The notes below the pieces were generated by a model, which searched no databases, was not told the origin of the DNA, and saw only the letters and a program-made list of their open reading frames with translations. The translations under genes and the position numbers were made by a program. A stretch of 62,058 nucleotides of DNA, filler included. It is 7 parts of 7 records of this genome, joined end to end, with 100 filler letters (N's around TTAATTAATTAA, not from the genome) between each part and the next. Parts side by side here need not be neighbours in the genome. Positions count along the whole stretch, not along the records: positions 9,149 to 14,846 come from SRR31147125_74366; 6 more parts are not named here. One strand, given 5' to 3'. Positions 1 to 62,058 of this stretch are shown piece by piece. Within the stretch, counting starts at the first letter, position 1, and every line of letters begins with the position of its first letter.

Positions 1-1
1 T

Positions 2-460
2 TTTGGATTTGCTCCTTTGACCTGGCTCTCAACCGCAGGAATGTCTATGTTCAGTGTCATCATGGTTGAGGTGTGGCAATGGACGCCATTCATGTTTCTG
101 CTGTTGCTGGCCGGACTCCTCTCCTTGCCACGAGATCCATACATGGCCGCCGCTATTGACGGTGCCGGAACGTTTCGTACCTTTTTCAGCGTTACATTCC
201 CGTTAATGGCACCCATCTCAGTTGGGGCAATTCTGATCCGTCTGATCGAGGCCTCCAAAATAATGGATTCGGTGTATGTCTTGACTTCCGGAGGTCCCGG
301 AACTGCCACTGAAACCAGCAGCTACTACATCTACATTCGAGGGCTGAGGGATTATCAAATAGGCTATGCAGCTTCATTGTCACTGACCTATTTAATCATC
401 ATGATTATCAGCCTCACAGTAATCGCCAAAGTGTTAACCAAGAAGATGATCCGGGATTAA
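2..460 (+). CDS. Carbohydrate ABC transporter permease (MalF-type), 5'-truncated
   Basis: EVWQWTPF...EAA-like loop (YMAAAIDGAG), LTSGGPG, hydrophobic helices; frame open from the window start. Confidence 0.9.
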   Translation, partial: FGFAPLTWLSTAGMSMFSVIMVEVWQWTPFMFLLLLAGLLSLPRDPYMAAAIDGAGTFRTFFSVTFPLMAPISVGAILIRLIEASKIMDSVYVLTSGGPGTATETSSYYIYIRGLRDYQIGYAASLSLTYLIIMIISLTVIAKVLTKKMIRD

Positions 461-464
461 ATTC

Positions 465-1310
465 ATGCGTACCCTATATCTGGCTTTAAAATATTTTGCC
501 ATTCTCCTCTGGTCTTCCTTTGTGGCTCTGCCTTTCCTCTGGGCCTTGACCACCTCTTTCAAGACAGCTAACGGAGTTACCTCAGGGGCTACCTACATTC
601 CCTGGTTGCAATACGAGCCTTCTCTGGAGGGCTGGAAAGTGCTCGTCCGCACCGGCGGGCAGGGCATCGATATCGTGGGGCCGTATATCAACAGTATTCT
701 GGTTACCGGTTCAGCCAGCCTCATCAGTCTGGTCTTAGGAACGTTAGCGGCCTACGGACTTTCACGTTTCACCTATAGGCTGGGGTTCATTAAAAATTCC
801 GACATCACCTTCTTTTTCATTTCCCAGCGTATTATGCCGCCGATTGTGCTATCGATTCCCTTTTTTCTGATGCTGCAATTTTTTGGCCTGCTGGATACGA
901 TTTTAGGGCTGATCATTGTCTATATAGCCCTGCTCATGCCGATAGCGACCTGGGTGATGGTCGATTTTTTCAACAACATCCCTCAGGAAATTGATGAGAT
1001 GGCCATGCTTGACGGCTGTCACCCGATCGAAGTTTTTTTCCGTGTCATCCTGCCAAACTCGTTGCCCGGAGTAGTGGTGGGGGGGCTGTTCTGCCTGATT
1101 TTCGGTTGGAATGATTTTTTCTTCGCCTTCACTCTGACTTTTACCAAGGTTCAGCTGATACCCGTGGCTGTTGTCGCATTAAACTCCTCCGTATCTCCAT
1201 GGTGGAGCCTTTCCGCCTCGGCGCTTGTTTCCGTTGCTCCCCTGGTAATTATTGCCTTTATTGTCGAGCGGTTTCTTTCAAGTGGAAATTTGGCAGGCGC
1301 AATTAGATGA
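465..1310 (+). CDS. Carbohydrate ABC transporter permease (MalG-type)
   Basis: NS...LAAYGLSRF, IPQEIDEMAMLDG (EAA loop), WNDFFFA. Confidence 0.9.
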   Translation: MRTLYLALKYFAILLWSSFVALPFLWALTTSFKTANGVTSGATYIPWLQYEPSLEGWKVLVRTGGQGIDIVGPYINSILVTGSASLISLVLGTLAAYGLSRFTYRLGFIKNSDITFFFISQRIMPPIVLSIPFFLMLQFFGLLDTILGLIIVYIALLMPIATWVMVDFFNNIPQEIDEMAMLDGCHPIEVFFRVILPNSLPGVVVGGLFCLIFGWNDFFFAFTLTFTKVQLIPVAVVALNSSVSPWWSLSASALVSVAPLVIIAFIVERFLSSGNLAGAIR

Positions 1311-1317
1311 GGTCTAA

Positions 1318-2390
1318 ATGTCTTTAAGTTTACAAAACCTGAATATTAGAGTTGATGGTGTCGACCATTTAAAGGGGCTTTCCGCTGAGTTCAAACGAGG
1401 ACACCTTTATACCATTCTCGGAAGAACCCTGTCTGGTAAATCTACTCTTTTACGAACCATTGCCGGACTACAAAAACCCGATTCAGGTACCATCCTGTTG
1501 CATGGTGAGGATCAAACAAATATCCCCGTGTGGAAACGAGATATTGCGATGGTCTACCAGCAGTTCATAAACTATCCTCATCTAGACGTTATGAACAATG
1601 TCATGTTTCCTCTGCTCCGAAAAAAATGAGCCCAAAAGAAGCGGAAGAAAGAGCAGCCAACGCCCTTTCCACGGTGGGGCTTTATGAATTCAGAAACCGG
1701 CGGCCATCGGAGCTATCCGGCGGGCAGCAGCAACGGGTCGCTCTCGCCAGGGCCCTGGCCAAACAGACAGAGATCCTGTTGCTGGATGAGCCCCTAGCCA
1801 ATCTGGACTACAAGCTCCGCGAGCAGCTTCGGGACGAATTCCAAAACCTATTTGAGACCTCGGTGGATACCATTGTCATCTACACCACAACCGAGCCGGA
1901 GGAAGCTGTCCAGTTGGGTCACGAACTGATTGTTATGGATCAGGGGACCATCCTCCAGCATGACGTTCCCTTAGCCGTATTTAATTCACCTGTCTCTACC
2001 CAATGCGCCGAAGTCATAAACGATCCCCCTATGAATATCTATGACGGCAATATTGATAACAATGGGATCACTTTCAATGGCGGTATACATCTTTCAAAGC
2101 CGGCCCACATGACTGATCTTCCGTCGGGGAATTACCGGTTTGGCGCTCGGGCGGTGGATATCACCGTTGGCGGTGCAATTGACAGCATTATAGAACTCAG
2201 TGAAATATCAGGCTCGCAGACCATCCTGCATCTAAAGGGAGAAATCGGAACATCCATTGTTTATGTGGATGGTATACATGATTATCAAATCGGAGATAAC
2301 CAGACAATTACAATTGATGCTGGATCGTTGTACGTTTTTGAGACAGATGGGAAACTTACCTGCGCCCCTGAAAACCGGGAGAATGTATAA
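1318..2390 (+). CDS. ABC transporter ATP-binding protein, GlpS-like; split by a 1-nt frameshift in the A7 run at 1620-1626
   Basis: Walker A GRTLSGKS and MVYQQFINYP in ORF 1318-1629; LSGGQQQR and LLLDEP in ORF 1530-2390; one extra A joins them (RKKMSPKE). Confidence 0.85.
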
Positions 2391-3473
2391 ATGGCCACCA
2401 TTACCCTTACCAATATCGCCCACACCTATCAGCCGACGCAAGATAACCCTTTGTATGCATTAAAAAAGCTTGACATGGCCTGGGAAGATGGTGGAACATA
2501 CGCTCTTTTGGGGCCCTCCGGCTGTGGTAAAACAACGATGCTGAATATTATTTCCGGTCTTCTCTACCCCAGTGACGGTCAGGTGTTGTTCGATGATCTA
2601 GATGTCACCCGAGAACCCACTAAAAATCGTAATATTGCTCAGGTATTTCAGTTTCCGGTTATCTACACACGTATGAGTGTTGGGGAAAACCTCGCTTTTC
2701 CGCTGGTCTGCAGGGGAATCCCTGTGGATGAACGAAAGCGGCGGGTAGCGGAAGTTGCCGACTTGCTTAACTTGTCGGGTAAGCTGTCCCAGCCGGCCAA
2801 CAAGCTGGCAGCGGACGAAAAGCAACTGATTTCCCTTGGGCGGGGGCTGGTCCGTAACGATGTATCGGCTCTTTTGCTGGACGAACCGCTCACCGTAATA
2901 GACCCGCAACTCAAGTTTCATATCCGAAGAAAGCTAAAGGAGATTAACGAACGCTACCGGTTGACCATGGTATTTGTAACTCATGATCAGAATGAAGCCA
3001 TGAGTTTTGCTGACACAGTGGTGGTAATGAAAGATGGACAGGTGGTACAGGCCGGTTCGCCGGAAACACTTTACGAACGTCCCGAGACAACTTTTGTCGG
3101 TTACTTCATCGGATCTCCGGCGATGAACTTCATCCAGGGCAGGGTGTCCGAAGGAAAGATCCGGACTGCAGGTGGAGATTTAGATATTCCGCCCTCAGTT
3201 ACTATACCCAGAGATGTAGAAGAACTACAGATAGGTATACGGCCAAGGTATGCGCAGTTAACAGAAACCCCTGGTACTAATTCACTCAAAGGACGGGTTC
3301 GGTCGGTCCAGGAACTGGGCACCTATAGAATTGTCACCTTTTCAATAAAAGAAGAGATTGTCCGCATAAAACTATCATCAAAGGACCCGATCCCAGGAAG
3401 TGATACAATAGCCTATGTCTCATTTCCGCCCAGCCACACCTGTCTGTATGGTGACGGAAAGCTGATAAGTTGA
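2391..3473 (+). CDS. ABC transporter ATP-binding protein, GlpT-like
   Basis: GPSGCGKT, AQVFQFPVIY, LLLDEPLTVIDP, VTHDQ, FIGSPAMN; degenerate signature LAADEKQ. Confidence 0.9.
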   Translation: MATITLTNIAHTYQPTQDNPLYALKKLDMAWEDGGTYALLGPSGCGKTTMLNIISGLLYPSDGQVLFDDLDVTREPTKNRNIAQVFQFPVIYTRMSVGENLAFPLVCRGIPVDERKRRVAEVADLLNLSGKLSQPANKLAADEKQLISLGRGLVRNDVSALLLDEPLTVIDPQLKFHIRRKLKEINERYRLTMVFVTHDQNEAMSFADTVVVMKDGQVVQAGSPETLYERPETTFVGYFIGSPAMNFIQGRVSEGKIRTAGGDLDIPPSVTIPRDVEELQIGIRPRYAQLTETPGTNSLKGRVRSVQELGTYRIVTFSIKEEIVRIKLSSKDPIPGSDTIAYVSFPPSHTCLYGDGKLIS

Positions 3474-3489
3474 CGTCGGATTATTATTC

Positions 3490-3815
3490 TTCCAATCCTT
3501 TGCCAGCCTCGTTACCGTCGCAGGAACCATTGAGCCTCGCTGTCCTTGGAAAAGCACATCGTCATCTGAATAGTTACCTCCGTACATCGAAAGTAATCGC
3601 TCGATAGCTTCAATTACATCGCTGCTCAATGTAATACGCCTCCGCTTTCCGGTCTTCGCGTCTCGCACCTGCCCGATTTTGGTGCGCAGAATATCCGAAG
3701 CGCGAAGGTTGGTGCTGATGCCAATGACGAACAGACACAACTAACGCGGGGAGTTTTCGAGCAGGCGGCGAACTGCACGTATGTCCTTCAATTTTTTAAT
3801 AGGCTCTACCTTCAT
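3490..3815 (-). pseudogene. Tyrosine recombinase/phage integrase remnant
   Basis: GGAGG RBS, ATG at 3815, MKVEPIKKLKDIRAVRRLLENSPR*LCLFVIGISTNLRASDIL; in-frame TAG at 3741-3743; first catalytic Arg box present, HxxR and Tyr boxes absent. Confidence 0.75.
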
Positions 3816-4100
3816 ACAGTAACCTCCATGTTTTTTCGTGAACTGGTATCTATTTATATGCCCAGTTATTAAAAAGACACGAGATTTTTTGTACGAGCAC
3901 GAGCCATGGAGCCAGAACGTAAGCCTACGTTTAAAATAGAAAAACTCGTCAAATTTTAAATAAAAAGGTACGAGTTACTCGCATATACATCCGAAGAATC
4001 AGAAAACTCCATCGCGAAGAGATGGGGATCATGGGAAATTTCAAATCATCTAGGCAAGCTAAGATTGTTCACAGTCCGGCATATCCCAAACAACAAAATC

Positions 4101-4146
4101 ATAGGTATTTTCTATCGAATAAATTGGATAAATATATTTTATCTAT
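4101..4146. promoter_or_regulatory. Candidate LysR-type operator upstream of the transglutaminase-like gene
   Basis: ATAG-N7-CTAT at 4101-4115 (T-N11-A); GATAAA-N5-TTTATC palindrome at 4127-4143. Confidence 0.45.
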
Positions 4147-4232
4147 TGTACATCTTCTGTGATTACAAGTATCTTCGTTGGCTTCTATTATCGAAAGAGT
4201 TACGCAATATCATATTAAATTAAGGAGACAAC

Positions 4233-5246
4233 ATGATTAAAAACCTGTTTTGGGCTGTAATTTTAGCATGCATGTTCATGTCATTTCCCGCAATGGCTGC
4301 AGAACAATCATCTGGTACCGTTTCTATGGAGTTTGATCTTTCAAACCAGGCTACTGGGGAAGAAGCAGAACTGTGGATTCCCTATCCGCTTTCTGATCAG
4401 GACCAGCTTATCACAAATATTTCCATCGTTGGTGATTATGTCGAGTCTGCAATCTACTCAGACCAGAAATACTCCACCCCTATCCTCTATGCCCGTTGGA
4501 ATAAAGATGCTAAAAGCCGTAAGCTGACTTTCAGTTTCCATGCGGTGCGTAATGAGGTGGTTAAGAAAGATTTTCCTAAAAAAGAAGGTGCGTGGGATCC
4601 AAGAGATTATCAAATGTACCTGACTGGAACCAGCCTCGGTCCCATTGATGGTGAGGTGAAAGAGCTGGCAGATAAGATCGTGAAAGGAAAAACCACGGTA
4701 TATGCCAAAGCCAAAGCTATCTACGATTGGACCTGTGAAAATATGTACAGAGATCCGAAAACGGTAGGTTGTGGACCAGGAGATGTTTGCAGCCTGCTAA
4801 ATACCCCGGGTGGAAAATGTACCGATATCCATTCCGTTTATGTAGCTCTTTGTCGTGCTGCGGGTATTCCTGCAAGGGAAGTTTTTGGTATTCGTCAAGG
4901 CAAAAAAGACGTTGTAGATATCACCAAGTGGCAGCATTGCTGGGCTGAGTTTTTCCTTCCTGGATATGGCTGGGTTCCTGTTGATCCTGCTGACGTCCGT
5001 AAGATGATGCTGAAATATGACCTGAAACTCGAAGATCAGAAGACTAAAGATTATCGTGAATACTTCTGGGGTGCTTGGGATCAGTATCGTGTGAAACTGG
5101 CTGTTGGCCGTGACCTGACTTTAACCCCGGTACAGAAAGGAAAGCCACTGAACACTTTCGGTTATCCCTATGCTGAAGTTGGTGGCAAAGCGCTTGACTT
5201 TTATGATCCTGCAACATTTAAGTACACCATCACTTACACAAAATAA
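4233..5246 (+). CDS. Exported transglutaminase-like cysteine enzyme
   Basis: Signal peptide (..PAMA/AE), GGKCTDIHS (Cys), QHCWAEF (His), GWVPVDP (Asp); AAGGAG RBS. Confidence 0.9.
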   Translation: MIKNLFWAVILACMFMSFPAMAAEQSSGTVSMEFDLSNQATGEEAELWIPYPLSDQDQLITNISIVGDYVESAIYSDQKYSTPILYARWNKDAKSRKLTFSFHAVRNEVVKKDFPKKEGAWDPRDYQMYLTGTSLGPIDGEVKELADKIVKGKTTVYAKAKAIYDWTCENMYRDPKTVGCGPGDVCSLLNTPGGKCTDIHSVYVALCRAAGIPAREVFGIRQGKKDVVDITKWQHCWAEFFLPGYGWVPVDPADVRKMMLKYDLKLEDQKTKDYREYFWGAWDQYRVKLAVGRDLTLTPVQKGKPLNTFGYPYAEVGGKALDFYDPATFKYTITYTK

Positions 5247-5281
5247 TACTGGATAAGCTGTAACTAGTATAACCGCCCTCC

Positions 5282-5320
5282 ATGGGGTCATCAGCAGCTG
5301 GCGGATGACCCCATTTTTTT
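5282..5320 (+). terminator. Rho-independent terminator
   Basis: ATGGGGTCATC...GATGACCCCAT stem followed by a T-run. Confidence 0.8.
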
Positions 5321-5354
5321 CTCAAGATAACGACATTATTTGGAGAAATACGTT

Positions 5355-5387
5355 ATGGCAGTACGCAGAACGTTTCTCAAACTGTAA
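5355..5387 (+). pseudogene. Truncated gene start carrying a twin-arginine motif (MAVRRTFLKL*)
   Basis: GGAGA RBS at 5342-5346, ATG at 5355, RRTFLK, then an immediate stop. Confidence 0.45.
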
Positions 5388-5428
5388 ACAGAAGTAGGTC
5401 CACTCTCCTGGACCACTAGACGGCAAAG

Positions 5429-6199
5429 TTAGTCACCTTGAAGATGCCATTCTGCTCCCGGTTCTCTACAAACAACAACGTCATTCTTTTGGATTTGCTT
5501 TTCTCCAACCCATGATCCGACCGTAAGACTTCTACATTCTTTATCCACAACAGTGTTAATTGCTGTGAGGACCACATATCCATGGTTAGGCGATTCAGGG
5601 TTGTCCCATTGTATCATTGCACCAACTTGCTGACTGTGACATGCTTTAAGAGCAGCTTCTTCAATCAATTTATAATCACTACCCTTATGTTGTTCACTGC
5701 CCACGCCACTTAACTTCTTGCCAAGATTAGCAACCATAGCAAATGGTGCAGTTACAACACCAGTGATAGCACCAACCACAGCTCCTTTTCCTGCATCCTT
5801 ACTTAACGTTTTAGCATGGCTAATTACCTGATCTGCTCGATCAAGGATTTGTGGTATTTCTAATCTCACCTCATGGATCTCCTGGGTAAGCGTTTCTGCA
5901 TAGCTGAATGTTTGATCAACACGATCGAGTAGTTGAGGGATGTCTAATCTTATGTCACGTATCTCTTGGATAAATAATGGCGCTACAGTCTGATTCTCCT
6001 CAATTACACCCGCCACTCTGTTAACTGCATCAGAAGCTTTATCAATACTTTCAGCTATCGCTGAAACCTTGCTCATGATGTTGGGCAGTTCTATAATAGC
6101 ACCAGATATCGTGATGGTAAAATACGTTAAAGCCCCTGCAAAAACAAAAAGAGAGAGAGACAATATGTATGTTGCTGAAGTGCATACTTTTGTATTCAT
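5429..6199 (-). CDS. Membrane-anchored protein with helical repeat, glycine-zipper-like segment and C-terminal 17-kDa-antigen (RT0821/Lpp0805)-like domain
   Basis: N-terminal TM, GAVVGAITG, WDNPESPNHG...ECR...VCREPGAEW; likely start ATG 6199 after GGAGA. Confidence 0.6.
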   Translation of the reverse strand: MNTKVCTSATYILSLSLFVFAGALTYFTITISGAIIELPNIMSKVSAIAESIDKASDAVNRVAGVIEENQTVAPLFIQEIRDIRLDIPQLLDRVDQTFSYAETLTQEIHEVRLEIPQILDRADQVISHAKTLSKDAGKGAVVGAITGVVTAPFAMVANLGKKLSGVGSEQHKGSDYKLIEEAALKACHSQQVGAMIQWDNPESPNHGYVVLTAINTVVDKECRSLTVGSWVGEKQIQKNDVVVCREPGAEWHLQGD

Positions 6200-6325
6200 A
6201 ACCGTTGTTGTTGTTCTCCAAAAATGTTTGACACTATAATAAATCGCTCCCAGTCGCAGCAATTACCACCAGAGATTCACAATTGGTTACACTCTCTTAA
6301 GTAGATGTCATGTGGGGCTCTATAT

Positions 6326-6979
6326 TCATGTTATAGCTATAGTCATAGCCTCACGGATTCCCTGGATCAACATTTGTGTACCAATCACTGCCAGAATGAG
6401 TCCCATTAAACGCGATACAATGTCGAGTCCTTTATCGCCCACAATTTTTACGGTCCGCTCGCTAAAAACGAAGGCAACGTAGGTCAGGAGGCAGAGCGCC
6501 ATAAATACCAGAATCGTTGTGGTTATCTTGGCGACGCCACCGGCGGCAGAGAAATTCATAGCAGTGGCGATGGTGCCCGGACCTGCAAGTATTGGGATGG
6601 CCAGGGGAGAAATGGCTATGTCCAGCTTGGAATTGTCAACGGCACTGTCCTCTTCTTTCCCAATAGTCTTATCTTTAGGTAGGGGATGATGCATTTTGGA
6701 GGTGGCACCCTGAAGCATATGATATCCCACCAGAAAAACCAGCACCCCACCAGTGATGCGAAGGGCAGGCAGGGTGATGCCAAATAACTCAAAGATGCCC
6801 TTACCGAACAGACTGAACAACGCTACGATAGCAAAAGCGGTTGTTACGGACTTAAAGGCTACCCGTTTTTGCTCATTCGGTGACACACCATTGGTCAAAC
6901 CAACAAATACTGCAGTATTTGCAATCGGATTCATGATTGCAAAAAAACCGAGAAAGACAGTAATGATGTGTTCCAGCAT
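6326..6979 (-). CDS. marC: MarC family membrane protein
   Basis: FFAIMNPI, FGITLPALRITGG, ISPLAIPILAGPGTI, RLMGLILAVIG; ATG 6979 after GAGGAG. Confidence 0.9.
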   Translation of the reverse strand: MLEHIITVFLGFFAIMNPIANTAVFVGLTNGVSPNEQKRVAFKSVTTAFAIVALFSLFGKGIFELFGITLPALRITGGVLVFLVGYHMLQGATSKMHHPLPKDKTIGKEEDSAVDNSKLDIAISPLAIPILAGPGTIATAMNFSAAGGVAKITTTILVFMALCLLTYVAFVFSERTVKIVGDKGLDIVSRLMGLILAVIGTQMLIQGIREAMTIAIT

Positions 6980-7289
6980 ATCAATCTCCTCATTCACTCT
7001 ATTATTTGGATACTGAGTTACTCCCGCTAGCCCGTGAGAACATGATTGTGTGCAGATACTTGCAAACTGTGCAGTTGGAGAGAACATTCTGTTGCCTGGA
7101 AGTTTTGCAAGTTCATCTGCCATGCAGAATATAGTACAAAATCGATATGGTAGAGCAGTTGCTACTAACAACTTGATAGTGTCAGTGCACCAATCTCCTG
7201 AAAGCCTTCAGCCTCACTCAGCACAATTGACCGTAATATGGTTAGCGTCAGTCCCAGTGCACTGCTCCCAGCTGAGTCATAAATAGACA

Positions 7290-7690
7290 GTCCCTCTTTC
7301 GTGCTTCCACTGCAAACTCAACAATGGGAATGGCATTTTTACTGGCCAGGGCAATGAGTAACACAATACCAATCTGGGTATAGATATTACTTTCCATGTG
7401 ACGAATCATCAAAGCGGCCACCATCCCAAGAAGTGCCAGCGGCACAGCGCGCCAGGATAACAGCAAAGGAGATTGCTGGATCACGGCCTCCTCAATCACA
7501 TCACCAGCAGCATACATTTGCTCAAGCATGGTATGCAGATTAAACCCTTTGGGGATTCGTCCAGAAAAATCCTCAAAGACCACCCACAGGCCGGCTCCGT
7601 TTGGCATGTCGGTATCCTCCAGGAGGGAATATCCGGCAATGGAGACCATCTTTCCCACTTTATCTACCTCATTTTTTGTTTTAATAAAAT
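7290..7690 (-). pseudogene. Internally deleted RND (AcrB/HAE1) permease remnant
   Basis: SIAGYSLL (pore-domain-like segment) joined within about 60 aa to AVPLALLG...NIYTQIGIVLLIALASKNAIPIVEFA (C-terminal TM motif); far shorter than a ~1000-aa RND protein. Confidence 0.7.
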
Positions 7691-7740
7691 CAATGATTTA
7701 TGATTTATAGAGTGGGAAATATATTTGCCGTTGATCACTA

Positions 7741-9048
7741 TTAGAGGTTTGCTGTTCTATCTGATGGTGTATACCAAATCGGCGAACTCCAAGCACGCTC
7801 CTGAATCGTAGATGGGACATCTTCTAGAGGTTCTATCTTAAGGCTGTTTGCATCATAGGTGCTCCAGCGACAAGTAGGGTTCTCTAAAACACGAACATAG
7901 TAAAAAGCGTCTTGTGATTGATTAAAGTCGGGATCTTCCCAGAGTACTTTAAACTCGGAAACTCCATTTGACTCAGAATCATTACAAGTCGTCAAGTCAA
8001 CTGTTGCTCCATTGTTGGGACAACGGTAGTTACTGTCTGGTTCGAGCCCATCTGAACAAGCGATATCGTATACTTGCTCATGGCTGCCATTGTTATCTGC
8101 CCAGCCTTTAATGACTTGAAGGCGCTGTAAGTTTGCTCCCATGGGGTCTTTAGAAGCCAAGACTAAAAATGATGGGGACTGCTGATTCGGTATATTATTT
8201 TGATGTGAAAGATCTCCCCCCATGGGAGTACCGTTTTGATAAGCCGTTTGGATCATGTTTTGGCGAGGGTGTTGATGAAGATCTTTTGCGTAGTTCCACC
8301 CTGCAAAAAATCTGACGCTGATACGTGTGCCTGAGGTGCCGAATACTTCTTTTCGTAAAAAAGCGTCAAATATAGCATCGCGGCTATTTTCTAATGCCCA
8401 AACACCGGTTAGCCCACCGGGATTATATGCTCTCAACGGAGGGCTGTTGGATTTCGGTTGTTGAGTTAGTCGTCCTTTTGGAGTTGCACCGACTACACCA
8501 CCTTGAGACATATATTGATACTCTTCTGTGGCACCTGGTGTGCCATTTTGGTTATCAGTACCAGCAATGAAACCGTATTTAAAAGGATTAGCTCCTGTTT
8601 TCGTTTTTACTATCAGCCCCTTTTTTAGCCCATTACGCACATAAGAGTCTTCTCGACAATTTACATCTGAGTAGTTAGCGAATTTATCACTTTTACAGTG
8701 ACTTAAAACAGCAGATTCAAAATTACAAAACTCATCAATTGTTCCTGCACCTGTAAGACACTCAGAACTTCCTTTTGATTGATGAATTTCAATCAATGGT
8801 TCTAATCTTTTTCGGCGTTCATAGTCCTCGGTTGTATATTTTTTGGGAGCAAAACTGCTATCCATTCTATCCTCTCTGGCAAAAAACATTCCATCAGACA
8901 AATTACACATATGGGGAATAGTCACTGCTTGACAATTGTTTTCTGTATTGCAGGTTTTATCTAGCTTTTCCCAGAGAATAGAAGCTGTGAAAGCACTATA
9001 TGCGGTAAGCACAGTATCCGGCACAAAATTATTTCTGAAAATAACATT
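7741..9048 (-). CDS. DUF3604 family protein (PHP-like), 5'-truncated at the contig end
   Basis: NVIFR, GGLTGVWA.ENSR, GTSGTRI.VRFF, PMGG, FYYVRVLENPTCRWST, IQERAWSSPIWY. Confidence 0.85.
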   Translation of the reverse strand, partial: NVIFRNNFVPDTVLTAYSAFTASILWEKLDKTCNTENNCQAVTIPHMCNLSDGMFFAREDRMDSSFAPKKYTTEDYERRKRLEPLIEIHQSKGSSECLTGAGTIDEFCNFESAVLSHCKSDKFANYSDVNCREDSYVRNGLKKGLIVKTKTGANPFKYGFIAGTDNQNGTPGATEEYQYMSQGGVVGATPKGRLTQQPKSNSPPLRAYNPGGLTGVWALENSRDAIFDAFLRKEVFGTSGTRISVRFFAGWNYAKDLHQHPRQNMIQTAYQNGTPMGGDLSHQNNIPNQQSPSFLVLASKDPMGANLQRLQVIKGWADNNGSHEQVYDIACSDGLEPDSNYRCPNNGATVDLTTCNDSESNGVSEFKVLWEDPDFNQSQDAFYYVRVLENPTCRWSTYDANSLKIEPLEDVPSTIQERAWSSPIWYTPSDRTANL

Positions 9049-9148
9049 NNNNNNNNNNNNNNNNNNNNNNNNNNNNNNNNNNNNNNNNNNNNTTAATTAA
9101 TTAANNNNNNNNNNNNNNNNNNNNNNNNNNNNNNNNNNNNNNNNNNNN
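9049..9148. other. Artificial contig spacer
   Basis: 44 N + TTAATTAATTAA (stops in all six frames) + 44 N. Confidence 0.99.
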
Positions 9149-9187
9149 GAGTTATTTTGTCAACGTCAAGGAATGTCTTTAGTGGTT

Positions 9188-9290
9188 TTGTTGCCAGCAG
9201 GATTCTGGGAATTCTAAAGGAGCGTGGGATATCTGTATACTGGCGGCAGAGCCACCAGAATTCACTCCCAGGGGAAGACTGGGAGCGAGA
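9188..9290. repeat. Degenerate REP/MITE-like palindromic element
   Basis: Hairpins CTGGCGGC-AGA-GCCACCAG and CTCCCAG-N7-CTGGGAG ending in CGAG; degenerate inverted partner at about 9188-9214. Confidence 0.35.
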
Positions 9291-9320
9291 TTTTAAGATA
9301 TATGATATTCTTAAAATTTC

Positions 9321-10548
9321 CTACCCACACCCACCCTGTCTCGTCACCTTTTTCTCCAGTTTCACTTTGGGTGTAATGGATTTTTTTGGAATGCGCATCC
9401 GCGTCCGGTTCAGCAGCTGGTTGATTTGAGCCGAGTGCGGATTTGAAGGTGTGATGTAATTTTTCACTAACCGGATCGGCAACCAGAGTGCAGTTCTCAT
9501 GTCCTTCATGGCCAAAGGTATCCAGCCAGGCGTTGATGCCGCCCTTCAGGATATAGACGTTAGGAACATTGAGCGTCATCAGATCTTTCCACGCGTTGGT
9601 CGAGCGAACTTCATTGTTACACAAAACAACCACCAACGTATTAGCCGGAGCATCAACCAGGGATTGGGAGATTTGTTTTAACTTATCCATTCCTGTCAAT
9701 TTCGCATCTTTGAGGTGAAAAAGGTTGTAATCCGCTTCATTGCGTACATCCAGCATAATCAGGTTGAGATCGTCATTATTAATCAGGGACAACAGTTCTC
9801 CCGGCTGGATCTGCACCTGATGCTCTGTTAACAAGGCTTTCTTTTCAGCAGGCATGTGCTCCCATTTTTCCGCCAAGGTGGGTTGTCCTATGACTAGAAT
9901 GCCCACAGCAACTGCGAACAAGCTCAAAGCGCCAATGTATCGTGCTTTTGGTTCTTTATTAAGGTCTTTACCGCCAAAAATTCGCTCCAAATGTTCACCG
10001 CCCCAGAACATAAATAAAGCCATCAGAATAACAATCACGACCACGACGCCGGTTGGTAATCCCAACCAGTCCGGGATCGTAAAGCGCCCCATATAACTGG
10101 AATTCCAGAATCCGTCGAACAGGCTGACCGTCTCACCAAAAACAAAAATACCGAATACCGCGCCAAGGACAAAGAACAAGCCATCCAGTTTCAGTGTGGC
10201 CATTCCTACCAAAGCAGTCCCCGGACAATAACCTCCGATAATAAAGCCAAATCCCATAATCAGACCGCCGACAATACCTGGCCAGAGATACGTGGGATTT
10301 ACCCAGATTTTGTCATAATCCAACAACGATAAACCGGAAAAAGCAAAAATGAGTAACATAGCCACAATGATAGCTGTAAACATAACTTTTAGTACGGTCA
10401 TGTCCTTAAAGTAAAATTGCGCTGCCAGTTTCGGCGAGTCACCAAATCCGGACATCTCCAATGCTGTGCCAAATCCCATACCAATGAGTAAATAAATGAG
10501 ATTACCCCCGAAATGTCCAAATATATCAAAAACCGGAAAAGGTCCCAT
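9321..10548 (-). CDS. YeeE/YedE sulfur-transport protein fused to a rhodanese domain; probable true C-terminus ...PKVKLEKKVTRQGGCG (frameshift near 9381-9387)
   Basis: GMGFG, FYFKDMTVLKVMF, GGYCPGT (YeeE Cys); LDVR...FHL...VLCNNEVRS...ILKGGINAW (rhodanese). As sequenced the ORF runs to 9262; the alternative frame stops at 9321. Confidence 0.85.
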
Positions 10549-10645
10549 ATTTTATGTCCTTTAAAACTTTTGTAATAGTACGTATCATCTAAATTTCTAT
10601 CATATAAATCTGCAGGATTTATAAAATCCTGAAATAAAGAAACAT

Positions 10646-11197
10646 TTAATTCCATGTCTTTCTGACAAAATAAGCCAAAGCATAACCGCCACCAAAAACA
10701 GCGAACATAAAAGCCCAGCTGCCAACAGACAGAACAGCTCCACCTGACAAAGCCTGACCGGAGGTACAGCCACGAGCGAACCTGGCGCCATAGCCCATAA
10801 TAGCACCGCCAACAAAAGCCAGGGCCCAGCGCTGTTTGACAGTGATCCCGGGTCCTTTTCCGGTTTTAACACGCAGCCGATTATGCGCGAGACCGGATAT
10901 AAATCCACCAACAATAGTCCCAATAGTCAGGAAAACAATCCAATGATCCAAAGGATTTTTTTCACCACCTGCCATCTTGAGTAGGTAAGGTGTACGGTCT
11001 ATGTGCTCGGGAGAAACCTTGTCCTCAAAAAACACCATAATGCGGTTGAGACCTCCTGACGCTCCCAAACCGTTGCCGGTGATGTAAAAAGCCAAAAACA
11101 GAACCAGGCCCAGTAACAAGCCGCCCAGATATGGATTCAGGTACGGCTTTGCCTGAGATTTATTACGGAGTAAACCGTCCTTTAAAAGACCACTCAT
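10646..11197 (-). CDS. YeeE/YedE family protein (short half-transporter)
   Basis: NPYLGG, GLGASGG, GTIVGGFISG, GYGARFARGCTSGQALSG (conserved Cys). Confidence 0.9.
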   Translation of the reverse strand: MSGLLKDGLLRNKSQAKPYLNPYLGGLLLGLVLFLAFYITGNGLGASGGLNRIMVFFEDKVSPEHIDRTPYLLKMAGGEKNPLDHWIVFLTIGTIVGGFISGLAHNRLRVKTGKGPGITVKQRWALAFVGGAIMGYGARFARGCTSGQALSGGAVLSVGSWAFMFAVFGGGYALAYFVRKTWN

Positions 11198-11199
11198 TT

Positions 11200-13914
11200 T
11201 TAATCTATCTCCTTCTTTTGCGAATGAATTTCAACCTCTTCCCAACCAACAATCATAGCTTTTATACTTGAAAGAGGTGTATGACCTGTCGTGGTCAGGT
11301 ACATATGCATGATGAGAAATGATGTAAAAAACCAGGCGATCAACGAATGGAAAGGTATCAAAAATCCAAGACCGCCCAACTTTGCAGCCACATCAGGCCA
11401 TTGTTGAAAACCCCATATAACAATGCCTGTGAAAATTTGTAAAGGTAAAAGTATATTCAAAATAACAAGATAAGTAACCTTTTGCAAAGGATTCAACTTT
11501 TTATCGACATCCTTTTCAAATGGATGAGAACTCCCCTTAAAGATGCCTTTCAAATAAAAAAGTCCCTGATCGATGGCCTGATTAAAAAATCCTTTAGGCT
11601 CCGGCAGGTAACCCTTGATTTTTCCACTGGAAAAATGATAAAAAGCAGCTAAAAAGGCATTAAAGAGCAGAATAAAACCAAGCACGTTATGAATGATCAC
11701 GGCAGGAGCAAAATCGATAAAACCAAAAACAGCAGGTGCATGAATGATAAGACCGGTAAAGATTAAACCAATGATAGCCAAGGCCTGCAGCCAGTGCCAG
11801 AACCGTTCGTAAGCGGTATACAGATACACTTTTTTGAGAGGCGTTTGATTTGTTTTGCGCTTTGCCAATAATACAATTCGAAGACCGCCATGTATAGAGA
11901 TACCGAGCAGGACCGCGAGTAAAGTCAGTGCCCCTAACCATTGAACGAAAGAAATTTTATCATGACCAATAATGAACAAGCCGGCTTTTCTGGTTGAAGG
12001 TTTAAAAACCAGCTCACCGATCTGATTCTCTTTTATGTGTCCGTTCAAAACAACATTTGTATTTTTGATAAATTCTGGTGTAACATTTTGCGGCCAGGAC
12101 GATGCCAATATTATGGATTTTGTAACCCTGGAATCGTTATTATGACACGTTTCACAATTTTTGGTAGCCCAATCACCGTGGGTTACATTATGGTGTATAC
12201 CATAAGGTTGAATATCAGCATGAATACGCGGATTTTCTACGCCGACTTTTTCAAGTCGAATTGCAACGGCTTTAATTTTATCCTCAGTATTCAGAAGCAA
12301 TTCATCAGAACCTATCTTGCCATCCTTATTCTCATCCAGGGCAGCAAGAATATCCGGGTGATAAGCTTTCTTTTGAAAATAAGCCTTCTTTAAATCCAGC
12401 AAACGAACCGGTTGTGCTTTTTCCCCGCCAATCCAATACCAGGATGTAATCAGATTAAATGGTGTCAACCGTCTCTTACCGTTTTCTTCTATTCTGGGCA
12501 GCAGGATTGGTTCATAACCTTCGATCAAGGCATTAATGGATCCTTTTTCTCCTTTAATACCACGGCATTCTGTACGCGGCTCGCCAGAAAAATCCAGAAC
12601 GGTCCAGTCGAGCACGCGTCTGGCTGGTGCATGTAATCTAGGAATATGACAGGATTCGCAACTCACAGCATCCATGTGCGCTTGTTTATATGGCAGCCAA
12701 TCGTGGGTAACGTTAATATCATGGCAGGATTCACAACGCCGCATGGAATTTTCATATCCGGTACGATAGGCACTCTGCCCTTTGGCAAAATTGTGACTTG
12801 GACGTTTTAAATAGTCGTCTATATCCATACGTCGTGCATCGAACGTGAGATGTGCCGGCCGGGTTTTCTCTGATTCTCTATAATAAATGGGATTATTAAT
12901 CGAATAATGACAATCCACACAATCAACCAAACGTTCACTATGAATATCCCATGTTCGGTATAGATCTTTTTTTCCAGCCAAATTCATACCAGATTCTGAT
13001 AGTTTTTGTGGTGAGATAATCTGGCCTGTTGTCTCCGTGTTATAGTACTCAGGCAGACAACCTGTCGTCACAAGCGGCAATTCTCTTGCTTCATGCACAA
13101 GGCCATGACAAAGACCACAATTATCATTGGTTGGATCCTGGATTTTCATGAATGCAGGTTTAAGATTCTGAAATTTATCAAAAGCCAGTGCATTCCATTT
13201 CCAGGTTCCGCTTTTCTTATTTACAATGCCGCTACCATTTAACGTGGCTGTATTGGCCCATTCGAAACGACCTTTATCAAGCTCTTTTTTTCTGGCGTCA
13301 TTATCCGGTTGTGGTATATGACACAGGAAACAATTCATTTCCACCACACCGGATTTACTCCAATCCCATGGTTTGGATTCTCCAGTTTCAGGATCCAGGA
13401 TACTGGCTTCCGGATTAGTCCTGTCAGGACGCAGCGTGAAAAGATCAATACCATTTTTACTCTTTTCTGCCGGTCCACCACCAACATGGCGAACACCAAA
13501 TGTTTTCACCCAATCTGCTGTGGTCATATCCTTTGCCTGATTCTCATAAAGACTCAGGGTTCGATATCCTATTGGATCCCATTGACCAAAATATTCCGAG
13601 CTTAAATCCCAGTCTCGATGTCCGGTTTCATTTGGAGTCTTTTTTACGTCAGTCAAACCTGCTTCCGAATGAAAACTGTGACGTGTTATATAGTCTGTAT
13701 CATGACAACCACCACACGTTTTCATGGTTGAAACAGAAGCACCGGTATTGAGAACACGCTGTCCATTTTTATCCAGTAGTGGAAAGGACGGATGCATCGT
13801 CTGTTTTGTTGCCGCCTGCAGATTGTTTGTTAATAGAATCATATACAAGAGGACAAAAAAGACCGAAATAATTTTTACTAGTTTATGATAAATATTCAAT
13901 TCAGAGTAAATCAT
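11200..13914 (-). CDS. Periplasmic heptaheme c-type cytochrome (Otr-like) fused to a C-terminal diheme cytochrome b (PhsC/FdnI-like)
   Basis: Signal peptide; seven CxxCH (CGGCH, CFLCH, CGLCH, CVDCH, CESCH, CESCH, CETCH); C-terminal TMs with ERFWHW, IIHNV, NPLQK, PFHS, IMHMY. Confidence 0.85.
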   Translation of the reverse strand: MIYSELNIYHKLVKIISVFFVLLYMILLTNNLQAATKQTMHPSFPLLDKNGQRVLNTGASVSTMKTCGGCHDTDYITRHSFHSEAGLTDVKKTPNETGHRDWDLSSEYFGQWDPIGYRTLSLYENQAKDMTTADWVKTFGVRHVGGGPAEKSKNGIDLFTLRPDRTNPEASILDPETGESKPWDWSKSGVVEMNCFLCHIPQPDNDARKKELDKGRFEWANTATLNGSGIVNKKSGTWKWNALAFDKFQNLKPAFMKIQDPTNDNCGLCHGLVHEARELPLVTTGCLPEYYNTETTGQIISPQKLSESGMNLAGKKDLYRTWDIHSERLVDCVDCHYSINNPIYYRESEKTRPAHLTFDARRMDIDDYLKRPSHNFAKGQSAYRTGYENSMRRCESCHDINVTHDWLPYKQAHMDAVSCESCHIPRLHAPARRVLDWTVLDFSGEPRTECRGIKGEKGSINALIEGYEPILLPRIEENGKRRLTPFNLITSWYWIGGEKAQPVRLLDLKKAYFQKKAYHPDILAALDENKDGKIGSDELLLNTEDKIKAVAIRLEKVGVENPRIHADIQPYGIHHNVTHGDWATKNCETCHNNDSRVTKSIILASSWPQNVTPEFIKNTNVVLNGHIKENQIGELVFKPSTRKAGLFIIGHDKISFVQWLGALTLLAVLLGISIHGGLRIVLLAKRKTNQTPLKKVYLYTAYERFWHWLQALAIIGLIFTGLIIHAPAVFGFIDFAPAVIIHNVLGFILLFNAFLAAFYHFSSGKIKGYLPEPKGFFNQAIDQGLFYLKGIFKGSSHPFEKDVDKKLNPLQKVTYLVILNILLPLQIFTGIVIWGFQQWPDVAAKLGGLGFLIPFHSLIAWFFTSFLIMHMYLTTTGHTPLSSIKAMIVGWEEVEIHSQKKEID

Positions 13915-13934
13915 TTATTCATTCCTTTTAAATC

Positions 13935-14846
13935 CTAAAAGTTTAAAGATCTACCACCACTATTCATTGGATCACCCTCATATCCGAGAGCTTTCCAATC
14001 CAGTCTGATATTTTCAGATTCACCATGGCAGTCAATGCATTGAAGTGCATGTCCCTTAGGTGCAATCATATGTGACAGCGGCCAAAACATGGCTGTTTGA
14101 ACGAATCCATAACTACCGCTATATTCTAAATCGACAGCCTTTGAGCCCAGGCGAACTGCTTTATCCCAGTCAAATTCAGTCCAATACCCGCCCTTTCCAT
14201 AGGTTTGGGGCTGCAGCAGATAATTCTTATTTTTATCATATATCTGTTTTGCTGTATGAACTTTAAATGGCCAGATTTTGGCTTTTTTATCCCTTATTTC
14301 ACCACGTGGTGTATTCAGCAATACTGCTTCACTGGGATCGATTTTATCTCCCAGTAAATAATGATCTGCCATACCATTATACCAGTAATAATTGGGCCGG
14401 ATATTTTTCTCATAGACAAAACTTCCCTTTATCTTGAGATACGTGTGTGTATCTTCAGGCAAATCCTGACCAGCTGCCGACCAGTCCCAGTGCATTTTAG
14501 TCGCCTCTTTAACAGCTGCTGTAGGAATATGGCAGGTCTGACAGGCTACAGACTGAACGTGAGCATTAATGCGTTCGTCTTTATGAAGATTTTCCGCATG
14601 ACAATCTGTGCAATATACCTGGTTCCCATCTTCCAGGCTTACGGAAATAGCACGACCTTTTATTTCATGATTTTGTGATTTATGACAGTCTGTGCACAGA
14701 AAATTATATTTTCCCATGTGCACGTCAATACGTTCTGTTGGATAGTAGAGGCTGCCGTCCAGATCACCGTGCTTGACAGCATTACCGCCGCCACCACGAA
14801 AATGACAACCACCACAGTTTTCCCGTGTCGGTTCACCAACACTTTT
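13935..14846 (-). CDS. otr: Octaheme tetrathionate reductase (Otr) family cytochrome c, 5'-truncated
   Basis: Frame open from the contig end: KSVGEPTRENCGGCHFRGGGGNAVKHGDLDGSL...DVHM; ACQTCHIP, TKMHWDWSAAG, KIWPFK.H, HMIAPK..ALQCIDCH; five CxxCH in the visible part. Confidence 0.85.
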   Translation of the reverse strand, partial: KSVGEPTRENCGGCHFRGGGGNAVKHGDLDGSLYYPTERIDVHMGKYNFLCTDCHKSQNHEIKGRAISVSLEDGNQVYCTDCHAENLHKDERINAHVQSVACQTCHIPTAAVKEATKMHWDWSAAGQDLPEDTHTYLKIKGSFVYEKNIRPNYYWYNGMADHYLLGDKIDPSEAVLLNTPRGEIRDKKAKIWPFKVHTAKQIYDKNKNYLLQPQTYGKGGYWTEFDWDKAVRLGSKAVDLEYSGSYGFVQTAMFWPLSHMIAPKGHALQCIDCHGESENIRLDWKALGYEGDPMNSGGRSLNF

Positions 14847-14946
14847 NNNNNNNNNNNNNNNNNNNNNNNNNNNNNNNNNNNNNNNNNNNNTTAATTAATT
14901 AANNNNNNNNNNNNNNNNNNNNNNNNNNNNNNNNNNNNNNNNNNNN
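14847..14946. other. Artificial contig spacer
   Basis: N-run with TTAATTAATTAA. Confidence 0.99.
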
Positions 14947-15430
14947 GAATTTCATCCAGAACGGAACTGTAAGAAGCCGGATTCGTGATAACAGCAGCCC
15001 ATCCGACATTTTTCGCAGCTGAGCGGATCATGGTCGGTCCGCCGATATCGATATTCTCGATAGCGGTATCAAGCTTTGTGTCAGGTTTATTGATGGTGGC
15101 CTCAAAGGGGTAGAGGTTGCAGACAACGAGGTCTATCCAGGGGATATTGTGTTCTGCCGCGATCTCAGCATGCTCATCACGCAGTCCCAGAATACCGCCG
15201 TGCACCAGCGGATGAAGGGTTTTCACCCGGCCGTCCATCATCTCGGGAAAATTGGTTACCTCCGAGACATCTTTCACCGCTATACCGTTTTCGGCCAGAA
15301 CTCTCGATGTACCGCCGGTGGAGATAATCTCAACTCCTGCCTCATGCAGTCCGGCCGCGAATTCAACAATGCCGGCTTTATCGGAAACCGAAATCAGTGC
15401 TCTGGAAATTTTAATAGGTTTTTTATTCAT
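14947..15430 (-). CDS. purH: Bifunctional AICAR transformylase/IMP cyclohydrolase, 3'-truncated
   Basis: [46 protein letters not shown]. Confidence 0.95.
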
Positions 15431-15489
15431 GCTTGCTGCTCCCTCAGTAATAAATTGCTCTATATGTTCTGTGTTCTCACACATGATAA

Positions 15490-16140
15490 TTACACAATGT
15501 GTGTTTCTGTATCTGTAAACGATCCGTCCCTGCCGTACATCTGCACAGCTTCAATGAAAGCTTTACCCTCCAGTTCCTGTACACGCTGCTTCAAAGTTTG
15601 CGGAGTGTCGGTATCAAGCACATTACAGCGTTTCTGCACAACTATAGGTCCTCCATCCAGCTCTTCAGTTACCAGATGAACGGTACAGCCGCTCTCTTTT
15701 CTGCCCGCGTTAAGCACGGCCTGATGCACGTCACTGTCCATTCCCCCGCCAAATTCGGGAAGCAGGGAAGGGTGTACATTCAGGGCCCGGTTACTCCATT
15801 CCAGACAGAATTCTTTAGATAAAATTCGCATAAATCCGATGAGGAGTACAATATCAACCTGGTAATTTTTCAAGATTGATGTCATTTCTCTGTCGAAATC
15901 GATTCTGTTCCGACGGGTGCGTGCTTCCCGGGGACCTTCGAAGGGTGATACATAATGGCTGGGGATAGAATACTGTTCCGCCCTCTTCAGGATATAGGCT
16001 TTTCTGCGATCGGAAAGAACACAGACAATATCGGCATTCAGGGTTTTTGCCTCGATTGCATCAATCAAAGCCTGCATATCGGTACCGCGTGTCGATCCGA
16101 GGATGCCTATTTTCACAGGGAGGCTGCTGCTGTCTGACAT
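15490..16140 (-). CDS. purN: Phosphoribosylglycinamide formyltransferase
   Basis: [31 protein letters not shown]. Confidence 0.95.
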
Positions 16141-17513
16141 TAACGCTTCCCCCGCAGCATATCCATATGGTAGACGCGCTTTCCTATGAATTGTTTGGTA
16201 CCGATATCTCCACGATGAACCAGCTTTCCCTTGATACTGCAGACAGCTGTTTCGGCCAGCTGTTCAGCTTCGGGAATACTATCGCCCAGAGCGACCACGG
16301 CCGCGGTACGTGACCCGCCGGTTATCAGCCTGCCGTCTTCCGTTAATTCCACCGAGCCGAGAAACAGCTTGACGGTTTCCGGTACGGACTTCACATCAAC
16401 TTCGGCTCCTTTCAGGGCTGAAACTGGATATCCTTCCGGTACGACATACTTGCAGACCGAAGCTTTGTGCATGAATTCAGCAGACACTTCTGCCAGCGAG
16501 CCCGTAGCAGCCGCATTGAATAATTCCACCGCGTCCCCATCAAACAGGGTCAGCAGGTTCAAGGATTCAGGATCGCCGAAGCGGGCGTTGTATTCAATAA
16601 TTTTCACCCCGTCGGCAACCGCCATGAAACCGCCGTACAGTACTCCCCTGTAGGGTTTGCCATGTTTTTCTCCAAGCGCGAAGACAACGGCCTCATTCAT
16701 ACGCCGGGCCTGTGCAATATCATCATCTGATAAAAACGGCAGGGAGTGATCGGCATTACTGTAGCTTCCCATGCCGCCGGTATTTGGTCCCCGATCACCT
16801 TCAAATGCCCGTTTATGATCCTGTACAGCTGGCAGATGAACGCAGGTGACTCCATCTGTGATAGTCATCAGTGAAAATTCCTGACCGATAAGCTTTTCTT
16901 CAATCAGGCAGCTATGGGAACTGATATCATTCTCATCCGATCCCAGAAGTTCACGGCAGTAATCCAGAGCTTCTTCATGTGAAAAAAGATGCTCCCCGGA
17001 AACCTTGACTCCCTTACCGCCCGTCAGGCCGTCAGCCTTAATAACAAAATTCTCGCCTAACCCCTGCAGAACTTCCCCGGCTTCCTGTAACGTGGAGACC
17101 GATGAAAAAGCGGGGCAGGATTCAGGAATCGTTTCGTGCAGAAGACGCCGGGCATAGGATTTGCTGCTCTCAATCATTGCAAGATCGGCATCCGGCCCGA
17201 AAACGGAGATGCCGTGTGCTCGTAATGCATCGGCCACACCCGCGGCAAGCGGGGCTTCCGGTCCTATTACGGCCAATGCTGCCTTTGTCTCAGCCGTGAA
17301 TGCTGCTGCGGCTTCAGGATCGGTAATTACGCCAACGGTCAATATCCCGCCGGAGCCTTTGCACAAGTCGGCTATACCGGGATTATTACTGGATGCAAAG
17401 CAGTTAATGATAGGATTGGATCGGGATCGAGCCAGGCTATCTGCTATAGCGTGTTCACGGGCCCCTGAACCGATAACGGCAACGGAAAGTCGTCTCTTTA
17501 ATGTATTACTCAT
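16140..17513 (-). CDS. purD: Phosphoribosylamine-glycine ligase
   Basis: GSGAREHA, GPEAPL, IESSK, KADGLTGGKGV, QDHKRAFEGDRGPNTGGMG, EYNARFGDPE. Confidence 0.95.
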   Translation of the reverse strand: MSNTLKRRLSVAVIGSGAREHAIADSLARSRSNPIINCFASSNNPGIADLCKGSGGILTVGVITDPEAAAAFTAETKAALAVIGPEAPLAAGVADALRAHGISVFGPDADLAMIESSKSYARRLLHETIPESCPAFSSVSTLQEAGEVLQGLGENFVIKADGLTGGKGVKVSGEHLFSHEEALDYCRELLGSDENDISSHSCLIEEKLIGQEFSLMTITDGVTCVHLPAVQDHKRAFEGDRGPNTGGMGSYSNADHSLPFLSDDDIAQARRMNEAVVFALGEKHGKPYRGVLYGGFMAVADGVKIIEYNARFGDPESLNLLTLFDGDAVELFNAAATGSLAEVSAEFMHKASVCKYVVPEGYPVSALKGAEVDVKSVPETVKLFLGSVELTEDGRLITGGSRTAAVVALGDSIPEAEQLAETAVCSIKGKLVHRGDIGTKQFIGKRVYHMDMLRGKR

Positions 17514-18938
17514 GAATGTATGGTCCTCCAAGACAGGCATAGCAGGGAGTATCGATATGATGATCTCCTTTCCTGGTTACCGCCTCAATTAAATCCTCTA
17601 TATCCTGGTACATCAGCAGATCGGCGTCAAGATAGGTGCGGATCTCTTCAGTATCCTGGTCTGCAGCTATAAGTTCCGAGCTGGTCGGGATATCGACTCC
17701 GTAAAAGCAGGGATGGGTTACAGGAGGACAGGCACTGACGAAATAGACTTCCTCAGCCCTGAATTCCCTCAGCATTTGGACAATCTCTTTGCTGGTTGTG
17801 CCGCGCACGATACTATCATCCACAATCATCACCCGTTTCTTGCGTATTTCAATCTCCTGCGGTACCAGCTTGTACCGTACCGACTGCTTGCGTGCTTCCT
17901 GATTGGGCATGATGAACGTTCTGCCGATGAAGGTGTTTTTATGCAGCCCTTCGGAGTAGTTAACCCCAAGTTCCCGTGCCATAGACAATGCCATGGTGTT
18001 CGATGTGGAGGGCGCGGGTATAATAACATCCGGACGCAAGTCCCCATACAGACGTTTCCATTTGCGACCAAGGTTCTGCCCCATACGCAGGCGGGCTCTG
18101 TATACGCTGATGTTATTGATCATGGCATCCGGGCGGGCAAAATAGACATACTCGAAGATACAGGGATTAAAGGTTTTTTTGTTATACGGCGGGAAAACAG
18201 TTTCCCGGCACTGCTGATATAGATAATCTCTCCCGGCTGTACATCCCGTTCGCGTGTAAATCCCAGCATATAGAACATGGTGTCTTCGGATGAAAATATA
18301 TAATCACTCTCTCCGCGACTTCCCATGACTAAGGGGCGAATCCCATGCGGATCCCTGAAGGCAATCAATCCGCGGTCTTTTATCATGGTAACGGCCGAAA
18401 CAGCTCCCTGTACATCGTCAAACAGATCACTTCCTGCTTTACAGACTGCTTCAAAGAACTCAGCGTCCGATTTCGATCCAACGGTTTTGGACCCGACCGC
18501 GTCTTTTCCCAGATGATGCTGCAGATTGTCGGCAAACAGCTGCATCAGCATTTCCGAATCACTATGCGTATTCAGATACCGTTTTCGACTGTTGACGACC
18601 TCATCGCGCAGCTGTTCATAGTTGACGATGTTGCCGTTATGGGCGAACGCGATACCATTGGGAACGCTTGTCCAGAATGGCTGGACTTCATCATCACCAC
18701 TTTTACCTCCGCTGGTCGGGTAGCGGGTATGCCCAATGCCCATGCTGCCTTCCAGGCGTTTCATGTGACGATCCTGAAATATATCCCGAACCAGACCCTG
18801 TCCAGTTTTAAAATGCATGCGGTCATTACAGGTGATGATGCCCGCCGCGTCCTGTCCACGGTGCTGCAGCTGGATCAGGCTGTCATAAATTTCTCCGGCA
18901 ACGGGTTTATGGGCCAGAATGCCCACGATTCCACACAC
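17506..18938 (-). CDS. purF: Amidophosphoribosyltransferase; 1-nt frameshift at 18174-18180
   Basis: MCGIVG, LQHRGQDAAG, GHTRY, AHNGN; one added A restores PCIFEYVYFARPD; VDDSIVRGTT, PCFYGVD. Confidence 0.93.
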
Positions 18939-18940
18939 GA

Positions 18941-19357
18941 TTAAGCCTTTTTCACGCTTGAGTCAGCGCCCAACGCAAGAATGCGGGCAGCGGCAATAGC
19001 CGCGTTGCCGGGATCAATAACCGTTAAAACCGGTGTATTACTCGGCATCTGCAGCGTTGAATTGATATTGACCATCATATCGACCTTATCCGCGAACGGC
19101 GGACAGGCGATAACGGGAAAGTCACAGTTGGCAGCCACAAAACCGGATAACGCATTCGATCGGCCGGCGATGGTGATATAAACCAGCAGACTGTCATCGA
19201 CATGGTTGTCGAGAATGGCCAGTACTTCACGCGGCTGCTTGTGGGCCGAGGCGACATTGATCTCAACATCATACCCCAGCTCTTTCAGTTTTCCGGTTAT
19301 TTTCAGGGCGTGAGGACGATCCGATTCAGATCCCATGATAATAATTACATTACTCAT
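18941..19357 (-). CDS. purE: AIR carboxylase, class II-like PurE
   Basis: IIMGSESD, ASAHK, ITIAGRSNALSG, PVIACPP, STLQMPS. Confidence 0.9.
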   Translation of the reverse strand: MSNVIIIMGSESDRPHALKITGKLKELGYDVEINVASAHKQPREVLAILDNHVDDSLLVYITIAGRSNALSGFVAANCDFPVIACPPFADKVDMMVNINSTLQMPSNTPVLTVIDPGNAAIAAARILALGADSSVKKA

Positions 19358-19404
19358 CTTGTTTCTCCTTTTATGTCAGCGTATAGGATGTAGATGCAGG
19401 CACA

Positions 19405-20394
19405 CTACAGATATGACGCGATATTATCAGTAAGACGTTTTCCTGCCGGTAAAGCCAGTTCATCAGCTGTCGGGAAGGAAAAACTGTTTCCGGTTATCAT
19501 TTCGTAGAGGCGGATGTACCGCAGGGATAGTTCCTCAACCAGCTCTTTGGGGGCTTCCGGCAATACGGCATCATTATAGGGATCGCAATTATCCCTGAAC
19601 CAGAGCCGCAGGAACTCTTTATCAATATTCTCCGGCTCCTTCCCCGCTGCAATGCGTGCTTCGTAGGAATCTGATAACCAGTATCGACTTGAATCCGGGG
19701 TATGGATTTCATCAATCAGCGTAATATTCCCCTGGGCATCTTTCCCCATCTCGTATTTCGTATCGACTAAAATAAGTCCCCGTTTAGCGGCCTCCTGCTG
19801 ACCGAACGCGAACAGATCCAGGGCTGCCTGGGACGCGGCTTCCCAATCCTCCTTGGACATCCATCCTTCATCGACTATTTCCACCGGAGAAATCGGACGG
19901 TCATGGGTCGCTTCCTTGGTGGTAGGTGTGATGATATTGACGGCCAGCTTTTCATTTTTCCGCATGCCTTCCGGGAAATCTATTCCGCAGTAATTACGCA
20001 CGCCTTTGCTGTACTGGGTCCAGAGAGAAGTATCCGTGGTTCCGGTAATATAACCGCGTACGACAAATTCAATCGGAAAAACCGTGCAGCGTTTACCTAC
20101 CGTCACGTTGGGATCGGGTACATCGATCAGATGGTTGGGGATGATGTGCTTTGTCTGTTCGAACCACCACGCGCTGGTCAGGTTCAGAACCTGTCCTTTG
20201 AACGGAATTGATGCCAGAACTCTGTCAAAAGCACTCTGCCTGTCGGTTGTGACAAACAGCATTGATTCTCCGGTGGTGTAGCTGTCCCGTACCTTACCTC
20301 GTTTTTTATCCGGCAGCGGTAGATCTGTCTCGGTCAGACAGTTGTCTGTAGCTGACGAGATGATGGTGCGATACTGTTCATAATTGCCCTGCAT
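19405..20394 (-). CDS. purC: SAICAR synthetase
   Basis: GKVRD, TDRQSAFD, IPFKGQVL, PIEFVVRGY, LVDTKYEMG, DEIHTPDSSRYW, DKEFLR; ATG 20394 after AGGAGG. Confidence 0.95.
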   Translation of the reverse strand: MQGNYEQYRTIISSATDNCLTETDLPLPDKKRGKVRDSYTTGESMLFVTTDRQSAFDRVLASIPFKGQVLNLTSAWWFEQTKHIIPNHLIDVPDPNVTVGKRCTVFPIEFVVRGYITGTTDTSLWTQYSKGVRNYCGIDFPEGMRKNEKLAVNIITPTTKEATHDRPISPVEIVDEGWMSKEDWEAASQAALDLFAFGQQEAAKRGLILVDTKYEMGKDAQGNITLIDEIHTPDSSRYWLSDSYEARIAAGKEPENIDKEFLRLWFRDNCDPYNDAVLPEAPKELVEELSLRYIRLYEMITGNSFSFPTADELALPAGKRLTDNIASYL

Positions 20395-21773
20395 AGGTAT
20401 ACCTCCTGTTGGCATATGGGTTTGAAAAAATATGGGTGGATTCCGCTTCATCACAGACTCTTTTCGCCTCTTCAGGGTCATCTGTGTCCGGGATAATGGT
20501 CCAGATTACCCCTCTGCGTACTCCGTCCACTGCGTTGATATTGAACCAGGTCTTCAAAGCGTGAGTTTTATGATCTCCGATCGAATCTTCACCCGGCAAG
20601 TCGCGTATCAGAATACTGCGTGACAACTCCATATCCAGCGACTGGGTCCTGAACTCTTTGTTCGGATTGTAGAGTTCGCCGCTCTCTTCAGCTGCTTTCA
20701 GGGCTTTTCGCATAGTCTCATCGGATGTGCCTGCCGGGAAAGTGATTTCCCAGTGGGTATGACGTTTGATTGCGGCCTGAATTCCCCGGTGCCGTAAGGC
20801 ATTCTCTACCGAAACGGCTTCATTGTCGGTTATGATCATTTCCACAACGACTTCCCGCGCCGGGAGGCTTTCTTGTGTCGGGGCGTCTTCCCGTATCGGG
20901 GCGTCTTCCCGTGTCGATTTGGATTCTGACAACACATATGGAATTGCCTTGCTATCTATTTCTGGGATAGGCATATCCGCGGATTCAGCTTCGTCAGGTT
21001 GCACATCACCGTTATTTCTTCTTTCAATATAGTCCCGCATGGATGTGAAGATTGCATCTCCGGCTTCTGTTCGTTCAGGATGCGGCATCAGCGCAAGCAC
21101 ATTGCCTTCCCGATTGCAGATTCCAGCCAGATTGTAAACCGATCCATTGGGGTTGATGGGGAACTCCGGCTGAACGCTGCCCTCCTCATTACAATAGCGG
21201 AAAACAGTCATATTGTGTTCAATCATGTAGTGCAGGAGTTCGTCAGGAATGATGAACCGTCCCTCGGCATGGGCGGCCGGGATTGAGAGTATCTCCTGGT
21301 TTCAGATTACTGGTAAAGGCACAGTGTGAAACACTCGAATCCGCTTTGGCTGACAAGTTTGGATCCAGTGCAATATGCACCCAGGCATTGTAAAATCCGG
21401 TTCCGACAATTTCACCGTTCTTGATCCGCCGGTTGGCTGCCAGGGCTGCTCCGGGCTGGTAATCAGGCAAACCGGGAACCAGCCCGGTCTCCACTAGAAC
21501 CTGTGCTCCATTGCAGATACCGATAAGTGGTTTGCCTTTCTCTATCTCATTTTTCAAGTATGGAATAAGCGGTTCCAGGGCTGCAATAACACCAGAACGG
21601 CTACGGTCCTCATAGCTGAAACCACCAGCAATAAGATAACCATCAAGATTCTGCAGATCACGCGGGTCACGATTCCAGAGAAAAGAGACCGGATTCATAC
21701 CGGCTCTGCGAATTGCTTCGGCGGATTCCCGTTCACAGTTGGTTCCCGGGAATTCAATAATTCCTATTTTCAC
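20378..21773 (-). CDS. purQ: FGAM synthase glutaminase subunit PurQ fused to two PurS-like domains; frameshift near 21283
   Basis: FPGTNCE, GGFSYED, GICNG; the shifted frame gives IPAAHAEGRF...NPNGS...AGICN..GNVLALMPHPER and continues about 220 aa to 20378. Confidence 0.85.
20878..20913. repeat. 18-bp tandem duplication in the PurQ-PurS linker
   Basis: TCGGGGCGTCTTCCCGT(A/G) x2, encoding TREDAP/IREDAP. Confidence 0.85.
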
Positions 21774-21783
21774 TGAGTGCTCC

Positions 21784-22869
21784 TCATTTCATTCCCTTAA
21801 GAACGGTTTTTCCATTCCCGGGCGCTATCGCGCCAATGGTATACACAGGGGTTTTAAAATGCTTTTGCATACTTTCAACAGCACTGTCGGCTTCTTTTGG
21901 AGAGACAATAGCGCATAGACCAATCCCCATATTGAATGCCCGGTACATTTCGGTCGGGTCAATATCGGCCAGATGTTGTATGGAACTGAAAACGGGCAAA
22001 ACCGGCCAGCTGTCTATATCAAATACAGCGTCACAATTTCCCGGAATGACACGCGGTACATTTTCCACCAGACCGCCCCCGGTTATGTGCGCCATGCTCT
22101 TTATATCAATACCATCGGCCAGAACAGCCTGTATGGAAGATGAGTAGTTTACATGTGGTTCCAGCAGGATTTCACCGATATGTTTGTCAGATGTACCGGA
22201 CTGCTTTCCTGATTCATCAAACAGCGGCATGGGGTCCTGAACGGAGAGACCGGCTATGTCGAAAAAGACTTTTCTGGCAAGTGAGTAACCATTGGTGTGC
22301 AGCCCGCTGGAAGCAGCTCCAAGAATGATATCGCCAGGTTCAACAAACTTACCATTGATGATATCGTCCTTTTCCACAACTCCCGTTACGATTCCAACCA
22401 GATCATGTTCTCCCGGAAGATAGGTGCCCGGCATTTCGGCGGTTTCCCCGCCAACCAGACTGATACCCTCTTCGCAGCATCCATCGGCCATCCCGGCCAC
22501 TATCTCGGCTACGGTATCGGGATCGAGGGTGTCATTGGCTATATAATCCAGAAAAGTGAGTGGTTTTGCGCCGTGCACCGCGATATCGTTCACGCAGGCG
22601 CTGAGCAGATCCCGACCGATTGTGCAGTAGTTGCCAGCCATCCCAGCCACAATGATTTTGGTTCCAACACCGTCAATGCTCTGTACCATGACCGGAGATG
22701 TATAGTTTTTGATGATGTCACTCAGGTCGAAAAAAGAGCCGAAGCTGCCGAGCCCGCTTAAAACGTGCGGTGAGAATGTAGAGGCCGCGCATGCTTTAAT
22801 TTTCTCAACCGCTTTATTTCCGGCTTCGATATTCACACCAGCCGAACTGTAATCTATACCTTTTCCCAT
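21784..22869 (-). CDS. purM: AIR synthetase
   Basis: YSSAGVNIEAG, DGVGTK, VND, GGETAEMPG, SSGLHTNGYSL, AHITGGG, FNMGIG. Confidence 0.95.
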   Translation of the reverse strand: MGKGIDYSSAGVNIEAGNKAVEKIKACAASTFSPHVLSGLGSFGSFFDLSDIIKNYTSPVMVQSIDGVGTKIIVAGMAGNYCTIGRDLLSACVNDIAVHGAKPLTFLDYIANDTLDPDTVAEIVAGMADGCCEEGISLVGGETAEMPGTYLPGEHDLVGIVTGVVEKDDIINGKFVEPGDIILGAASSGLHTNGYSLARKVFFDIAGLSVQDPMPLFDESGKQSGTSDKHIGEILLEPHVNYSSSIQAVLADGIDIKSMAHITGGGLVENVPRVIPGNCDAVFDIDSWPVLPVFSSIQHLADIDPTEMYRAFNMGIGLCAIVSPKEADSAVESMQKHFKTPVYTIGAIAPGNGKTVLKGMK

Positions 22870-22890
22870 ATTAATATCTTCCTTTATCCG

Positions 22891-23430
22891 TTATAGTTTT
22901 CCGCGCAGACCGTTTTCCCAGCGCTCTTTGGCTTCTGCTATGGAACAGCTTATACGATCATTGATTCTAATCATGGTATCCTGGCTGGTTGTACCGATGA
23001 GAACTGCTTCAGCAGCATATTCTGCACAAAGTTGCTGGAATTTTTCCAGATCGGCTCTCCGGCACTCAACAACAAATCCAAATGATTCTGAAAAGAGTTT
23101 CTTATCCTCGCGCAGAGCTCCAGGAATAGTTGTCGTGCATCCGATGCCCGAAGCTATGGCCATTTCCGCCAGAGCAGCCGCGATACCTCCTTCAGAGATG
23201 TCATGACACGCGGCCAAGGTGCCGATTTCAGCCGCTTCCCGAATCACACTGCCAATGTTTTTCAACTGCGTCAGGTCCGGTTCAGGAATTGAGTTCCCGA
23301 CTGCTCCATGCAGATTGTAGTAGATGCTTCCACCGCATTCATCTTTACGCTCCCCAAGCATCAGGAGAACAGAGTCATCATACTTGAATTGCGGTGTAAG
23401 AACTGAAGAGGCCTCTTCAAGTTTTCCCAA
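22891..23430 (-). CDS. purL: FGAM synthase subunit PurL (small form), C-terminal part
   Basis: CHDISEGGIAAALAEM, LFSES; 5'-truncated at the contig end. Confidence 0.88.
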   Translation of the reverse strand: MGKLEEASSVLTPQFKYDDSVLLMLGERKDECGGSIYYNLHGAVGNSIPEPDLTQLKNIGSVIREAAEIGTLAACHDISEGGIAAALAEMAIASGIGCTTTIPGALREDKKLFSESFGFVVECRRADLEKFQQLCAEYAAEAVLIGTTSQDTMIRINDRISCSIAEAKERWENGLRGKL

Positions 23431-23431
23431 A

Positions 23432-23531
23432 NNNNNNNNNNNNNNNNNNNNNNNNNNNNNNNNNNNNNNNNNNNNTTAATTAATTAANNNNNNNNNNNNN
23501 NNNNNNNNNNNNNNNNNNNNNNNNNNNNNNN
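23432..23531. other. Artificial contig spacer
   Basis: N-run with TTAATTAATTAA. Confidence 0.99.
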
Positions 23532-23994
23532 CAGGCTTTTGGGCTTAACTTACCTTCTGCATCTTTATCAATAATCCCAAATTCTTTTGTAATAAAACCA
23601 TTAACATATACCCAGGCATATGCCGTGTCGGTTTCAGTTCCATTTGAGTAAATTACGGAGTAGCCCCCTCACTCAGGTTTCCAATCGCAGAGTAGTTGGT
23701 ATCGTTATCCGTTTTAATTATTTGTTGAAAATTAAAATCAATAGCATCCGTATCAAATAGATACCATGTAAAATCAAATTTAGAAATGCTGTCTGGTGAA
23801 TAAATTTCAAGGGAACCAATATCAGAAGAAACATCTGTTTCTGTTAGATTGAATACATAAATCGAATCCGTACGGTTCAGTGAATTATAATCTGTATTTT
23901 CCGTATAGTCAGATTGTGTAGAGAAAATCTGGCTAAACCCATTTATTTGACTCGCATATATTAAAAAAAGAAATACAATGTAAAAACTTCTCAT
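23532..23994 (-). CDS. Secreted Bacteroidota protein, N-terminal part (possibly T9SS/gliding-motility CTD family); frameshift at about 23664-23668, 3'-truncated
   Basis: Signal peptide, DSIYVF, FTWY; the shifted frame continues GYSVIY...AYAWVYVN to the contig end. Confidence 0.5.
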
Positions 23995-24150
23995 AAATGT
24001 TTTTCTAATCCGAATAATAAACTTATAATTTCAACATTTATTATTTCCAGAATTTTTTGCGGTACAATGATATAAAAAACATTGAACACTGTTTGGATAA
24101 CATGTTAAAAAATAAAGATCGCTTAACACAAAAAATAGATCATCAACCTT

Positions 24151-24158
24151 TAACTTTG
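24151..24158 (+). promoter_or_regulatory. Bacteroidota -7 promoter element (TAnnTTTG)
   Basis: TAACTTTG 21 nt upstream of the helicase start. Confidence 0.65.
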
Positions 24159-24179
24159 GAAATTTTTAACGAATAAATT

Positions 24180-26507
24180 GTGGTAGATTATTTAGAGCAA
24201 TTAAATCAGGTACAGAAAGAAGCAGTAACAAACACCAGTGGCCCATCCCTTGTAATTGCAGGTGCCGGGTCTGGAAAAACAAGGGTTCTTACATTTAGAA
24301 TTGCCTATTTGCTTTCAAAAGGTGTTCCTCCATATAAGATTCTTGCACTTACGTTTACAAATAAGGCGGCAAAGGAAATGAAAGAGCGTATTGCGAAAAT
24401 AATCGATCCGCAACTTGCCAGCCAATTATGGATGGGTACGTTCCACTCCGTATTTTCCAAAATATTACGTTACGAAGCCGAAAATTTAAAATACAGCTCT
24501 AACTACACAATTTACGATACAGAAGATTCTAGGGGGCTTATAAAAAAAATTATTAAAGACTTAAAACTTGATGACCAAACCTACAAGGCCAATGAGGTTC
24601 AATCCCGTATTTCGATGGCAAAAAATAACCTGATAACTTCCAAAGCCTATGTTGGAAACAGCACCATTATGGCCAATGATCAAAACTCGAAAAAACCAAT
24701 GATTGGCGATATTTACAGAAATTACGATCTGAGGTGCAAAAAAGCAGATGCCATGGATTTTGACGATCTGCTACTCAACACCAATGTATTGTTCCGTGAT
24801 TTTCCTGATGTTTTAGAAAAATACCAAAAACGATTTGATTATGTTTTGGTTGATGAGTACCAGGACACAAATTTCTCCCAATATCTTATTGTAACAAAAC
24901 TTGTTTCCAATCATAAAAATCTTTGCGTTGTTGGTGACGATGCACAAAGTATATATTCGTTCCGGGGTGCAAAAATTGAGAACATTTTAAATTTCAGGAA
25001 AGATTTCCCTGAATATAACATGTACAAACTCGAGCAAAACTACCGTTCTACGCAAACTATTGTGAATGCGGCCAACAGTATTATCACAAAAAACAGGGAT
25101 CAAATTAAAAAAGAGGTTTATTCAAAAAATGAATCCGGGGAAAAGATTAAGGTCTTAAAAGCATTTACTGATTCGGAAGAAGGAGTAAAAATAGCTGCCG
25201 ATATTGTTGACCGAAAATATCAAAATCAGTTTGAAAACAAAGATTTTGCAATTCTTTACAGGACAAATGCACAATCAAGGATTTTTGAAGAGTCGTTACG
25301 CAGAAAAAACATACCCTACCGAATTTATGGCAGTATCTCGTTTTACCAACGAAAAGAAATTAAAGACATTCTGGCTTACTACAGACTGATAATAAACAAT
25401 AAAGATGATGTTGCCTTAAAACGAATAATTAACTATCCGGCTCGAGGTATCGGTCAAACAACAGTTAATCGTCTTGAAGAAATTTCAGTAAACCAAAACA
25501 TTAGTATTTGGGAAGTTATAAAAACTCCTGCTTTTCTAATAAACAAGTTTAATTCGGGTACAATTACCAAGTTGACCAAGTTTAAAACGCTAATTGATGA
25601 TTTTCTTCCGTTGCTAACTTCCTTGAATGCATATGAACTTGCAAAAGAAGTAGCTACAAAAGCAGGTATAGTAAACGACTTGTTCAACGAAAGTGGTGTT
25701 GAAGCAAGGTCGAGGTACGAAAATGTTGAGGAATTACTGAATGGTATTAAAGAATTTGTTGACAATCAGATTGAATCTGGAGAACCAACAAATCTTGAGA
25801 CATTTATGGAGAATGTTGCTTTGTTAACAGACGCAGATACCAACGACGAAACGGCGAAAGATACGGTTAGCTTAATGACGATTCACGCTGCAAAAGGGCT
25901 AGAGTTCAAAGTAGTATACATTGCTGGCCTGGAAGAAGAACTTTTCCCGTCTCGGTTATCCACTCAATCTGCGAAAGATTTGGAAGAAGAAAGACGGTTG
26001 TTTTATGTAGCGCTTACCCGTGCTGAAAAATCTGCTGTTTTAAGTTTCGCCGAAAGCCGTTATAAATGGGGTGTTCCAAATAATTGCACACCCAGCCGGT
26101 TTATTTCAGAAATAGATGAAGCATTTATAGACCAGCCTGTTTTTGCTGATGATTTTGCTTTGGTTGAAAAGGATAAGCCACTTAAACCCATGCCAAATAT
26201 TAAAGTAAAAACACATAAACCAAAACAAATAAATAATCCTCATTTAAAATCTGCAAAACAAAATTTAAAAAAGATAAGCACAGCGAAATCTCAGCCGCAG
26301 GTATTACCCAAAGATTTTAAGCCAGACAACCCGAACAACATACAGATGGGTATGAAGGTTAAACACATCCGTTTTGGGGAAGGCAAAGTAACTCATATTG
26401 AGGGCTCTGACACCAACCGAAAAGCAACAGTTTTTTTCACTGATTTGCAACAGGAAAAAACTTTATTGCTAAATTTTGCCAAGCTAATGATAGTTAAATC
26501 CGTTTAG
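24180..26507 (+). CDS. pcrA: ATP-dependent DNA helicase UvrD/PcrA
   Basis: AGAGSGKT, TFTNKAA, VDEYQD, VGDDAQSIY.FRGA, LEQNYRS, TIHAAKGLEF, EERRLFYVA.TRA, C-terminal Tudor-like H.RFG.G. Confidence 0.95.
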   Translation: MVDYLEQLNQVQKEAVTNTSGPSLVIAGAGSGKTRVLTFRIAYLLSKGVPPYKILALTFTNKAAKEMKERIAKIIDPQLASQLWMGTFHSVFSKILRYEAENLKYSSNYTIYDTEDSRGLIKKIIKDLKLDDQTYKANEVQSRISMAKNNLITSKAYVGNSTIMANDQNSKKPMIGDIYRNYDLRCKKADAMDFDDLLLNTNVLFRDFPDVLEKYQKRFDYVLVDEYQDTNFSQYLIVTKLVSNHKNLCVVGDDAQSIYSFRGAKIENILNFRKDFPEYNMYKLEQNYRSTQTIVNAANSIITKNRDQIKKEVYSKNESGEKIKVLKAFTDSEEGVKIAADIVDRKYQNQFENKDFAILYRTNAQSRIFEESLRRKNIPYRIYGSISFYQRKEIKDILAYYRLIINNKDDVALKRIINYPARGIGQTTVNRLEEISVNQNISIWEVIKTPAFLINKFNSGTITKLTKFKTLIDDFLPLLTSLNAYELAKEVATKAGIVNDLFNESGVEARSRYENVEELLNGIKEFVDNQIESGEPTNLETFMENVALLTDADTNDETAKDTVSLMTIHAAKGLEFKVVYIAGLEEELFPSRLSTQSAKDLEEERRLFYVALTRAEKSAVLSFAESRYKWGVPNNCTPSRFISEIDEAFIDQPVFADDFALVEKDKPLKPMPNIKVKTHKPKQINNPHLKSAKQNLKKISTAKSQPQVLPKDFKPDNPNNIQMGMKVKHIRFGEGKVTHIEGSDTNRKATVFFTDLQQEKTLLLNFAKLMIVKSV

Positions 26508-26527
26508 TTGTTTATATTTAATAAACT

Positions 26528-26558
26528 TTTGATTGCTAGTCTAAAAAAGTTAGCTTTG
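26528..26558 (+). promoter_or_regulatory. Bacteroidota promoter (-33 TTTG / -7 TAnnTTTG)
   Basis: TTTG at 26528-26531, 19-nt spacer, TAGCTTTG at 26551-26558. Confidence 0.7.
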
Positions 26559-26581
26559 TATTTTATTTCAATTTATACCCA

Positions 26582-27202
26582 ATGAGTTTTGATTATAACA
26601 CAAGTAGGAAAAATTTAGTACTTCCTGAATACGGCAGGAATATACAATACATGATTGATCATGCAATGAGCCTTGAAAACAGAGAGGAAAGGATCCAATC
26701 AGCACAAGCAATTATTGATGTAATGGGGAATATGAACCCACACTTGAGGGACATTGAAGATTTTAAGCATAAGCTTTGGGATCACCTTGCAATTATGGCT
26801 AAATTTGATTTAGATATTGATTGGCCATATGAACTACCTACTAAAGAAATTCTTGAAGAAAAACCTAATAACATACCCTATAACAACTATACAATTCGCT
26901 TTAAACACTATGGCAAAGCCATAGAATTATTTATTGCAAAAGCAATCGAGATTGAAGACGAAGAAGAACAACAAGCTTTGATTAAATTGATTGCCAATCA
27001 CATGAAAAAAGCTTATCTAACATGGAATAGAGAAAGTGTTAATGATGAAGTAATTTTTTCGGACTTAAAACATTTATCAAAAGGTAAATTAGTTGCTCCA
27101 GATGGTCTGAAGTTAGCAGAAGTAAAAGATATAGTGACTAAAACCAAGAAAAAAGAAATCCAACAAAAGAAAATAAAACGCAACTTTAATGGCCACATTT
27201 GA
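26582..27202 (+). CDS. DUF4290 family protein
   Basis: YNT.RK.L.LPEYGRNIQ, HKLWDHLAIM, IANHMKK.YLTWN; usual Bacteroidota position upstream of murA. Confidence 0.85.
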   Translation: MSFDYNTSRKNLVLPEYGRNIQYMIDHAMSLENREERIQSAQAIIDVMGNMNPHLRDIEDFKHKLWDHLAIMAKFDLDIDWPYELPTKEILEEKPNNIPYNNYTIRFKHYGKAIELFIAKAIEIEDEEEQQALIKLIANHMKKAYLTWNRESVNDEVIFSDLKHLSKGKLVAPDGLKLAEVKDIVTKTKKKEIQQKKIKRNFNGHI

Positions 27203-28489
27203 AGTTACCGGGGGACAAAAGCTAAATGGCGAATTGGTTCCCCAGGGAGCCAAAAACGAAGCACTACAGATAATTTGCGCCACTCTTCTTACATCACAAG
27301 AAGTTATTATTGACAACATTCCTAATATTCAGGATGTTAATGTTTTAATATCTCTTATCGCAGATTTGGGTGTTGAAGTCAAACAATTATCCGAATTAAA
27401 ATACTCATTTAAAGCTACTAATGTTAATATTGAGTATTTAAAATCTGAAGAATTTAAAACAAAGGCTTCTCGTCTACGAGGTTCTATAATGATTATTGGC
27501 CCCTTACTTTCTCGTTTTGGCTTAGGCTATGTTCCAAAACCTGGCGGCGATAAAATTGGCAGGCGCAGACTTGACACACACTTCCAAGGATTTATTAACC
27601 TTGGAGCATTGTTTACTGTTGAAGAAAATTCTTTCTATAAAGTTGAAGCAAAGAGATTAAAAGGCACATACATGTTGCTCGACGAAGCTTCTGTAACAGG
27701 AACAGCAAATATTTTAATGGCAGCTGTTTTGGCAGAAGGCACAACTACCATTTACCATGCAGCCTGCGAACCATATGTACAGCAACTCTGTAAAATGCTT
27801 ACATCCATGGGTGCCAATATTGAGGGAATTGGTTCAAACCTGTTAACAATACATGGCGTTAACGAATTAAAAGGCTGCAACCACATGATACTTCCTGATA
27901 TGATTGAAGTTGGAAGTTTTATTGGCTTGGCTGCCATGACAAAATCAGAAATTACAATAAAAAATACAGCCTACGATGAACTTGGAATTATCCCTGAATC
28001 GTTTCGTAGGTTAGGAATAAAATTCGAAAGAAAAGAAGACGATATTTTTGTCCCAGCCCAAGATGGGTATGAAATCGAAACTTTCATAGATGGTTCAATC
28101 ATGACCATTGACGACGCGCCATGGCCCGGGCTAACGCCAGATTTACTTAGTGTTTTACTGGTTGTTGCGACACAGGCAAAAGGTAGTGTTTTAATCCACC
28201 AAAAAATGTTTGAAAGCCGACTGTTTTTTGTAGATAAACTAATTGACATGGGTGCACAGATTATTCTCTGCGATCCACACCGTGCAACAGTGATTGGTTT
28301 AAACAATCAACTTAAACTAAGGTCTACAACAATGACATCTCCTGATATCAGGGCAGGCGTAGCACTATTAATTGCTGCGTTGTCTGCTGAGGGAAATCTG
28401 TTATTCACAACATAGAGCAGATAGACCGTGGTTACCAAAACATTGATAGCCGTTTGAATAATATTGGTGCAAAAATTAAGAGGATATAA
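27189..28489 (+). CDS. murA: UDP-N-acetylglucosamine 1-carboxyvinyltransferase; 1-nt frameshift near 28395
   Basis: [37 protein letters not shown]; the shifted frame gives IDRGYQNI...GAKI with stop at 28489. Confidence 0.93.
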
Positions 28490-28491
28490 TT

Positions 28492-29235
28492 CTATTTCCT
28501 AACAAATTCAACTTCTTTAAAAAAGTACAATCGTTTTTTGTTCGACTCATCAAGAATTACCAATTCTCCCGAATCCATAACATCAACAATTTTACCGGTA
28601 AATTCACCGTTGGAATCTTTATAGATTTGAGATTCTCCACACAGATATAAATTATTCAGATATTCACCTTTTAGTGATTGTAATTCCCCATTTTTTAATC
28701 TCTCATAATTCGATAAAAAATGTTCCAACAACTCTTCGATTAAAGTTTGTAGTTGATATTCTTCTCCGGTAATATTTCTTAGTGAAACAGGGTTTGGAAG
28801 CTCATCAGAAAATTTATTTTGATTAATATTTATTCCGATGCCAATTATAGAATTTTTTATTGTTGCGCCAATTATGGAATTCTCAACTAAAATCCCACAC
28901 AATTTTAAATCTCTATAATAGATATCATTGGGCCATTTTATTTTAATATCTCCTACTTTCTTGTCTAAAAACTCAATTATTGATAAAGACGTTACCACGG
29001 ATAAAAAAAATTGCATTTCTATCGGAAGAAATTTTGGTGAAATAACAATACTGCATGTTATGTTTTTATTGTCTTCCGAAAGCCAACTGTTCCCTTTTTG
29101 ACCTCGACCTTGAACTTGAGATTTAGCCCAAATTATTGTTCCTTCAACCAGTTCCTGATTTTTTAATAATTCAGAAGCATAATTGTTGGTAGAGTCGACT
29201 GACGAAATTTCAATAATTTTTCCTTTTCTGTCCAT
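28492..29235 (-). CDS. birA: Biotin-[acetyl-CoA-carboxylase] ligase (no HTH)
   Basis: VDSTN, Q.QGRGQ.GN.W, IKWPNDI, KLCGILVE, GIGININQ. Confidence 0.93.
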   Translation of the reverse strand: MDRKGKIIEISSVDSTNNYASELLKNQELVEGTIIWAKSQVQGRGQKGNSWLSEDNKNITCSIVISPKFLPIEMQFFLSVVTSLSIIEFLDKKVGDIKIKWPNDIYYRDLKLCGILVENSIIGATIKNSIIGIGININQNKFSDELPNPVSLRNITGEEYQLQTLIEELLEHFLSNYERLKNGELQSLKGEYLNNLYLCGESQIYKDSNGEFTGKIVDVMDSGELVILDESNKKRLYFFKEVEFVRK

Positions 29236-29398
29236 TTTTTTCAAAATTTCTGCAATGGTACAAATATTGAAACATTCTTTACTCAAATTCTGTTGTTACG
29301 TTGCATAATGGAGTAACTTTAGAAAATTACTCCAAATCTAGATGTAATATTTAAATACAGATAGAGCTTGAAAATTAGAAATTTATTAGATGAAATAT

Positions 29399-29406
29399 TA
29401 CATTTG
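29399..29406 (+). promoter_or_regulatory. Bacteroidota -7 promoter element (TAnnTTTG)
   Basis: TACATTTG 16 nt upstream of rsfS. Confidence 0.6.
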
Positions 29407-29422
29407 TCGCTAAAATTATTGA

Positions 29423-29794
29423 ATGGTAGAAAAACAAGAAGTGCAAACAGATCAATTGCTATTAGCAATATTAGACGGGATTATTGATAAAAAGGGGAAG
29501 GATATTGTAAATATTGATTTATCAAAAGTAGAAAACGCAGTCTGCCAAAATTTCATAATTTGTCATGGTGATTCAAATACCCAGGTTGATGCAATTGCTG
29601 ATAACGTGGTAAAAGAAGTTTCTGAAAAATTAAAAACAAGGGTATCGCACAAAGAAGGACTGGAAAACTGTCAATGGGTTTTGCTAGACTACTTTGATGT
29701 AATAGTTCACATTTTTCAGAAAGAATATAGAGATTATTATAAATTAGAAGAACTTTGGGCAGATGCTCAGGTTGTATCTATTGATTCAGAATAA
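29423..29794 (+). CDS. rsfS: Ribosome silencing factor
   Basis: DKKG.DI, QVDAI, WVLLDY.DVIVHIF, R.YY.LEELW. Confidence 0.95.
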   Translation: MVEKQEVQTDQLLLAILDGIIDKKGKDIVNIDLSKVENAVCQNFIICHGDSNTQVDAIADNVVKEVSEKLKTRVSHKEGLENCQWVLLDYFDVIVHIFQKEYRDYYKLEELWADAQVVSIDSE

Positions 29795-29808
29795 AATAAC
29801 AATTACGA

Positions 29809-31914
29809 ATGGAAGACAACAATAATAAAAGTAATTCAAACGGTAATAAAATAAATCCCGGACAAGGGAACAACAACAATAAAACCCAACCGAATAAGCC
29901 CAAATTCAATGCTTATTGGATATATGGACTAATAGCTGTTGCCATACTTGCAATTCAATTTATGAGCTTTGGTACTAAACCAATTGAAATTCACGAGAAT
30001 AGGTTTATTAACGACATGCTAATCCCTGGTGATGTTAAAAGAATTGTTGTTGTTGAAAACGAAAAAATAGTTGAGGTTTATATTAAGCCCGAAAGACTTG
30101 AGTCTGCTAAATATAACGATGTTAGAGAAAGAAGCAAAAATAACATTACCCGTTCTGCTCCCCATTATCAGTTTGGAATTCTTTCTGTTGCCGAATTCGA
30201 AAAACGTTTTGAAGAAGCACGCAAAGAATTACCCGAGGGCGAATCTGTTATTGCAAAAAGTGAAAACAGACCTGATGTAGTAGGTGGTATTCTAAGTTGG
30301 GTTGTTCCATTTTTATTACTTGCCGTAATCTGGATATTTATATTCCGCAGAATGAGTGGCGGTGGCGGTGGTGCCGGAGGCGGTGCAAACATCTTCAACG
30401 TAGGAAAATCTAAAGCAAAACTATTCGATAAAGAATCGAATGTGAAAATTGATTTTAAAGATGTTGCCGGGCTTGAAGAAGCAAAAGTAGAAATCAAAGA
30501 AATTGTAGATTTTCTTAAAAACCCTAAAAAATATACTGACCTGGGAGGAAAAATCCCAAAAGGAGCCTTGTTAATTGGCCCTCCGGGTACTGGTAAAACC
30601 CTATTAGCTAAGGCGGTTGCGGGAGAAGCACATGTTCCTTTCTTTTCAATGTCTGGTTCTGACTTTGTTGAAATGTTCGTTGGTGTTGGAGCCTCTCGTG
30701 TTAGGGATTTATTTAAGCAAGCTAAAGAAAAAGCTCCTTGTATCGTATTTATTGATGAGATTGACGCCATTGGACGTGCAAGAGGAAAAAATCCAAACAT
30801 GGGCGCTAATGACGAAAGAGAAAACACCCTTAACCAACTCCTTACCGAGATGGATGGTTTTGGAACAAATAACGGGGTAATTATCCTGGCTGCCACAAAC
30901 CGTGCTGATATTCTAGACAGGGCGTTAATGAGAGCTGGTAGATTTGATCGCCAGATTCATGTTGAATTACCCGATATAAATGAAAGAGAACAAATCTTTA
31001 AAGTACACCTAAAGCCATTAAAGATTGACAAATCGCTTGATTTAAGTTTCCTTTCGAAACAAACGCCCGGCTTCTCTGGTGCAGACATTGCAAACGTTTG
31101 TAATGAAGCAGCACTTATTGCAGCAAGAAAAGACAAAAAAGTTGTTGAACGTCAAGATTTCCTTGATGCTGTTGATAGGATAATTGGTGGTCTGGAACGA
31201 AAAAATAAAATTATTACATTACAAGAAAAGAAAACAATTGCTTATCACGAAGCAGGGCATGCTACAGTAAGCTGGTTGCTTGAGCATGCAAATCCATTGG
31301 TAAAGGTAACAATTATCCCTCGGGGAAGAGCGCTTGGAGCTGCATGGTATTTACCTGAAGAACGTCAGATTACTACCAGGGACCAACTTCTTGATGAAAT
31401 GTGTTCTGCACTTGGAGGAAGAGCTGCAGAAGATATAATTTTTGGAAAAACATCTACTGGTGCTTTAAATGATCTGGAAAGAGTTACAAAACAAGCATTT
31501 GCAATGGTTACTTACTATGGATTAAGTGATAAAGTTGGAAATGTTAGTTATTATGATTCAACCGGACAAAGTGAATACTCATTCCAAAAACCATATAGTG
31601 AAAAAAGAGCCCAGACAATTGATGATGAGATCAGCGGTATTGTTGAGGAACAATTTAGCAGGGCTAAAAATGTATTAACTGATAATAAAGAAGGCTTAGT
31701 TAAGTTAGCAGAACTTTTATTAGAAAAAGAAGTTATCTTTAGTGAAGATCTTGAAACAATTTTCGGTAAAAGAAAAAAAGATGAAGAAGAAGAACTTTCA
31801 ACCAAAAAATTAGTAAACGTTGCTACTAATGGTGAAGAGGGCGATTCTAAGTCAAAGGCAGAAAATACTGAAAGTTCGAACGAGGAAAATACTAAAGAAG
31901 AACAAAACAGTTAA
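29809..31914 (+). CDS. ftsH: ATP-dependent zinc metalloprotease FtsH
   Basis: Two TMs, GPPGTGKT, FIDEID, NQLLTEMDGF, AYHEAGH. Confidence 0.97.
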   Translation: MEDNNNKSNSNGNKINPGQGNNNNKTQPNKPKFNAYWIYGLIAVAILAIQFMSFGTKPIEIHENRFINDMLIPGDVKRIVVVENEKIVEVYIKPERLESAKYNDVRERSKNNITRSAPHYQFGILSVAEFEKRFEEARKELPEGESVIAKSENRPDVVGGILSWVVPFLLLAVIWIFIFRRMSGGGGGAGGGANIFNVGKSKAKLFDKESNVKIDFKDVAGLEEAKVEIKEIVDFLKNPKKYTDLGGKIPKGALLIGPPGTGKTLLAKAVAGEAHVPFFSMSGSDFVEMFVGVGASRVRDLFKQAKEKAPCIVFIDEIDAIGRARGKNPNMGANDERENTLNQLLTEMDGFGTNNGVIILAATNRADILDRALMRAGRFDRQIHVELPDINEREQIFKVHLKPLKIDKSLDLSFLSKQTPGFSGADIANVCNEAALIAARKDKKVVERQDFLDAVDRIIGGLERKNKIITLQEKKTIAYHEAGHATVSWLLEHANPLVKVTIIPRGRALGAAWYLPEERQITTRDQLLDEMCSALGGRAAEDIIFGKTSTGALNDLERVTKQAFAMVTYYGLSDKVGNVSYYDSTGQSEYSFQKPYSEKRAQTIDDEISGIVEEQFSRAKNVLTDNKEGLVKLAELLLEKEVIFSEDLETIFGKRKKDEEEELSTKKLVNVATNGEEGDSKSKAENTESSNEENTKEEQNS

Positions 31915-31917
31915 TGA

Positions 31918-32124
31918 ATGAACAAAGATTGGGTAGCAATATTTCATACTACTCAACACTATAAGGCTGTTATCGCTAGCCAAATTTTAGATGAGAATGA
32001 TATTGAATCAGTAATATTCAATAAAGGAGATTCTTCTTACAATGCATTTGGTTATATTGAATTATGTGTAAGGAGAGATAACGTTATTAAGGCAAAATTA
32101 CTAATTAAAAATATTGAAAATTGA
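31918..32124 (+). CDS. DUF2007-like small protein
   Basis: W..IF...Y.A......L.EN.I.SV..NK.DS.Y..FG.IEL.V; sits between ftsH and cdsA. Confidence 0.7.
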   Translation: MNKDWVAIFHTTQHYKAVIASQILDENDIESVIFNKGDSSYNAFGYIELCVRRDNVIKAKLLIKNIEN

Positions 32125-32168
32125 GGCTATGAGAATATAATATTCCAGCCTCAATTAACATTTAATGA

Positions 32169-32990
32169 ATGAAGAACCTCGTATTTAGAACTATCAGTGG
32201 AATTGTATATGTTACTGCAATTATTTTCAGTTTAGTATTTCATAAATATTCGTTTTCAGTTCTTTTTATTTTTCTCTCTTCTGTAATGATTTTGGAATTA
32301 TCCAGAGCTTTTAACACACTTTCAGGAATAAAAATTTCCAGTGTTGGACTTGTTATTCAAAATATAATAGTATTCCTTTCCTTCTTTTTTGCATTAAATT
32401 CTAAAACATATACATATTTATATTTTATAATCATCCCAATTCTGGCAATACCACTATTTGAGATGATAAAAGGCAAAGAAAACCCTATTCTTAATGGTGC
32501 ACTTTCATTTTTCATTTTAATATATATAGGATTGCCTTTTGGATTATCAAATACAATTGTATTCGCAAATAACTCTACTTACTCATACGAGATATTATTA
32601 AGTATTTTTATTCTTAACTGGTCTAATGACACATTTGCCTATATTACAGGCATATCATTTGGCAAGCATAAACTCTTTGAAAGAATTTCTCCGAACAAGA
32701 GTTGGGAAGGATTTATTGGTGGAGGAATTTTTTCAATTATTGCAGCCATCATACTTAGTAAATTCTTTGATTCGTTGCCCGTACAATATTGGATAATAAT
32801 TGCCATAATAGTAACCATTTTTGGCACTTTTGGAGATTTGGTGGAATCTATGCTGAAAAGACAACTAAAATTGAAAGATATTGGTAATATTATGCCCGGC
32901 CATGGTGGATTACTAGATAGAAATGATTCATTTCTATTTGTGGTTCCAGTTGTGTGTTTATTTCTGCAAATAATAAAACTGATACAATAA
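32169..32990 (+). CDS. cdsA: Phosphatidate cytidylyltransferase
   Basis: NDTFAY..G..FGKH, ISPNKSWEG, GDLVESMLKR, PGHGGLLDR. Confidence 0.95.
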   Translation: MKNLVFRTISGIVYVTAIIFSLVFHKYSFSVLFIFLSSVMILELSRAFNTLSGIKISSVGLVIQNIIVFLSFFFALNSKTYTYLYFIIIPILAIPLFEMIKGKENPILNGALSFFILIYIGLPFGLSNTIVFANNSTYSYEILLSIFILNWSNDTFAYITGISFGKHKLFERISPNKSWEGFIGGGIFSIIAAIILSKFFDSLPVQYWIIIAIIVTIFGTFGDLVESMLKRQLKLKDIGNIMPGHGGLLDRNDSFLFVVPVVCLFLQIIKLIQ

Positions 32991-33003
32991 AAATCCAAAA
33001 TCG

Positions 33004-33395
33004 ATGAAAATTCATAAAGAAGGATATACTTTAATCATTGCATTTTTAGCGGCTCTTCTGTCGTTAAACTTATTTTTGTTTTATGTGATTAACAATCTCA
33101 TCATCATTAAAATATTTCTTGCTCTTGTATCAGTAACTTTTTGGGGATTTATACTTTGGTTTTTTAGAATACCAAAAAGGGATGCAATTATTGATGAGAA
33201 TGCAATAATTTCTCCAGCCGATGGAGATATTGTTGTCATAGAAGAAACGAAAGAACCCGAATATTTCAAAGATAAGCGTATCCAGGTGTCCATCTTTATG
33301 AGTCCATTAAATGTGCACTCTAACTTGTATCCTGTTTCAGGAAAAGTGGCATATACAAAATATCATCCTGGCAAATATCTTGTTGCGTGGCATCC
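33004..33395 (+). CDS. psd: Phosphatidylserine decarboxylase family protein, 3'-truncated
   Basis: HKEG, FFR.P, SPADG, SIFMSPLNVH. Confidence 0.9.
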
Positions 33396-33495
33396 NNNNN
33401 NNNNNNNNNNNNNNNNNNNNNNNNNNNNNNNNNNNNNNNTTAATTAATTAANNNNNNNNNNNNNNNNNNNNNNNNNNNNNNNNNNNNNNNNNNNN
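33396..33495. other. Artificial contig spacer
   Basis: N-run with TTAATTAATTAA. Confidence 0.99.
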
Positions 33496-34353
33496 CGCCT
33501 CCTGCTCGACCGCATCATGAAGAACATAGAAGCCAAATCGGCCTCACGACTGCTCTATAGATTTTCCATGACACGTAAGATTGTCACCAGCAAGGTTCAG
33601 GAAGCTGTTGGCCAGCAGACAACCTTTGTCAGTGGAGGCGCCGCCCTTGACCCTGCTGTCGCTCAAGGGTTTAAAAATCTTGGGCTGAACCTACTGCAGG
33701 GCTACGGCATTACCGAGACCTCTCCTGTCATCTCTGCTGAGAGCCCGTTCAAAAACAAAGCGGGGACGGTTGGTGAAGTGCTTGATGATGTTGAGGTTAA
33801 AATTGACAACCCGAACAGGGATGGAGAGGGAGAGATCCTTGTCAAGGGGCCGAATGTCATGCTCGGCTATTATAAGAATGAGAAAGCAACCAAAGAAGTC
33901 CTTCATGATGGCTGGTATCGGACCGGAGACCTGGGCCGTCTCGACTCTGAGGGCTTGCTCTCGATCTGTGGTCGAGTCAAGAACCTGATCGTCACTCCGA
34001 ACGGTAAAAATGTCTATCCCGAAGAGATTGAGAATCAGCTACTGAAGAGTCCTTATATTGCCGAAATCATGGTGTATGGACATAAGGTCAGCGCAACGGC
34101 GGAAGAAGTTTATGCGGTCATTTTCCCGAATGATGAAGAGCTTTTTGCTCTGGAAAAAAACCGTGAAGACAAACCGTTGACGGCCGATGACATTGAAGAA
34201 ATCATCCGCAAAGATGTCCTCACTTTTGGCAAGGATCTGGCTGACTACAAGAGGGTAAAAAAGTTCACTTTAAGACAGGATGAATTTCCGAAAACGACGA
34301 CACGAAAGATCAAACGCTATATCGTTGAACCTGAAATCTCAACTCACCGTTAG
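33496..34353 (+). CDS. Long-chain acyl-CoA synthetase (AMP-binding), C-terminal part
   Basis: SGGAAL, QGYGITET, GPNVMLGYY, TGDLG, GRVKN, KNVYPEEIE, PKTTTRKIKR. Confidence 0.9.
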   Translation, partial: RLLLDRIMKNIEAKSASRLLYRFSMTRKIVTSKVQEAVGQQTTFVSGGAALDPAVAQGFKNLGLNLLQGYGITETSPVISAESPFKNKAGTVGEVLDDVEVKIDNPNRDGEGEILVKGPNVMLGYYKNEKATKEVLHDGWYRTGDLGRLDSEGLLSICGRVKNLIVTPNGKNVYPEEIENQLLKSPYIAEIMVYGHKVSATAEEVYAVIFPNDEELFALEKNREDKPLTADDIEEIIRKDVLTFGKDLADYKRVKKFTLRQDEFPKTTTRKIKRYIVEPEISTHR

Positions 34354-34354
34354 C

Positions 34355-34390
34355 AAAAAGGCGCTGCCTGAAAATCAGGGAGCGCCTTTT
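34355..34390. terminator. Bidirectional rho-independent terminator
   Basis: AAAAAGGCGCT-GCCTGA-AAA-TCAGGG-AGCGCCTTTT between convergent genes. Confidence 0.8.
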
Positions 34391-34413
34391 GACAATTTCG
34401 ATTATATTCTGGG

Positions 34414-35724
34414 TCAGCCGAGATCATTTTCGACCCGGATCAGACAGGTCGGCTGAGTCACAATATCCAGTGCTTCAATCTCCTGCAGAGCCAGCGTCAC
34501 ATCGGCCTCTTTAGCAGCATGTGTCATCAACACAATCGGTACGGAGTCGAGCTCATGCCGCTCTGGCTGCAACATCGATTGAATGCTGATATTGTGCTGT
34601 CCGAGACATCCTGAAATAGCCGCCAGGACACCGGGTCTGTCAACGGTCGTAAACCTCAGGTAATAGTGGCTGACAATCTCGCTCATATTCTTGATCGGCA
34701 GCGACTTGATCATCTCAGAGCAGGTCCCCATAATCGGAACACGAGGCTTCGCTCCGGAAATACGATCACGCCCGATTGCCATCACATCACCCATCACAGC
34801 ACTGGCGGTCGCGTCCATCCCGGCCCCGCTTCCGTACAACATTGTCGGGCCGACAAAATCACCTGTCAGACGAACAGCGTTGAAAACGCCATCAACTTCG
34901 GCCAGCTGGTAGGTATTCGGAATCATGGTCGGGTGAACACGCACCTCAATCTGATCGTTGTGATTCTTCCCGATCGCCAGTAGCTTGATCTTATATCCCA
35001 TCTGCTGTGCAAAACGGATATCGATCGCCGATATTTTGGTGATCCCCTCCATGTAAACTTGATCAAAATCAACGGAGGTCCCGAAACAGAGTGCTGACAG
35101 CAAGGCGATCTTGTGCGCTGTATCAACCCCTTCAATATCAAACGTCGGATCGGCCTCAGCATAACCCAGGTCCTGAGCTTCTTTGAGGACCGGAGCAAAG
35201 TCGCTGCCCTCTTCCGTCATCTTGGTCAGGATAAAGTTACAGGTTCCATTCAGAATGCCGAGAACCGAGCTGAATTCATTAGCACAAAGGTTCTCCTTGA
35301 TCGCCGAAATAATCGGAATGCCACCGCCGACAGCGGCCTCAAACATAACCGCGACATTGTTCCTGTTAGCGGCTTCCAGAATTTCTTCGCCATGAACGGC
35401 CATCAGCGCCTTGTTCGCTGTAACGATATGTTTTCCCTGTTCGATGGCTTCCAGAATAAAATTTTTCGCCGGTTCATAACCACCGATCAATTCTACAACG
35501 ATATCGATATCCGGGTTGCATGTGACATCCTTGACGTTTGTCGTCAGAAGTTCCGGCTCAACCTGCACACCGCGGTCGGTCGTGATATCAAGATCTGCAA
35601 TTTTCAGCAATTTCAAGTCATGACATAAACGCTTGCGGATGATCTCAGCGTTGTTTTGAATAATTCTGACAACCCCAGTTCCGATAGTTCCGAAACCGAG
35701 CAAACCTACATTGATAGAGTCCAT
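34414..35724 (-). CDS. hom: Homoserine dehydrogenase (with ACT domain)
   Basis: GFGTIG, VTANK, FEAAVGGGIP, NGTCN, GYAEADP, DRPGVLA. Confidence 0.96.
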   Translation of the reverse strand: MDSINVGLLGFGTIGTGVVRIIQNNAEIIRKRLCHDLKLLKIADLDITTDRGVQVEPELLTTNVKDVTCNPDIDIVVELIGGYEPAKNFILEAIEQGKHIVTANKALMAVHGEEILEAANRNNVAVMFEAAVGGGIPIISAIKENLCANEFSSVLGILNGTCNFILTKMTEEGSDFAPVLKEAQDLGYAEADPTFDIEGVDTAHKIALLSALCFGTSVDFDQVYMEGITKISAIDIRFAQQMGYKIKLLAIGKNHNDQIEVRVHPTMIPNTYQLAEVDGVFNAVRLTGDFVGPTMLYGSGAGMDATASAVMGDVMAIGRDRISGAKPRVPIMGTCSEMIKSLPIKNMSEIVSHYYLRFTTVDRPGVLAAISGCLGQHNISIQSMLQPERHELDSVPIVLMTHAAKEADVTLALQEIEALDIVTQPTCLIRVENDLG

Positions 35725-35753
35725 AGTAACCTCAAATAAATAATCAGATGGTA

Positions 35754-36226
35754 TCAGCGACTTTCTTCAGATGAAGACTGCGCAATCTTGTCAAGCAACC
35801 CATTGATAAAGGAAGGCGATTCCTTCGTCCCGTAACGCTTGGCGATCTCAATTGCTTCATTAATCGACACGCTGGCAGGGATATCGGGACAGTAGAGCAG
35901 TTCATACGTCCCGACACGAAGGATCGACAGATCCACGGGGGGCATACGCTCAATCGACCAATTTTTTGCAACACCGACGATTTTTTGGTCAAGCGTTGGA
36001 CAGAATTCAACAACTCCCTTCACCAGCATTTCAGCAAAAAGCGGGAAGCTGTCGGGAGCGGTGTATCCGAAGATTCCAGCGGCTCCCCAAGCGCGTCGTC
36101 CGCAAATCTGAACGATCCCCAGAAGGAGGCGAACAGGCGATCAAGGTCTACCTGTTGAGCATCAAGTTTACAGGCGAACAGCATTTTCAACGCACATTCG
36201 CGACCAATGCGTCGGTTATTCGCCAT
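35754..36226 (-). CDS. nusB: Transcription antitermination factor NusB; frameshift at about 36036-36040
   Basis: RRIGRE.AL in ORF 36020-36226; NWSIERM, INEAIEIAKRYG, FINGLLD in ORF 35754-36029. Confidence 0.9.
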
Positions 36227-36229
36227 CAG

Positions 36230-36694
36230 CTATACAGCTCCCAGCAGGTTAACCATTTCAATGGCACTCATGGTTGCTTCAACACCTTTATTGCCAGCCT
36301 TAGTCCCTGCTCTTTCAATCGCCTGCTCAACGGAATCAGTCGTCAGAACACCGAAAGCGACTGGCAGACCTGCGTCAAGAGAGACATGGGCAATACCTTT
36401 CGTCACCTCAGCACAGACATATTCAAAATGCGGCGTCCCACCTCTGATAACAGCACCCAGACAGATGACCGCATCAAACTTACCGGAGCCAGCCATTTTC
36501 TTGGCCATCAGGGGAATCTCAAACGCCCCCGGAACTTTGACAATCTGAACAGAGTCCTTGTCAGCTCCATGTCGTGTCAGCGTATCAAGCGCACCTTCAA
36601 GGAGCCTGTCTGAGATAAAGCTGTTAAAGCGGCTGACGATAATTCCAAAGCGATAACCTTTGGCATCAAGATTCCCTTCAATTACACTCGGCAT
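36230..36694 (-). CDS. ribH: 6,7-dimethyl-8-ribityllumazine synthase
   Basis: [31 protein letters not shown]. Confidence 0.97.
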
Positions 36695-36711
36695 CATTGT
36701 CTCCTGTTCGT

Positions 36712-37917
36712 TTATATTCTTTCAAGCATGTGACCCATTTTTTCACGCTTGGTCTTCAGATATCTCTTGTTACTCTTCTGGGCATCCATCTCGATGGCGA
36801 CCCTTTCTACGATTTTAAGGCCATAACCTTCAAGACCGACAATTTTTTTCGGGTTGTTTGTCATCAGGCGCAGTTCTTTAACATTCAACTCGGACAGAAT
36901 CTGAGCACCCAGTCCATAGTCACGCAGGTCATCTTCAAATCCGAGAGCATGATTGGCCTCAACGGTGTCGTAACCTTCATCCTGAAGCGCATAAGCCTTG
37001 ATTTTGTTCACCAGCCCGATACCACGACCTTCCTGCCTCATATACAGAATAACGCCGCGGCCTTCTCGATCGATCTGGCTCATCGCTGCGTGCAACTGTT
37101 CCCCGCAATCACAACGTTCAGAGCCGAAGACATCGCCGGTTAAACATTCCGAATGGACACGAACCAAAGTCGGCTCATCGGGATTCAACTCACCTTTGAC
37201 AAGCGCAATATGCTGCGCATTATCAACGTCATTCTCGTAGACAATCGCTTTAAAATCCCCACCAAAAGGCGTCGGAATCTTGGTCTCGGCGGCACGTCGG
37301 ACCATCAGCTCTTTACGCATCCGATAAGCAACGATATCAGCAATCGAAATAATTTTCAGGTCATGCTTTTTAGCAAAAACCTCAAGCTGCGGCATACGGG
37401 ACATGGTCCCGTCTTCATTCATGACCTCACAGATGACTCCAGCAGGCTTCAGACCAGCCAGACGCGCCAGGTCCACAGACCCTTCGGTCTGCCCGGCGCG
37501 CACCATAACGCCGCCCTTCTTGGCCCGTAATGGGAAGATGTGACCGGGTCGGGCAAGGTCTCTTGCGGTTGTCTCATCAGCGACGGCAACCTGAACCGTA
37601 CGCGCTCTGTCAGCCGCAGAAATCCCGGTTGTGACGCCTTGGCGCGCTTCAATCGAAATGGTAAAGGCCGTTCCGAATGATGAGCTGTTATCACTGACCA
37701 TCAGCGGCAGGTCAAGTTCATCGGCCCGGGCTTCCGTCAAAGACAGACAGATTAAACCCCGGCCTTCCTTGGCCATAAAATTGATGATGTCGGCATCAAC
37801 AAACTCAGCAGCGGCGACAAGGTCACCTTCGTTTTCACGATCCTCGTCGTCGACAAGAATGACCATTTTCCCCTGGCGAATATCGTCCAGTGCAGCTTCT
37901 ATTTTTGCAATCGGCAT
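36712..37917 (-). CDS. ribBA: Bifunctional DHBP synthase/GTP cyclohydrolase II
   Basis: [45 protein letters not shown]. Confidence 0.97.
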
Positions 37918-37957
37918 GTATCATGAACCTTTCTATATTTCTGGCTTCGGAGTTATC

Positions 37958-38595
37958 TCACAGAAATCCATTTTTAGCAAGGAAGTCCAGGTTGAGCCCC
38001 CGCCATCACTGGATTGTTGTGCACGCGAGACAAAGCGTTCCACGTAACGTCCGATCAGGTCTGTTTCTATATTGACGTGCGATCCGACACGGCAGTCTTT
38101 TAAGGTTGTCCGGTCGAGCGAGTGGGGAATAATGGCGACAGAAAAGCTGTCATGTTCAACGTGATTGACCGTCAGGCTGATGCCGTCAATAGCGACAGAG
38201 CCCTTCTCAACAATGTAACGCATGGCTTCAGGAGGCGTGGTGAACACCATCCTGACAGCATTCTGATCCTGCGCCCGTTTTTTCAGCGTTGCGATACAAT
38301 CGACATGACCGCTGACCAGATGCCCCCCGAGCCGGTCTGACAGGCGCAGCGCACGCTCAAGATTGACCTGATCTCTGACTTTCAACTGGCCCAGGGTCGT
38401 TCGCTGAAACGTTTCCGGCGAGACGTCAACAACAAAGGATTCGCTGGTCCAGGAAGTCACCGTCAGGCAGGTTCCATTAACCGCGATACTTTCTCCCAGT
38501 TGAAGGTCGGCACGTGCCATTTCACTCGCAATAACAAGTTGCCCACTGCCATGCGCTTTAATCGTTCCAAGAGACTCAATCAATCCTGTAAACAT
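37958..38595 (-). CDS. ribE: Riboflavin synthase; 3' frameshift at 37996-38000
   Basis: [50 protein letters not shown]; corrected end [12 protein letters not shown] at 37958. Confidence 0.95.
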
Positions 38596-39704
38596 GAATC
38601 AATCTCCCCAGTCATCAGAAAATCAGTTCCGACCTGTTCAAGCCGCTGATCCTTTAGTTTAATCGCCTCGGCCATCAATTCACAGGGTCTTCCATTAAAC
38701 ACCCCGTGAGCACTACGCCCACCGAGAAGCTTGGGGGCAACGAAGAACATGACCTGATCAATCAAACCCGCCTCGAGAGCAGCTGAAGCCAACGTCGGGC
38801 CACCTTCCAGTAATAACCTCTGAATGTTGCGCTGTCCGAGTAGACGCCACAGGTCGGGCAAAGAGACGTGACTATTCTGTTCCGGGACAACCAGCACATC
38901 TGCGCCAGACAGCCGCAACCGTTCAATGCGATCCTCATCGTTGGAAACGGTCGCAATCAATGTTCCGGCAGATGAGGACTGAGACAGCACACGACTCTGC
39001 GGCGGTGTTCTCAACCTGCTGTCAATGACGATTCTGAGCGGATCACGACAATCGTCATCGTCCAGCCGCGTATTCAGCAGCGGATCATCCGCAATCACCG
39101 TCTCAACTCCGACCATGATCGCGTCAACCCGATTGCGTAGCTGGTGGACACGATGACGGCTTTCAGCACAGGAAACCCAACGGGAATCACCACTGGCTGC
39201 AGCCGTATTCCCATCCAAAGTCATCGCACTTTTATAGATCGTGTAGGGCAAACCGGTCAGAATCTGTTTTTTAAACGGAGCGATCAACCGGCGACACTCC
39301 TCATCCAGCAGACCGACATGAACCGTAACACCTGCCGCTCGAAGCTTATCAACCCCCCGGCCAGCCACTTGCGGGTTCGGATCAGCGGCACCGACATAGA
39401 CCGTCTGAATACCGGCGGCGATAACCGCATCCGCGCAGGGTGGTGTTTTGCCAAAGTGGGAGCAGGGTTCCAGAGTGACATAAAGCGTTGCCCCATTGGA
39501 CAGATCACCCGCCTGTCTCAGAGCAAAAACTTCTGCATGAGGAGCCCCTGCTTCAGGGTGATACCCCTCTCCAACAAGCGCTCCCTGCTGAACAACCACA
39601 GCGCCCACCGGAGGATTCGGGGCTGTCCGGCCTTCACCCTTACGGGCCAATTCAATGGCCCGGCGCATCCATCTCTGATTCTCTTGATTACTCACCGACA
39701 TCAT
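38580..39704 (-). CDS. ribD: Bifunctional riboflavin deaminase/reductase
   Basis: PNPPVG, HAE, TLEPCSH.GKTPPC, K.AMTLDG, EGG. Confidence 0.96.
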   Translation of the reverse strand: MMSVSNQENQRWMRRAIELARKGEGRTAPNPPVGAVVVQQGALVGEGYHPEAGAPHAEVFALRQAGDLSNGATLYVTLEPCSHFGKTPPCADAVIAAGIQTVYVGAADPNPQVAGRGVDKLRAAGVTVHVGLLDEECRRLIAPFKKQILTGLPYTIYKSAMTLDGNTAAASGDSRWVSCAESRHRVHQLRNRVDAIMVGVETVIADDPLLNTRLDDDDCRDPLRIVIDSRLRTPPQSRVLSQSSSAGTLIATVSNDEDRIERLRLSGADVLVVPEQNSHVSLPDLWRLLGQRNIQRLLLEGGPTLASAALEAGLIDQVMFFVAPKLLGGRSAHGVFNGRPCELMAEAIKLKDQRLEQVGTDFLMTGEIDSCLQD

Positions 39705-39771
39705 CTTCGTGTGAAGCAAAAAACCGGAAGACCTTGCGGAATCCCGGTTCTGTTCAGATCGTCGAGCCGAA

Positions 39772-40230
39772 TCAGCTCGATTTCTTTAACAAGTCGTTCA
39801 ATTCCGACATGAATTCGTTGATATCCTTAAACTGCCTGTAAACGGATGCAAATCGGACGTATGCGACTTCGTCGGTTTCGTGGAGAGCTTCCATGACCGC
39901 TTTCCCGATCAGGCTGGCAGCAATTTCCTTGTCCCCACATTCCTGAAAACGGCGCTCCAATTGATCGACAAGAGCTTCAATCTGCTCCATGGAGACCGGT
40001 CTCTTCTCACAGGCACGCTGCATTCCGGACACGATTTTACCGCGATCAAACGCCTCCCGTCGGCCATCCTTCTTAATCACCCACGGGAGGATCTCTTCAA
40101 CCCGCTCATAGGTTGTAAAGCGGCGCTCACAAGAAGGGCACTCACGTCTTCTGCGAACATTGTTACCTTCCTTACCAAGGCGCGAATCGACAACACGCGT
40201 ATCGTCATGACCGCAAAACGGACAATTCAT
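39772..40230 (-). CDS. nrdR: Transcriptional repressor NrdR
   Basis: [33 protein letters not shown]. Confidence 0.97.
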
Positions 40231-40685
40231 TCGTTGTCTCCTGCTTTAAACTGATGAAACTTGATTCCGGCCTCACCCAGCATTTCCAGAGACAGTTCGT
40301 CGGGATAACCGCGACCGTAAACAATCTCCTTGATGCTGGCATTAATCAGCATTTTGCTGCAAATAATACAGGGAGAATCGGTACAGTAAAGGGTCGATGA
40401 CGAGATATCAACACCATGACTGGCCGCCTGAATGATCGCATTCTGCTCCGCGTGTAAACCACGACACAGCTCATGCCGCTCGCCAGAGGGGACGTTCAAC
40501 TGTTCGCGCAGACAGCCGGTGACATCACAGTGAGTAATGCCACTCGGGACACCGTTGTAACCGGTTGCGAGGATATTCTTATCCTTGACCAGCAGCGCTC
40601 CGACCTGACGTCTGGTACAAGTCGACCTGGTTGCTACCAGTTGCGTAATCTGCATGAAATACTCGTCCCAACTTGGCCGTTTCAT
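40227..40685 (-). CDS. dCMP/cytidine deaminase family (ComEB-like)
   Basis: [31 protein letters not shown]. Confidence 0.92.
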
Positions 40686-40694
40686 CAGCTCAGC

Positions 40695-41699
40695 CTAAGC
40701 GAGGCGATGTGCATAGAGGGGAAATTTCTGGCACAGGGCCTTAACCTCCGAGCGGATGTTTTTGAGTTCTGCTTCGTTCTCAATATTCTTTAGAGCTCTG
40801 TCAATCCAGCCTGCGACCTGAAGCATCTCAGCTTCTTTCAAGCCACGTGACGTTGTGGCCGCAGTCCCGATACGGATTCCGCTGGTTACAAAAGGAGAAC
40901 GGGTATCAAATGGAACCGCATTCTTATTGACGGTGATACCAGCATCTTCAAGCGCTCTCTCAGCTACTTTTCCTGTTGTCTCCGTACCAGTAAAGTCAAC
41001 CAGCATCAGGTGGTTGTCTGTTCCACCCGAAACGAGCTTGTATCCTCTCTCCACCAGTCCAGCCGCGAGTGCCTGAGCGTTTTTAACGACCTGCTGAGCG
41101 TAATCCTTGAATTCAGGACTCAATGCTTCTTTCAAGGCAACGGCTTTTGCTGCAATAACATGCATCAGAGGGCCACCCTGAATGCCCGGAAAAATATTAC
41201 TATTTAGTTTCTTGCTCCACTCTTCCGTGCAGAGGATCATCCCTCCACGTGGGCCACGCAGGGTTTTGTGCGTTGTCGTTGTCACAAATTCAGCATACGG
41301 GACCGGGTTAGGATGGACTCCGGCCGCGACCAACCCGGCGATGTGAGCCATATCAACCATGACAACAGCGCCAACTTTATCAGCCACCTTGCGGAATGCC
41401 GCAAAATCAATTTCACGCGGATAAGCGCTGGCGCCAACAACAATCAGCTTCGGCTTATGCTCTAATGCCAGCCTTTCGACTTCGTCATAGTCGATTCGAC
41501 CTGTTTCAGCATCCAGACCATAGGGAACAATGTTGTACAGTTTCCCTGAAAAGTTGACCGGAGATCCATGCGTCAAGTGACCACCGTGAGCGAGGTTCAT
41601 CCCAAGAACGGTGTCCCCGGGCTGGCAAACTGCCATATAGACAGCCATATTGGCCTGTGAACCGGAGTGCGCCTGAACATTGGCATGCTCAGCACCAAA
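40695..41699 (-). CDS. glyA: Serine hydroxymethyltransferase, 5'-truncated
   Basis: [47 protein letters not shown]. Confidence 0.97.
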
Positions 41700-41700
41700 A

Positions 41701-41800
41701 NNNNNNNNNNNNNNNNNNNNNNNNNNNNNNNNNNNNNNNNNNNNTTAATTAATTAANNNNNNNNNNNNNNNNNNNNNNNNNNNNNNNNNNNNNNNNNNNN
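41701..41800. other. Artificial contig spacer
   Basis: N-run with TTAATTAATTAA. Confidence 0.99.
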
Positions 41801-41801
41801 C

Positions 41802-43244
41802 GCCCAAGTCGCACTGCCATACGGCTCGGCTGTCGAACAGACGGAGGCTGTTCGTGACCGTCTGCTGGCCAGCGCTAACCAGGTCGCAGAGAAATATGCC
41901 GAACAGAACCTTGTGGTCGGCACCTTTGCCGATCTCGGCCGCAGCGTAAACGGTTCCGCCGGCAGCCACACCGTCGATATCAGAGTGTATCTGGCCGACC
42001 CGGAAGAGCGCGTGATCCCGACCGCGCAATTTATCCAGGAGTGGCGCAGAGCAACCGGAGAGATCAGTGGACTTGAATCGATCACTTTCCTTTCCGATTC
42101 AGGAGGCCCCGGTTCCGGCAAGGCCTTGAAAATTGAGCTCAGCCACACCGATCTGGCAACCCTGGAGCAGGCCGGGCAGGACCTGGCGGAAGCCCTGTCC
42201 GGGTACGCAATCGTCAAGGACATTGATAACGGCTTTGCGCCGGGAAAAGAACAGCTCGACTTCAGTATGCGCCCTGAAGGGCTGAGTCTCGGCTTAACGG
42301 CAAGAGAGGTTGCCCTGCAGGTCCGCCATGCTTACGACGGTGCCGAGGTTCTGAAACAACAACGGGGGCGCAACGAGGTGCAGGTGACAGTGCGCCGGCC
42401 GGAAAACGAGCGGATCTCCGAGTACGATCTGGAAGAAATGATCCTGCGCAATGCCAGTGGTATCGAAATCCCGTTGCGCGAGGCCGTCGATATCAAGCGT
42501 GGTCGAGCCTACACCAGTATCGACCGGGAGAATGGGCGGCGGGTGATCACCGTCAGCGCCGATGCACGCCCGGCCAGTCAAGCCGGGCAGATCAAAAAGG
42601 ACTTACAGGCCGTGGCTTTGCCTGACCTGGCAGACCGATATCCAGGACTGAGCGCCAGTTTTGCAGGACGTCAGGCAGATATGGCTGAAAGTATGTCGAG
42701 CCTTTATCAGGGCTTGGGATTAGCGCTGATGCTGATTTACGGCCTGCTGGCAATTCCGTTCCGTAGCTACATCCAGCCGATGATTATCATGTTCAGTATC
42801 CCCTTTGGTATCGTCGGTGCGGTCATCGGCCACCTGTTGCTCGGTTACAGCTTGAGCGTGATGAGCATGTTCGGCGTCGTGGCCCTGTCGGGGGTGGTGG
42901 TGAATGATTCACTGGTGTTGATCGATTTTGCCAATCGACAGCAGCGCAAAGGGAATTCAGCCCTGATCGCCGTGGTCGAAGCGGGGATTCTTCGCTTTCG
43001 GCCGGTCCTGCTGACCACCCTGACCACGTTCTGTGGTTTGATGCCGATGATCTTTGAAACTTCGCGTCAAGCACGGTTCCTTATTCCGATGGCTATTTCC
43101 CTCGGCTTCGGCATCCTCTTCGCAACCCTGATCGCACTGTTGCTGGTTCCCTGTCTCTATTTGATTGTTGATGATGTGACTCGTCTGTTTTCTCAACCGC
43201 AGCAAAAAAACAATCTCACACCGGCGCACAAAGGATCGGGCTGA
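41802..43244 (+). CDS. RND efflux permease (AcrB family), C-terminal half
   Basis: LIYGLLAIPFRSY.QP, GVVVNDSLVL, RFRPVLLTTLTT..GLMP, PMAISLGFG. Confidence 0.92.
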   Translation, partial: AQVALPYGSAVEQTEAVRDRLLASANQVAEKYAEQNLVVGTFADLGRSVNGSAGSHTVDIRVYLADPEERVIPTAQFIQEWRRATGEISGLESITFLSDSGGPGSGKALKIELSHTDLATLEQAGQDLAEALSGYAIVKDIDNGFAPGKEQLDFSMRPEGLSLGLTAREVALQVRHAYDGAEVLKQQRGRNEVQVTVRRPENERISEYDLEEMILRNASGIEIPLREAVDIKRGRAYTSIDRENGRRVITVSADARPASQAGQIKKDLQAVALPDLADRYPGLSASFAGRQADMAESMSSLYQGLGLALMLIYGLLAIPFRSYIQPMIIMFSIPFGIVGAVIGHLLLGYSLSVMSMFGVVALSGVVVNDSLVLIDFANRQQRKGNSALIAVVEAGILRFRPVLLTTLTTFCGLMPMIFETSRQARFLIPMAISLGFGILFATLIALLLVPCLYLIVDDVTRLFSQPQQKNNLTPAHKGSG

Positions 43245-43267
43245 TACGGCTTCTGCCGTAGCAACAG

Positions 43268-43304
43268 AAAAGCCCTGTACAGAACAGATTCCGTACAGGG
43301 CTTT
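43268..43304. terminator. Bidirectional rho-independent terminator
   Basis: AAAGCCCTGTAC...GTACAGGGCTTT between convergent genes. Confidence 0.8.
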
Positions 43305-43354
43305 AATTGCGTGCAAAATGAGCCTTTTGGTCAGACCGGCTCACCTTTGTTCTG

Positions 43355-44155
43355 CTACTCCTCGTCGTGATACGTCTTTCTGATCAATAAGGCAATACAA
43401 CCACCGAGAAGCAAGAGAAGAACGATCGCGCCACCGATCATTTTCCGCTGACCAAGGGTATTTTCATAATCCACAATGGCGGCCTTGGTTTCACTCAACT
43501 CGTCCTCAATCTCCCCCTTTTGAGCTTTGATCTTGTCGATGTTGACCGTATGGAACAGACGGCGGAAAGAATTGCGTGACGAAAAGAGTGAATTTTCCAG
43601 TTCTTTCGTGTCGATGCCAACCCGGTGCAGCTTACTGACAGAAGCTTCCAAAGACGCTAAAGACTCCTCGGTCGCGCTGATCTCATTCTTGACATTGACC
43701 GCGCGTTCGTAATCGTGGCAGCGTGAACAGCTGTGCTCATTGATCAATTCAATCGACGCCAACTTGATCGCATGGTTTTCGTGACAGACAACACATTGCG
43801 CTCCGCCGACTTCGAGCGCTTGGCCGTGCGCACTGGCCATATAGTCGTCCTTGACCCCGACATGACAACGGCCACAGAAATCCGGCACCTTGTCGTAATC
43901 GGGAACACCGATAAACCCGCTCTCCGGCAACATCGCCAGTTCAAAATCGGTTGGGTCGCCACCATGGCAATCGTGGCAAGAGATGCCGTTAGCCTCGTGA
44001 ACACTTCCGCGCCAGTGAGCAACAGGATCCGCCAGAATACCATCGAGACCGCCATGACACTGAATACAGACCGTCTCTTCAGCGGCCAGCGAAGCCGTCG
44101 CAAGAAACAAAACAGCCACAAACAAAACAACGGGGATAAGTATTGTATTTTTCAT
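43355..44155 (-). CDS. Membrane-anchored pentaheme cytochrome c (CbcX-like)
   Basis: Signal peptide; CIQCH, CHDCH, CGRCH, CVVCH, CSRCH; C-terminal TM. Confidence 0.88.
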   Translation of the reverse strand: MKNTILIPVVLFVAVLFLATASLAAEETVCIQCHGGLDGILADPVAHWRGSVHEANGISCHDCHGGDPTDFELAMLPESGFIGVPDYDKVPDFCGRCHVGVKDDYMASAHGQALEVGGAQCVVCHENHAIKLASIELINEHSCSRCHDYERAVNVKNEISATEESLASLEASVSKLHRVGIDTKELENSLFSSRNSFRRLFHTVNIDKIKAQKGEIEDELSETKAAIVDYENTLGQRKMIGGAIVLLLLLGGCIALLIRKTYHDEE

Positions 44156-45252
44156 GAGTAGTGCCCCCAGACCGACAGCCCGAGAAACAGCAGTATTCCG
44201 AGCAGATAGAGGGTGACAAAAATCGGTCGCTTCGATGGACGCCTCTCTGGGCTGCGATCCAGGAATGGCAGCATGGCCAGAAAACCCATGGCCGCACCCT
44301 GCGAGGCCAAACCGAGCAACTCACTCGGGAAGATTTTCAATGACTGATAAGCCCACAGGAAATACCACTCCGGCTTGATGTGTTCAGGCGTCGTGAATGG
44401 ATCTGCAGGTTCCAGTGCATCGTACGGAATAAACAACCACGGCGCGTAAAACGTGATGGCCACCAGCGCCGCCAGGGCGAAGAAGACCATCGACAGATCC
44501 TTGATTGTATAGTTTGGATGAAACGGAACACCGTCGATATGTTCTTCATGGTGAAAACTCTGCGTCAATTCCGTCGGACGATAATCCTCTCCAAATGGAG
44601 GGCTCGAAATCCCAACCCTGCGGACACAGAACAGGTGAGCTCCGACCAGCCCTAAAAACGCCATCGGCAACCCCATCACGTGTAGAGCGAAGAAGCGTCC
44701 CAGAGTTGCCTCTCCGACAGACGGCCCGCCACGGAGGAACTCAACCAGATATTCACCGACGATCGGAATCGCCCCTGCGGCATCAGTCGCAACAGTGGTT
44801 GCCCAGAACGACAACTGACTCCAGGGCAGAAGATAACCGGTCAAACAGAAGACCAGCCCAAGATTAAACAGTCCGAACCCCGACAGCCAGGTCAGTTCCC
44901 GCGGACGCTTGTAACTGCCCATAAAAAGAACAGACAGCATGTGCAGCAGCAGAAAGACCATGATCAGGTTTGAGCCGACGACATGCAGATAGCGCAGCAG
45001 CCAGCCATAAGGCACTTCGTTCATGATCATGGTGACGCTGGCAAACGCCTTCTCTGTATCAGGAACGTAATAGACCAGCAGGACAATACCAGTCAGGAAC
45101 TGTAGTCCGAACATCGCCATCAGGACCGCGCCGAGGGTATACCAGATATTGATGTTACGCGGCAGCAGGTAGCCACCCATATTGTTGTGTATCAACTCTC
45201 TGACGCCGAGTCGCCTGTCCAGCCAATCCATCGCTTCTTTAGGTAAATTCAT
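44152..45252 (-). CDS. Cytochrome b (b6 + subunit IV fused) of a Rieske/cyt b complex (CbcW-like)
   Basis: GWLLRYLH, LLLHM, PRELTW, TGYLLPW.Q.S.W, RFFALH, KPEWYF. Confidence 0.92.
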   Translation of the reverse strand: MNLPKEAMDWLDRRLGVRELIHNNMGGYLLPRNINIWYTLGAVLMAMFGLQFLTGIVLLVYYVPDTEKAFASVTMIMNEVPYGWLLRYLHVVGSNLIMVFLLLHMLSVLFMGSYKRPRELTWLSGFGLFNLGLVFCLTGYLLPWSQLSFWATTVATDAAGAIPIVGEYLVEFLRGGPSVGEATLGRFFALHVMGLPMAFLGLVGAHLFCVRRVGISSPPFGEDYRPTELTQSFHHEEHIDGVPFHPNYTIKDLSMVFFALAALVAITFYAPWLFIPYDALEPADPFTTPEHIKPEWYFLWAYQSLKIFPSELLGLASQGAAMGFLAMLPFLDRSPERRPSKRPIFVTLYLLGILLFLGLSVWGHYS

Positions 45253-45263
45253 GCAATGCCTCC

Positions 45264-45698
45264 TCAGCCGACCAGAATGTCGTCGCCGTCAATAGCAACA
45301 CTGTAGGTATCAAGGGGTTCCGGAGGGGGGCCTCCAAGGACCTGGCCTGCCGTCGAAAAACGTCCCGCGTGGCACGGGCAGAGAAATTCCTGTTTGTCGT
45401 CCACCCATTTGACAATACAGCCCAAATGCGTACAAACCGCACTTAAAGCGACAAAGTTTCCGGCTTCAGGTTGCAGCAAAACCGCTGGCCGCCCCTGATA
45501 GGAAAAGAAATGGGCATCGCCAACCTTCACCTGCTGGCGCGCGATACGAACTTGCTCCGCCGCTCCTCCCTTGTCTCTCGGGGACAGATAGCGGAACAGA
45601 GGCCAGCTGAACGCCCCGGCGACAATGGCACCGATCGCTCCCAGCATGATAGTGAGAAACGTCCTCCGTTGTTTTGCACTTTCAGGGGTGCTACTCAT
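45264..45698 (-). CDS. Rieske [2Fe-2S] subunit (CbcV-like)
   Basis: Tat motif RRTFL plus TM, CTHLGC, CPCH, GPPP.PL. Confidence 0.93.
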   Translation of the reverse strand: MSSTPESAKQRRTFLTIMLGAIGAIVAGAFSWPLFRYLSPRDKGGAAEQVRIARQQVKVGDAHFFSYQGRPAVLLQPEAGNFVALSAVCTHLGCIVKWVDDKQEFLCPCHAGRFSTAGQVLGGPPPEPLDTYSVAIDGDDILVG

Positions 45699-45722
45699 AC
45701 AGGCTCCTTTGAAAGACTCCAA

Positions 45723-46412
45723 TCAATTAGTGGATAGGCGTGCCGAAACCGGCACCCTCAGTTCAGGGACACGAATGAAATCACTCTGTAATGAAATATA
45801 ACCAGACAGCCGTTTTCGACCGGCGGGAAAGACCGTAGACACGGATAGAACTTCAGTCGTTCCAGGGTTAATCCGCATGGAGGAAAGTTCCACGGTTATA
45901 TCAGGGTTCGATGATTCAACCGCTTTAAAAACGATCGTTCTTTCTGAATCGTTGGCAATAATAAGTTCCTGCTGCAAAGCGGTACCTACTTTGACGCGAC
46001 CCCAGTTCACTCTCTTTGGGTCAGCGTACAGCTCCGCCTTAACGTCTCCGGACAAAATCAGGTTGACCACAGGATGGGTCGGATCATTGGTATCGAATGT
46101 GATCTGCTTCTGAACTTTACCACGAAACCCGGCGGAATCGAACGACACCTTCATCTCCCCCATTTCTCCGGGCTCAAGACGACGGCTCGATAACAGGGCT
46201 GCAGTACAACCACAGGAGCTCCTCACCTGGCTGATTTCAAGAGGTGCATCTCCAGCGTTGTGCAAGCGGTAGGTATAGCTCAAAATGTCCCCCTGCGTTA
46301 TCCGGCCAAAATCATGGGCCGTTTTCTCAACAGCCAGCATCGGGGAGGCGTTTGCAGACGCGACCAGGCCGGTCACTAAGAGGAAGAGTAAAAAGAGTCT
46401 GTTACGGTTCAT
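45723..46412 (-). CDS. DUF1573 domain protein (Ig-like, exported)
   Basis: Signal peptide, DFG.I..G, N.GDAPL.I..V.SSCGCT, TNDP. Confidence 0.85.
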   Translation of the reverse strand: MNRNRLFLLFLLVTGLVASANASPMLAVEKTAHDFGRITQGDILSYTYRLHNAGDAPLEISQVRSSCGCTAALLSSRRLEPGEMGEMKVSFDSAGFRGKVQKQITFDTNDPTHPVVNLILSGDVKAELYADPKRVNWGRVKVGTALQQELIIANDSERTIVFKAVESSNPDITVELSSMRINPGTTEVLSVSTVFPAGRKRLSGYISLQSDFIRVPELRVPVSARLSTN

Positions 46413-46511
46413 ATCAAGCATCCATTGAACAATAGAGAGATCAAATCTAACCGCCCCGAATCATAGCATATTCTTCTTTCTGAAAACAGATATGCGCCAA
46501 ATTCGTTTCAA

Positions 46512-46541
46512 TTGACAGGGTGACTTTCTTCCTGCTATAGA
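46512..46541 (+). promoter_or_regulatory. Sigma70-type promoter of hpt
   Basis: TTGACA, 18 nt, TATAGA preceded by TGn. Confidence 0.5.
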
Positions 46542-46579
46542 TTGCTGCATCAAAATAACAATGAGGAGTTGCATATCTT

Positions 46580-47107
46580 ATGGCGGAACAGAGCCGCAAA
46601 ATCTTATTTTCTAGAGAAAAAATTGCCACTGAGATCAAACGGATCGCTCAGGAAATCAGTCACGATTTTCAGGGCCAGGAAGTTATGTTGGTTGGAGTCT
46701 TAAAGGGCTCCTTTTTATTTATTGCTGACTTAATTCGCGAGATCGAAGTTCCATCAGTTATTGACTTTGTCCGCCTGGCTAGCTACGGGTCCGGCACACA
46801 AACATCCGGGATTATCGAGTTCAGAAAAGAACTCGAGATGCCGATCCGTGATCGCAATGTTATCATTGTTGAGGACATCGTCGACAGCGGTTACACTCTG
46901 GAATGTCTTTACAACAAGCTCCTGCTTCAGGAGCCAAAGTCATTAAAGATCTGCACCCTGATTGATAAAACAGCACGCCGGGAAGTCGAGATCAACGCAG
47001 ACTACGTTGGCATCTCGATGGAGGATGGTTTCATCATCGGTTATGGTCTGGATCATGATGAAAAATATCGCAACCTGCCGGACATCTACCTTGTGGAAGA
47101 GGTCTGA
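46580..47107 (+). CDS. hpt: Hypoxanthine phosphoribosyltransferase
   Basis: VGVLKGS, VIIVEDIVDSGYTL, F.IGYGLD..EKYRNLP. Confidence 0.95.
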   Translation: MAEQSRKILFSREKIATEIKRIAQEISHDFQGQEVMLVGVLKGSFLFIADLIREIEVPSVIDFVRLASYGSGTQTSGIIEFRKELEMPIRDRNVIIVEDIVDSGYTLECLYNKLLLQEPKSLKICTLIDKTARREVEINADYVGISMEDGFIIGYGLDHDEKYRNLPDIYLVEEV

Positions 47108-47225
47108 AGCAGATAGAGGACGCACGGGATCGCAGCACGTTTAGCAAAAACTAATGACACGAGCAATATAAGCCGATAAGGTTCAAATACCTTCAAGAGT
47201 CTTATTTTACAAAGGAGAACATTAG

Positions 47226-48296
47226 ATGATTATCGTCTGCCCCGAATGTTCAACCCGGTTCAACGTTAATGATGAGCGCATCCCCGAGGGTGGCGCGAAA
47301 GTCCGATGCGCCCGATGCAAACATGTCTTTCGAGCCGAACCACCAGCCCCGACTGTCGTCCCGGAAGAAGTCTCTCCCGGCGAACCGTCCGTGCAGCCGG
47401 AGGAAGAACCTGCGCTGACTGAGGCGGCCGCAGCAACTGACGAGAGCACGGACGAGCCCTCTTTCTCGTATGAAAGCTTTCAGGAACTCGACTCATCAAA
47501 GGCTCAGGATGAAACTTTCACGTTCTCCTCTGAAGGGCCAGCGGATGAACCCGAGCAGGAAAGTGACTTCACCTTTAACGATTCCACTGGAGATGCGGAA
47601 ACCGCAATTGAGAAAGTCATCGCCTCCACTGAAGAGCCAGCTGCAGAAGAATCAGTCCAGCAGGAAGAGACCGAAAACGAAGCGGAGCTGACGGCACCGG
47701 CAAAGGAAGCGGAACCACTCGAGGAAATCCCCACTCAGACGGCCCCACCGCAAAAAAGCGGCGCTGGCTCCCTGATTCGGATTTTGCTGATCCTGATCCT
47801 CGGAATTCTTGTGATTGCCGGTGTCATGGTCTACATGAACGGCCCTGACAGTCTCAATCAAACCATGCAGCAACTGCTGGGACAACAAACGGAAAGGCCG
47901 GTGCAAGCCGGCCGTATTTCCCTGGCAAAGCTTGAGGGACGCTTCATCCAGAACGAGAACGCAGGAGAGCTGTTTCTCATTCGCGGTGAAGCGATTAATG
48001 ATTTCAAGGAACCACGCAGCGGGATTCAGGTCAAAGGTGTCATCTTCGACCAGAACGGCAAACCTCTCTTGCAGAAAACAGTTTTTTGCGGAAATCCGAT
48101 CACTGAAAAGCAGCTGACATCGCTTTCCTTCCCCGAGTTGGAGAAAATCATGGGGAATCAGTTTGGGGAGGGTTTGCGCAACATGAAGATTCAGGAAGGA
48201 CAGGCGATCGCCTTCGACATCGTGTTTAAAGATCTGCCGCAGAACCTGTCTGAGTACAGCGTCAAAGTCACCGCCTCAAAGCCTGCCTCCAAGTAA
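47226..48296 (+). CDS. MJ0042-type zinc-ribbon / DUF3426 membrane protein
   Basis: CPEC...KVRCARC.HVF, acidic linker, one TM, periplasmic C-terminal domain. Confidence 0.82.
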   Translation: MIIVCPECSTRFNVNDERIPEGGAKVRCARCKHVFRAEPPAPTVVPEEVSPGEPSVQPEEEPALTEAAAATDESTDEPSFSYESFQELDSSKAQDETFTFSSEGPADEPEQESDFTFNDSTGDAETAIEKVIASTEEPAAEESVQQEETENEAELTAPAKEAEPLEEIPTQTAPPQKSGAGSLIRILLILILGILVIAGVMVYMNGPDSLNQTMQQLLGQQTERPVQAGRISLAKLEGRFIQNENAGELFLIRGEAINDFKEPRSGIQVKGVIFDQNGKPLLQKTVFCGNPITEKQLTSLSFPELEKIMGNQFGEGLRNMKIQEGQAIAFDIVFKDLPQNLSEYSVKVTASKPASK

Positions 48297-48332
48297 GATC
48301 TGTCACAAAATCCTTCACCAGCAAGCCAGATA

Positions 48333-48370
48333 AAAAAAGACGGTAATAACCGAAGTTACCACCGCCTTTT
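48333..48370. terminator. Probable bidirectional terminator
   Basis: AAAAGACGGT-AATAAC-CGAA-GTTACC-ACCGCCTTTT between convergent genes. Confidence 0.6.
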
Positions 48371-48399
48371 CATTGTCTTTATGTACGATTGAGCTCTAA

Positions 48400-48570
48400 T
48401 TACTCAGCAGCAATCGCATCAACCGGACAAGAGTCAACACATGCACCACAATCAGTACAGGTTGCTGCATCAATGCTGTAGCATGGATCGCCTTCAGCGA
48501 TCGCATCAACAGGGCAGGTAGCTACACAAGCACCACAAGCGATACATTCGTCAGAAATTACGTGAGCCAT
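48400..48570 (-). CDS. 2[4Fe-4S] clostridial-type ferredoxin (56 aa, absent from the ORF track)
   Basis: GGAGG RBS; MAHVISDECIACGACVATCPVDAIAEGDPCYSIDAATCTDCGACVDSCPVDAIAAE, two CxxCxxCxxxCP motifs. Confidence 0.95.
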   Translation of the reverse strand: MAHVISDECIACGACVATCPVDAIAEGDPCYSIDAATCTDCGACVDSCPVDAIAAE

Positions 48571-48856
48571 TGTCTTCCTCCTTGATTTGTTTTAAATTTT
48601 GCTGCCCGTCTATCGGGCTCGCTGGCAAGTTGGGAGCACTCTAACCGATCTTGATTTCCTTGTCCAGCCCAGAAAAACCTGAGTAATACACTAATTTTTC
48701 AAGATATCCTGTTGACTTTTTAAGTCGTGAATTCATATAACCACACTTAACATAAATGATATTATCTATTGTTTTAGAATTCACGCGGCCACAGAGTCCT
48801 TAGCATCTATAAATAAATATTACTTGCCATTCTTTCTATTTAGAGGAGAAAAAATT

Positions 48857-50122
48857 ATGGACATTCTAGCTTTGAATTGCGGCAGTTCTTCGGTCAAATA
48901 TCAGCTTTTTGACTGGACTAAAAAAGAAGTTATTGCAAAGGGCATGGTCGAAAGGGTCACCATCGGTGATTCCTACATTATTCATGAGGTTCCAGGTCGC
49001 GAAACCTATCGTGAGGAATATGAGTGTCCTGATCATAAGGTCGCAATCCATCTGATCATCAAAACACTGACCAGCACCGAGCATGGCGTCGTTAAAGACA
49101 TGAGTGCCATCTCCGCCGTCGGTCACCGCGTTGTTCACGGAGGAGAAAAATTCACCCGCTCCGTCATGATCAACGATACCGTTCTGAACGCGATCAAGGA
49201 TGTTCAGCACCTGGCCCCACTACACAATCCGCCAAACATTTCAGGAATTGAAGCGGCCCAGGAAAATCTTCCGAACGTTCCCCATGTTGCTATTTTCGAT
49301 ACAGCTTTCCATCAGACCATGCCGGAGCATGCGTTCACCTACCCTGTTCCGATGGAATGGTATGAGAAGCATGGCGTCCGCCGTTACGGCTTCCATGGAA
49401 CCAGTCACCTTTACGTATCTAAAAGAGCTTCGGTCCTGCTCGGCAAGAAACCGGAAGAGTGCAACATTATCACCATGCATATTGGCAATGGCGTATCCCA
49501 CTCAGCCATCAAGAACGGGGTCTCAGTTGATACCTCAATGGGCCTGACACCACTTGAAGGGGCTGTTATGGGAACACGCTGCGGCGATATCGATCCCGCT
49601 ATCCCGGCGTTTGTTATGGAGCGTGAGAACCTCACCCCCAAAGAGATTGACAGCGTCCTGAACAAAAAATCGGGGATTCTCGGTGTGACTGGCGAATTCA
49701 CCGATCGTCGTGACGTGATCGAGGCGGCAGAGGCCGGCAACGAACGCTGTCAGCTTGCCCTGGAGATTGAAGCGTATCGCCTGAAAAAGTATATTGGCTC
49801 TTACTGTGCTGCTCTCGGCCGGCTCGATGCGGTTGTCTTTACAGCAGGTGTCGGTGAGATGGCCTGGCTGATCCGTGAAAAAGCCCTCGACAACCTTGAG
49901 CACATCGGGATCAAGCTCGATAAGGAAGTCAACCGCAACACCATGACCCGCAAAAAAGAGACTGAGATCACCACTCCAGATTCTCCGGTCAAGGTTTTCG
50001 TCATCCCGACGGACGAAGAACTGGTCTTCACGGAAGATGTCGTAGCCATCCTTGAAGAGACGTACACGGATCACATGTCGTTCAGTTATACGTTCGCTGA
50101 CAAGAGTTTTGAGCGAAAGTAG
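48857..50122 (+). CDS. ackA: Acetate kinase
   Basis: LNCGSSS.K, GHRVVHGG, APLHNP, FDTAFH, RRYGFHGTSH, TSMGLTPLEG, FTAGVGE, PTDEE; ATG 48857 after GAGGAG. Confidence 0.97.
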   Translation: MDILALNCGSSSVKYQLFDWTKKEVIAKGMVERVTIGDSYIIHEVPGRETYREEYECPDHKVAIHLIIKTLTSTEHGVVKDMSAISAVGHRVVHGGEKFTRSVMINDTVLNAIKDVQHLAPLHNPPNISGIEAAQENLPNVPHVAIFDTAFHQTMPEHAFTYPVPMEWYEKHGVRRYGFHGTSHLYVSKRASVLLGKKPEECNIITMHIGNGVSHSAIKNGVSVDTSMGLTPLEGAVMGTRCGDIDPAIPAFVMERENLTPKEIDSVLNKKSGILGVTGEFTDRRDVIEAAEAGNERCQLALEIEAYRLKKYIGSYCAALGRLDAVVFTAGVGEMAWLIREKALDNLEHIGIKLDKEVNRNTMTRKKETEITTPDSPVKVFVIPTDEELVFTEDVVAILEETYTDHMSFSYTFADKSFERK

Positions 50123-50146
50123 TCAAATCATCGATCCACTTATGAT

Positions 50147-50175
50147 AAGGTCGGGGCAAAGTCCCGGCCTTTTTT
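50147..50175 (+). terminator. Rho-independent terminator
   Basis: AAGGTCGGGGC-AAA-GTCCCGGCC followed by a T-run. Confidence 0.75.
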
Positions 50176-50215
50176 AGCATCACGATTCTGTACGCATTTA
50201 ACAAGCGAGTCCGAT

Positions 50216-51309
50216 ATGGCTGCAACGGTTGCTCAACTGCAAAAGAAAATCAGAGAACTGAAGAAAGAAGTGAAAACCCTTCAGGAATCCTGTGACAGCC
50301 TGCAACAAACACAATCCAGCTACGAGCAGATCATCGGTGACAACAACAGCAGCCTGCTGCGGGCCGATATGGCAAGCATGGAACTTGAGCAGGTTTTTTC
50401 CGCCTACACGGATGCAACATGGGTCCTGAAAGAAGACGGATCCGTCATTCGAGTCAATAATGCCATGTTGAAAATGCTGGACAAGACCGACTACGAAGTG
50501 ATCGGGAAAAAGTGCTTTGACTTGATAGATTACCACCTTTGCGACAAGCTGAACTGCCCACGTGTCGGTCTGAAACGTCAACCGAACAAGGAAATTGACA
50601 TCACCCTTGAGCGTGAAGGCTCAAATCAGCACTATCTCCTGACAGCTGCGCAACTGATCACAATTGACGGGTCTCCCGGCTGCGTCGTTCAGTTCAAGGA
50701 CATTACCGATCGAAAAGAGGCCGAAGAAGAGCTGGAAAAAGCGAATGCCACACTGGAAAGGCTCGCATTGGTAGACGGCCTGACACAGATTGCAAACCGC
50801 CGCAGCTTCGATGAGACACTGAACAAAGAGTGGTTGCGGCTGCGTCGATCAAGCCAGCCGATCAGCCTCCTTTTAGGGGACATCGACTTCTTCAAGAAGT
50901 ACAACGACCACTACGGCCACCAGGCCGGCGACGACTGCCTGAAGGAGGTTGGTTCAGCGCTGTCAAAATCTGTTCTGCGCCCAGCTGATCTGGCTGCCGC
51001 TACGGTGGCGAAGAGTTTGCCCTGCTGTTGCCCGAAGTTGAAACAGAAGGAGCAGTTCTGGTCGGGGAGAGAGCCCTGAAAGGGATTGCCGGTCTGAAAA
51101 TCCCGCACCAACAATCGGACGTCAGTGACCATGTCTCCATCAGTATCGGGGTAGCAACACTCGTCCCGTCACAGGATCTCGAGCCTAAGGATCTGATTGC
51201 TCTGGCCGATGAAGCGCTGTACACGGCCAAGGAACAGGGTCGCAATCGTATTTATGCTCATGAGCCTGATCAGCAGGACACAGAATCAGCCTCAGAAAAG
51301 CATCAATAG
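50216..51309 (+). CDS. PAS-GGDEF diguanylate cyclase; 1-nt frameshift at about 50997-51000
   Basis: PAS...DIT.RK, DGLT.IANRR, DIDFFK.YND.YGH.AGD; one added C restores RPADLAARYGGEEF (RxxD I-site, GGEEF); ADEALY.AK..GRN. Confidence 0.9.
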
Positions 51310-52190
51310 TAAACCTCCCCATAATCTGGAACACTGTCAAACCATCCCCTATGCCGCTTTGCTTCGACGAGTGAGCTCTCGGCCTGTTGAATGATCTTTT
51401 CCCGATCTTTCGGATAACTGCCGGACAGGTTGAGAATATTCGAGACATGGTTGGAGCGTAAAATGGTTCGTCCGGGGTTTAATGCCCGAACAACGGTTAA
51501 AGCCTCTTCCAGAATTTCACCATTTGTTAACGCCTGAATCTGATCAAAATAATCATCATTGTGACGTCGGAACATCGTCAGCAAGGAAAAATACTCCGGG
51601 GACAGACGATTGATCCAGGTCGCCGTGGCGATTGCATGCTCCTGACTGCGGAGTCTCCCTGCCAGTCCGAGGATCGCCGTCACGGACAATTTCAAGCCTG
51701 CATCCTTCGCCTTATTGCAGAGGCTCAGCATCATCGCCGAGTCGAATCCTTTGTTCACCAGGCGCAGAGTATCGTCATCCCCACTCTCCAGACCGAAATA
51801 TAGAATCCGCAACCGCTTCGACCTGAGAACCTCAAGTTCCCCCTGATCCTTCGTCGTCAAACTGTTCGGCGAAGCGTACGCACCAATCCGTTTCACATTC
51901 GGAAGCGTTTCAGCAATCAAGTCCAGGACCTTAAGTAATTCCCCCTGCGGATAAACGAGAGCATCGCCATCAGCAAGAAAAACCCGTTGATACACGGCGC
52001 GATGGGACAATGGGACAGCGGCAATATCGTTGGCGATTTCTTCTAAAGAACGGACCCGGAAGTGCTTTTGCTTATACATTCCGCAAAAGCGGCATTGATT
52101 CTGACTGCAGCCGATCGTAATCTGCAGAATCAGTGACCGCGCCTCTGACGGTGGCCTGAAAACAGGTTCTTCATAGTCGAAATAATACAT
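51303..52190 (-). CDS. Radical SAM protein
   Basis: YEEPVFRPPSEA, GCSQNQCRFC (CxxxCxxC), FLADGDA, GLESG, RSNH.SN. Confidence 0.9.
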   Translation of the reverse strand: MYYFDYEEPVFRPPSEARSLILQITIGCSQNQCRFCGMYKQKHFRVRSLEEIANDIAAVPLSHRAVYQRVFLADGDALVYPQGELLKVLDLIAETLPNVKRIGAYASPNSLTTKDQGELEVLRSKRLRILYFGLESGDDDTLRLVNKGFDSAMMLSLCNKAKDAGLKLSVTAILGLAGRLRSQEHAIATATWINRLSPEYFSLLTMFRRHNDDYFDQIQALTNGEILEEALTVVRALNPGRTILRSNHVSNILNLSGSYPKDREKIIQQAESSLVEAKRHRGWFDSVPDYGEVYY

Positions 52191-52191
52191 A

Positions 52192-53368
52192 TCAATCACC
52201 CTGATGCGCTTTTCGTTGCTCTTCAATAGAACGAAGATAATACTGTGCCTCGACGGCAACTTCTTCACTACAGGCAAGGTCATAAGCCGACAGAAAATAG
52301 TGATAGGCGCCTGTCATCTGCCGCGGTTGCGCCAGCATCGCTTTTCCGGCACCGAGATAGGCCCTGTCGATCCCCTTTGCTCCAGGCCTCTCAGAGATAA
52401 ATCTGCGAAAGACACGCAGCGCCTCCCGTTCACGTTTTCTTTCAGCAGATACGCTCCGATTTCCAGAACATCCTGCTGACCCACCTGAAGGCGCTCCTCG
52501 CGGCTGTCGAGCTGAAGGAAGCAGTCGGAGGCGCCCTGGTAGTCGCCCGAAGACAGGGCCGGGCAGATATCCGCAAGAGAATTCAAACCCTGCGGATCAG
52601 GATTTACGTCTACACGTTTGTCCCGGGATGTAAGAAAAGAGCGATCCAGTATCCATGCAATGAGCAGACCTCCTGCAAAACCACCGATATGAGCCCCGTG
52701 AGCAATCCCGCTGCCGCGTTTGACGTAAAGACAAAAGGCAGAAGATTATCGATCACCAGATAAAACCCGAGAATCAGCCGCGCTGACAGATAAATACTGG
52801 TCATGATGAACGGAAAGAGGAACAGGAAACAGCGGACCCGATTTCGAGGAAACCAGAGGAAATAACACCCGAGAATCCCGAAAATGGCTCCCGATGCACC
52901 AATCAGCGGCGTCTGCGACCCGAGTGAGAACAGGGTGAAAAAAAGAGTCGCAACAACACCGCAAACAAAATAGGTCGCGAGAAACCGGACCCGTCCCAGT
53001 CGATACTCGACGTTGTCACCAAAAATGAACAGAAAGAGCATGTTTCCCGCAAGGTGCATCAACCCACCATGCAGGAAAAGAGATGAAAAGAGCGTTATAA
53101 GAGAAAAGGCAGCAGGCCTGAACCCATACTGAAAAACCAGAAGATCGTAAGCCGAAACATTGGCATAGACCTGCTGAGCGGTCACCTGCCCCTGCAACCC
53201 CAGAGCCCTGATGTAGTCGAACAGAATGGGGTCATTCAGCTCGACCCTGGTGAAGGAGGCGGGCAGAGAAAACACCAGATAAACGAGGATATTGGCCGCC
53301 ATCAAACTCCATGTTACGTATGGGCGACCTGGCGGGTTCGGGGTATCAGCGATCGGGAAAAACATCAA
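52192..53368 (-). CDS. Rhomboid intramembrane serine protease with C-terminal TPR-like extension; several frameshifts between about 52430 and 52710
   Basis: FLHGG.MHL.GNMLFL.IFGDNVE, IGASGA (Ser); the shifted frame gives IAHGAHIGGF (His); a further frame reads ALRVFRRFI...AYHYFLSA to a stop at 52192. Confidence 0.75.
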
Positions 53369-53430
53369 TGCTCCAGTGTCTGTTGATCCTGATCATCCTA
53401 ACACAGCAACCTGGATGCCCCAAGCAGGGC

Positions 53431-53459
53431 TTGCCTTTCGCTGATCATAGAGCTATCTT
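53431..53459 (+). promoter_or_regulatory. Sigma70-type promoter of the FAH gene
   Basis: TTGCCT-N17-TATCTT. Confidence 0.45.
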
Positions 53460-53548
53460 CCAACGTTGAACTGACAGCTTCCGGTAAGGCGGTCCGCGCG
53501 ACGGATAACAGTCCGCCGGAAGAATAACCAGAACAAGGAGCAACGACC

Positions 53549-54205
53549 ATGGAGCATGTCCACCTGAAAGGGACTGAAGAATCAATTCCGGCCGGTAAAA
53601 TTATCTGTCTGGGGAGAAACTATCTCGACCATATCCGCGAACTTGGGAATAAAGTTCCAGACCGAGCTGTCATCTTCTGCAAGCCGTCGAGCAGCATTCT
53701 TAAGAATGGTGGACAGATCGTTATTCCTGATTACAGCCAGGATTGCCACCATGAACTGGAGCTCGCGCTGCTGATCGGTAAAAAAGGGAAACAGATCAAC
53801 GAAGATCAAGCCCTTGATTATGTCGCCGGATATGCTGTCGCGCTCGATCTGACCTTGCGTGATCTGCAGAGTCAACTGAAAGAAAAAGGCCTGCCGTGGG
53901 AAATTGCCAAAGGGTTCGACACCTCTTGCCCTCTATCCGACTTTGTTCCGGCAGATGCAATCGAAAATCCGAATCAGATCCAGCTGACTCTTAAAGTGAA
54001 CGGAGAGGTCCGGCAGAACGGGACAACCGCACAGATGATGCGCTCTGTAGAAGAAATCATTGCAGAGATTTCAACCTACTACACGCTGGAACAGGGTGAC
54101 ATCATCCTGACCGGCACACCGGCGGGAGTCAGTCGGATTGTCAGCGGGGACACTCTTGTCGGAGAAATCGAGCAAGTCGGAACCCTTGAAGTGACGGTCG
54201 CATGA
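53549..54205 (+). CDS. Fumarylacetoacetate hydrolase family protein (YcgM-like)
   Basis: KIICLGRNY..H..E, HHELEL, D.T.RD.Q, PW..AKGFD, GDIILTGTPAGV. Confidence 0.93.
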   Translation: MEHVHLKGTEESIPAGKIICLGRNYLDHIRELGNKVPDRAVIFCKPSSSILKNGGQIVIPDYSQDCHHELELALLIGKKGKQINEDQALDYVAGYAVALDLTLRDLQSQLKEKGLPWEIAKGFDTSCPLSDFVPADAIENPNQIQLTLKVNGEVRQNGTTAQMMRSVEEIIAEISTYYTLEQGDIILTGTPAGVSRIVSGDTLVGEIEQVGTLEVTVA

Positions 54206-54623
54206 GCCGCAGCTTCACACTGATCGGCCCAGGCAAAGTAGGCTGCGCCATCGCCCACCGTCTCCTCTGTGCCGGTTACCAGCTTCAGGCGGTCATCGGT
54301 CGTGATCTGGAACGGGTCAGAGATGCGTGCAGCTTTATCGGTTGCTCAGAGACTCTGGGATCGCTCGACTTAAACAGGGCGGTGAGCGCACCCTGATCCT
54401 GATAGCAGTACCGGACGACCAGATTGAGGCTACTGCCACTGAGCTTTCTCGCCTTGCAGGGCCTCTTTCTGGAAAAACCCTTGTCCATTTCAGCGGGCTT
54501 CACTCTGCGGCGTGCCTGAAGTCTGGTGCTGATCTGTTCGCAGCGTCAATCCACCCCCTCCTCCCCTTTGCCAATCGGCAACTGGCCAGCCAATCTCTCT
54601 CAGGCTGTCCCTGTGCCATTGAA
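54202..54623 (+). CDS. Rossmann-like/DUF2520 oxidoreductase; frameshift near 54390, 3'-truncated
   Basis: IGPGKVG; the shifted frame gives ILIAVPDDQI, VHFSG, SIHPL. Confidence 0.8.
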
Positions 54624-54723
54624 NNNNNNNNNNNNNNNNNNNNNNNNNNNNNNNNNNNNNNNNNNNNTTAATTAATTAANNNNNNNNNNNNNNNNNNNNN
54701 NNNNNNNNNNNNNNNNNNNNNNN
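54624..54723. other. Artificial contig spacer
   Basis: N-run with TTAATTAATTAA. Confidence 0.99.
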
Positions 54724-54779
54724 GGGGGGGGAAGATGTTGAAAAAAATAGGACTCTCAAGAACATAATCAGGATGATCT

Positions 54780-55940
54780 GTGAATAATAAGAAAACGATC
54801 TACAATACGTCGTTCCGGGCAAAAGCGATCCAGGCATTTGTCATCGTCGTTTCGATTGCTGTTGGATATTATCTGATATCCAATGTCATCGCCAATCTAC
54901 GACAGATGGAGCTCCCCTTCGGGTTTGATTTTATCACCTCCACGGCAGGATTTGACGTCAGCTGGTCCCTGATCCCCTACGAGCCCTCCATGTCATACGG
55001 ACGGGTCTATCTGGTGGGGATTGTCAATACGCTGCTCTTGTCGGCGTTCATCATTGTATTTTCGACAGTGCTCGGATTTGTCGTGGGAATTCTACGATTG
55101 TCTCCAAATTTTCTGGTTGCTCAGATTTCACGATGGTATGTTGAGTTTTTTCGTAATGTGCCCCTGCTCATCCAAATCGTATTCTGGTTCATCGTTGTCT
55201 TTTCCACCTTACCGGCTCCCAGACAAAGCCATCACCTTTTCAGTACGTTCTTTCTGAATAATCGGGGCTTCTATTTTCCGTCTCCGGCGACGCAGCCCGG
55301 TTTTATCTGGACGTTCCTGACCGGCATCTGTGTGCTCATCTGTTTCATCGTATTGTTGAAAACGGCCCAAAAATATCGCAGGCAAACCGGAGAGGGCTTA
55401 CCTTTTTATTATCCATCCCTATTGGCTCTGCCGATGGTATTGGCCATGGTCTTCTTCGGGACCGGTCGACCGTTGCAATGGGACGTTCCCGAGTTGATGG
55501 GATTTAACTTTGAAGGCGGTTTCTTTATTCCAACGGCTTTTGCCGCGGCCTTTGTCGCCATGACCATCTATCGTTCCGCATCCATCGGTGAGACGGTGCG
55601 TGCCGGTATTCAATCCATTGATACCGGACAGATTGAAGCTTCCTCGGCCATCGGGTTTCCTCCGCTTCAGACCCTTCGCTTCATCGTCATTCCCCAGGCG
55701 GCCCGTGCCATACTTCCCCCGTTGATCAACCTTTGGTTGACCATTGTCAAGGAATCGTCCCTGGCCGTTGCCATTGGATTTCCGGAGCTGGTTTCAGTGT
55801 TCATGCAGACCTCCCTCAATCAGACCGGACGCGCCATTGAAATCGTCCTGATGGTGATGGGATTTTATATGTGCGCCAGCTTGACGATATCCTTTCTGTT
55901 AAATCAATATAATAAACGAATTCAGATACAAGGGGGATGA
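54780..55940 (+). CDS. aapQ: General L-amino acid ABC permease (AapQ/YhdX-like)
   Basis: GFDF...AGF, VG..NTL, LS.NFL, YVEFFRNVPLL.Q, E.VRAGI.SI..GQ.EA, K.SSLAVAIG. Confidence 0.85.
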   Translation: MNNKKTIYNTSFRAKAIQAFVIVVSIAVGYYLISNVIANLRQMELPFGFDFITSTAGFDVSWSLIPYEPSMSYGRVYLVGIVNTLLLSAFIIVFSTVLGFVVGILRLSPNFLVAQISRWYVEFFRNVPLLIQIVFWFIVVFSTLPAPRQSHHLFSTFFLNNRGFYFPSPATQPGFIWTFLTGICVLICFIVLLKTAQKYRRQTGEGLPFYYPSLLALPMVLAMVFFGTGRPLQWDVPELMGFNFEGGFFIPTAFAAAFVAMTIYRSASIGETVRAGIQSIDTGQIEASSAIGFPPLQTLRFIVIPQAARAILPPLINLWLTIVKESSLAVAIGFPELVSVFMQTSLNQTGRAIEIVLMVMGFYMCASLTISFLLNQYNKRIQIQGG

Positions 55941-55941
55941 T

Positions 55942-57284
55942 GTGGAAGAAAAAATGAGTCCCGATTCCGATTTACTGCAATTCGTCCCCCGCCCGAGCCG
56001 CCCTCCGGTTGTCGTTACATACGGGGTTCGCGGATGGCTGAAAAAAAACCTCTTCGGCAGTGTCTGGAATTCGCTGCTGACCCTTTCCGTGTTTTATCTT
56101 CTCTTTTTGCTGTTAAAACCATTTGTGGAGTGGGCTCTCATCGATGCGGTATGGGTGGCATCTTCCCGTCGTGAAGCCCTGGCCATCAGCCCGGACGGTG
56201 CCTGTTGGGCCGGAGTCATCAAATGGATAAATACGCTGATATACGGGCGGTATCCCAATGAGCTGCAATGGCGGGTCAATCTGGGGTTTGCCATGGGCAT
56301 CGCCTGGATTGTGCCTCTGTTTTTAAAACGGATAAAACAGAAAATCACCATTACCATTATGGCGGTGGTACTATATCCGTTTCTCGCCGACTACCTCTTT
56401 CTGGGCGGTGATCGCAGCCTGTTTCACTACTCCGTTTCCTGTGTGGCGCTGGCCTATCTGGTGATGCTCTACATCGACATCATTTTGATTTATTCCGGTA
56501 CCAAGCGATTGGGGCAGGCCATCGAGCCTTTGCTGGAATCTATCGCTCCCCAAACGGCCCCCATGTTAAGCTGGACGGCTTGCCTGCTGGTGCTGAGTCT
56601 GTTGATCGGGCTTTCGTGTCAGGTGCTTCAGCTTGAATATGTTCCCATCGATCTTTGGGGCGGGCTGTTCCTCACCATCATTATATCCGGGTTTGCCATT
56701 GTCATGGCGCTTCCCATCGGCATAATTTTAGCACTGGGACGGCGTTCTACCATGCCGGTGATCAAGTGGTTTTCAATTGCCGTCATCGAACTGGTCCGGT
56801 CCGTACCCATGATCACGGTGCTGTTCATGTCCGTCACCATGATGCCGCTCTTTTTTCCAAATACCATGGATCTCAACAAACTGGCCCAGGTGATTATCGC
56901 CGTATGCATATTTGCCGGGGCATACATGGCGGAAACGGTTCGCGGGGGACTTCAGACCATTCCGCCGGGACAGTTTGATGCCGCAAAATCGGTGGGGCTC
57001 GGCTATTGGCAAACCATGGTTCTGATTATTTTGCCCCAGGCGCTGAGGCTCATGATTCCCAATATCGTGACGTCGTTTATCAGTATGTTCAAAGACACCA
57101 CCCTGGTTTCCATCATCGGGCTGTTCGATATCATGCTGATGGCCCGGAATATCTCCATCGATAAGGACTGGTATGGGCTCCATAGCGAACCGTTGGTGGC
57201 CATCTCATTGGTGTTCTTTATTGTTTGTTACGGAATGTCCCAGTATAGTCAATATTTGGAAAAAAATTGGATACCGATCGGTGA
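55942..57284 (+). CDS. aapM: General L-amino acid ABC permease (AapM/YhdY-like); probable true stop 57284 (as sequenced it runs to 57345)
   Basis: W.KKNLF, GACW, WGGLFLT, LALGRRS, AYMAE.VRGGLQ, FKDTTLV; one added A at 57260-57266 gives LEKKLDTDR*. Confidence 0.85.
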
Positions 57285-57499
57285 TCCAGCCGGAACGGGT
57301 GTGCAAACATTGTCTAATTACAATCAAATGAGCCCTCGGCCGTAATACCTATGCAGAAAGCGGTTTTTCGGACATGATCCCCTTTTCGACCATCAGTCCG
57401 GATCGGGATGACCGGGATAGAATAGAACCTCTGTTTTTCTTATCGCACGAATGCCTGAAGGCTTGATCCGTAAGAACGGAATAACTGGAAATATTATAA

Positions 57500-58273
57500 A
57501 TGGAAACCTTGCAGAATCGTCGGTCCACTCCCCCTGCCGTAGAGGTGAAGGGATTGAACAAATGGTATGATGAATTTCATGCCCTCAAAGATGTGTCACT
57601 GTCCGTCATGGAAAAGGAAATCATCGTGATTTGCGGCCCTTCGGGATCGGGAAAATCGACCCTGATCCGATGTCTCAACCATTTGGAAAAATACCAGGAA
57701 GGAACGGTATCCATATTCGGTCAAGCCCTCGGTAATGATAAAAAAAGTGCCGCTTTAATCCGGGAAAATGTGGGCATGCTGTTTCAAAATTTCAATCTTT
57801 TTCCCCATTTGACGGTTCTGAAGAATTGCACGTTGGGTCCGGTTTGGCTGAAAAAAATGCCGGAATCCAAAGCCGTTGAAGAATCCATGGCACTGCTGGA
57901 ACGGGTAGGGGTTGGGGCGTTGGCGTCAAAATATCCCGGTCAAATATCGGGGGGCCAGAAGCAGAGGGTCGCCATTGCCCGGGCCTTGGCCATGAATCCC
58001 AGGATTTTACTTCTGGACGAACCCACTTCGGCCCTTGACCCCGAGATGATCAAAGAGGTGTTGGAAGCCATGATCGATTTGGCGGAATCGGGGATGACCA
58101 TGTTATGTGTCACCCATGAGATGCAGTTTGCCCAGCAGGTGGCCGATCGTATCGTCTTTATGTCCGATGGGGAGATTGTCGAGGTCGGGCCTCCCGAGCA
58201 AGTGCTGGAACATCCGAAATGGGATAGGACCAGTCAGTTTCTGGAGCACATTTTGAGCCTTGATTCAAAGTGA
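57500..58273 (+). CDS. aapP: Amino acid ABC transporter ATP-binding protein
   Basis: GPSGSGKST, FQNFNLFPH, SGGQKQR, DEPTSALDPEM, VTHEM.FA. Confidence 0.9.
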   Translation: METLQNRRSTPPAVEVKGLNKWYDEFHALKDVSLSVMEKEIIVICGPSGSGKSTLIRCLNHLEKYQEGTVSIFGQALGNDKKSAALIRENVGMLFQNFNLFPHLTVLKNCTLGPVWLKKMPESKAVEESMALLERVGVGALASKYPGQISGGQKQRVAIARALAMNPRILLLDEPTSALDPEMIKEVLEAMIDLAESGMTMLCVTHEMQFAQQVADRIVFMSDGEIVEVGPPEQVLEHPKWDRTSQFLEHILSLDSK

Positions 58274-58432
58274 TTCCAAGGGGCGCTGGAATGATCTGGA
58301 ATCAGGCTCTGTCGTAATGATTTCTCCGCAACGCAAGGTTTTACTGTCGGGAAGTGTGAGGATCATATGCAATTTAATCATGTCGTTTTCTCGACTGGAC
58401 TCTGTCGAGTGTCAATACGCATGGGCAATTTT

Positions 58433-59995
58433 TCAGTGTATATAATGACATCCAATGGATTTGGGGTTGCGGGATGCCGCTCTCACAATGATTGAGGCAT
58501 TGACCACGCCATTTCTAAGTTCGATGATCTGTCGATTCAATTTCGCCTCTTTGTAAAACTTCAGGATTCTGTGGGCGTGGTAGTTCAAATCGGACCTGGC
58601 ACGTTCCAGCCCTTTTTGGGTACGGGTAATACCGGCGTAATTCCACATGGTCAATTGAATCATTTTCCAATCTTGTTGAAAAAGCAGTGGATCAAACTCC
58701 TCCAAATATTGCGGACACTGCCAGTCTGGAATTTTATCGAATCGTTTTACGGAAATTGCATTTCCTCTGTCATGAATATGATCGGCAGCCTGCCTTGCCC
58801 ACAACAATCCTTCAAGAAGGGAGGTGGATGCCAATCGATTGGCCCCATGCATGCCTGTGCAGCTTATCTCTCCTATGGCATAAAGATTGGCAAGGGAGGA
58901 TCTCCCGAATCCGTCCACCTTTATCCCTCCGCAGAAGTAGTGCGCTGCCGGTACGACGGGAATGGGCTCCCGGGTGATATCGATTCCTCCTTTCAAACAG
59001 GTATTGTAGATTTTGGAGAATCGTTTTTCCAAGGGCTCATCCCCTTTGTAATAGGATGCGATGTCCAGCAACATGTACTCCTTGCCTGATTTTCCCATCT
59101 CTTCGTATATGGCTCTTGCCACCACATCTCGGGGGGCCAGATCGGCAAGATCCGAGTAAAACGTCATAAACCGGGTCCCATTGTGATTTTTGAGGATCGC
59201 CCCTTCCCCTCGAAGGGATTCCGAGATCAAAAACCGCTTGATGTCCCGATGATATAATGCGGTGGGGTGAAACTGAACAAACTCTGCGTTGATGATATCT
59301 GCCCCTGCCCGGTAAGCCATGCTCATGCCGTCTCCGGTTGCCGAGGACGGATTGGTGGTGTGTTGATAGATAATCCCCACACCGCCGGTGGCAAGAACCA
59401 CCTGATTGGCGAAAAATGTTTCCACGCGATCGCAGTGTTCATTGAATGCGTACACGCCCATGACCTCACATGGGGCATATACTTCCTGGACATCTTTTGA
59501 GTGATGATTGTTGGTAATGAGGTCGACGGCGGTATGTCCGCTCAAAATGGGGAGATTTATTTTTTCAGCATAGGCCATGAGGGCGTTCTGGATATTTTCA
59601 CCGGTATGATCGGAAAAGTGGAGAATGCGACGAATGGAGTGGGCCGCCTCTTCGGTATAGTCCAGCTCACCGCTTCTGTTTTTACTGAATTTCATTCCCA
59701 CGCGGTCAATGAGAAAATCAAATACCAGCTTGGGTCCGTTTTCCGCAATCAGCTTCACTGCCGATACGCTGTTCAGATTACAGCCCGCCCTGAATATATC
59801 TTTTTCCAGCAATTGCGGGGAATCCCCTTTTTCCCACGCAACAATCCCTCCCTGGGCATAATTGGTCGCAGTTTCACAAATATCCTCTTCTTTCGTCAGA
59901 ACCACTGCATTCATGCCGTACTCTTTCAGCATGATGCCTGCTGAAAGACCTGCAATACCTGTTCCCACCACAATTACATCATAATATTGTCGCAT
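58433..59995 (-). CDS. nadB: L-aspartate oxidase
   Basis: GTGIAG, TNYAQGG, H..RRILH, LATGG, EFVQFHPT, LISESLRGEG, LAPRDVVAR, PAAHY.CGG, HGANRLASTSLLE. Confidence 0.93.
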   Translation of the reverse strand: MRQYYDVIVVGTGIAGLSAGIMLKEYGMNAVVLTKEEDICETATNYAQGGIVAWEKGDSPQLLEKDIFRAGCNLNSVSAVKLIAENGPKLVFDFLIDRVGMKFSKNRSGELDYTEEAAHSIRRILHFSDHTGENIQNALMAYAEKINLPILSGHTAVDLITNNHHSKDVQEVYAPCEVMGVYAFNEHCDRVETFFANQVVLATGGVGIIYQHTTNPSSATGDGMSMAYRAGADIINAEFVQFHPTALYHRDIKRFLISESLRGEGAILKNHNGTRFMTFYSDLADLAPRDVVARAIYEEMGKSGKEYMLLDIASYYKGDEPLEKRFSKIYNTCLKGGIDITREPIPVVPAAHYFCGGIKVDGFGRSSLANLYAIGEISCTGMHGANRLASTSLLEGLLWARQAADHIHDRGNAISVKRFDKIPDWQCPQYLEEFDPLLFQQDWKMIQLTMWNYAGITRTQKGLERARSDLNYHAHRILKFYKEAKLNRQIIELRNGVVNASIIVRAASRNPKSIGCHYIH

Positions 59996-60014
59996 ATGCC
60001 CTCCGGCAATTTTT

Positions 60015-61067
60015 TTAACCCGCTTGTTCAACAATGGTTATCATTCGCTTCAAGGCTTTTTCGGCATCTGCCTTATGTTCTTTGCCAACCGTGACTTCAT
60101 TGATCGGCATCCCTTGGCCCTTGCGATGTTTTTCCACCGAATTCATCACTGTAGCCACCGATTCAAGGGTGCTGCGATTCATGTCGGTACATAAAGATTT
60201 TCGAAGCGGAACAACGGTTTTATCCGGAAACTCAGCAGCAATCCTCGATACAAAATTGAATTCCGTCCCGATGCCCCAGACGGTACCGGGTTTTGCATCC
60301 CTGACCGTATTATAGATCATGGAAGTTGACCCATTATAGTCGGATGCATCAACGACATGCTTTTCACACTCGGGGTGTACCACAATGTCGATATCCGGGT
60401 ACTGATGACGGAGTTGATGGATATCTTCAACGGTAAAACACTTATGAACATAACAGTAGCCGTCCCAGAGAAACAGTTTGGCGGTCTCGGGATTTCCACC
60501 GTCTAGTGATCCGTCCAGCCTGACCGTGACCACCTCATCCGAACCGACCCCCAGTCTCTTTGCCGTGTTGATTCCCAAATTGTAGTCCGGAGAAAAGAAA
60601 ACCGATTGACCGTTATCCAAAAAATTCTTGACGATTTTTTCAGCGTTGGAACTGGTACAAACCGTTCCTTTCCTTGCACCGCAAAAGGCTTTCATGGACG
60701 CGCTGGAGTTCATGTACACCACCGGGATAATCTCTTGCCGACAAACAGCACTTATTTTCGAATAGGCTCGGGTCGCATCTTCGGTCTGAATCATCTCTGC
60801 CATGGGGCAACCTGCCTTGAGATCCGGAACGACGACCTTTTGGTGCGCTCCTGCCAAAATGGCCGCCCCCTCCGCCATAAAATGGACACCGCAAAAAACA
60901 ATGTAAGCGGCATCCGTTTTGGAACAATCAACAGCCAACTTGTAAGAATCCCCAAGAAAGTCGGCCAATTGTACAATTTCATCCCGTTGATAGTGGTGGG
61001 CCGGTATGACGATATCTTTTCCCAATTCACGCTTTATCCGTTTAATCTGTTCATCAAAATTAGTCAT
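60015..61067 (-). CDS. nadA: Quinolinate synthase
   Basis: HHYQ, GDS, FCGVHFMAE, AGCPMA, Y.NS, CTSSNA, G.C.VH, HPEC, GTE, C..M. Confidence 0.95.
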   Translation of the reverse strand: MTNFDEQIKRIKRELGKDIVIPAHHYQRDEIVQLADFLGDSYKLAVDCSKTDAAYIVFCGVHFMAEGAAILAGAHQKVVVPDLKAGCPMAEMIQTEDATRAYSKISAVCRQEIIPVVYMNSSASMKAFCGARKGTVCTSSNAEKIVKNFLDNGQSVFFSPDYNLGINTAKRLGVGSDEVVTVRLDGSLDGGNPETAKLFLWDGYCYVHKCFTVEDIHQLRHQYPDIDIVVHPECEKHVVDASDYNGSTSMIYNTVRDAKPGTVWGIGTEFNFVSRIAAEFPDKTVVPLRKSLCTDMNRSTLESVATVMNSVEKHRKGQGMPINEVTVGKEHKADAEKALKRMITIVEQAG

Positions 61068-61992
61068 TGATATCCCCCCTTTCCTTTTTAAATGAAAAAT
61101 CAAATACCGGTACGCTGTGGGTCAACGCACCGATTGAAATAAAATCCACCCCGGCGGTTGAGATTCGAGGAACGCTCTCCAGGGTCATGTTGCCGGAAGC
61201 TTCCACTTTGGCTCTTCCATCGATGAGTGCCACTGCATTTTTTATCTGCGCCTCATCCATATTATCCAGCATAATGATATCCACACCGAGTTGGAGTGCC
61301 TCTTTCACCTCATCTAGATTACGCGTTTCAACTTCTATTTGAAACCGATTTTTCCAACGACGCCGAACCCGCTCCACGGCTTTTGTGATCCCTCCGGCCC
61401 CATCGATATGGTTATCTTTGATTAACACCATATCATGTAATCCCATACGATGATTACTTCCCCCACCGCATTTTACCGCATATTTTTGAAGCTGACGCCA
61501 GCCGGGTAGGGTTTTCCGGGTATCCAGGATGGTTGCATCACCCGAAGCGGCAGCGGCATCAACGTAAGTTTTGGTCTGCGTGGCGATGCCGCTTAAATGG
61601 GAAATGAAATTCAATGCGGTTCTTTCGGATTTTAGAAGAGAGCGAACCGGTCCTTCGACATCCGCCACACTTTGTCCCGGTGTCAATTCATCACCATCCT
61701 GAAAATGGAAAGTGATTTGGCAGGTGGTGTCAATGGTGTAAAATGATCGAGTGAACAGCGCCGCCCCACATAGAATGCCCGTTTGTTTGGCAACCAAATG
61801 ATATGTATCTCTTTGATCATCAAAAATTGCCTCTGAGGTGACATCTCCCATATTTTGAAGATCTTCGAAAAACGCCATTTTGATCAGTTCATTTTCGAAA
61901 TCGTTCCCATCATTGCCGTTTTCATTGCTGGATTTTGTTATGACGCCCGATTTGCTTTGGCCGCTGTTATTTTCATCCGGATGTGAATTCAT
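61060..61992 (-). CDS. nadC: Quinolinate phosphoribosyltransferase
   Basis: GDVT, ERTALN, SGIAT, LDTRKT.PG.R, HRMGL.D.VLIKDNH, EVE, LDNM, EASG. Confidence 0.96.
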   Translation of the reverse strand: MNSHPDENNSGQSKSGVITKSSNENGNDGNDFENELIKMAFFEDLQNMGDVTSEAIFDDQRDTYHLVAKQTGILCGAALFTRSFYTIDTTCQITFHFQDGDELTPGQSVADVEGPVRSLLKSERTALNFISHLSGIATQTKTYVDAAAASGDATILDTRKTLPGWRQLQKYAVKCGGGSNHRMGLHDMVLIKDNHIDGAGGITKAVERVRRRWKNRFQIEVETRNLDEVKEALQLGVDIIMLDNMDEAQIKNAVALIDGRAKVEASGNMTLESVPRISTAGVDFISIGALTHSVPVFDFSFKKERGDIND

Positions 61993-62058
61993 AATAATGC
62001 TTTCTAAAACAGTTCGTTGTAGTTATTAATATGAAAAACCTCATGCTCATCGGTTCGA

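Follow-up and report, generated by a model that had tools for sequence, protein, structure and literature searches.

A structure of the octaheme cytochrome c Otr has been available since 2004, when Mowat and colleagues reportedly assigned K56 as the lysine ligand of the active-site heme, with C64 nearby. The role of Otr in vivo is described as disputed, with proposals ranging over tetrathionate, nitrite, hydroxylamine and sulfite, and purified Otr enzymes are reported to favour nitrite and hydroxylamine (PMC12949373). According to the same source, deletion of otr in a ttr-deletion background of Shewanella sp. ANA-3 left the conversion of tetrathionate and trithionate almost unchanged, and its authors suggest sulfite as the substrate (PMC12949373). 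In sediment microcosms tetrathionate is reported to have induced otr 36-fold (PMC8528874), in lucinid symbionts a divergent soxY-soxZ pair is described beside otr (PMC11237559), and in metagenomes otr is routinely scored as a marker of tetrathionate reduction (e.g. PMC9040765, PMC7887784).

Other described systems come close to parts of the locus reported here. CbcL of Geobacter sulfurreducens is described as a fusion of an N-terminal periplasmic multiheme cytochrome c with a C-terminal HydC/FdnI-type cytochrome b, and the survey of this protein reports no homologue in Chloroflexi (PMC6295460). PmpA and PmpB are published as the C-terminal and N-terminal halves of a YeeE-type channel, with one Cys each, and are proposed to form a heterodimer (PMC11582611). 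SoxY ends in GGCGG, and the Cys of this motif is described as binding sulfur substrates (PMC6067878).

The window analysed here, a stretch of 62,058 nucleotides with its filler, consists of seven contigs joined through N44-TTAATTAATTAA-N44 linkers. A four-gene cassette takes up the whole of the 5.7-kb contig 9149..14846, and since the adjoining DNA in the window comes from other contigs, neither flank is physically linked to the cassette. ORF analysis put all four genes on the minus strand, 20, 2 and 97 nt apart, and so confirmed the common orientation and the spacing described in an earlier note on this DNA; the identities given there (Otr, a heptaheme-cytochrome b fusion, a short YeeE and a YeeE-rhodanese fusion) were borne out by Pfam, NCBIfam and 1SP3 matches. 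The features are as follows.

13935..14846, minus strand: Otr-family octaheme cytochrome c, C-terminal 303 residues (TIGR04315, PF11783 and 1SP3 matches)
11200..13914, minus strand: 904-aa fused cytochrome, here called HepB (seven CxxCH motifs, PF01292)
11980..13809, minus strand: heptaheme c-type domain of HepB, about residues 36-645 (translated motifs, invariant columns)
12301..12336, minus strand: EF-hand-like loop DENKDGKIGSDE of HepB, residues 527-538, inside the heptaheme domain
11251..11820, minus strand: cytochrome b domain of HepB, residues 699-888 (PF01292 match)
10646..11197, minus strand: 183-aa protein, here called YeeS (C-terminal half of PF04143)
9262..10548, minus strand: 428-aa ORF, YeeN-rhodanese fusion (N-terminal half of PF04143 plus PF00581)
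9880..10548, minus strand: YeeN half-channel part (PF04143 profile positions 12-158)
9523..9804, minus strand: rhodanese-fold domain (PF00581)
9369-9370, minus strand: frame break (DNA compared with the 90%-identical relative P0122)
9368..9324, minus strand: conserved C-terminal arm KVKLEKKVTRQGGCG, out of frame (P0122 ends ...IHYTPKVKLEKKVTRQGGCG)
9323..9321, minus strand: TAG stop after the arm, in the arm's frame
9262..9320, minus strand: 3' extension of the 428-aa ORF, probably spurious, made by the frame break

The similarity of the first gene to Shewanella oneidensis Otr is at the level of orthologues. Although its N-terminus is missing, the fragment scored 410.4 bits against TIGR04315 (cut-off 375) and 214.9 bits (9e-64) against PF11783, and it matched Shewanella Otr (1SP3) with E=1.9e-107 across chain residues 130-435; the full-length orthologue from locus L003 matched the same chain with E=3.8e-151. 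The contig end cuts off about 130 N-terminal residues, so that only five of the eight CxxCH motifs are visible in the window, while 59 of the 61 full-length orthologues from other loci have all eight. The equivalents of K56 and C64 of 1SP3, K103 and C111, fall in the region absent from the window copy and are invariant in 39/39 orthologues. The two systems differ in their surroundings: Shewanella Otr is described as soluble and periplasmic, and is thought to be fed via CymA (PMC12949373), whereas the genes next to otr in the cassette supply a dedicated cytochrome b-heptaheme partner, a sulfur channel in two pieces and a carrier arm.

That partner, HepB, which has more than 1786 homologues, begins with an N-terminal signal anchor and an extracytoplasmic heptaheme c domain; a TM helix then links these to a cytochrome b domain of the PhsC/FdnI type. 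All seven CxxCH motifs are invariant across 20 relatives. The b domain (residues 699-888; PF01292, 71.5 bits against a gathering threshold of 30.1) has four TM helices, and H707, H725, H742, H856 and H870, invariant in the same 20 relatives, are putative heme ligands. The best named match of HepB was PhsC (NF011582); at 138.2 bits, below the cut-off of 204, membership of that equivalog was rejected. In Foldseek the b domain resembled FdnI (1kqf_C; prob 0.98, TMt 0.52) and the top match of the heptaheme domain was 1SP3, weakly (E=0.034), in an AF2 model that is poor for most of the heme domain (pLDDT 56; residues 248-431 below 50, residues 430-575 at 70-92). By its described architecture CbcL (PMC6295460), with nine hemes and six TM helices, is a close likeness; HepB has seven hemes and, besides its N-terminal anchor, about five helices towards the C-terminus, and its partner is Otr in place of an extracellular electron-transfer chain. 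The chain from quinol through cytochrome b and the heme domain to Otr, as drawn in the earlier note, fits this architecture and topology.

The next two genes would together make up a YeeE-type channel. YeeS covers PF04143 profile positions 173-309 in four TM helices, with both termini predicted inside and with a K/R-rich N-terminus and loop 106-122. Its Cys144 (10766..10768), kept in 61/61 sequences, aligns with Cys293 of S. thermophila YeeE, with GCTSG falling on GCNIG in the 6LEP/6LEO alignment. YeeN is a PmpB-like N-terminal half-channel followed by two extra TM helices; its Cys108 (10225..10227) is kept in 67/67 sequences and, in a second set, in 121/121, and it is presumably equivalent to PmpB Cys91. 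The AF2 model of the YeeN orthologue from L003 has six long helices, and from this model and the charge pattern the K/R-rich loop 184-204 was assigned to the inside; the N-terminus of YeeE itself is described as lying outside (PMC7449682). The pair thus matches the PmpA/PmpB pattern of adjacent genes with one conserved Cys each: YeeS, which has the counterpart of Cys293, corresponds to the C-half and YeeN to the N-half, each with a four-TM core and in the gene order A then B (PMC11582611). What YeeN has beyond PmpB is a further two TM helices, a rhodanese-fold domain predicted to be external, and the GGCG tail. A YeeE/TsuA transporter, in which one chain of about 330-350 aa has nine TM helices and keeps three conserved cysteines, was rejected, the channel here being split and having two conserved cysteines, and so were the NCBIfam TsuA models (27-38 bits against cut-offs of 400-645). 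Unlike the YeeE/TsuA systems, the cassette encodes no TsuB/YeeD or TusA partner.

The C-terminal part of the fusion protein is where our results depart from the expectation of the earlier note, which had taken the rhodanese as a conserved catalyst of sulfur capture. The fold itself is clear (PF00581, 52.1 bits; all seven Foldseek matches with E<=0.001 are rhodaneses), and the loop in the window reads CNNEVRS, with the catalytic Cys310 at 9619..9621. Of 121 close homologues, however, 18 have C at the loop position, against 92 with S, 6 with D and 5 with G; the Cys is found in 2/71 of another set of relatives and in only 1/91 representatives at 50% identity (0/56 short and 1/35 long forms), and in most relatives the loop is acidic and Cys-less (SNDE). 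Because the clade of the window keeps both the loop Cys and the Arg, the rhodanese domain may be catalytically active there. What the family conserves as a nucleophile, judging from these alignments, is instead the Cys of a C-terminal GGCG arm: a G(G)CG(G) ending is present in 115/120 database homologues and 64/70 locus orthologues, and GGC is invariant in 38/38. The arm is disordered in the AF2 model. In three species, whose proteins are 56-65% identical to each other, the arm Cys codon is replaced by TGA (GGG-TGA-GGY-stop), a candidate selenocysteine. In the window a 2-nt gap at 9369 throws the arm out of frame; the 428-aa ORF departs from all relatives, which are about 405-415 aa long, past ...KKIHYT, and if the frame break is real the window copy has no arm. 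The TAG of the arm's frame ends at 9321, exactly the coordinate at which the earlier note starts, and that note mentions neither the arm nor the ArsR-type fifth gene frequent at other loci.

The rhodanese module with its arm also occurs on its own, in proteins of about 210 aa that carry a K/R stretch and one hydrophobic helix N-terminally and end in GC[GS] in 53/56 cases, and a profile of the rhodanese fold plus GGCG tail collected 147 representatives at E<=1e-30. The membrane-anchored rhodanese fold ending in GGCG appears to be a carrier family that has gone unnoticed. Homology and charge bias predict that the rhodanese domain and arm sit on the external side of the membrane, next to the hemes. 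Sud of Wolinella succinogenes is a periplasmic rhodanese-type polysulfide-sulfur transferase that feeds the quinol-linked Psr, and the cassette resembles this pair in that a rhodanese-fold carrier outside the membrane would serve a sulfur reductase anchored in it; the cassette rhodanese also matches Sud (1QXN), weakly in sequence (E=0.019) and in its fold. Sud, however, works via its rhodanese-loop cysteine, which most cassette members lack, and Psr is a molybdoenzyme whereas the putative reductase of the cassette is a heme enzyme. With SoxY the arm shares a glycine-flanked C-terminal Cys on a flexible tail. The resemblance is one of motif only, covalent sulfur binding being putative: the cassette motif is GGCG-COOH against GGCGG, the arm hangs from a channel-fused rhodanese fold, and no Pfam match to a SoxY domain was found in the P0122 or L003 protein even at E<=10. 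SoxXA, SoxB and SoxZ are likewise missing from the cassette. The sulfur that SoxT1A imports is SoxY-bound. SoxT1A is described as importing sulfur for oxidation, and like the cassette the route from SoxYZ to SoxT1A brings together an arm-type carrier and an importer of the YeeE kind (PMC11582611).

The linkage of these parts was followed in the 80 best of at least 544 loci encoding a HepB relative. Within these 80, Otr lies directly upstream of HepB in 66/67 loci with room, the Yee pair follows HepB in 71/72, and the complete order otr, hepB, yeeS, yeeN-rhd is present in 60/61 loci with room on both sides, so that co-conservation, which the earlier note had set beforehand as a test able to refute its proposal, was upheld. 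Dozens of species carry the cassette, among them members of Chloroflexota, KSB1 and further phyla. The earlier note knew of no characterised system of the same complete architecture, and no description of the cassette was found in the literature searched; it is a widely conserved and apparently undescribed operon, most of which lies on the window contig. Among these 80 best loci Otr is thus tied almost obligately to a quinone-linked cytochrome, a cysteine-lined channel and an external carrier Cys, which points to a sulfur role for Otr. Were Otr instead a reductase of nitrite, hydroxylamine or NO, fed by HepB in ammonification or detoxification, the Yee genes would be merely co-transcribed and the sulfur import unrelated. 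The substrate preference of the purified enzymes, which reduce nitrite and hydroxylamine best (PMC12949373), and several genome papers that assign Otr to nitrite reduction (PMC6896113, PMC5276818) speak for this, but we hold it to be quite unlikely given the linkage to the channel and arm genes across divergent species, the conserved arm Cys with its candidate Sec variant, predicted to lie outside beside the hemes, the invariant active-site Cys (C64 equivalent) in Otr, and the flanks of the cassette, where no recurrent nitrogen-cycle gene was seen in those examined.

The genes that do recur in the flanks are sulfur genes, which also bears on whether the module could handle oxyanions of selenium or tellurium instead of sulfur. 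Weak NCBIfam matches hint at this (YedE/FdhT 33 bits, rhodanese-related (seleno)protein 37, ExtN 15.7), as do the candidate selenocysteine variants of the arm; the scores are nevertheless far under their cut-offs, and since Sec/Cys exchange is common in redox proteins the variants are uninformative on the substrate, so that we regard this as extremely improbable.

For the sulfur role, our tentative proposal, which we hold to be quite possible if somewhat short of probable, is that the cassette encodes an extracytoplasmic sulfur redox-and-uptake machine in the cytoplasmic membrane, whose substrate, direction and arm-Otr contact are inferred. The b domain of HepB would exchange electrons with the quinone pool, and its seven c hemes would relay them to Otr at the outward side of that membrane. 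YeeS and YeeN, PmpA-like and PmpB-like, would form a heterodimeric channel with one Cys on each side of the constriction, and the two extra helices of YeeN would place the rhodanese-fold domain and the flexible ...GGCG tail outside. There the tail Cys could, as in SoxY, form a covalent link with oxidised or zero-valent sulfur, giving a thiosulfonate adduct where it attacks tetrathionate, say, or else a per- or polysulfide; Otr would reduce the arm-bound adduct with electrons from quinol, and the freed thiosulfate or sulfane sulfur would enter from the arm Cys over YeeS Cys144 to YeeN Cys108, to be assimilated and to be sensed by an ArsR-type repressor. The cassette thereby yields a testable hypothesis for the in vivo function of Otr and its redox partner. 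If the model holds, sulfur intermediates in anoxic sediments, springs and sludge would have a further route of cycling, one that needs no molybdenum. More specifically, the substrate of this Otr clade might be a sulfur adduct on the arm Cys or Sec, not a free ion, the arm belonging to an outward-facing, mostly Cys-less rhodanese module fused to a half-channel, which would make the cassette a hitherto unrecognised, carrier-arm-dependent, Mo-free respiratory sulfur reductase tied directly to import by cysteine relay; we consider this doubtful, while taking it seriously. Were it true, it would explain both the poor handling of tetrathionate by purified Otr and the otr mutants that lack a tetrathionate phenotype, and the membrane-anchored proteins with a rhodanese fold and GGCG tail, stand-alone and fused, would make up a new and widespread family of sulfur carriers outside the cytoplasm.

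The same machine could also run oxidatively, with Otr loading sulfur derived from sulfide or thiosulfate on the arm in a SoxXA- or SQR-like manner, HepB passing the electrons to menaquinone, and the sulfur being imported for assimilation, oxidation or detoxification in what would amount to a fused SoxY-to-SoxT hand-off. The SoxY-like arm fits such a mode, as do the type III SQR, DUF1641 and DsrE2 genes that adjoin the cassette in L003, L005 and L009 and the relation of the ArsR-type regulator to BigR (47 bits, below the cut-off). Quinone reduction is, moreover, the normal job of FdnI/HydC-type cytochromes b, and the usual targets of ArsR-type persulfide sensors are the oxidation or detoxification of sulfide, which would favour the opposite electron flow to that of our model. 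On the other hand the b domain scores best against PhsC, which is of the quinol-oxidising type. The potential of thiosulfate-thiol conjugation is expected to lie near that of tetrathionate/thiosulfate, given as +198 mV (PMC8528874), and would therefore be too high for menaquinone reduction, and the thiosulfate oxidase activity of Otr enzymes is reported as very low in vitro (PMC12949373). On balance we see the oxidative mode as unlikely, with a real chance of being right.

Otr might instead reduce sulfite to sulfide like MccA/SirA, with the channel and arm handling sulfite or the sulfide/persulfide product. The cassette, however, has no MccCD- or SirCD-type partners, and MccA carries a special heme motif that sets it apart from Otr. 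The eight hemes of Otr and MccA are described as superimposing, but MccA, unlike Otr, has a copper site; ANA-3 without otr is reported to have accumulated more sulfite, but the step from this to a sulfite-reducing Otr is indirect, and the authors themselves ask for confirmation (PMC12949373). A sulfite reductase thus seems to us a distinctly unlikely answer.

The extracytoplasmic sulfur redox-and-uptake model leaves room for a regulatory use of the imported sulfur. An ArsR-family gene, cut off in the window contig, stands directly upstream of otr in 38/61 loci, and the single Cys of its product is invariant in 47/47. YeeS and YeeN-rhodanese could then serve mainly as sensor input, importing just enough sulfur to modify this single-Cys repressor while Otr-HepB uses free substrate without the arm. 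SoxT1B does the like for SoxR; it is described as acting in signal transduction (PMC11582611). Yet in 23/61 loci no ArsR ORF lies on the same strand within 500 nt upstream of otr and the Yee genes remain, and we think it very unlikely that sensing is their main function, although this reading and our main model can both hold. At some loci the regulator is of another kind (PocR-HTH, XRE-cupin or LysR), and at some a secreted four-rhodanese protein adjoins the cassette.

The cassette fills the whole contig at 9149..14846 (5,698 nt, about 42% G+C), and the open reading frames on its minus strand bore out the earlier note's description of four co-oriented genes separated by gaps of 20, 2 and 97 nt:

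13935..14846, minus strand, Otr (octaheme cytochrome) fragment of 303 residues, open at the contig end
11200..13914, minus strand, HepB (heptaheme cytochrome c fused to a cytochrome b), 904 aa
10646..11197, minus strand, YeeS (C-terminal half of a YeeE-type channel), 183 aa
9262..10548, minus strand, YeeN-Rhd (N-terminal half-channel followed by a rhodanese domain), 428 aa

A terminator scan of the cassette contig detected no clear terminator between the genes, and a promoter scan returned promoter-like sites only at chance level. The seven contigs of the window are joined by N44-TTAATTAATTAA-N44 linkers, located as follows:

9049-9148, linker
14847-14946, linker
23432-23531, linker
33396-33495, linker
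41701-41800, linker
54624-54723, linker

The DUF3604 gene to the left and the purine genes to the right were rejected as cassette context because both are located on other contigs. The DUF3604 ORF (7741-9024), truncated at its 5' end, reaches the end of its contig, covers profile positions 195-591 and bears no relation to the cassette. Since G+C varies along the window between about 0.33 (24-34 kb) and about 0.54, the contigs may form a heterogeneous bin, and it is not assured that the 5.7-kb contig comes from the same organism as the rest. Another contig of the same bin carries a bc1-type cytochrome b/b6 gene (44152-45252), and the organism or the bin therefore also has a quinol-oxidising bc complex.

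The earlier note's proposal that the four genes form a unit was examined by synteny. More than 1,786 homologues of HepB were retrieved from the databases, and a scan of one genome per species located at least 544 loci encoding a HepB relative, from which the best 80, the closest relatives at 47-57% identity, were taken and searched by tblastn with the window's proteins. By record titles these 80 comprised 75 Chloroflexota lineages, 2 KSB1, 1 Cytophagia and 2 Acidimicrobiia, the two KSB1 loci being the closest at 57% identity. Among these best 80 of at least 544 loci, Otr was encoded directly upstream of HepB in 66 of the 67 that extend 1.5 kb or more on that side; downstream, YeeS, YeeN and rhodanese followed in that order in 71 of the 72 that extend 1.9 kb or more; and all four were present in 60 of the 61 with room on both sides, as the proposal required. 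The exception (L004) was an orphan HepB gene at 7992-10661 among unrelated genes: a HigB-type toxin gene on its upstream side, and genes for nucleotidyl transferase and DsbA-cyclophilin on its downstream side.

The Otr fragment scored 410 bits against TIGR04315 (cut-off 375) and aligned to residues 130-435 of Shewanella Otr (1SP3; E=1.9e-107); the window lacks three of its heme motifs and about 130 residues from the N-terminus. HepB begins with an N-terminal hydrophobic anchor followed by seven CxxCH motifs, all invariant among 20 relatives, and continues through a linker helix into a cytochrome b domain (PF01292) that carries invariant histidines; the nearest family to this domain is PhsC at 138 bits, below the model cut-off of 204. 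This is the architecture described for Geobacter CbcL (PMC6295460), and the T. dismutans genome paper notes that an Otr gene and a cytochrome b gene are neighbours (PMC4911364). Mean pLDDT in the AF2 model of HepB was 56; in the heme domain it fell below 50 over residues 248-431 and was 70-92 over residues 430-575. We regard this model as unusable except to confirm a b domain predicted to be FdnI-like. Foldseek of this model against the PDB gave no match at E<=0.001, and phmmer of HepB against the PDB gave chance-level matches only. An EF-hand-like loop, DENKDGKIGSDE, is encoded at 12301-12336 (residues 527-538, in the extracytoplasmic part); among the 20 relatives D527 and E538 never vary and G532 hardly does, the region is modelled well (pLDDT 80-92), and the loop is a possible calcium site.

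The two downstream proteins divide a YeeE-type channel between them: the Sulf_transp profile is matched in its C-terminal half by YeeS and in its N-terminal half by YeeN. YeeS Cys144 is aligned to Cys293 of the solved S. thermophila YeeE. They thus fit the pattern reported for PmpA, a C-half with Cys293, and PmpB, an N-half with Cys91, for which a heterodimer has been proposed (PMC11582611). YeeN has six long helices, and its mean K+R content per loop alternates (0.4, 2.4, 0.0, 1.1, 1.2, 5.2). As the N-terminus of YeeE itself lies outside and the two halves of that protein are inverted (PMC7449682), the K/R-rich loop 184-204 of YeeN is predicted to lie inside, and the rhodanese domain and C-terminal arm that follow are therefore predicted to lie outside, on the same side as Otr and the HepB hemes.

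The window's copy of YeeN-Rhd carries a frame break. When compared with P0122, a database homologue 90% identical to it (...KKIHYTPKVKLEKKVTRQGGCG), the window runs to ...KKIHYT before its frame changes at 9369-9370, where a 2-nt gap in a c/a run leaves only one c, at 9369, of a Pro codon. In the other frame, 9368..9324 encodes the tail KVKLEKKVTRQGGCG, and a TAG stop follows at 9323..9321, the very position at which the earlier note had begun the cassette, while the 428-aa ORF acquires about 20 spurious codons at its 3' end. Either an error of assembly or a genuine lesion could account for the break.

YeeN-Rhd had been read from the sequence as a YeeE-rhodanese fusion, and a PF00581 rhodanese domain does follow the half-channel. 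Its fold is conserved; persulfide chemistry at its loop is not, since the commonest loop among relatives, SNDE, is acidic and without cysteine. In the window the loop is CNNEVRS, with Cys310, whereas a loop cysteine occurred in just 2 of 71 proteins (the window's plus 70 locus orthologues) and in 18 of 121 (the window's plus the 120 closest database homologues, the others having S in 92, D in 6 and G in 5). The Cys/Arg loop is a trait of the window's own clade.

Conservation lies instead at the C-terminus, where the fusion proteins end in ...TPKVKLxxKRxxxGGCG-COOH. The GGCG tail occurred in 64 of 70 locus ORFs and, among database homologues, in 115 of 120; two of the other six locus ORFs keep the Cys (GGCS, GGCSS), one is cut by a contig end, and three, from L056, L063 and L064, read GGG-TGA-GGY-stop. 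In the AF2 model the tail is the least confident part (residues 397-405 below pLDDT 50), against more than 90 for the rhodanese domain. The hallmark of SoxY is a glycine-flanked cysteine at the carboxy terminus; the Cys of its GGCGG motif binds sulfur substrates (PMC6067878), and its tail is termed a 'swinging arm' (PMC11237559). The tail of the YeeN-Rhd relatives resembles this motif, but YeeN-Rhd has no SoxY domain, and membership of that family was rejected.

The three TGA variants are laid out as follows:

L056:12606-12640, TGA at the arm Cys codon, then a Gly codon and the true stop
L063:12517-12560, the same arrangement
L064:8464-8500, the same arrangement

Because TGA-Gly-stop is retained in three species whose proteins are just 56-65% identical to one another, the sequences suggest selenocysteine as a candidate residue at this position. 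Selenium handling by the cassette is kept as a rival explanation of its function. All three loci have a GC hairpin about 15 nt further downstream, with mixed folding z-scores (-1.7, -3.1 and -0.1); downstream hairpins, mostly terminator-like with U runs, also occur in many Cys-type loci, and an Rfam scan around the L064 variant found no SECIS family and nothing near the gathering score. The hairpin is accordingly a SECIS candidate only.

A profile search with the external rhodanese-arm module (A4) retrieved 147 representatives at E<=1e-30, and 56 of the best 150 matches were stand-alone proteins of about 210 aa (P0250-P0352 among others). At their N-terminus these have the pattern of a signal anchor, a few K/R residues followed by a single hydrophobic helix that ends in ...GQPT, which gives independent support to the external placement of the module. 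Fifty-three of the 56 end in GC[GS] and none has a loop Cys: at 50% identity the loop residue was S in 41, D in 6, G in 5 and A in 4 of the 56 stand-alone representatives, and S in 25, G in 8, D in 1 and C in 1 of the 35 fused ones. This widespread stand-alone family may be an unrecognised class of external sulfur carriers.

Taken singly, every part of the cassette can be assigned or likened to a known family (Otr, CbcL-like fused cytochromes, PmpAB, the rhodanese fold and a SoxY-like arm). Searches of the full-text literature, so far as its text was accessible, found no description of the four-part combination, on which the supplementary gene maps of PMC11237559 and PMC9040765 could bear, nor of a fusion that joins a half-channel to a Cys-less, external rhodanese ending in a GGCG tail, nor of a stand-alone rhodanese-GGCG carrier family.

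Beyond the observed parts, order and conserved residues of the cassette, we propose a mechanism in which HepB would couple the quinone pool to Otr, the external arm cysteine would carry sulfur covalently, Otr would act on the arm-bound species, and the sulfur would then be relayed inward through a channel formed by YeeS and YeeN, where Cys144 would be placed towards the outside and Cys108 towards the inside. A sensor-only role for that channel is kept as a rival explanation. Tetrathionate readily forms thiosulfonate adducts with thiolates. For this reason, and because the tetrathionate/thiosulfate couple is high (+198 mV, PMC8528874) and the b domain is most like PhsC, the reductive direction is favoured. 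The linkage of otr to soxY-soxZ in lucinid symbionts, as reported in PMC11237559, offers an independent hint that Otr may work with carrier arms. Against the reductive, arm-bound reading, otr was dispensable for tetrathionate respiration in Shewanella sp. ANA-3, whose investigators lean to sulfite; the same source gives nitrite and hydroxylamine as the preferred substrates of purified Otr enzymes (PMC12949373). Sulfite reduction and nitrite reduction by Otr are both kept as rivals on these grounds.

The neighbouring regulators also bear on direction. Clustering of the flanking ORFs of the 80 loci found nothing conserved beyond a small ArsR/SmtB-family regulator (47 ORFs in 45 of the best 80 loci, for example L038:6069-6413), encoded on the same strand less than 500 nt upstream of otr in 38 of 61 loci. 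Its single Cys, in the motif LHAxxCxALxDPxR, is invariant in 47 of 47. Sulfide oxidation or detoxification is the typical setting of ArsR-type sulfur sensors, which likewise counts against the reductive arm-bound reading, and an oxidative variant of the same machine is kept as a rival to the favoured reductive direction. The best named matches of the regulator were TsoR (NF045707, 70 bits) and BigR (47 bits), both below their cut-offs; the name TsoR was rejected, the literature searches having found nothing relevant. Any counterpart of the regulator gene here would fall in the stretch that is missing from the window.

Finally, other loci instead carry PocR-HTH, XRE-cupin or LysR regulators, and L005 and L009 have a second copy of an ArsR-type regulator. 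A type III SQR, DUF1641 and DsrE2 are encoded beside the cassette in L003, L005 and L009, whereas in L013, L036, L048 and L068 its neighbours are a multiheme cytochrome and a secreted four-rhodanese protein; the SQR-DUF1641-DsrE2 and four-rhodanese sets represent extra sulfur-trafficking and sulfide-oxidation genes in some species.

Follow-up and report, generated by a model that had tools for sequence, protein, structure and literature searches.

The octahaem cytochromes of the Otr family are represented in the PDB by entry 1sp3, which we take to be the octahaem tetrathionate reductase of Shewanella. The Shewanella Otr enzyme has activity with tetrathionate, nitrite and hydroxylamine. To our knowledge, the natural substrate of the Otr-family octahaem cytochromes is unclear. 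A second system of importance here is the carrier protein SoxY, whose arm motif is also given as GGCGG. The canonical form of this swinging-arm motif is VTIGGC, and in lucinid symbionts a divergent soxY (S3) is located directly downstream of otr (PMC11237559). The third system is the YeeE-type channel. In StYeeE the N terminus lies outside and H7 reverses the topology (PMC7449682). Separate channel halves of the PmpB type carry a Cys residue equivalent to Cys91 of StYeeE, and in the available text of the same source the hand-over of sulfur from a carrier to an importer is only hypothesised, for SoxYZ and SoxT (PMC11582611).

The window considered here is a stretch of DNA of 62,058 nucleotides in length. 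The features of the locus under study are collected in Table 1. The annotated ORF, 9262..10548(-), encodes 428 amino acid residues with the C-terminal end ...SKKIHYTQSETGEKGDETGWVWVGNFKNIIYLKISLPVFPWE. A second ORF is found in an alternative frame at 9321..9515(-); it has the end ...KKSITPKVKLEKKVTRQGGCG, which is followed by the stop codon TAG at 9321-9323. The initial annotation described the tail of the annotated frame as unremarkable and the other frame as ending in ...TPKVKLEKKVTRQGGCG-stop, and both ends were found as described when they were read again in the window. It also stated that the ORF track hides a Cys-tipped GGCG end, and the homologs and the alternative frame agree with this.

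It is important to compare the window protein with its nearest homolog, P0001, a protein of 409 residues. The residue identity to the annotated frame is 90% over residues 1-393, up to ...SKKIHYT. Residues 393-409 of P0001 are identical to the alternative-frame tail at 17 of 17 positions (E 3e-11), and this tail is therefore no chance match. P0001 ends as the repaired window protein does. The homologs range in length from 405 to 417 residues, against 428 for the annotated ORF.

The nature of the frame break was examined in run X1, the probable source sample of the window, which contains a fraction of 0.97 of the words of the stretch. An independent 16167-nt contig of this run (depth 35.5) was compared with positions 9149-10600 of the window (1452 nt). 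No substitutions were found, and the single indel is an additional GG behind position 9368 of the plus strand; the run was examined as contigs, in which rare variants drop out, and a minority form carrying the 2-nt deletion would escape this comparison. The extra GG turns the C3 run of the minus strand into C5, giving the end ...IHYTPKVKLEKKVTRQGGCG. With C5 the sequence is read as TAC ACC CCC AAA GTG, or YTPKV, the same as in P0001. The same sample is also represented by run X2, in which the examined stretch was not covered. In the population that was sequenced, the gene at 9321..10548(-) is intact, and the assembly is short of two bases of the C5 run. Because these two bases are absent, the ORF track replaces the Cys-tipped tail with a false one of 35 residues. 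The initial annotation had placed the break in the A7 run at 9381-9387, as one A too many, and had itself marked this site as uncertain. The X1 contig has no difference there, the annotated frame still matches P0001 (SKKIHYT) downstream of the A7 run, and the break is instead the loss of two nucleotides from the C run.

With C5 present at depth 35.5 in a contig otherwise identical over 1452 nt, with the remaining gene 90% identical to an intact homolog and free of further lesions, and with intact operon partners in the window, it is distinctly unlikely that the frameshift is real and that the gene, as a pseudogene or as a phase variant in the off state, yields a product devoid of the Cys arm. 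Some observations would nevertheless agree with a real frameshift: C3 is found in the deposited assembly, a change in homopolymer length is a common natural switch, minor variants are invisible in contigs, and several other MAG copies are broken or odd (L028 is split, and the tails of L029, L038 and L062 are odd). Programmed ribosomal frameshifting on the sequence of the window, by which the tail could also be reached, is extremely improbable. A +1 slip at ACC-C-AAA would connect both frames. However, such a slip loses the Pro of the conserved [YF]TPKV, the tail of the homologs is encoded without a break in the frame, except for a few broken or Sec-tipped MAG copies, and a contig of the same population has C5 in frame. 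This explanation was rejected, as it deletes the conserved Pro and is unnecessary given the C5 contig. The annotation of the window is corrected by reading the gene as intact: it is not aberrant, and belongs to a large family, with its key motif hidden by a two-base assembly gap.

The false tail of the annotated frame crosses both of the stable hairpins located downstream of the true stop. These stem-loops are probably a structured 3' UTR, which the annotated frame misreads as protein. No terminator was called in a terminator-pattern scan of positions 9149-9400, because no T-tract follows the hairpins. A second copy of the GC-rich hairpin at 9263-9286 is absent from the window at up to 3 mismatches.

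Table 1. Positions in the window of the features of the fusion gene, its surroundings and its operon partners.
Feature	Position	Strand	Basis or remark
Contig-joining spacer: N44, TTAATTAATTAA, N44	9049..9148	.	gene-bearing contig is 9149-14846
Two stem-loops, 9290-9317 and 9262-9288	9262..9317	-	MFE -21.6 kcal/mol, z -3.52; equalled by none of 200 shuffles
True coding region of the fusion protein	9321..10548	-	about 409 aa counting the two missing bases; Pfam and P0001 matches
Tail-coding stretch PKVKLEKKVTRQGGCG and TAG stop; tip Cys codon TGT at 9327-9329	9321..9371	-	translation, P0001 match
Frame break, C3 homopolymer (G3 on + strand), 2 nt missing	9369..9371	-	X1 contig
A7 run, unchanged	9381..9387	-	X1 contig and P0001 match beyond the run
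Rhodanese-like domain, residues 249-342	9523..9804	-	Pfam PF00581, 52.1 bits against cut-off 22.2
Rhodanese active-site Cys codon (VLCNNEVRS, residue 310)	9619..9621	-	kept here, absent from most of the family
Channel Cys codon (GGYCPG, residue 108)	10225..10227	-	matches second conserved Cys of full-length YeeE; 282/284
Partner gene, C-terminal YeeE half, PmpA-like, 183 aa, GCTSG Cys	10646..11197	-	Sulf_transp profile positions 173-309 of 310
Seven-haem cytochrome c fused to membrane cytochrome b, PhsC-like	11200..13914	-	7 CxxCH; Pfam Ni_hydr_CYTB 699-888
Otr-family octahaem cytochrome c, C-terminal part, cut by contig end	13935..14846	-	TIGR04315 positions 180-440 of 440, 330 bits; frame open to 14846

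The N-terminal part of the window protein matches the Pfam family Sulf_transp (PF04143) at residues 43-191 with 55.9 bits against a cut-off of 27, and the match covers profile positions 12-158 of 310. The corresponding score of P0001 is 54.1 bits. The membership in the YeeE family given in the initial annotation is retained at the level of this match, but the protein contains only half a channel, and the second half is encoded by the upstream gene. This PmpA-like partner is located directly upstream in 78 of 80 related loci, and the fragment GCTSG is present in 79 of 79 PmpA-like partners. The product of the gene is the PmpB-like half of a two-gene YeeE-type sulfur channel. This half is extended by two TM helices, a rhodanese-like domain and a tail of approximately 60 residues with a flexible end containing a near-invariant Cys.

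In the AF2 model (pLDDT 79), the helices from 6-33 through 121-138, followed by 166-192 and 202-220, are located ahead of the rhodanese fold. The K+R bias alternates along the chain; the value is 0 for the N terminus, 2.4 for the first loop and 3.3 for the nine-residue loop formed by residues 193-201. The topology call was made from the six predicted helices, this charge bias and the homology to one crystal structure; it places the rhodanese domain and the tail, as a prediction, outside the cytoplasmic membrane, sharing that side with the haem domains. The listed top matches of the P0001 model in a Foldseek comparison with the PDB are all rhodanese-type or rhodanese-containing structures, for example 3mzz, 1gmx and 1qxn. 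The YeeE fold was not recovered in this comparison of the full P0001 model with the PDB, and the TM loops of the model are at low pLDDT.

The active-site position of the rhodanese domain was compared in 284 sequences. Ser occupies it in 203 of them and Cys in 22, with Gly, Asp and Ala found 21, 15 and 11 times. The 22 sequences which keep the Cys include the nearest relatives of the window protein, and in the window protein and these relatives the rhodanese-type loop is CNNE[VI]RST. Judged from this alignment, the catalytic Cys with its six-residue loop is a feature of the lineage and not of the family. Since Ser, Gly, Asp or Ala occupies the catalytic position in most members, rhodanese chemistry cannot be the conserved function. 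Three Cys stations in one chain had been proposed in the initial annotation. All three are found in the window protein, but the rhodanese station is restricted to these 22 of 284 family sequences.

The channel Cys, located in the loop motif GG[YF]CPG, is present in 282, and the tip Cys in 275, of the 284 aligned family sequences. A search for the terminal GGCG in homologs had been suggested earlier as a check of the hidden tail, and all of the 120 best homologs listed end in variants of GGC(G/S). The representatives at 31-40% identity have the end GGC, REGC or GGCG after a stretch rich in Lys and Arg. The tail is carried by 72 of 77 long ORFs from 76 related loci. In the other five, L029, L038 and L062 have odd frames, L032 is at a contig end, and L014 has a TGA codon. 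This TGA replaces the tip Cys codon of L014 (GGG-TGA-GGC-TAA), a hairpin is located 14 nt downstream, and the genome contains a SelB gene scoring above the cut-off. The tip of L014 is thus placed, as a candidate only, among Cys/Sec pairs. Such pairs are typical of redox-active positions.

The role of the terminal Cys could be different from that of a carrier. It may serve as a gate or regulator, forming a disulfide or persulfide with the outer channel Cys of GCTSG, or as a metal or haem ligand for the cytochromes. The near-invariance of the tip Cys and of both channel Cys residues is in agreement with this, and the rhodanese domain, inactive as a catalyst in most members (203 of 284 have Ser), suits a docking or regulatory role. 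However, the carrier arm of SoxY is built in this way, with a flexible Gly-rich C-terminal Cys behind a basic linker, and a soxY variant adjoins otr in other bacteria (PMC11237559). The candidate Sec at the tip would also be more expected of a reactive nucleophile than of a structural ligand. A gate or ligand therefore appears unlikely, and by analogy with SoxY the tail Cys is probably a carrier of sulfur, on the outside of the cell, between a multi-haem enzyme and the sulfur channel.

The order of the genes in the conserved operon is ArsR, the Otr-family octahaem cytochrome, the 7-haem c/b fusion, the PmpA-like half and, last, the channel-rhodanese fusion. In 80 loci the fusion was counted 80 times, the PmpA-like half 78 times, the c/b fusion 71-72 times, the Otr-like cytochrome 60 times and ArsR 38 times, and the shortfall of the Otr-like and ArsR genes arises partly from short contigs. 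In the window the operon partners are intact. A full-length Otr-like relative, L001:1202-2632, scores 562 bits with TIGR04315 against a cut-off of 375 and matches PDB entry 1sp3 with E 3.8e-151. Eight CxxCH motifs are present in 55 of 57 Otr-like copies. In a one-genome-per-species collection, at least 599 matched stretches encode a relative, mostly from Anaerolineae, with some from KSB1 and others.

It is also important to consider the substrate of this module. Weak matches to TIGR04112, the model of the YedE selenium transporter (E 2e-4 to 2e-3), might suggest selenium, another chalcogen or a nitrogen oxyanion instead of sulfur, and both YeeE/YedE and the TIGR04315 octahaem cytochromes are listed as selenoprotein families (PMC13188914). 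This is very unlikely in view of the partner proteins and the arm. The cytochrome b part of the c/b fusion is nearest to the thiosulfate reductase subunit PhsC, with E 3.4e-40 for NF011582 (thiosulfate reductase cytochrome b subunit), a match below the cut-off of that model. The channel halves match models of the thiosulfate transporter TsuA, and the arm motif is a sulfur-carrier motif.

The explanation as a whole, namely an intact gene, a Cys-tipped channel fusion, an Otr operon and a sulfur-carrier arm on the outside, is in our opinion likely. The tip Cys would hold a sulfur species covalently, as a persulfide or S-thiosulfonate, in the manner of the SoxY arm. The arm would offer the bound species to the Otr-type cytochrome, which would be linked to the quinone pool via the c/b fusion, and would then deliver the product at the outer opening of the split YeeE channel, through which it would be imported. 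In the lineage of the window, the rhodanese domain with its catalytic Cys may load or unload the arm; most relatives cannot do this. For every family member, we infer which adduct is formed, what the substrate is and in which direction electrons flow. A bolder proposal, which we hold tentatively and would not yet prefer, is that the Otr-family octahaem cytochromes act on an S/Se adduct on the Cys/Sec tip of the arm and not on free tetrathionate. The five-gene module might then carry out sulfur redox chemistry outside the cytoplasm, based on a carrier and linked to quinones but independent of Sox, and deliver its product directly to the split YeeE channel.

One protein here unites half of a YeeE-type channel with a rhodanese-like domain and a carrier cysteine in the style of SoxY, and a quinone-wired Otr-type cytochrome is its neighbour in 60 of 80 loci. 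This arrangement provides a testable idea on the substrate of the Otr enzymes in the cell, and another on how a YeeE-type importer receives sulfur from a carrier on the outside. In the open-access literature (PMC and bioRxiv), no description was found of a protein that joins a YeeE half and a rhodanese domain to a terminal Cys arm, or of its Otr operon.

The likeness to the Otr family (TIGR04315, 1sp3) concerns the neighbour gene, the first enzyme of the operon, which is a clear member; no described Otr system with a tethered carrier and a channel was found. The rhodanese fold is common to the window protein, Sud of Wolinella (1qxn) and GlpE (1gmx), and the copy in the window has the six-residue Cys loop CNNEVR(S). 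However, the window family differs from Sud and GlpE in that its catalytic position is occupied in most members by Ser, Gly, Asp or Ala.

The likeness to SoxY pointed out in the initial annotation is retained for the C-terminal motif, but a search with the PF13501 profile gave no homology to SoxY. With this profile, no match was found at E<=10 in three of three intact fusion proteins (P0001, L001 and L017), nor at E<=0.01 in the frames of the window, and SoxY is absent from five of five operon-carrying genomes examined. Both proteins have a flexible Gly-Gly-Cys-Gly(-Gly) C-terminus after a KV-rich strand; SoxY is located outside the cytoplasm, and this location is predicted for the arm of the window protein. 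However, the arm of the window protein is carried by a channel-anchored rhodanese-like domain, while SoxY has an Ig-like fold and is paired with SoxZ. The tail may be expected to work like a SoxY arm, yet the protein is not a SoxY.

The channel is most similar to PmpA/PmpB and to YeeE (TsuA, PDB code 6LEO). The N-terminal 190 residues correspond to the first half of PF04143, the second half is matched by the upstream gene, and both halves keep the Cys equated with Cys91 and Cys293 of StYeeE (PMC11582611). PmpB consists of about 130 residues and four helices (PMC11582611), while the window protein adds two TM helices, the rhodanese-like domain and the Cys arm. YeeE has a known soluble partner in the cytoplasm, the TusA-like YeeD/TsuB, whereas the carrier appended to the channel half in the window is predicted to be located on the outer side.

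The minus strand of the window reads ...CAT TCC AAA AAA ATC CAT TAC ACC CAA AGT GAA... towards the 3' end of the fusion gene, where two reading frames overlap (see the table). P0001 (409 aa, 90% identity), the closest homolog, follows the annotated frame as far as residue 393 (...DAHSKKIHYT) and then goes on PKVKLEKKVTRQGGCG. The second frame of the window is identical to residues 393-409 of P0001 in 17 of 17 positions (E 3e-11), and the GGCG ending that the initial annotation suspected to be hidden from the annotated frame is thereby recovered. That annotation had located an A7 run correctly at 9381-9387 and had tentatively placed an indel in it. However, the annotated frame matches P0001 past this run to residue 393 and the second frame matches thereafter; therefore, the A7 run is read correctly and the break falls at TAC-ACC-C|AA-AGT.

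The same position is indicated by the public sequencing run X1, compared as contigs, which contains 0.97 of the words sampled from 9110-10600 and may be the source sample of the window. Its contig over 9149-10600 (16167 nt, depth 35.5) has no substitutions, the single difference being GG inserted behind 9368 (+ strand). The insertion extends the minus-strand C3 at 9369-9371 to C5 and gives TAC ACC CCC AAA GTG, or YTPKV, exactly as in P0001. Judged from these sequences, the homopolymer in the window is short by two bases. Rare variants are lost in the X1 contigs, and X1 is perhaps not independent of the assembly, so that a minority deleted variant may exist in the population. With the two bases restored the intact product would have 409 aa, and almost all homologs have 405-417 aa. 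In other MAGs the fusion gene is also split (L028:6001-7236) or odd-framed at its end (L029, L038, L062); frame breaks in this gene are recurrent among draft assemblies.

Coordinates of the features in the window and in the fusion protein
Feature	Position	Strand	Remarks
Spacers	9049-9148, 14847-14946, 23432-23531, 33396-33495, 41701-41800, 54624-54723		six pairs of 44-base N-runs
Annotated ORF	9262..10548	-	428 aa, end ...SKKIHYTQSETGEKGDETGWVWVGNFKNIIYLKISLPVFPWE
Second-frame ORF	9321..9515	-	end ...KKSITPKVKLEKKVTRQGGCG-TAG
Tip Cys codon	9327-9329	-	second frame
Stop	9321-9323	-	second frame
PmpA-like half	10646..11197	-	Sulf_transp positions 173-309/310 (Pfam), GCTSG
Otr-like copy	13935-14846		C-terminal part; contig end truncates gene
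Sulf_transp, positions 12-158/310	fusion residues 43-191		Pfam
Rhodanese	fusion residues 249-342		Pfam

Two stable stem-loops are found directly 3' of the true stop (MFE -21.6, z -3.52), and none of 200 shuffles is as stable. In its 35 extra residues the annotated frame reads through both of them, which fits a 3' UTR. Three 31-nt X1 contigs (depths 55-240, 3 mismatches) stack on the GC-rich hairpin at 9260-9292, 3' of the stop, and one end of a fourth (162 nt, depth 52.8) also maps there. This hairpin, of which the window itself contains one copy only, may be repeated elsewhere in the sample.

The homolog comparison that the initial annotation had proposed shows that the Cys-tipped tail is conserved. 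The ending ...[YF]TPK[VI]KLxxKxxxxGGCG, or a close variant of it, is shared by all 120 listed homologs, the last residues being GGGCG (64), QGGCG (23), SGGCG (21), TGGCG (3), QGGCS (2), GGCGS (2), and KGGCG, GGCSS, GGCGG, GKGCG and AGGCG once each. A search of 50%-identity cluster representatives gives 2026 matches at E<=1e-3; among the best 150 of these, full-length members down to 31-40% identity keep KKKxGGC, REGC, RRGC or GGCG ends, and the exceptions are fragments and frame-broken entries. In the species genomes, 76 of 80 loci contributed 77 ORFs of 330 aa or more, and 72 of these end in GGC[GS]0-2. Of the remaining five, L029, L038 and L062 have odd frames, L032 stops at the contig end, and L014 is described below. 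Among 284 aligned sequences, 275 have the tip Cys (the rest being 7 gaps and 2 different residues), 282 the channel Cys of GG[YF]CPG and 283 Glu31. At the level of sequence, the tail is a family hallmark.

The L014 locus (7238-7290) reads ...GCT TCC GGA GGT GGG TGA GGC TAA, with TGA at the tip Cys codon followed by one Gly codon and the stop. A 7-bp hairpin begins 14 nt past the TGA (dG -11.3, z -2.27), and SelB is matched in the genome at 326.6 bits (cut-off 242). L014 is thus a candidate for selenocysteine at the arm tip. Such a Cys/Sec pair, if it holds, argues for a reactive nucleophile. A Sec-tipped arm is a form absent from the selenoprotein review, as far as its text was available.

The one N-run pair read, at 9049-9148, flanks TTAATTAATTAA. 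Separate contigs are therefore strung together in the window, and genes across a spacer are not neighbours. The contig of the fusion gene spans 9149-14846. The DUF3604 gene at 7741..9024 (-) lies on another contig and is unrelated to the operon; its protein aligns with positions 195-591 only of the 591 in the profile, the 5' part being absent at the contig end.

The window ORFs were compared by tblastn with 80 loci. The number of loci with a match was 80 for the fusion, 78 for the PmpA-like half, which is the second half of the split YeeE channel, 72 for the 904-aa cytochrome and 60 for the 262-aa ORF; no gene of the neighbouring contigs occurred in more than 5. Clustering of the locus ORFs gives one fixed order on one strand with the fusion last: ArsR-type regulator (38 loci), ~480-aa cytochrome (60), ~900-aa cytochrome (71), PmpA-like half (78) and fusion (80). 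Relatives are encoded in at least 599 matched stretches of the species-genome collection, mostly from Anaerolineae and other Chloroflexota, some labelled KSB1, Cytophagia or Acidobacteriota.

By its profile match, the ~480-aa protein is an octahaem cytochrome of the tetrathionate reductase (Otr) family, with a TIGR04315 score of 562 bits (cut-off 375), E 3.8e-151 to PDB 1sp3, and eight CxxCH in 55 of 57 copies. The alignment of Otr-like proteins from 45 loci (A2) is invariant not only at the eight haem motifs but also at K103 and at C111 of NNFCIG, a Cys that belongs to no CxxCH motif; K103 and C111 are candidate active-site residues that could meet the arm. The ~900-aa cytochrome carries a cytochrome b at its C terminus and seven CxxCH, which are counted in 55 of 57 copies and also in the window's copy. 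The closest model of the cytochrome b (window 11200-13914 (-), residues 660-891) is NF011582, the thiosulfate reductase subunit PhsC, with E 3.4e-40 but below the cut-off.

The GCTSG motif is found in 79 of 79 relatives of the PmpA-like half. In the available text of PMC11582611, split halves each keep one essential Cys and the authors propose a heterodimer. The AF2 model of P0001 (63-row alignment; pLDDT 79.1, pTM 0.74) consists of a four-TM core with short helices, long helices 166-192 and 202-220, and a rhodanese fold; the tail has pLDDT 77-90 at 361-400 and below 50 at 405-409. In StYeeE, according to the accessible part of PMC7449682, the N terminus is outside and H7 reverses the topology between the halves. 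This suggests that the fusion core ends outside, helix 166-192 runs inward, loop 193-201 (mean K+R 3.3 in 9 residues) is inside and helix 202-220 runs outward, so that the rhodanese domain and arm are predicted to lie outside the membrane. Across the fusion alignment (A1), K+R alternates along successive segments: 0, 2.4, 0.3, 1.0, 1.0 (with 3.2 D+E) and 3.3. The K/R-rich N-terminal, middle-loop and C-terminal segments of the partner half fit an inverted N-in/C-in orientation.

The rhodanese active-site position is occupied in the 284 sequences by Ser (203), Cys (22), Gly (21), Asp (15), Ala (11) and others (12), and in the 63 sequences of A1 by Ser (46), Cys (8), Asp (6) and Gly (3). The Cys carriers are the nearest relatives of the window's protein, including P0001, P0003, P0005, L001 and L042 (labelled KSB1), L003 and L057. 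The loop reads CNNE[VI]RST in these relatives and VLCNNEVRS in the window. By these counts, a rhodanese Cys does not characterise the family. The relay of three Cys in one chain, as initially proposed, is possible in the window's protein, where this Cys is kept, but does not extend to the family. The conserved core is two Cys in the fusion chain and one in the partner half.

In the proposed mechanism, the arm tip would, through its thiolate, either attack a sulfur species or accept one, and keep it bound as persulfide or S-thiosulfonate. The bound species would then be reduced or oxidised by the Otr-type enzyme, quinone-linked via the seven-haem/cytochrome b protein, and the product would pass to the split channel, whose outer Cys would be in the partner half. 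We lean towards the reductive direction because the cytochrome b is PhsC-like and the known in vitro activities of Otr are reductive. The ArsR-type regulator is compatible with sulfur sensing, though the family is broad. The proteins are named in databases only as 'YeeE/YedE family protein' or 'rhodanese-related sulfurtransferase', and we found no description of the fusion, arm or operon in the available text of the literature searched.

The 'swinging arm' of SoxY has the canonical motif VTIGGC, and in lucinid symbionts a divergent soxY adjoins otr directly downstream (PMC11237559, available text). This neighbourhood connects Otr with a carrier independently. SoxY was absent from five of five operon-carrying genomes examined, the Thermus control being positive. 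The SoxY profile PF13501 has no match at E<=10 in three of three intact fusion proteins. Compared with SoxY, the tail is thus not of the same family by profile, but would work like its arm.
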